Under the pieces are notes generated by a model that made no database searches, was not told the origin of the DNA, and saw only the letters and a program-made list of their open reading frames with translations. Positions 1 to 14,984 of a stretch of 14,984 nt of DNA are shown piece after piece; within the stretch, counting starts at the first letter, position 1, and each line of letters begins with the position of its first letter. The stretch is taken from positions 1-14,984 of the forward strand of contig CBDUQR010000056.1 of NCBI GenBank assembly GCA_965369655.1, written 5' to 3'. Made by a program: the position numbers and the translations under genes. This DNA is from an uncultured bacterium (GTDB lineage: Bacteria > Zixibacteria > MSB-5A5 > JAABVY01 > JAHJOQ01).

Positions 1-50
1 AACTCTCAAACCCACCTTAATCAACTGTCCGATATTCTGCAACCACCTCT
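1..50 (-). mobile_element. Left end of an IS3-family insertion sequence, continuing out of the window
   Basis: The reverse complement of 1-50 (AGAGGTGGTTGCAGAATATCGGACAGTTGATTAAGGTGGGTTTGAGAGTT) matches 6911-6960 at 47/50 nt. That copy directly precedes an RBS and an IS3 OrfA-like start. Similarity stops at 51/6910. Confidence 0.85.
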
Positions 51-630
51 CTGAATCAGCTAACAAAAGAGCGCGGTATCGAGAATCCTCAAGTAGCAGT
101 ACAACAGAGAAAGTATTAAGGCAGTCATTGAGTGTCTTTTGTGGCTCTAAAACCAGCTTCTTGAGAATACGTCGTGTCTGCTTTGCGTCAGGGGCAACAG
201 CTCTGATACGTAGATCATCATCATCAAGTAACAATGTGTCAACTGAGCAGGTTTGAAGTAACATATCAATATGTTTAGGAGGTTTGTAAATCCATTCCAT
301 CAGACGTCGATAGTAGTCCGCTGATTCGGGTGGATAGAATTGTAGATTGATCTCTTTAGGACTCAAGCCACAATCATAAAAGCGCTTGATGTTAATCGAA
401 TTCTGCGAGCAGTATTCCAGAAGTTCCAGCATACCCGAATAATGATCTTGGTGGGGATGTGTTAAGCATATGAAGTCAATCTCCGATACTGAGTGTTCTC
501 TCAGATAATCAAGCGCAGGAATAGTATCGTTCTTTCTACAGCAGTCAACAAGCCCCACTATCCCTCTGCTGGTGGTTATTACAATTGAATCACCGTGATT
601 AACATCAAAAATTCGAAGGGAAAAACTCAC
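51..630 (-). pseudogene. ComEC/Rec2-like MBL-fold metallo-hydrolase, interrupted by the IS end at 50
   Basis: Manual translation from GTG at 630, which overlaps the upstream TGA (GTGA): MSFSLRIFDVNHGDSIVITT...LVDC...IDFICLTHPHQDHYSG...NTFSVVLLL...ALLLADSE. This shows the DVxxGDS, HxHxDH (442-459), NxxSxV and LLx(G/A)D motifs. The frame runs into IS sequence after about 194 codons with no stop, which explains its absence from the ORF track. The later HHGS motif is not present in the window. Confidence 0.85.
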
Positions 631-1172
631 TTTTCTCGTTTCAGAGCATCACAGCGCATCTGATCAAGTCGTTCGCGCTCTTCTAAGCTCAACTCTGTAA
701 CAGCACTTCCAAAGTACACTAACCGAGTCTCAACTGCCGTGTTACCCTTTCTTATAGATATTAGGCCGACCTTGTCGCCAGGTCTAACGTGTTCAGCCCC
801 CAACTCTGTGAGAACCTCAATCGGAATAATCCTGTTGAATTTCTCGCTATTTTTCTCGAACTCGACATATGCAACATTGTCCTCAACACGTATGATCATG
901 CCGCTAATAAACTCGCGTTTCTTTGTAGCTTTCGACATTACTCTCGGAGCCTCGTGAACCTGTAATTCTCCAGCACCAAGAGTATCGGCATTCGTTTCTG
1001 AACTCATTAGCGATCCAGCAAGATACGTCCGAGTCCGCGCCCATTCCTCAACAGAAAAACGGATAGTGTCGCCATCAGTATGTGCTTGTGTGATCTCCGA
1101 GGTCGTCCTTGTATCGCTCGGACTTTCACCAGTCGCAAGCTTACGCTTATCAGAAATGTTTGAGAAAGTCAT
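627..1172 (-). CDS. Hypothetical protein; S/T/D/E-rich N-terminal region followed by a small beta-rich (possibly OB/S1-like) domain
   Basis: 181-aa ORF overlapping both neighbours (23 nt upstream, GTGA downstream). Alternating hydrophobic strands in FISGMIIRVEDNVAYVEF...VRPGDKVGLISI. Start codon uncertain. Confidence 0.7.
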   Translation of the reverse strand: MTFSNISDKRKLATGESPSDTRTTSEITQAHTDGDTIRFSVEEWARTRTYLAGSLMSSETNADTLGAGELQVHEAPRVMSKATKKREFISGMIIRVEDNVAYVEFEKNSEKFNRIIPIEVLTELGAEHVRPGDKVGLISIRKGNTAVETRLVYFGSAVTELSLEERERLDQMRCDALKREK

Positions 1173-1839
1173 CTTGTTTGATAAAGTTATCTACCAGTTT
1201 GGTATTCGATTTCACATATCTAATCAATTTGTCTTGTCCTGGTAATGGCCGGATTTCAGTACTAAACCGGTCAACATCGAAGATTATCCAAGTGTCATAT
1301 TCATCATCGAGTTCTCGAAAAGACAGTATCTTACGCTTGAATTCATCTTTGGTCATCACACCTGTCTTTAGCGAGATTTCTTCCTTTTTATCTTCGCCTT
1401 CTAATACTACCATGAAATCCCGAAGTTGGTTCTCCGACAGGGGCAAGTGATCAGCTTGTAACAGATGCCCCAAATATTTCTTTACAGCTTGATCGAAGTT
1501 GAGTTCTGGAACAGGCATCGCATGATATGTTCTGACACCAAGTCTAATCAGTTTCTTCACATCTGAATGTTTAAGGAAATCTACAAGTCGTTTCACCTCT
1601 ACCTCAAGAACAGTCATGTCCTCGATGTGTTCCACAGATATCCCCGCCCGCAAACTCTCAACGATTAGTTCGGAACTCCTATCATTCGACGTAAGTTTGG
1701 ATGATTTGATCCCTTCCTTGTAATCGATTCCTTCATATTCCAGCAAGATAGACTGAAGATACTTGGGTGCCACTTCGGTGAAATTGAGTATAGGGGGGTA
1801 CCTCAATTCTATCACTATTCTCTTTAATTCACAACTCAT
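1150..1839 (-). CDS. Hypothetical protein, TIGR04255-like family
   Basis: 229-aa ORF with its own promoter. The pattern RIVIELRY ... RLGVR ... IIFDVD resembles the E-x-R-F / RIGLRY / LDID pattern I recall for TIGR04255. The ORF is solid; the family call is by recognition only. Confidence 0.6.
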   Translation of the reverse strand: MSCELKRIVIELRYPPILNFTEVAPKYLQSILLEYEGIDYKEGIKSSKLTSNDRSSELIVESLRAGISVEHIEDMTVLEVEVKRLVDFLKHSDVKKLIRLGVRTYHAMPVPELNFDQAVKKYLGHLLQADHLPLSENQLRDFMVVLEGEDKKEEISLKTGVMTKDEFKRKILSFRELDDEYDTWIIFDVDRFSTEIRPLPGQDKLIRYVKSNTKLVDNFIKQDDFLKHF

Positions 1840-1845
1840 GTTCTA

Positions 1846-1873
1846 ATTATATAGTATTAAGGCAATATGTCAA
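1846..1873 (-). promoter_or_regulatory. Consensus sigma70 promoter, probably producing a leaderless mRNA
   Basis: TTGACA (1873-1868), 16-nt spacer, TATAAT (1851-1846), then only 6 nt before the ATG at 1839. No Shine-Dalgarno. Confidence 0.8.
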
Positions 1874-1948
1874 CCTCGTTGTACCTGCTTTCCATCTGAG
1901 AACATCTCTGATAATTGGCATACCGTAAGTAGCGCAAGCGTTGAAACG

Positions 1949-3325
1949 CTAATTATCGACTCTGCTACTCTGCTTCAACCACAACAATATCGACCAGAGC
2001 AATCCCGGGAATATCGGTTCTATGCCGAGCCAGTAGTTGCCGGATTCCGACAATAGTCCTGATAGTAGCCACACGAAAGACAGCAATCCCGATGAAATTA
2101 TCGAGAACAGCGTCATTTTCGGGGACAATCGTCGCTTGCCAACATACGATGTGAACAGCGGGACTAACAATGCAGGCGTTCCCACCGATCCGAAATGATG
2201 CCAGATATCGATGATCGACTCGAAAAACAGCGCCGCGACAACCGCAAGGCATGCCGAGATCACAAGCCCCCACCGTGTCCAGTATGTAATCCGGTCATCG
2301 GCGACTCTGAAAAATCGCCAGACGATATCCCTGCCGAATGTCGATGCCGCCACGAATGAATACGAATCGATTGTCGACATGATTGTCGCGAGCAATGCTG
2401 TCATAAAAAGGCCGAGCAGCCCGACCGGGAGTATCATCAAGGCAAATGCCGGATACGATGACGCCGGATCGCTCAGTCCCGGCAACGCCGCAGCGGCATA
2501 CAGTCCGCATGACGTCGTCAGAAAATCGAACACCACCCAGCAGAGAACTGAGATCAGCAACCCGCGCCTCGCAGTCGATGCGCTTTTTGCCGCGTAGCAT
2601 CGCTGGTAGAATGTCGGTTCGATCAGCGTCCCCAGCGCGATAACATACCAGACAGCGATATACAATCCGCTGTTGCCGCCATGCCATGTAAAATGCGAGG
2701 CAGGCAGGTTCTCCGTCAGAAATTCCACACTTCCATATTTCGCAATGGCGAATACGAGCAACATGATGAACCCGAGGAACATAAGTCCAAACTGGAGCAA
2801 GTCAGTTCTGACAACCGACCGAAAACCGCCGAAATGCACATATATAATTGAAAAGAGTGTACCGATCAGGACTCCCAACCATAGCGGCCACCCGAAGACG
2901 ATCTCGACCAGCAGGCCGATCATCAGGACATAGGCAGCGGGTACGGTCATCAGGAAAAGAATGATCGCCCCTGCGCCCGCTACGGTCTTACCATACGATT
3001 TCTCAAGCCTGTCGGGAATCGTGAGGACTTGGGAATCCCGCGCCCTGCCTGCAAGGAAATACGCAAATATAATTGCAGCGAGATAGTACGGGACTCCGAA
3101 CACGAGCCATGTCGAGATGCCGTAGAGATACGAGTACTCCCCGACGCCCAGAATACCGCCGTACCATGTCGAGACGAGCGACGCGACAAATGCCGGGAGT
3201 GTGAGGGTTCTGCCGCCGACTATAAACGAGACAGCCGTCTCATTCGACCGGGCGCGGAGTATTAGTCCCGCGCCAAGCAGACCGATCATATACGCGGCGA
3301 TTATCGCATAATCGACAGCAGACAC
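1949..3325 (-). CDS. Sodium:solute symporter (SSS/SLC5) family, probable thiamine or thiamine-precursor transporter
   Basis: 458 aa, multi-TM, with SSS motifs (FIVGGRTL, GGFRSVVRTDLLQF, YQRCYAAKS, LATIMSTIDS). Starts 3 nt after the receptor stop, in a TPP-riboswitch operon. Confidence 0.9.
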   Translation of the reverse strand: MSAVDYAIIAAYMIGLLGAGLILRARSNETAVSFIVGGRTLTLPAFVASLVSTWYGGILGVGEYSYLYGISTWLVFGVPYYLAAIIFAYFLAGRARDSQVLTIPDRLEKSYGKTVAGAGAIILFLMTVPAAYVLMIGLLVEIVFGWPLWLGVLIGTLFSIIYVHFGGFRSVVRTDLLQFGLMFLGFIMLLVFAIAKYGSVEFLTENLPASHFTWHGGNSGLYIAVWYVIALGTLIEPTFYQRCYAAKSASTARRGLLISVLCWVVFDFLTTSCGLYAAAALPGLSDPASSYPAFALMILPVGLLGLFMTALLATIMSTIDSYSFVAASTFGRDIVWRFFRVADDRITYWTRWGLVISACLAVVAALFFESIIDIWHHFGSVGTPALLVPLFTSYVGKRRLSPKMTLFSIISSGLLSFVWLLSGLLSESGNYWLGIEPIFPGLLWSILLWLKQSSRVDN

Positions 3326-3328
3326 GTT

Positions 3329-5782
3329 TTAGTCCAGTTCGAGTTTCACCTGCACAAAGAACGACCTTTCCGCAGCAGGAGTATAGTAGACCGGGTCCGG
3401 GACATCTCTGAATGCGTATGGGACTACACCGACCAGTTCATACTTTTCATTGAACAAATTGTCCACCCTCCCGGAAAGCATCAACCGTCCAAAACCAGCC
3501 GGATTTGCAAGAGCAACAGACCCAGACAATGAGAATGTCGCATATGGATCGATGGAGGAATCCCTGTTCCCGCCATTGTCGACATATTGTCTGCCGACAA
3601 ACCTGCTGCGCGCCGCGATGCGATATCGATCATACTGAAAATCGGCCAGCAGATTGCCAAGATAGACAGGGAAACCGGCAATCGGGTTGCCGGAGTAATC
3701 GAAATCCCTGTAACCGACCTTTCCCCAGTCGGAATCGTTGTCGTAGACTTTCTTCGTGACAACGAAATCTTTCGCCCTGTCGTATGTAACTGCGAGGTTT
3801 CCACTGAGGGCCAGATAGTCGAGTGGGGTAGCGCGCGCAGTAAGTTCCACACCGGCGTGCACAGACCTGTCGGCATTCACGGTAATCTTGTTGCCATCGC
3901 TGTCATACCCGCCCTCGGCAATGATCTCATTCCTGAATTCCATCCAGTAGAGATTGACGCCGAACTCGCCACTGTCTCGCCTGTACGATCCACCCAGTTC
4001 AAAATCATACACGCGCTCAGGTTTGACATCGAGAGATGGTATCTTATCGGCGTCATCGGCTTCGTAGATCGATTCATCCGTCGGAGTGCGAGACGAAATA
4101 GCCGCGCTCGCAGACAGAATGGCGTGTTCGTCGAATCTGTAGGATGCGCCTGCGCGCGGTGAGACGAACAGCCAGTCGAGATCGAAATTGTAGCCTTTGT
4201 CGAAAGCGCCCATTGGGGTCTGTTTGAAACTGTAACGTATATACCTGGTCTGCAAAGAGAGATCGATTCCAACCCGGTCACTGAGTTGATAGTTTTCGGA
4301 AGCGTACACCGCCGCGGAAAACTTATCCCCGAAATACTCGTAATACTTGTGGCGAGGACCGATCAAATCTGAGTTGACATTTTCCGCCCACACCACCTGC
4401 CCCCAGTGCTCCGAATCGAACAGGTAGAATGCTCCCCCAACTGACAGCTTTCCCGATTCATGTTCTATGTCGAGACGGGGGTTGAACCCATACTGGTTCT
4501 TGACCACCCATTTCTGTCTTACCAGATCGCCTCCGGTGATTGTGTCAACAGGTACTCCCTCCGAGTCTCTGACCACGATCGGCGGGATGTTGTACTCGGA
4601 GTAGCTGACCCAGTCGAAATCCTCTGTTTTGAACTGTTCGTAGTACCCCCGGCCGCGAATGTAATAGAGCGTATTGCTCAATGTCATCCGATCATTGATC
4701 TGATAGATATTATGCAACTCATAGTGCGGCTGGTTGAAATTGTCGGTCTCGTTTTCATACTCCTCGAGATTGTAACGCCGATCCTGTTCGAGCTTCTCGC
4801 GCGTATTACCGTAGAATGCCATGTGCATCCGCATAGGACCGCCGTACATGTTCAGAGTAGTCGCCATCTTCGGGTCGAGCCGCGACACGGACAGGAAGTA
4901 AGTCCATGCGTCATACCACGAGCTTTTCCGGTAGCCGTCGGACCACAACTTCGAGTATCTTCCGGCGAAACTCCACCTTCCATCGATCAGCCCTGATGAA
5001 TACTCGAACGCCTGCTTCCTGATATCACCGATTATCTTGCCGTCATGCATGTAACCGCCGTACCCAATCAATGCAGTCACTTCCTTCTGGCGATCCAATG
5101 CGGAGGAAACAATATTTACCGATCCGCCGAATGATGCATCACCGTAGAGCGAACTTCCAACGCCTCGTTCAATTTGAATGTCCCTGACCTCGGATGCGAA
5201 ATCAGGAATGTCATAGAAATATGTTACGTGATCTTCCGGGTCGTTCAGAGGTATCCCGTTGATATAGATGGAGACTCTTTTGCTGTCAAACCCGCGAATC
5301 TTCAGGTAGCTGGAACCGAGCCCGCCGCCCGCATCGGCATACGAATAGACATTCGGAGTCATATCGAGCAGCAGCGGAAATTCTCCGACATAGTAGTCCC
5401 TCTCGATATCGTCCTGGGAAAAACCCGTAACGGCGGCTGCGCGATCAGATGCGTTGACCCTGGTAGCGTGCACAGTGATACCATCAGCCTGATACACCGA
5501 ACGCTCCAGTGTTACGTAGAAAACCGCATCCTCTCCGATTCGTATCATGATCGGCTGATAACCGACATGTGAAAATGTAATCGATTTGCCCTCGGGATCA
5601 GTCAGATCAATCGAGAATTCGCCCCGCTCATCTGTCGGCTGATAATGAACGCCCCCGACCGTGAGATTGACACCGACGAGTGCATTGCCGTCGGCATCGG
5701 TGACTATACCATTGATAGTCTCCGCCCATGCCGACGCAAACGGCATAAGCAAAGCCACAAGAATGAGAATGAATCTTAGCAT
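3329..5782 (-). CDS. TonB-dependent receptor, probably for thiamine or a precursor
   Basis: Signal peptide, carboxypeptidase-regulatory-like domain (ITFSHVGY), plug (IRGFDSKRVSIYINGIPLND; IERGVGSSLYG) and C-terminal VDNLFNEKY. Start moved from 5800 to the ATG at 5782 because GGAGGT lies 9 nt upstream of it. Substrate is inferred from the riboswitch. Confidence 0.92.
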   Translation of the reverse strand: MLRFILILVALLMPFASAWAETINGIVTDADGNALVGVNLTVGGVHYQPTDERGEFSIDLTDPEGKSITFSHVGYQPIMIRIGEDAVFYVTLERSVYQADGITVHATRVNASDRAAAVTGFSQDDIERDYYVGEFPLLLDMTPNVYSYADAGGGLGSSYLKIRGFDSKRVSIYINGIPLNDPEDHVTYFYDIPDFASEVRDIQIERGVGSSLYGDASFGGSVNIVSSALDRQKEVTALIGYGGYMHDGKIIGDIRKQAFEYSSGLIDGRWSFAGRYSKLWSDGYRKSSWYDAWTYFLSVSRLDPKMATTLNMYGGPMRMHMAFYGNTREKLEQDRRYNLEEYENETDNFNQPHYELHNIYQINDRMTLSNTLYYIRGRGYYEQFKTEDFDWVSYSEYNIPPIVVRDSEGVPVDTITGGDLVRQKWVVKNQYGFNPRLDIEHESGKLSVGGAFYLFDSEHWGQVVWAENVNSDLIGPRHKYYEYFGDKFSAAVYASENYQLSDRVGIDLSLQTRYIRYSFKQTPMGAFDKGYNFDLDWLFVSPRAGASYRFDEHAILSASAAISSRTPTDESIYEADDADKIPSLDVKPERVYDFELGGSYRRDSGEFGVNLYWMEFRNEIIAEGGYDSDGNKITVNADRSVHAGVELTARATPLDYLALSGNLAVTYDRAKDFVVTKKVYDNDSDWGKVGYRDFDYSGNPIAGFPVYLGNLLADFQYDRYRIAARSRFVGRQYVDNGGNRDSSIDPYATFSLSGSVALANPAGFGRLMLSGRVDNLFNEKYELVGVVPYAFRDVPDPVYYTPAAERSFFVQVKLELD

Positions 5783-5804
5783 GACACCTGTACCTCCCAT
5801 GAAT

Positions 5805-5853
5805 AAAAAATAAAAAAAGCCCGCCCCGCCCTACATTGGGCGGAAAAACGGAC
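5805..5853 (-). terminator. Intrinsic terminator forming the riboswitch expression platform
   Basis: RNA GUCCGUU(UUU)CCGCCC-AAUGUA-GGGCGG-GGCGGGC followed by U7-A-U6, between the aptamer and the start codon. Confidence 0.85.
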
Positions 5854-5880
5854 CAACAATATTAGTTCTAACCTCTGACA

Positions 5881-5960
5881 CCGTTTTCCTCCGCCGGCAT
5901 TACCCGGATCAGGTTCGGGGGTATTATCTCAGGCGACGACTTTACGCCACCCCCAACGGC
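5881..5960 (-). ncRNA. TPP riboswitch (THI element)
   Basis: Minus strand reads GCCGUU-GGGGGUGGCG...CGCCUGAGAUAAUACCCCCGAACCUGAUCCGGGUAAUGCCGGCGGAGGAA-AACGG. It contains the CUGAGA, ACCC, GAACCUGAU and UAAUGCC-GCG-AGG hallmarks and a P1 stem CCGUU/AACGG. Confidence 0.97.
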
Positions 5961-5979
5961 TATGATATTCTACTTGGTA

Positions 5980-6007
5980 ACAATACAGATTCGTAGTCAG
6001 AATGCAA
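5980..6007 (-). promoter_or_regulatory. Putative sigma70 promoter of the TPP riboswitch leader
   Basis: TTGCAT (6007-6002), 16 nt, TATTGT (5985-5980), about 20 nt upstream of the aptamer. Confidence 0.5.
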
Positions 6008-6041
6008 TAGAAATGTTGCGCGCAAATACTCCCGTTTGGCG

Positions 6042-6686
6042 CTACTTGGGAATTTGGTGGTTGCTGAGCGAGAACGAAAGGTATTCGAGCTCCATCGCCA
6101 TATTCTCGTTGCGCACCACCACATCGTCCGGGACTTTCAGATTGATCGGCGCAAAATTGAGAATGGCTTTAATCCCGGCTTGCACTACATCGTCTGCAAC
6201 CATTTGCGCCATTGCTGGTGGGACCGCGATGACGACAATCTCTACACTGCTGTCCCGAAGCTCGGTGACGATGTCATTGATATTAGATACCACAATTCCC
6301 TTGTGGTTAGAGCCGATTTTTCTTTGGTCGTTATCGAAGACCCGCTTGATAAGAAAACCCTGCTTCTGGAACTCTTTGTAGGAGACCAGTGCCGACCCGA
6401 TGTTGCCGACTCCGATCAGCGCGACATCCCAGGTCCTGTCTATGCCCAGGATCCCGGCAATCTTGTTCCTGAGTTCGACGACCGGATACCCAAGGCCGCG
6501 AGTGCCGAACGATCCGAAAAACGACAGATCCTTTCTGACCTGCGCAGGCGTCAGTTTCTCTCTCTTAGCCAGTTCCTTCGACGAGATGGTCTCGTAGTTT
6601 TCCTTCTCGAGCTGCTGAAGGGCGCGGTAGTATACAGAAAGCCGGTGTATTGTCGATTCAGATATTCGTCTTTCAGGCTCAGCCAT
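6042..6686 (-). CDS. rex: Redox-sensing transcriptional repressor Rex
   Basis: wHTH (TIHRLSVYYR; QVRKDLSFFGSFGTRGLGY), Rossmann IGVGNIG motif and GIKAILNFAP. Likely start is the ATG at 6686, with GGGAG upstream. Confidence 0.97.
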   Translation of the reverse strand: MAEPERRISESTIHRLSVYYRALQQLEKENYETISSKELAKREKLTPAQVRKDLSFFGSFGTRGLGYPVVELRNKIAGILGIDRTWDVALIGVGNIGSALVSYKEFQKQGFLIKRVFDNDQRKIGSNHKGIVVSNINDIVTELRDSSVEIVVIAVPPAMAQMVADDVVQAGIKAILNFAPINLKVPDDVVVRNENMAMELEYLSFSLSNHQIPK

Positions 6687-6722
6687 CCAAACTCCCGATT
6701 CAGGACACATGACATAAGAATG

Positions 6723-6740
6723 TTGTGAAACGTTTCACAA
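6723..6740. promoter_or_regulatory. Rex operator
   Basis: Perfect palindrome TTGTGAA-ACGT-TTCACAA, matching the Rex consensus TTGTGAA-N4-TTCACAA, 36 nt upstream of rex. Confidence 0.93.
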
Positions 6741-6746
6741 TTGTTA

Positions 6747-6775
6747 AGATTATGCCAGCTAACGCTAACTGTCAA
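6747..6775 (-). promoter_or_regulatory. Putative rex promoter
   Basis: TTGACA (6775-6770), 17 nt, TAATCT (6752-6747). The predicted start site falls at the edge of the Rex box. Confidence 0.65.
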
Positions 6776-6849
6776 GGGAAAAAACGGTGGACATCATAAC
6801 TGTCTCTAAGAGCTGTTGTAGGGATACGTGTCAATCTACTGTTAAGGTG

Positions 6850-6910
6850 TGGTCTTCCCCCGAAAAAGTGGACACTCAGTTAAGTTAGGGTAGCCGTCCG
6901 TTCGAAGTCA
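6850..6910 (-). mobile_element. Remnant right end of an IS3-family element (OrfB tail plus IRR)
   Basis: Minus strand encodes D-F-E-R-T-A-T-L-T-stop, like the (SP)xxFE tail of IS3 OrfB, followed by GTGTCCACTTTTTCGGGGGAAGACCA ending in canonical CA-3'. Confidence 0.75.
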
Positions 6911-7072
6911 AGAGGTGGTTGCAGAATTTCGGACAGTTGATTAAGGTGGATTAGAGAGTTTTTTTGGAGGATCAACAGAATGAGAAAACGACGTAGCTTT
7001 TGCGCCGAATTCAAAGCCCGGGTTGCGTTTGATGCGCTGTCCGGTGCGCACACGATGCCCGAGTCGAGTAGG
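6911..7072 (+). mobile_element. Truncated IS3-family element: left end plus first ~30 codons of OrfA
   Basis: GGAGG (6966-6970) then ATG 6980: MRKRRSFCAEFKARVAFDALSGAHTMPE, matching the IS3 OrfA N-terminus. The rest of the ORF is antisense to the MauE gene. The right boundary is approximate. Confidence 0.85.
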
Positions 7073-7081
7073 ACAGGCGAA

Positions 7082-7537
7082 TCATATCCGCAGTTTATGA
7101 ATCGAGAGGAAGTCTTTTCCGAAGAAGTATATCTGGAGTCCCATCAACAGCAGCAAAATGTCGCGCCAGATCAGGGTGATTGCGCTGCCTTTCGCTCTGT
7201 CTGAAAGCGAGAAACATCCGCAGTTGATGTCGACGCCGCGAATGTAGACCGCCGTCAGCGCGATCAGGAACATCACGAGCATCACGTTGATGAGCGTCAC
7301 CGCGCCTCTTGGCCACATTCCGATAATAAGACAAATACCGGCGAGCATCTCGACCATCGGCATGAAAACAGCCAGGATATTCACGAGTGCTCCCGGCAGG
7401 ACATGGTAGTAATAGATCGCACGCGCGAACTGGTCGACGTACACAATCTTGTCTATCGCCGCGTAACAGAAGACGACGCCGAGAATCATCCGAAACAGCA
7501 GAGTCAGGTATTTGTTCGAGATCAAATCTTTCATCAT
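7082..7537 (-). CDS. MauE/DoxX family membrane protein
   Basis: Four TM segments with FRMILGVVFCYAAIDKI, PMVE, GVDINCGCF and IWRD, characteristic of MauE-like proteins. Confidence 0.9.
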   Translation of the reverse strand: MMKDLISNKYLTLLFRMILGVVFCYAAIDKIVYVDQFARAIYYYHVLPGALVNILAVFMPMVEMLAGICLIIGMWPRGAVTLINVMLVMFLIALTAVYIRGVDINCGCFSLSDRAKGSAITLIWRDILLLLMGLQIYFFGKDFLSIHKLRI

Positions 7538-8094
7538 CCCTCGACCTTTTCAATCGGCAATCCGGCCTTATCCCACCTTCGCCATCCCCCGAAGAATATC
7601 CGCACGTTCGTGTAGCCAAGGTCATCGCGGAGATAGCGAGCAAGATGCAGACTCGTTTCGCAATCGGCTCCGGAGCAGTATGTGACAATCAGCGTGTTTG
7701 AATCGAGAAGTGGTTCGATGATTGCCCACTGAACATCGAATTCCTCTTCCTCGGCCTCAAAAGTGAGCAGATAGGCTCCCTTTATGTGCCCGGATTCATA
7801 CTCGTCGGGGAACCGCGCGTCGATGAAGATTATCTCGGGATTCTGGTACAATGCGGATGCCTCGGCCAGACTCAGCAATGGCGGGTCGCCCGGCTCACAC
7901 GACAGGCAATCCCATGTGGAGTCGTCCTCGCTGTCCGCAAAGCTGGGCCAGTACCCGACCCACGCGATCCTGCTGCTCGAAAGCGAGTTGTTAAGGACTC
8001 CCGCGACGAGCGAGATTGCGAGGATGATTAGTATTTCAGTCAGCAGCTTCTTCATCAGATTTGTTTTGCCGATGCTCAGATTCACCTGAGCCAT
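7534..8094 (-). CDS. Membrane-anchored rhodanese-like domain protein
   Basis: N-terminal TM, IDARFPDEYESGHIKGA, active-site loop YCSGADC and GGWRRW. ATGA overlap with the MauE gene. The start could be the second Met at 8055. Confidence 0.9.
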   Translation of the reverse strand: MAQVNLSIGKTNLMKKLLTEILIILAISLVAGVLNNSLSSSRIAWVGYWPSFADSEDDSTWDCLSCEPGDPPLLSLAEASALYQNPEIIFIDARFPDEYESGHIKGAYLLTFEAEEEEFDVQWAIIEPLLDSNTLIVTYCSGADCETSLHLARYLRDDLGYTNVRIFFGGWRRWDKAGLPIEKVEG

Positions 8095-8163
8095 AGATTA
8101 CTGTCAAAACTCAGTATATGTATACACCTGCGAGGCTGAATGTTCCGGCTGCCCCTCAAAATA

Positions 8164-8673
8164 CTACTTTTTCAGTGTGAATTCCCAGCCGCACCAATAA
8201 TCGCGTTCCTGTTCATCGGGCGGGCAGGCGAGGCAAATCACCTCGATCCGTGGATCAATAGTCTTCGTAAACGTTTCGTACTCGATCACTCCGACCTGCT
8301 TGCACGGGAACGGCGGCATGTTCTTGCGATGCCTCGCATCCTGAACCCGGCATGCGATCATTTTCAGGACGAGCTTGTCGGGCGATGGGCGCGTGATCTC
8401 CTGCGTGTTGATGTACGCGTAGCACCGGTAGTTCAGACATTGTTCGAGCGCATCGAGTCCGCCTCCCGGATCGATACCGAGAGATTTCATGATTCGCTTC
8501 GCCTCGATTGGCGAGAAGCGTCTCCATGCTTCCTTGTCGAGTTCGATCGCCGCATCCATGCCATATTTCTGTTCGGCAGCCTGAAACCAGAGTCCATCCA
8601 TAGCCAGCCAGCGCTTTGCCAACTCGGCAAGCTGCTCTCGAAACTGTTGCTGTGTCATATCGGTATTGTTCAT
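8164..8673 (-). CDS. DUF6125-like protein with conserved cysteines
   Basis: WLAMDGLWF, CRVQxAR, PCKxVG, IDPRIxxxCxxCPPD and WCxWxF motifs; family recognised from memory. Confidence 0.75.
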   Translation of the reverse strand: MNNTDMTQQQFREQLAELAKRWLAMDGLWFQAAEQKYGMDAAIELDKEAWRRFSPIEAKRIMKSLGIDPGGGLDALEQCLNYRCYAYINTQEITRPSPDKLVLKMIACRVQDARHRKNMPPFPCKQVGVIEYETFTKTIDPRIEVICLACPPDEQERDYWCGWEFTLKK

Positions 8674-8680
8674 GCGCGAT

Positions 8681-8708
8681 AAGATATGGATTACGGCCGG
8701 ATTGTCAA
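8681..8708 (-). promoter_or_regulatory. Putative sigma70 promoter, probably leaderless
   Basis: TTGACA (8708-8703), 16 nt, TATCTT (8686-8681), 7 nt, then ATG 8673. No Shine-Dalgarno. Confidence 0.6.
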
Positions 8709-8821
8709 CCTGTCTGCGCGGGAATGACGGCTTATTGCAACGCCCGCACTGTGTTCCACGCTGCTACTTTCTCAACAAGCCATAAATGCTTGAGTCAAAG
8801 TCTCTGGTCAATCGTTCTCGT

Positions 8822-10513
8822 CTACGCGTTTCCCTTTTTTTGCATCTTTGCCCACGTATCTTTTAGCGAGACTGTACGATTGAACACGATGGTCTCGTCA
8901 GTCGAATCGCGGTCGACGCAGAAGTAGCCATGCCGCATGAACTGGAAGCGGTCGAGAGGCCTGGCCGACTCGAGTGATCGTTCGAGCTTACAGCCCCTGA
9001 GAATCTCCAGCGAATTCGGGTTGATATAATCCGTGACGGTCTTTCCTTCCTCGAGATCAAGCGGATCTTCCTTTGTCAGCAGATGATCGTACAGGCGCAC
9101 TTCGGCATCGATGGCATGAGGTACCGACACCCACTGAATAGTTCCCTTGACCTTGCGACCGTCGGGGGATGTACCACCTCGGGAAGCAGGATCATAAGTG
9201 CAATGCAGTTCAACTATCTCACCGGTATTCTCATCTTTGACCACGCTTTCGCATTTGATAAAATAAGCATGTTTGAGCCTGACTTCTTTGCCGGGGGCGA
9301 GTCGGAAGTATTTCTTCGGAGGATCTTCGAGAAAATCGCTCCTCTCGATATACAGCTCTCGTGAAAACGGGACCATTCTCACACCTGCGCTCGTATCCTC
9401 AGGATTGTTGACGGCTTCCAGTTCCTCCACTTGCCTCTCCGGATAGTTGTCGATGATAACTTTGAGAGGTCGAAGCACCGCCATCACCCTGTGTGCAGTC
9501 CTGTTGAGTTCTTCGCGGATACAGTATTCGAGGAGCGCGACATCGACTACGCTTTCGCGCTTCGCAACGCCGATTCGATCAAGAAAATTCCTGATCGCAG
9601 AAGATGTATAACCTTTCCGACGGAGCCCTGACAGCGTTGGCATCCGGGGGTCATCCCATCCGTTGACATAGCTTTCATCGACCAACTGGATCAGCTTGCG
9701 CTTCGAAAGCACAGTGTAGTTCAAGTTCAACCGGGCAAATTCGATCTGCTGAGGATGATGCACTCCAAGTTGATCGAGGAACCAGTCATAGAGAGGTCGA
9801 TGATCCTCGAATTCGAGCGAGCAGAGCGAATGCGTGATACCCTCAATGGAATCCGACAGGCAGTGAGTGAAATCGTACATCGGATATATGCACCAGGCAT
9901 CGCCCGTTCTGTGGTGTGAAGCGTGCTTGATTCTGTATATTGCAGGATCGCGCATGTTGATATTACCCGATTTCATATCGATCCTGGCGCGGAGGACGCG
10001 AGAACCGTCGGGGAACTTGCCTTTTCTCATGCGCTCGAAGAGATCGAGATTCTCTTCGACCGAACGATTGCGATAGGGGCTGTCTTTCCCCGGTTCAGTC
10101 AATGTGCCTCTGTACTCGCGGATTTCATCGGGACTGAGATCGCAGACGTACGCTTTGCCGTTTCTGATCAACTGAACGGTATACTCGTAGAGTTGCTCGA
10201 AATAGTCGGACGCGTAATATTGCCTGTCTCCCCAGTCGAATCCGAGCCAGTGAATATCCTCAATGATCGAATCAACATACTCAATCTCTTCCTTGACCGG
10301 ATTAGTATCATCGAACCGCAGGTTGCACAGTCCGCCATAGTCCTTTGCCATTCCGAAATCGACACAGATCGCCTTCGCGTGCCCTATATGCAGGTAGCCG
10401 TTCGGCTCAGGAGGAAACCTGGTATGGACTCGTCCGCCGTTCTTGCCATTGCTGATATCTTCATCAATGATTGCCTTGATGAAGTTTACTGTGGCAGATT
10501 CATCTGATCCCAT
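8822..10513 (-). CDS. glnS: Glutamine--tRNA ligase
   Basis: [15 protein letters not shown] (HIGH motif), [21 protein letters not shown] and FQFMRHGYF. Likely start is the ATG at 10513 (GGAG upstream; 563 aa). The extension to 10846 runs through promoter and repeat DNA. Confidence 0.97.
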
Positions 10514-10614
10514 CGTCCTGATTACTCCATCGACTGCGGCAAACGGCCGTATTCGCCAAGGTGAAAAGCCGGCTTCCGGGCGCCGGATACTTCTATATGT
10601 TCTATCGACATGAC

Positions 10615-10643
10615 ATTGTAACCGATTATCCCGCATGAGCCAA
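10615..10643 (-). promoter_or_regulatory. Putative glnS promoter
   Basis: TTGGCT (10643-10638), 17 nt, TACAAT (10620-10615). Confidence 0.4.
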
Positions 10644-10760
10644 TACTTTTTTGATGTCTGAAAGTCTGATCTCACATTTTCGACGGTCGATGACCTTGAT
10701 AACAGGAAACCTGGAGTGTGGCTCTGATTGCATGGAACACTGTGGGCGGTAGACGTCCTG

Positions 10761-10915
10761 GAGGTTGTCCCATAAGTCCTGGTCTCCAGTAGGTCGGCGT
10801 TCCGCAGCAGGCGTAGCCTGCAAGAAACCCGACTGTCAGTCAACAAGATAGAGGTGTCGCGTTTCTCACCTGATTACATCAGGTTCGGAACACGACCTAC
10901 ATATGGGACAGCCTC
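10761..10915. mobile_element. MITE-like unit 1 with 17-bp TIRs
   Basis: GAGGTTGTCCCATAAGT (10761-10777) and ACATATGGGACAGCCTC (10899-10915) are inverted at 15/17. TCCTG is present on both sides (10756-10760, 10916-10920). The ends resemble IS1182-type IRs, from recall. Confidence 0.7.
10789..10900. repeat. GTAG-type REP doublet (REPIN-like)
   Basis: Two inverted REP units, 10789-10833 and 10856-10900. Each has GTAG plus an imperfect stem capped by a GTA-triloop hairpin. Confidence 0.75.
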
Positions 10916-10919
10916 TCCT

Positions 10920-11017
10920 GAGGCTGTCCCAAAAGGCCTGAAAGGTTGGTGGTCACCTTTGCGAAAGAAAGCGAGGTCATTCCCGCGCAAGTTGAGTGGC
11001 ACTTATGGGACAACCTC
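10920..11017. mobile_element. MITE-like unit 2 with 17-bp TIRs
   Basis: GAGGCTGTCCCAAAAGG (10920-10936) and ACTTATGGGACAACCTC (11001-11017). The latter is the exact reverse complement of 10761-10777. Confidence 0.7.
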
Positions 11018-11085
11018 TGGACATCTGCCCGGCACAGAATCTCCGATGATCGATAACCCTGACGGCGACTCCGACAGGCTCGGTA

Positions 11086-12261
11086 TCACGAGCTTATCAG
11101 GATCGAAATGGCGAGTACTATTGCGAAGAGAATCGCTGTCGGTATGGCAAGTTTGAGCATCAAATCTTTGATGCCGATTTTGAAATACTCGCAGGTGACG
11201 ACTAAGCAAGGATGTACCGGCGAAATTACATATCCGAAGTAGATCGCGATGTAGATCAGTGCAAAAATGACTGGAGTTACGCTGGCAATCGATGCGAGAT
11301 AGATAGGGAATATGATCGATGCCGGGAGCTGTACTCTGCCGGTAGCCAGACCGAGCAGGAACCCTGCTGAGACCGCGAGGATCAGTGGCGGGAGAGGCAT
11401 AGTCGAGATCATCGCGCCGATATCGGTTTCCTGAAATATGTGCAGATACAGAAACATACCGATGATTATCAGCGCGAAATTCCACGGCTTCATGCGCACG
11501 ATGATCGATTTTATGCTAATGTTGTTTCGCCCGAGTAAAAGCGAGAGGATCAGCGATACGCTCACGCCGATGACCGTGGCGAGCGATCCCGCTGACAATA
11601 AACGCTTGAGTGTGAAATCGACGACAGGCGCCGCGACAATCACGCAAAGAGGTATCAGCAGTCCGGAAAGCGAGAACATTGTGGCGTGCCGGACCGCGCC
11701 CTTGACATGCCTGAGAAAGAAGACATGTCCTAAGATGAGCGCCAGAATCGCTCCGGGAAACAGGTACAGGATGACATGGTAAACGTCGAGGCCGACGATC
11801 TTGGCCGATGCGATCAAAGCCGGGCCGAGTGGGTAGATCAGTAGAAAGAGATGCCGGAACCAGTTGTTGATTGCGGCATTCAGTTCCGCCGGAACTCCAT
11901 CACCGCCTTTCGCGAGTATGGGAGCCGAGAGTAATGCTCCCCCCGGCATGGGCAGAAGACCCATCAGCGCCGCCGCGGAAGCAAGCAGGTATTTTCTGCT
12001 GATGCGGAGATTCGAGACGAGGTTGTCTATCAGACCGTTGTCGGTCATGATCCCGCCCAGAATCGGAATCAGTCCCATCGCGAGCGCGAGAAGGACTATC
12101 GATGAATCAGTGATCGTGAAGATCATCCGGTCGATCACAAGCTCAAACGGAAGTGTGAATATGCCAAGCACGATCGAGCCGCTGATCAATGCGACCGCGA
12201 GATTTCGCTTCGAGATCAGGAGTATCGTGACGAGCGATATGAGAAAACCGATCCAGATCAT
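11086..12261 (-). CDS. DUF401 family integral membrane protein (putative permease)
   Basis: 391 aa, highly hydrophobic, with GLLPMPGGALLSAP, NNWFRH and SPVHPCLVVTCEYF motifs. Confidence 0.85.
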   Translation of the reverse strand: MIWIGFLISLVTILLISKRNLAVALISGSIVLGIFTLPFELVIDRMIFTITDSSIVLLALAMGLIPILGGIMTDNGLIDNLVSNLRISRKYLLASAAALMGLLPMPGGALLSAPILAKGGDGVPAELNAAINNWFRHLFLLIYPLGPALIASAKIVGLDVYHVILYLFPGAILALILGHVFFLRHVKGAVRHATMFSLSGLLIPLCVIVAAPVVDFTLKRLLSAGSLATVIGVSVSLILSLLLGRNNISIKSIIVRMKPWNFALIIIGMFLYLHIFQETDIGAMISTMPLPPLILAVSAGFLLGLATGRVQLPASIIFPIYLASIASVTPVIFALIYIAIYFGYVISPVHPCLVVTCEYFKIGIKDLMLKLAIPTAILFAIVLAISILISS

Positions 12262-12278
12262 GTCAGCCTAACGAACAG

Positions 12279-14624
12279 TCAGCGTAGTCCATATGTCAGA
12301 GTCAGCGTCATGTTTCTTCCGGGTGAATAGACTCCGGAGCCATGTTCTTTATACGTAGCATCTGCGAGATTTTCGCAGCCGAGATTCAGATTCAGATCGC
12401 CGAGGGCGATCCCCGCTCGAAGATTCAACGTCGCCCACGATGGCGTGCCGTTCTCCTCGATTCTGCTGTCATCGATGTCGCGCTGGGACAATCTACGCTG
12501 CGATGTCGCAGCGCGTACATAGAACTCGATCCAGTGTTTCCTGCTTACATCCATACGTAACGCGAGCATGCCCATGAGGGGAGGTATTCGGGAGAGCGGC
12601 TCGTCGTCGGTCTGATTCTTTCCATATGTCCAGAAGCAGTTGCCATTGATCTTGAGTATGTCTGTCAGTTTTGCCGACGCATCGAACTCGAAACCGCAAA
12701 CTCTCGAACTCCCGACGTTTTTTCGCTGGAAAACATCCGGTTCATCCGGGTCCTGCTCCTCGTTGTCGTTGAGATCAATGTACGGTTTGCCGTCGTACGT
12801 CCCGGGCTTTCTGTCTATCATGTCGGAAAGAATATTGTAGTAAAAGAACAGGCTTCCTCTGGTTCGGTCGGTTCTCAGCTTGGCGCCCAGCTCGAAATTG
12901 TTGCTCTTCTCCGGCGCAAGCCCAATGCTCGGCGCATCGAAGCCGCTGCTCGATTCTTTCAGGACTACGACGTCGTTGAGATTCGGCGCCCTGAATCCGC
13001 GCGACCAGCTTCCGATCAGGTTGAGATCACTTGACAACATGCAGGTCAGAGCGAGTGACCCGGTGATGTCTCCGTAGGAATCCTCGACCTTGCCATACGG
13101 CGGTTCCAGCAGCGACTCCAGCATGAAATGACTGTACCGCACACCGGCAATGAGTGTGACATCAGGTACGACCGAGAATTCATCCTGAGCGAATATCCCC
13201 ACAGATCGATATTTAGAACCGTCAGGGAAGGTCGGCCTTATGCTCTCAACACTGTCAGATACAGTGATTGCAGTCCTTTCGCTCTCGATTTTGTCAGAGT
13301 AATGTTCTATCCCATAACTGAGCCAGTGACCTGTCCCAAGATATGTCGAGAGCTGAACATACCCGCCATAGTTCTTGATTCTGTCTAATGATTCTGTTCT
13401 CTCGTCTGAGTCTGTCCTCTGGAGTAATCGCCCCTCAGTTTCCTGCTGCCAGGCCAAGCCGCACTTAAGAGAATGGATGGCCGGTGCGACGAGTTTTGAT
13501 TCGAATGTTAGCGACAACATATCTCGATCCTGAGGATCATAGATGTATTCCTCAAATTCCCCGGAGACGTACTTGTCGTAACGCGGGACTCTCTCCTGCC
13601 TGACGCCGAGGTAATCGAGTCTGAGTTGAGTCTGGCGAGCCAGGTCCACAGCGATCTGTCCGCCGAAATCTGTCTCTTCCCAGCCAGTGGGATTCTGAGT
13701 TCCGATTCTGTTGCCTGCTCGAAGATCGCCGATATTCTTGTATGCGCCATCGAGGGCAAGCCATATCGTTTGAGTCCTCGCCCCGACTGCCGCATGAAAC
13801 GTGCGAGCGCGATCGGCAGTTGAGTACCGGGTGCTGGCCTCAGTGGTCAGTGATAGTTGTCCGGAGGATACCGGTACACGCCTCGGAACGAGATTAACGA
13901 CGCCCCCTATCGCATCGCTTCCATACATGACCGAGGAGGGCCCCCTGATGACCTCGACCCGGCTCAATGAATTGAGGTCGATGGTGTTCAAGTATTGATT
14001 CGCGCCGAATCTGAATGTCGATTTGTTCAGCCTGATGCCGTCGTACAGGAGCAGGACATGCTTGCCGATCAACCCGCGCAGCACAGGCGCGCCATGCCCG
14101 TGAGTGGTCTTCTGAACCATGACAGCGGGTTCCTCGCGCAGGATGTCGGCGGTTGAACTGACGTTTCGCTCCGGGAATTTCTCCGCAGATGTCGTCGAAA
14201 CGCTGACCGGCGCAGAGAAGCTCATCTGTTCCATCCGATTGGCCGTCACGGTTATCCCGTCGACCGGAATAGAAATCGGTTCCAGAAAGGTCGTGAGATG
14301 TTTCTCAGTCAGGTCCGAGAGAACCACAGTTTTCGATTGATTGCAATACCCGACATAAGAGACCTCGACTGTGTATCTGCCCGGCGCCAGTCCGCTGATC
14401 CTGAAACGCCCGTGCTCATCGGTGCTCGAATGGAGAGAATCACCCTGCACGATCACATTTGCATCGGGAAGCGGTTGCCTCGTGGTTATATCGAATACTA
14501 CGCCCGTAATCAAAGCCTCGGCAAGCGCTGTGCTGTGCGCAATCAGCAGCAATACCACAAATGTGATTGCTTGGACTATCGAAAAAGACTTATGACGGAA
14601 GTGTGTAATCACCGCGAGAACCAC
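12279..14624 (-). CDS. TonB-dependent receptor, substrate unknown
   Basis: Signal peptide, carboxypeptidase-regulatory-like domain (VSYVGY), plug (VEVIRGPSSVMYGSDAIGGVVN), GFRAPN and C-terminal ENLADATY...PGRN. The GTG start is approximate. Confidence 0.93.
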   Translation of the reverse strand: MVLAVITHFRHKSFSIVQAITFVVLLLIAHSTALAEALITGVVFDITTRQPLPDANVIVQGDSLHSSTDEHGRFRISGLAPGRYTVEVSYVGYCNQSKTVVLSDLTEKHLTTFLEPISIPVDGITVTANRMEQMSFSAPVSVSTTSAEKFPERNVSSTADILREEPAVMVQKTTHGHGAPVLRGLIGKHVLLLYDGIRLNKSTFRFGANQYLNTIDLNSLSRVEVIRGPSSVMYGSDAIGGVVNLVPRRVPVSSGQLSLTTEASTRYSTADRARTFHAAVGARTQTIWLALDGAYKNIGDLRAGNRIGTQNPTGWEETDFGGQIAVDLARQTQLRLDYLGVRQERVPRYDKYVSGEFEEYIYDPQDRDMLSLTFESKLVAPAIHSLKCGLAWQQETEGRLLQRTDSDERTESLDRIKNYGGYVQLSTYLGTGHWLSYGIEHYSDKIESERTAITVSDSVESIRPTFPDGSKYRSVGIFAQDEFSVVPDVTLIAGVRYSHFMLESLLEPPYGKVEDSYGDITGSLALTCMLSSDLNLIGSWSRGFRAPNLNDVVVLKESSSGFDAPSIGLAPEKSNNFELGAKLRTDRTRGSLFFYYNILSDMIDRKPGTYDGKPYIDLNDNEEQDPDEPDVFQRKNVGSSRVCGFEFDASAKLTDILKINGNCFWTYGKNQTDDEPLSRIPPLMGMLALRMDVSRKHWIEFYVRAATSQRRLSQRDIDDSRIEENGTPSWATLNLRAGIALGDLNLNLGCENLADATYKEHGSGVYSPGRNMTLTLTYGLR

Positions 14625-14645
14625 CTGTTTGACAATAAGGCTGCT

Positions 14646-14674
14646 AATCTATCGTCTTTCTGCTGATGTCGCAA
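14646..14674 (-). promoter_or_regulatory. Putative promoter of the receptor-DUF401 operon
   Basis: TTGCGA (14674-14669), 17 nt, TAGATT (14651-14646). Confidence 0.45.
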
Positions 14675-14813
14675 GGGAATTGAACGTATGCGCGACTGTA
14701 ACCTGACTTTGATTCATTGTATCGTCTCGGGTGTTGTGGTGCGTATCCCGGCAAGGTTGACAGGTTGGATACTAATGTCGTGTCCTGGATATATGTTCAT
14801 ATATTCTTTTGTA

Positions 14814-14862
14814 GTAGCACGGGCATCCTGCCCGTGAATCATGGGCAAGATGCCCATGCCAC
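14814..14862. repeat. Compact GTAG/GTGG-type REP doublet
   Basis: GTAG-CACGGGCA-TCC-TGCCCGTG-AAT-CATGGGCA-AGA-TGCCCATG-CCAC: two 8-bp hairpins bracketed by GTAG and CCAC. Confidence 0.85.
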
Positions 14863-14984
14863 GATTTAATATGCCGCTTTTTGTTGTGAATGGATTCCTG
14901 GGACACGACGCTAACAGCTCTCGCAATATCGTTATAGCATTTCTCATAAATATTTTCCGTTTGGGCGCAGAAAAAACTAGACTT

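Follow-up and report, generated by a model that had tools for sequence, protein, structure and literature searches.

The window, i.e. the whole stretch of 14,984 nucleotides analysed here, corresponds to one entire contig and carries at its left end a nuclease cassette of three components, apparently gained by horizontal transfer and belonging to a recurrent but unnamed type. Our preferred reading, held with moderate confidence, is that this cassette is a modular nuclease system, for defence or abortive infection, of a kind not yet described; the copy in this genome is inactivated, being broken by an insertion sequence (IS). The three genes (hereafter the trio) are all on the minus strand. P1 (1839..1150) is an ORF of 229 aa with a TBP-like fold, P2 (1172..627) is an ORF of 181 aa with an OB barrel and a helix behind a disordered tail, and P3, an MBL, is represented by its N-terminal part (630..51, codons 1-193), the ORF being open at the window end (630..1). 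Read directly from the sequence, P1 and P2 overlap by 23 nt (1150-1172) and P2 and P3 by GTGA (627-630), as the first-pass annotation of this DNA had it. A promoter-like site, TTGACA-16 nt-TATAAT, is present at 1873-1846 on the minus strand and matches the sigma-70 consensus at 12/12 positions; it is the sole full match among the 10 promoter-like sites in 1-2400, and shuffled sequences reach a mean score of 5.4 compared to the 12 observed, which bears out the perfect promoter reported earlier. The ATG of P1 is only 6 nt past the -10 box, a distance which suggests that the trio mRNA is probably leaderless. The region 51-1873 has a GC content of 0.423, about 4 SD under the average of the genome (0.518, sd 0.023), and only 0.25% of 5655 genome windows of equal size are as low: the AT-richness first seen in spot counts thus holds against the whole genome.

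The break in the cassette is located at the very start of the window. Bases 1..50 are the terminal 50 bases (left end) of an IS3-like element, a repeat found elsewhere in the genome, and the P3 gene is interrupted by this insertion at base 50/51; it is therefore cut after codon 193. The C-terminal fragment of P3, which contains the HHGS motif, was found at G000:C36:27628-28046, at the end of contig C36, and a CAG target-site duplication is present on both sides (window 51-53 and C36:28047-28049). The 50-55 bases of the left end recur at the start of C46, at the end of C98, at C28:22329-22378 and at window 6911-6960, while the other end (C36:28050-28101) recurs at the end of C21, in C49 and in C7, after a transposase C-terminus. 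The two ends have in common TGGT..CAG..GGACAGTT..TTAAGGTG; a short ORF comes after one left end, and a transposase-like C-terminus comes before one right end. IS3-family elements end in inverted repeats that match imperfectly, duplicate 3 bp of the target and encode a DDE (rve) transposase in orfA/orfB, and it is from these features, the interior being unassembled, that the interrupting element is provisionally placed in this family. When the two halves of P3 are joined without the IS, they form 333 codons with no stop and with 39% identity to P0004 over the full length. The repeated IS end accounts for the contig break at the window start, and the interruption at 50/51 explains why the first-pass annotation placed the start of the locus at 51. 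That annotation did not state the split of P3 by an IS, which is thus a new observation. Since P3 is split, the cassette is inactive in this genome.

P3 is a stand-alone MBL of the ComEC type. Its HxHxDH site is at residues 58-63, intact as claimed from the sequence, and across 23 sequences the invariant MBL residues are H58, H60, D62, H63, D191, H218, H219 and G220. The elements of a ComEC-type MBL nuclease domain are all found, namely HxHxDH, a later Asp and HHGS, the latter on the C36 fragment. P3 matches Lactamase_B in Pfam (3.2e-5) and shows 40-45% identity to relatives 336-338 aa long. Full-length MBLs of the trio, at 331-387 aa, contain nothing but the MBL domain, which agrees with the earlier remark that the ComEC membrane domain is missing. 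When the MBL profile was compared with the PDB, 6 of the 6 matches were ComEC or competence proteins (9ic4, 2.7e-21; 30bt, 5e-18), and PADLOC models matching P3 were those of LmuA (Lamassu, 3e-17), RTasMBL (DRT), PDC-M48B and Avs1a. The assignment to ComEC-type MBLs, and the likeness to MBL effectors of known defence systems, are therefore upheld by both searches; the matches to LmuA, RTasMBL and Avs1a are at the level of the MBL domain only. P3 was rejected as a ComEC/Rec2 protein proper: it lacks the polytopic competence domain and a fused OB, its relatives of 331-387 aa are covered by the MBL, and TIGR00361 matches P3 at model positions 443-586 only (E 1.6e-4; the cut-off of this model is 190 bits). 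The 6A-MBL system, a ubiquitin-related system of Pseudomonas, gave a weak NCBIfam match (E 1.9e-4); apart from the MBL fold, any kinship with it was rejected.

P2 is a small OB protein. Residues 1-80 are not conserved and are predicted to be disordered, and in the AF2 model residues 85-156 form a five-stranded OB-like barrel, followed by a C-terminal helix (163-179). The word-index search with P2 returned no cluster beyond the window's own. The protein has a weak S1 match (E 1.3e-3) and VIA matches to OB folds (Z 5-6.5); Foldseek gave nothing at E<=1e-3, its best rows being nonetheless OB folds. An HMM of the C-terminal domain identified a match directly upstream of the MBL gene in 34 other loci. 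No conserved catalytic or signalling residue is present, only R114 being nearly invariant. Homology with the OB region of ComEC was considered and is unsupported (hhalign probability 0.04%). A complex prediction had been suggested in the first-pass annotation; run for P2 residues 100-202 with the MBL of Zixibacteria orthologues, it scored 0.87, compared to 0.01 for the best of 3 controls. This score is the model's own confidence, built on alignments made for this analysis. Of 157 solved complexes 116 attain the mark, as do 2 of 215 mismatched pairs; because of those alignments, these counts apply only roughly. The three runs agreed in at least 85% of contacts, with a partner pLDDT of at least 79. 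In the model, P2 contacts MBL residues 88-126, 163-165, 249 and 281-305, and this interface does not include the catalytic residues 58-63, 191 and 218-219, so P2 is not modelled as a plug of the active site. These results support P2 as a predicted binding partner of the MBL.

To find relatives of P1 an exhaustive phmmer search was needed, the word-index search having recovered the window's own cluster only: 23 representatives were identified among 1.84 billion sequences. Residues E11, E70, R99, G101, R103, D141, G160, E166, D188 and D190 are invariant or nearly so in their alignment (A2). The AF2 model of P1 (pLDDT 92.2, pTM 0.90) shows two repeats of a beta-sheet/helix unit arranged as a pseudo-dimer, i.e. 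a predicted tandem TBP-like (helix-grip) protein. TBPs are the top matches with Foldseek (E 1.3e-5), and with VIA the top matches are a TBP (Z 8.3, rmsd 4.7, 163 aligned) and RepDE (Z 8.0); these Z values are middling, so the TBP assignment applies at the level of fold class only. An Atlas search with P1 returned unnamed clusters only. The first gene had been described as TIGR04255-like. This is true in a remote sense: hhalign between A2 and an alignment of 10 true TIGR04255 members (A6) gives a probability of 85.7% (E 5.5e-6, 200 columns), and the A2 profile cross-matches the true TIGR04255 genes G237:C35 (4e-7) and G232:C61 (1e-6). The TIGR04255 HMM itself, however, has no match to P1 at E<=1 (its curated cut-off is 30 bits), matches 1 of the 23 members of the P1 family (E 0.032) and has no match at E<=0.01 in the window's own genome, whereas true members exist in 35 of the 285 genomes of the phylum. 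From the full-length profile homology and the common motifs, P1 is thus a remote member of the TIGR04255 superfamily, below the family cut-off.

The two families share a strand-1 Glu, an R-x-G-x-R strand, a D-x-D strand, a similar length and a colinear profile match, and both open tight three-gene operons. Their partners are different: a HEPN-like, 'SQSCDL' or PIN protein for TIGR04255, OB and MBL proteins for P1. In the operons headed by true TIGR04255 genes, the final gene is HEPN-like in 5 of 12 cases and PIN in 1 of 12. TIGR04255 stands in NCBIfam as 'TIGR04255 family protein' with no function assigned. It was unmentioned in the papers reached by a full-text literature search, and none of the papers listed by a search on TBP-like proteins and anti-phage activity dealt with this family. 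NCBIfam and PADLOC name none of P1, P2, the P1-like proteins, the small membrane partners described below or the partners of true TIGR04255 proteins. P1 and P2 have no match to a named system in PADLOC, NCBIfam or Pfam, in agreement with the failure of the first-pass annotation to recognise one.

Among 160 MBL-seeded loci which were fetched, P1, P2 and MBL occur in identical order and strand at 22 other distinct loci, and at 2 partial ones, so that the co-occurrence of the three genes is established. They mostly overlap or abut there too. Hosts are Zixibacteria, Bacteroidota (Flavobacteriia), Myxococcota (Polyangiaceae) and metagenomes; among the intact copies are L002 of Psychroserpens mesophilus JCM 13413 and the Zixibacteria locus L001. 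The distribution is sporadic: the P1 family is present in only 15 of the 285 genomes of the phylum and absent from a same-genus genome, and the trio could be shown in only 2 of these 15, the window's own and G263 (L177). From the 14 other genomes with a match, some of the matches being true TIGR04255 genes, 9 further P1-family loci were fetched; in 8 of these 9, P1 pairs with a small membrane protein, without OB and MBL, and P1 is therefore not tied to a nuclease. In the same-family genome G200 the site is empty, which together with the low GC supports the horizontal acquisition put forward earlier. The island in this genome consists of the trio alone. Its right border, upstream of a MutL-like gene, is the only one that aligns with G200, and no direct repeats or shared intergenic sequence were found at the left one.

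The neighbourhoods give a mixed answer to the suggestion of a defence-island context: clear defence-system neighbours are present in only 2 of the 11 long trio loci, whereas L004, L087 and the window itself lie among housekeeping genes. L095 adjoins DndD/PbeC-, DndH/HerA- and type III R-M-like genes; L026 adjoins a DRT-associated DUF1848 gene and an SNF2-methylase gene, as well as an IS21 fragment. An integrase, Rep and MNT/HEPN are neighbours of L109, and toxin-antitoxin genes those of L093 and L091. Directly upstream of the closest relative, L001/L084, is the gene of a large terminase subunit (Pfam Terminase_6N, 1e-10).

The OB-MBL pair is also found as a module with other partners. In five loci (L003, L106, L133, L099 and L094) the P2-type OB domain is the C-terminal domain of receiver-type proteins, whose genes are flanked by GHKL/histidine-kinase genes on one side and by the MBL gene on the other; L003 and L106 also have an EcoRII-like gene and a C5 methylase next to them. 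Within the OB-linked MBL clade (100/98), the 5 MBLs linked to kinases group as a single clade (99/98). These predicted cassettes resemble the trio in that an OB-ended protein and, after it, a ComEC-type MBL belonging to one and the same clade make up the end of both, and in being multi-gene and horizontally mobile with a separate upstream sensing part. The trio differs by having no methylase, kinase or receiver, P1 being in their place, and by the disordered N-terminus of P2. Partner swapping, which the first-pass annotation had proposed to look for, is seen in three forms: OB-MBL after kinase/receiver genes, P1 relatives with a membrane protein, and TIGR04255 before HEPN or PIN.

Several known systems come close to parts of this arrangement. 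Characterised gated ComEC-like MBL effectors all have, to our knowledge, a partner protease, and the papers listed by a literature search on ComEC, MBL and phage defence all dealt with protease-MBL modules or competence. In Hachiman and AVAST, experiments have established that ComEC-like MBLs are gated DNases (PMC12799240). Protease-gated modules are likewise described for Hachiman (HamM), AVAST type 1 (Avs1a), Lamassu, DRT and Canu (PMC12799240; 10.1101/2025.09.03.673762; 10.1101/2025.11.14.688446), their defining feature being an adjacent protease, trypsin-like or of the caspase type, which in most cases is joined to the sensor and which cleaves the MBL proenzyme. The trio shares with them a stand-alone ComEC-like MBL gene, family-specific insertions and an effector placed beside a variable sensor. 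It was rejected as a protease-MBL pair of the Avs1, Hachiman-M, Lamassu-MBL, DRT-MBL or Canu type, no protease being present in or beside it: none of 128 neighbour proteins in the 11 long trio loci has a Pfam match to a trypsin-like or caspase protease, nor do P1 and P2 have any protease match. The partner here is a non-enzymatic OB protein, predicted to bind the MBL insertion, so that any gating in the trio would be non-proteolytic.

Ambrosia (AbrR-AbrA-AbrB-AbrC-AbrD), validated in Pseudomonas aeruginosa, is composed of an XRE regulator, an N6 methylase, a sensor kinase, a REC-wHTH receiver and an HNH nuclease, and is proposed to act by transcriptional control through the wHTH receiver (bioRxiv 10.1101/2025.09.30.679545). 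None of its defining domains is in the trio, which was therefore rejected as an Ambrosia: Ambrosia proper has an HNH nuclease and a wHTH receiver, the trio an MBL and an OB protein. As its receiver ends in a wHTH, proposed to serve transcriptional control, and not in an OB output domain, the parallel is one of architecture only. The anti-phage toxin RnlA has the organisation TBP1-TBP2-HEPN and needs TBP1 for substrate binding (PMC8266594). RnlA/LsoA (RnlAB, LsoAB) and the trio thus have in common two tandem TBP-like domains and a nuclease in a conflict system, and an RnlA TBP domain is among the fold matches of P1 (6y2r_A, Z 6.0, 75 residues). This likeness is weak and at fold level only; the TBP domains of RnlA are fused to a HEPN RNase, with RnlB as antitoxin, whereas the trio has a separate TBP-like protein and an MBL nuclease. 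ComEC/Rec2 remains the closest solved MBL to P3 by sequence, with HxHxDH and HHGS, but the trio has no membrane competence domain, has its OB on a separate gene, is sporadic and lies on foreign DNA.

As neither P1 nor P2 has a PADLOC match, any link to defence comes from the MBL and from the modules shared with other cassettes. The most likely role of intact copies would be that of an anti-phage or anti-mobile-DNA system of the abortive-infection type. P3 would be the effector, a cytoplasmic ComEC-type MBL DNase. P2 would be its obligate partner, with the OB barrel and C-terminal helix clamping the MBL insertion (residues ~88-126) and the C-terminal extension; we propose that, by this clamp, it gates or positions the nuclease. 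P1 would be the upstream sensor or regulator, in place of the histidine kinase and receiver domain of the sister cassettes, and probably works via the disordered N-terminal tail of P2, or via nucleic acid bound on its conserved charged beta-sheet face. The interpretation given in the first-pass annotation is partly upheld: it survives for an acquired, recurrent cassette with a ComEC-type MBL and a first gene remotely related to TIGR04255, and the defence context is mixed. A broader generalization, which we regard as possible and distinctly more speculative, is that tandem TBP proteins of the TIGR04255 superfamily are a widespread unrecognised class of sensors or regulators that head small conflict cassettes with swappable killers, following a 'split RnlA' logic. 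The swappable parts may be HEPN, PIN, 'SQSCDL', the two-helix membrane protein and the OB-adaptor with its ComEC-type DNase, and OB may be a new non-proteolytic, non-transcriptional MBL gate into which P1 and phosphorelay receivers are plugged.

An unlikely reading, although the strongest of the rivals, is that the trio serves mobile elements as an addiction module akin to toxin-antitoxin systems, with the MBL as toxin, P2 as antitoxin and P1 as regulator or chaperone of the P2 tail, stabilising its carrier element instead of sensing phage. Many labile antitoxins have a long disordered tail, as P2 does, and the tight translational coupling of the genes, the predicted P2-MBL complex and the integrase/Rep (L109), IS21 (L026), terminase (L084) and toxin-antitoxin (L091, L093) neighbours are all consistent with it; an IS in the putative toxin gene would fit counter-selection of the toxin. 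The modelled interface does not, however, include the catalytic residues, and the same OB is the output domain of receivers in the kinase cassettes, which suggests transmission of a signal over plain neutralisation. As for a chaperone, TAC systems combine a SecB-like chaperone with a HigBA- or MqsRA-type pair; the fold of P1 is TBP-like and not SecB-like, SecB chains being absent from the 48 Foldseek and 50 VIA rows listed for it, and P2 and P3 have no match to HigB, MqsR or an antitoxin family in Pfam, NCBIfam or PADLOC. Antitoxin and chaperone roles for members of the trio are guesses, and a toxin-antitoxin mode of action and a defence role can both hold.

Quite improbable in our view is a role outside conflict, in which the trio would process or salvage nucleic acids in the cytoplasm, for DNA turnover or repair or to scavenge nutrients; it would then be a soluble counterpart of ComEC's OB and MBL parts, with P1 as nucleic-acid-binding subunit. 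ComEC itself combines an OB domain with an MBL nuclease domain, ComEC-like genes with MBL C-termini are found in L012, L017, L053 and L062, RNase HIII and RnlA bind nucleic acids through TBP-like domains, and the housekeeping surroundings of L004, L087 and the window are compatible with such a function. Against this stand the sporadic distribution, the strongly deviant GC and empty site, the absence of a detectable sequence relation between the OB of P2 and that of ComEC, and the OB-MBL pair in restriction/methylase/kinase cassettes; P3 is moreover dispensable here, since the IS has broken it. We consider least probable of all, and very unlikely, a module borne by phages or satellites for host-DNA degradation, superinfection exclusion or counter-defence, present in bacteria only as prophage cargo. 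The terminase gene of L001/L084 points in this direction, as do Uroviricota, the commonest phylum in one of the three nearest Atlas clusters, and the viral BFVD protein A0A515MGR4, which has the same tandem fold (E 1.7e-8, TM 0.58/0.64). But no relative was confirmed in 2.9 million viral contigs scanned once with A3, an alignment of P1, and once with A4, an alignment of the MBL, both scans being pattern-based and therefore able to miss distant viral copies; PHROGs gave nothing significant for P1 or P2, 10 of the 11 long trio loci have no phage structural genes, and the island here carries no gene besides the trio.

ComEC-like MBL nucleases have only recently been recognised as gated death effectors in several anti-phage systems. 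If the defence reading is true, the trio would add a second control principle, in which the insertion of the nuclease itself is bound by an OB-fold adaptor that takes its input from a TIGR04255-like protein or from a kinase-receiver relay, and TIGR04255 would gain its first functional context. The decayed copy in this genome has its value as a pointer to the family, intact copies of which exist in cultured Bacteroidota and make the prediction directly testable.

The trio was analyzed within the 2.99-Mb, 100-contig genome of which the window is one complete contig (C56). The first-pass annotation had described three overlapping genes behind a perfect promoter in AT-rich DNA, and this description was borne out. 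Each gene is read from the minus strand: P1 (1839..1150, 229 aa), P2 (1172..627, 181 aa), which overlaps P1 by 23 nt, and P3 (630..1), which overlaps P2 by GTGA and is open at the contig end. The promoter-like sequence TTGACA-16-TATAAT at 1873-1846 scores 12/12 against the consensus. Since the ATG of P1 stands only 6 nt past the -10 box, the transcript is likely leaderless, judging from sequence. The GC content of 51-1873 is 0.423 vs a genome mean of 0.518 (sd 0.023; same-size windows), and values as low are found in 0.25% of 5655 same-size windows of the genome.

P3, a ComEC-type metallo-beta-lactamase (MBL), is broken in the window, where about 193 native codons are left vs 336-338 aa in relatives. 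Bases 1-50 of the window are repeated at the start of contig C46, at the end of C98, inside C28 and at 6911-6960 of the window itself, where the copy precedes a short transposase-like ORF. A search of the same genome with the Zixibacteria orthologue located the missing C-terminal part, with its HHGS motif, on the minus strand of contig C36, right at its end (27628-28050). The final 52 bases of C36 are the opposite end of the repeat, which is also found at the end of C21, and in C49 and C7 right after the C-terminus of a transposase-like ORF. The two ends are alike as imperfect inverted repeats, and CAG is present at both junctions. Rejoining P3 in silico, by removal of both repeat ends and one CAG copy, gave a frame of 999 nt (333 codons, no stop), 39% identical to the full length of the MBL relative P0004; in the rejoined protein HxHxDH stands at residue 58 and HHGS at 218. 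We provisionally call the interrupting element, whose interior is unassembled, IS3-like, from general features of that family. In this genome the trio is a pseudogene-bearing remnant under every reading weighed here. A degenerate second left end of the IS is present at 6911-7362 (94% identical to bases 1-50, then the short transposase-like ORF); its fragments match C28:22227-22378 (93%) and C25:26964-27242 (90%). It sits in the GC dip, flanked on one side by an unknown ORF of 230 aa and on the other by additional unknown ORFs (7095-8682) without Pfam match.

The insertion site was examined in relatives. In G200, a genome of the same family, a TonB receptor and a sodium:solute symporter (72% identical) are directly followed by a MutL-like gene (92% identical), which is the gene ending C36 in the window's genome; the trio was not found between symporter and MutL-like gene in G200. 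Because G200 joins these two genes directly, the adjacency of C56 and C36 is independently supported. The G200 alignment of the region upstream of the MutL-like gene starts about 35 nt past the MBL stop, which, with the trio-free site, indicates that the island is the trio alone: it was inserted between two conserved genes, and the IS insertion came afterwards. Among relatives the site downstream of the symporter is variable (L187, L188, L189, L190). In a same-genus genome the place is taken by a different segment, of low GC (0.434), that includes a membrane-like ORF of 355 aa (G201; L190 962-2462), and in two same-family genomes, G197 and G198, by a TrkA-like gene; the site looks like a small integration hotspot. 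Also beside the MutL-like (PF13941) gene, at G000:C36:14402-24206 (L164 403-10207), a three-gene unit is present in three tandem copies (~290 aa, ~215 aa, and ~415 aa with DUF6754, 3e-118 to 3e-126), which makes it a triplicated operon.

An MBL-seeded fetch of 80 genome loci and 80 metagenome loci was used to follow the trio elsewhere. In 34 distinct loci other than the window, an HMM detected the C-terminal domain of P2 directly upstream of the MBL. With an expanded P1 HMM, P1 was directly upstream of P2 in 22 of the 34, with a partial copy in two others that lie at contig ends; the HMM also recovered, at E 1e-29 to 1e-33, four of these 22 that were absent from its training set. Order, strand and tight spacing are constant in all loci examined. 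The closest relative is the locus of a Zixibacteria MAG (its three proteins are 34%, 38% and 44% identical); other named hosts are Psychroserpens mesophilus and MAGs assigned to Flavobacteriales and Polyangiaceae, one each. In the remaining loci having enough upstream sequence, P1 is replaced. Two of them (L003, L106) encode a C5 methylase, EcoRII-C and, in a protein of 905-923 aa, EcoRII-N, MORC-type GHKL and histidine-kinase ATPase domains; the next protein ends in the P2 OB domain, and the MBL follows it. L133 carries a kinase and a Response_reg::OB protein, and L099 and L094 kinase genes upstream. In the MBL tree, 23 OB-linked MBLs are separated from four ComEC MBL domains (support 100/98), and the five kinase-linked MBLs form a single clade (99/98) among trio-linked ones. 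The OB-MBL pair thus behaves as one module, whose upstream partner apparently changed once in this sequence tree, in a direction that depends on the outgroup root. A related MBL of an Anaeromicrobium MAG (L007 3252-7014) comes directly after, and overlaps, the gene of a 907-aa N6 methylase/Eco57I-type fusion, with no OB gene; this context looks restriction-like.

P3 is a stand-alone MBL. All solved structures matched by its profile are ComEC or competence proteins (6/6 matches, best 2.7e-21), and it also matches PADLOC MBL models from Lamassu, DRT, PDC-M48 and Avs1. In P2, the first ~80 residues are poorly conserved and unstructured in the model, residues 85-156 form a five-stranded barrel and 163-179 a helix. 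In VIA the barrel groups with OB folds (eIF5A/EF-P, cold-shock, S1/S17, PAN; Z 5-6.5); Foldseek returned nothing at E<=1e-3, though its top rows are OB folds. R114 is the sole nearly invariant residue. A complex was modelled from the Zixibacteria MBL (23-sequence alignment) and residues 100-202 of its P2 (25-sequence alignment). It scored 0.87, the best of three controls reaching 0.01, with at least 85% of contacts common to three runs and a partner pLDDT of at least 79. Of 157 solved complexes, 116 attain the mark it reached, as do 2 of 215 mismatched pairs, counts that are only approximate here because our own alignments were used. Predicted contacts on the MBL are residues 88-126, 163-165, 249 and the C-terminal extension 281-305, leaving out the metal-binding residues; in the alignment, the more distant MBL P0006 lacks most of segment 88-126. 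The model supports binding of P2 to the MBL. The P2 tail, otherwise unconserved, has a motif S-x-N/S-F-x5-L/F-x2-L-L/F (alignment columns ~140-175) common to one subclade (L092, L103, L118, L120, L130, L151, L152), a candidate short linear binding site whose partner is perhaps P1.

P1 had no significant match in Pfam, PADLOC or PHROGs and no TIGR04255 match in NCBIfam. An exhaustive phmmer search of 1.84 billion representatives gave 23 related proteins, in whose alignment E70, R99, G101, D141 and D190 are invariant and E11, R103, G160, E166 and D188 nearly so; all lie within or beside beta strands of the AF2 model (pLDDT 92.2, pTM 0.90). Archaeal and eukaryotic TBPs lead the fold matches (Foldseek E 1.3e-5; VIA Z 8.3, rmsd 4.7, 163 aligned), with RepDE (Z 8.0), McsB (Z 7.6) and an RnlA TBP domain (Z 6.0 over 75 residues) also matched by VIA. 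The model thereby assigns P1 to the tandem TBP-like pseudo-dimers, and as the Z values are middling only this fold class is claimed. The first-pass label "TIGR04255-like" stands at the profile level but not for the HMM itself: against ten true TIGR04255 members of same-phylum genomes, the P1 profile aligned with 85.7% probability (E 5.5e-6, 200 columns), pairing the strand-1 Glu, the R-x-G-x-R strand and the D-x-D strand, while the HMM picked up one of the 23 family members (E 0.032) and gave no match in the genome that the window belongs to.

Partners change on the P1 side, too. The P1 profile matched in 15 of 285 genomes of the phylum, the same-genus genome being without match. Nine such loci besides the window's were fetched: OB and MBL genes accompany P1 in one (G263, probably the Zixibacteria relative), and in the other eight (L178-L185) neither is present and the next gene encodes a protein of 115-161 aa, possibly acting at the membrane: its N-terminus is Lys-rich, its middle part is of low complexity, and two hydrophobic C-terminal helices can be made out by eye (masked X residues are included in L182). 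True TIGR04255 genes head tight operons in 12 loci of the same phylum (L165-L176), with at least three kinds of three-gene arrangement: in five loci the second product has ~180 aa and the third ~120-158 aa, the third ones forming one BLAST cluster with a member that matches Pfam HEPN (2.4e-9); in four the second product has ~140 aa and the third, of ~180 aa, bears an SQSCDL motif ('SQSCDL...PYREHLSQAFARFFMRVGLP'); in one a protein of 81 aa is joined by a PIN protein; one (L176) has two downstream genes clustering with none of the others; and one (L167) reaches the contig edge. These partners are unnamed in NCBIfam and PADLOC.

The neighbourhood was considered in 11 long trio loci (128 neighbour proteins; window and C36 counted as one). 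Clear defence neighbours are present in two: L095 (DndD/PbeC 2.6e-58, DndH/HerA, type III restriction and methylase) and L026 (DRT-associated DUF1848 3.5e-42, SNF2-methylase). Three loci have genes of toxin-antitoxin or candidate-defence kind: L091 (zeta toxin, XRE, Uma2/PDC-S03), L093 (Gp49-HTH, PIN) and L109 (MNT/HEPN). Mobile-element marks are an IstB fragment in L026, integrase, Rep and HTH_17 in L109, a terminase in L084, HTH_17 in L002, two RadC genes in L151 and the IS of the window; L004 and L087 have housekeeping genes only. This fits accessory cargo of defence flavour, the figures being raw counts and not a statistical enrichment. The terminase large subunit gene of the Zixibacteria relative (L084 4349-5677 = L001 1307-2635; Terminase_6N, 1e-10) lies on the same strand 60 nt upstream of the trio, with a sulfatase gene and several unnamed small ORFs downstream; the region is possibly a prophage remnant.

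According to PMC12799240, insertions keep the ComEC-like MBLs of Hachiman and AVAST closed, as DNase proenzymes, and cutting by a partner protease releases them; according to PMC8266594, RnlA is an anti-phage HEPN toxin whose substrate binding needs its first TBP-like domain. Given these precedents, the most economical reading by analogy is that P3 would be a DNase effector, P2 its bound gate or adaptor, working on the MBL insertion without proteolysis, and P1 the signal-receiving part, the positional equivalent of kinase plus receiver. We give this joint reading about an even chance. That the trio is a toxin-antitoxin-like addiction module, a reading which overlaps with it, seems rather unlikely; a housekeeping role in nucleic-acid processing is less probable still, and we consider phage cargo quite improbable.

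P1 and P2 are blank in PADLOC, NCBIfam and Pfam, and the trio has no name in the tools and papers searched, which covered TIGR04255, TBP-like proteins in anti-phage roles and ComEC-type MBLs in defence. Both the nuclease and the modular logic belong to a known kind; what is new is the candidate sensor P1, the OB adaptor and the way the two are combined.
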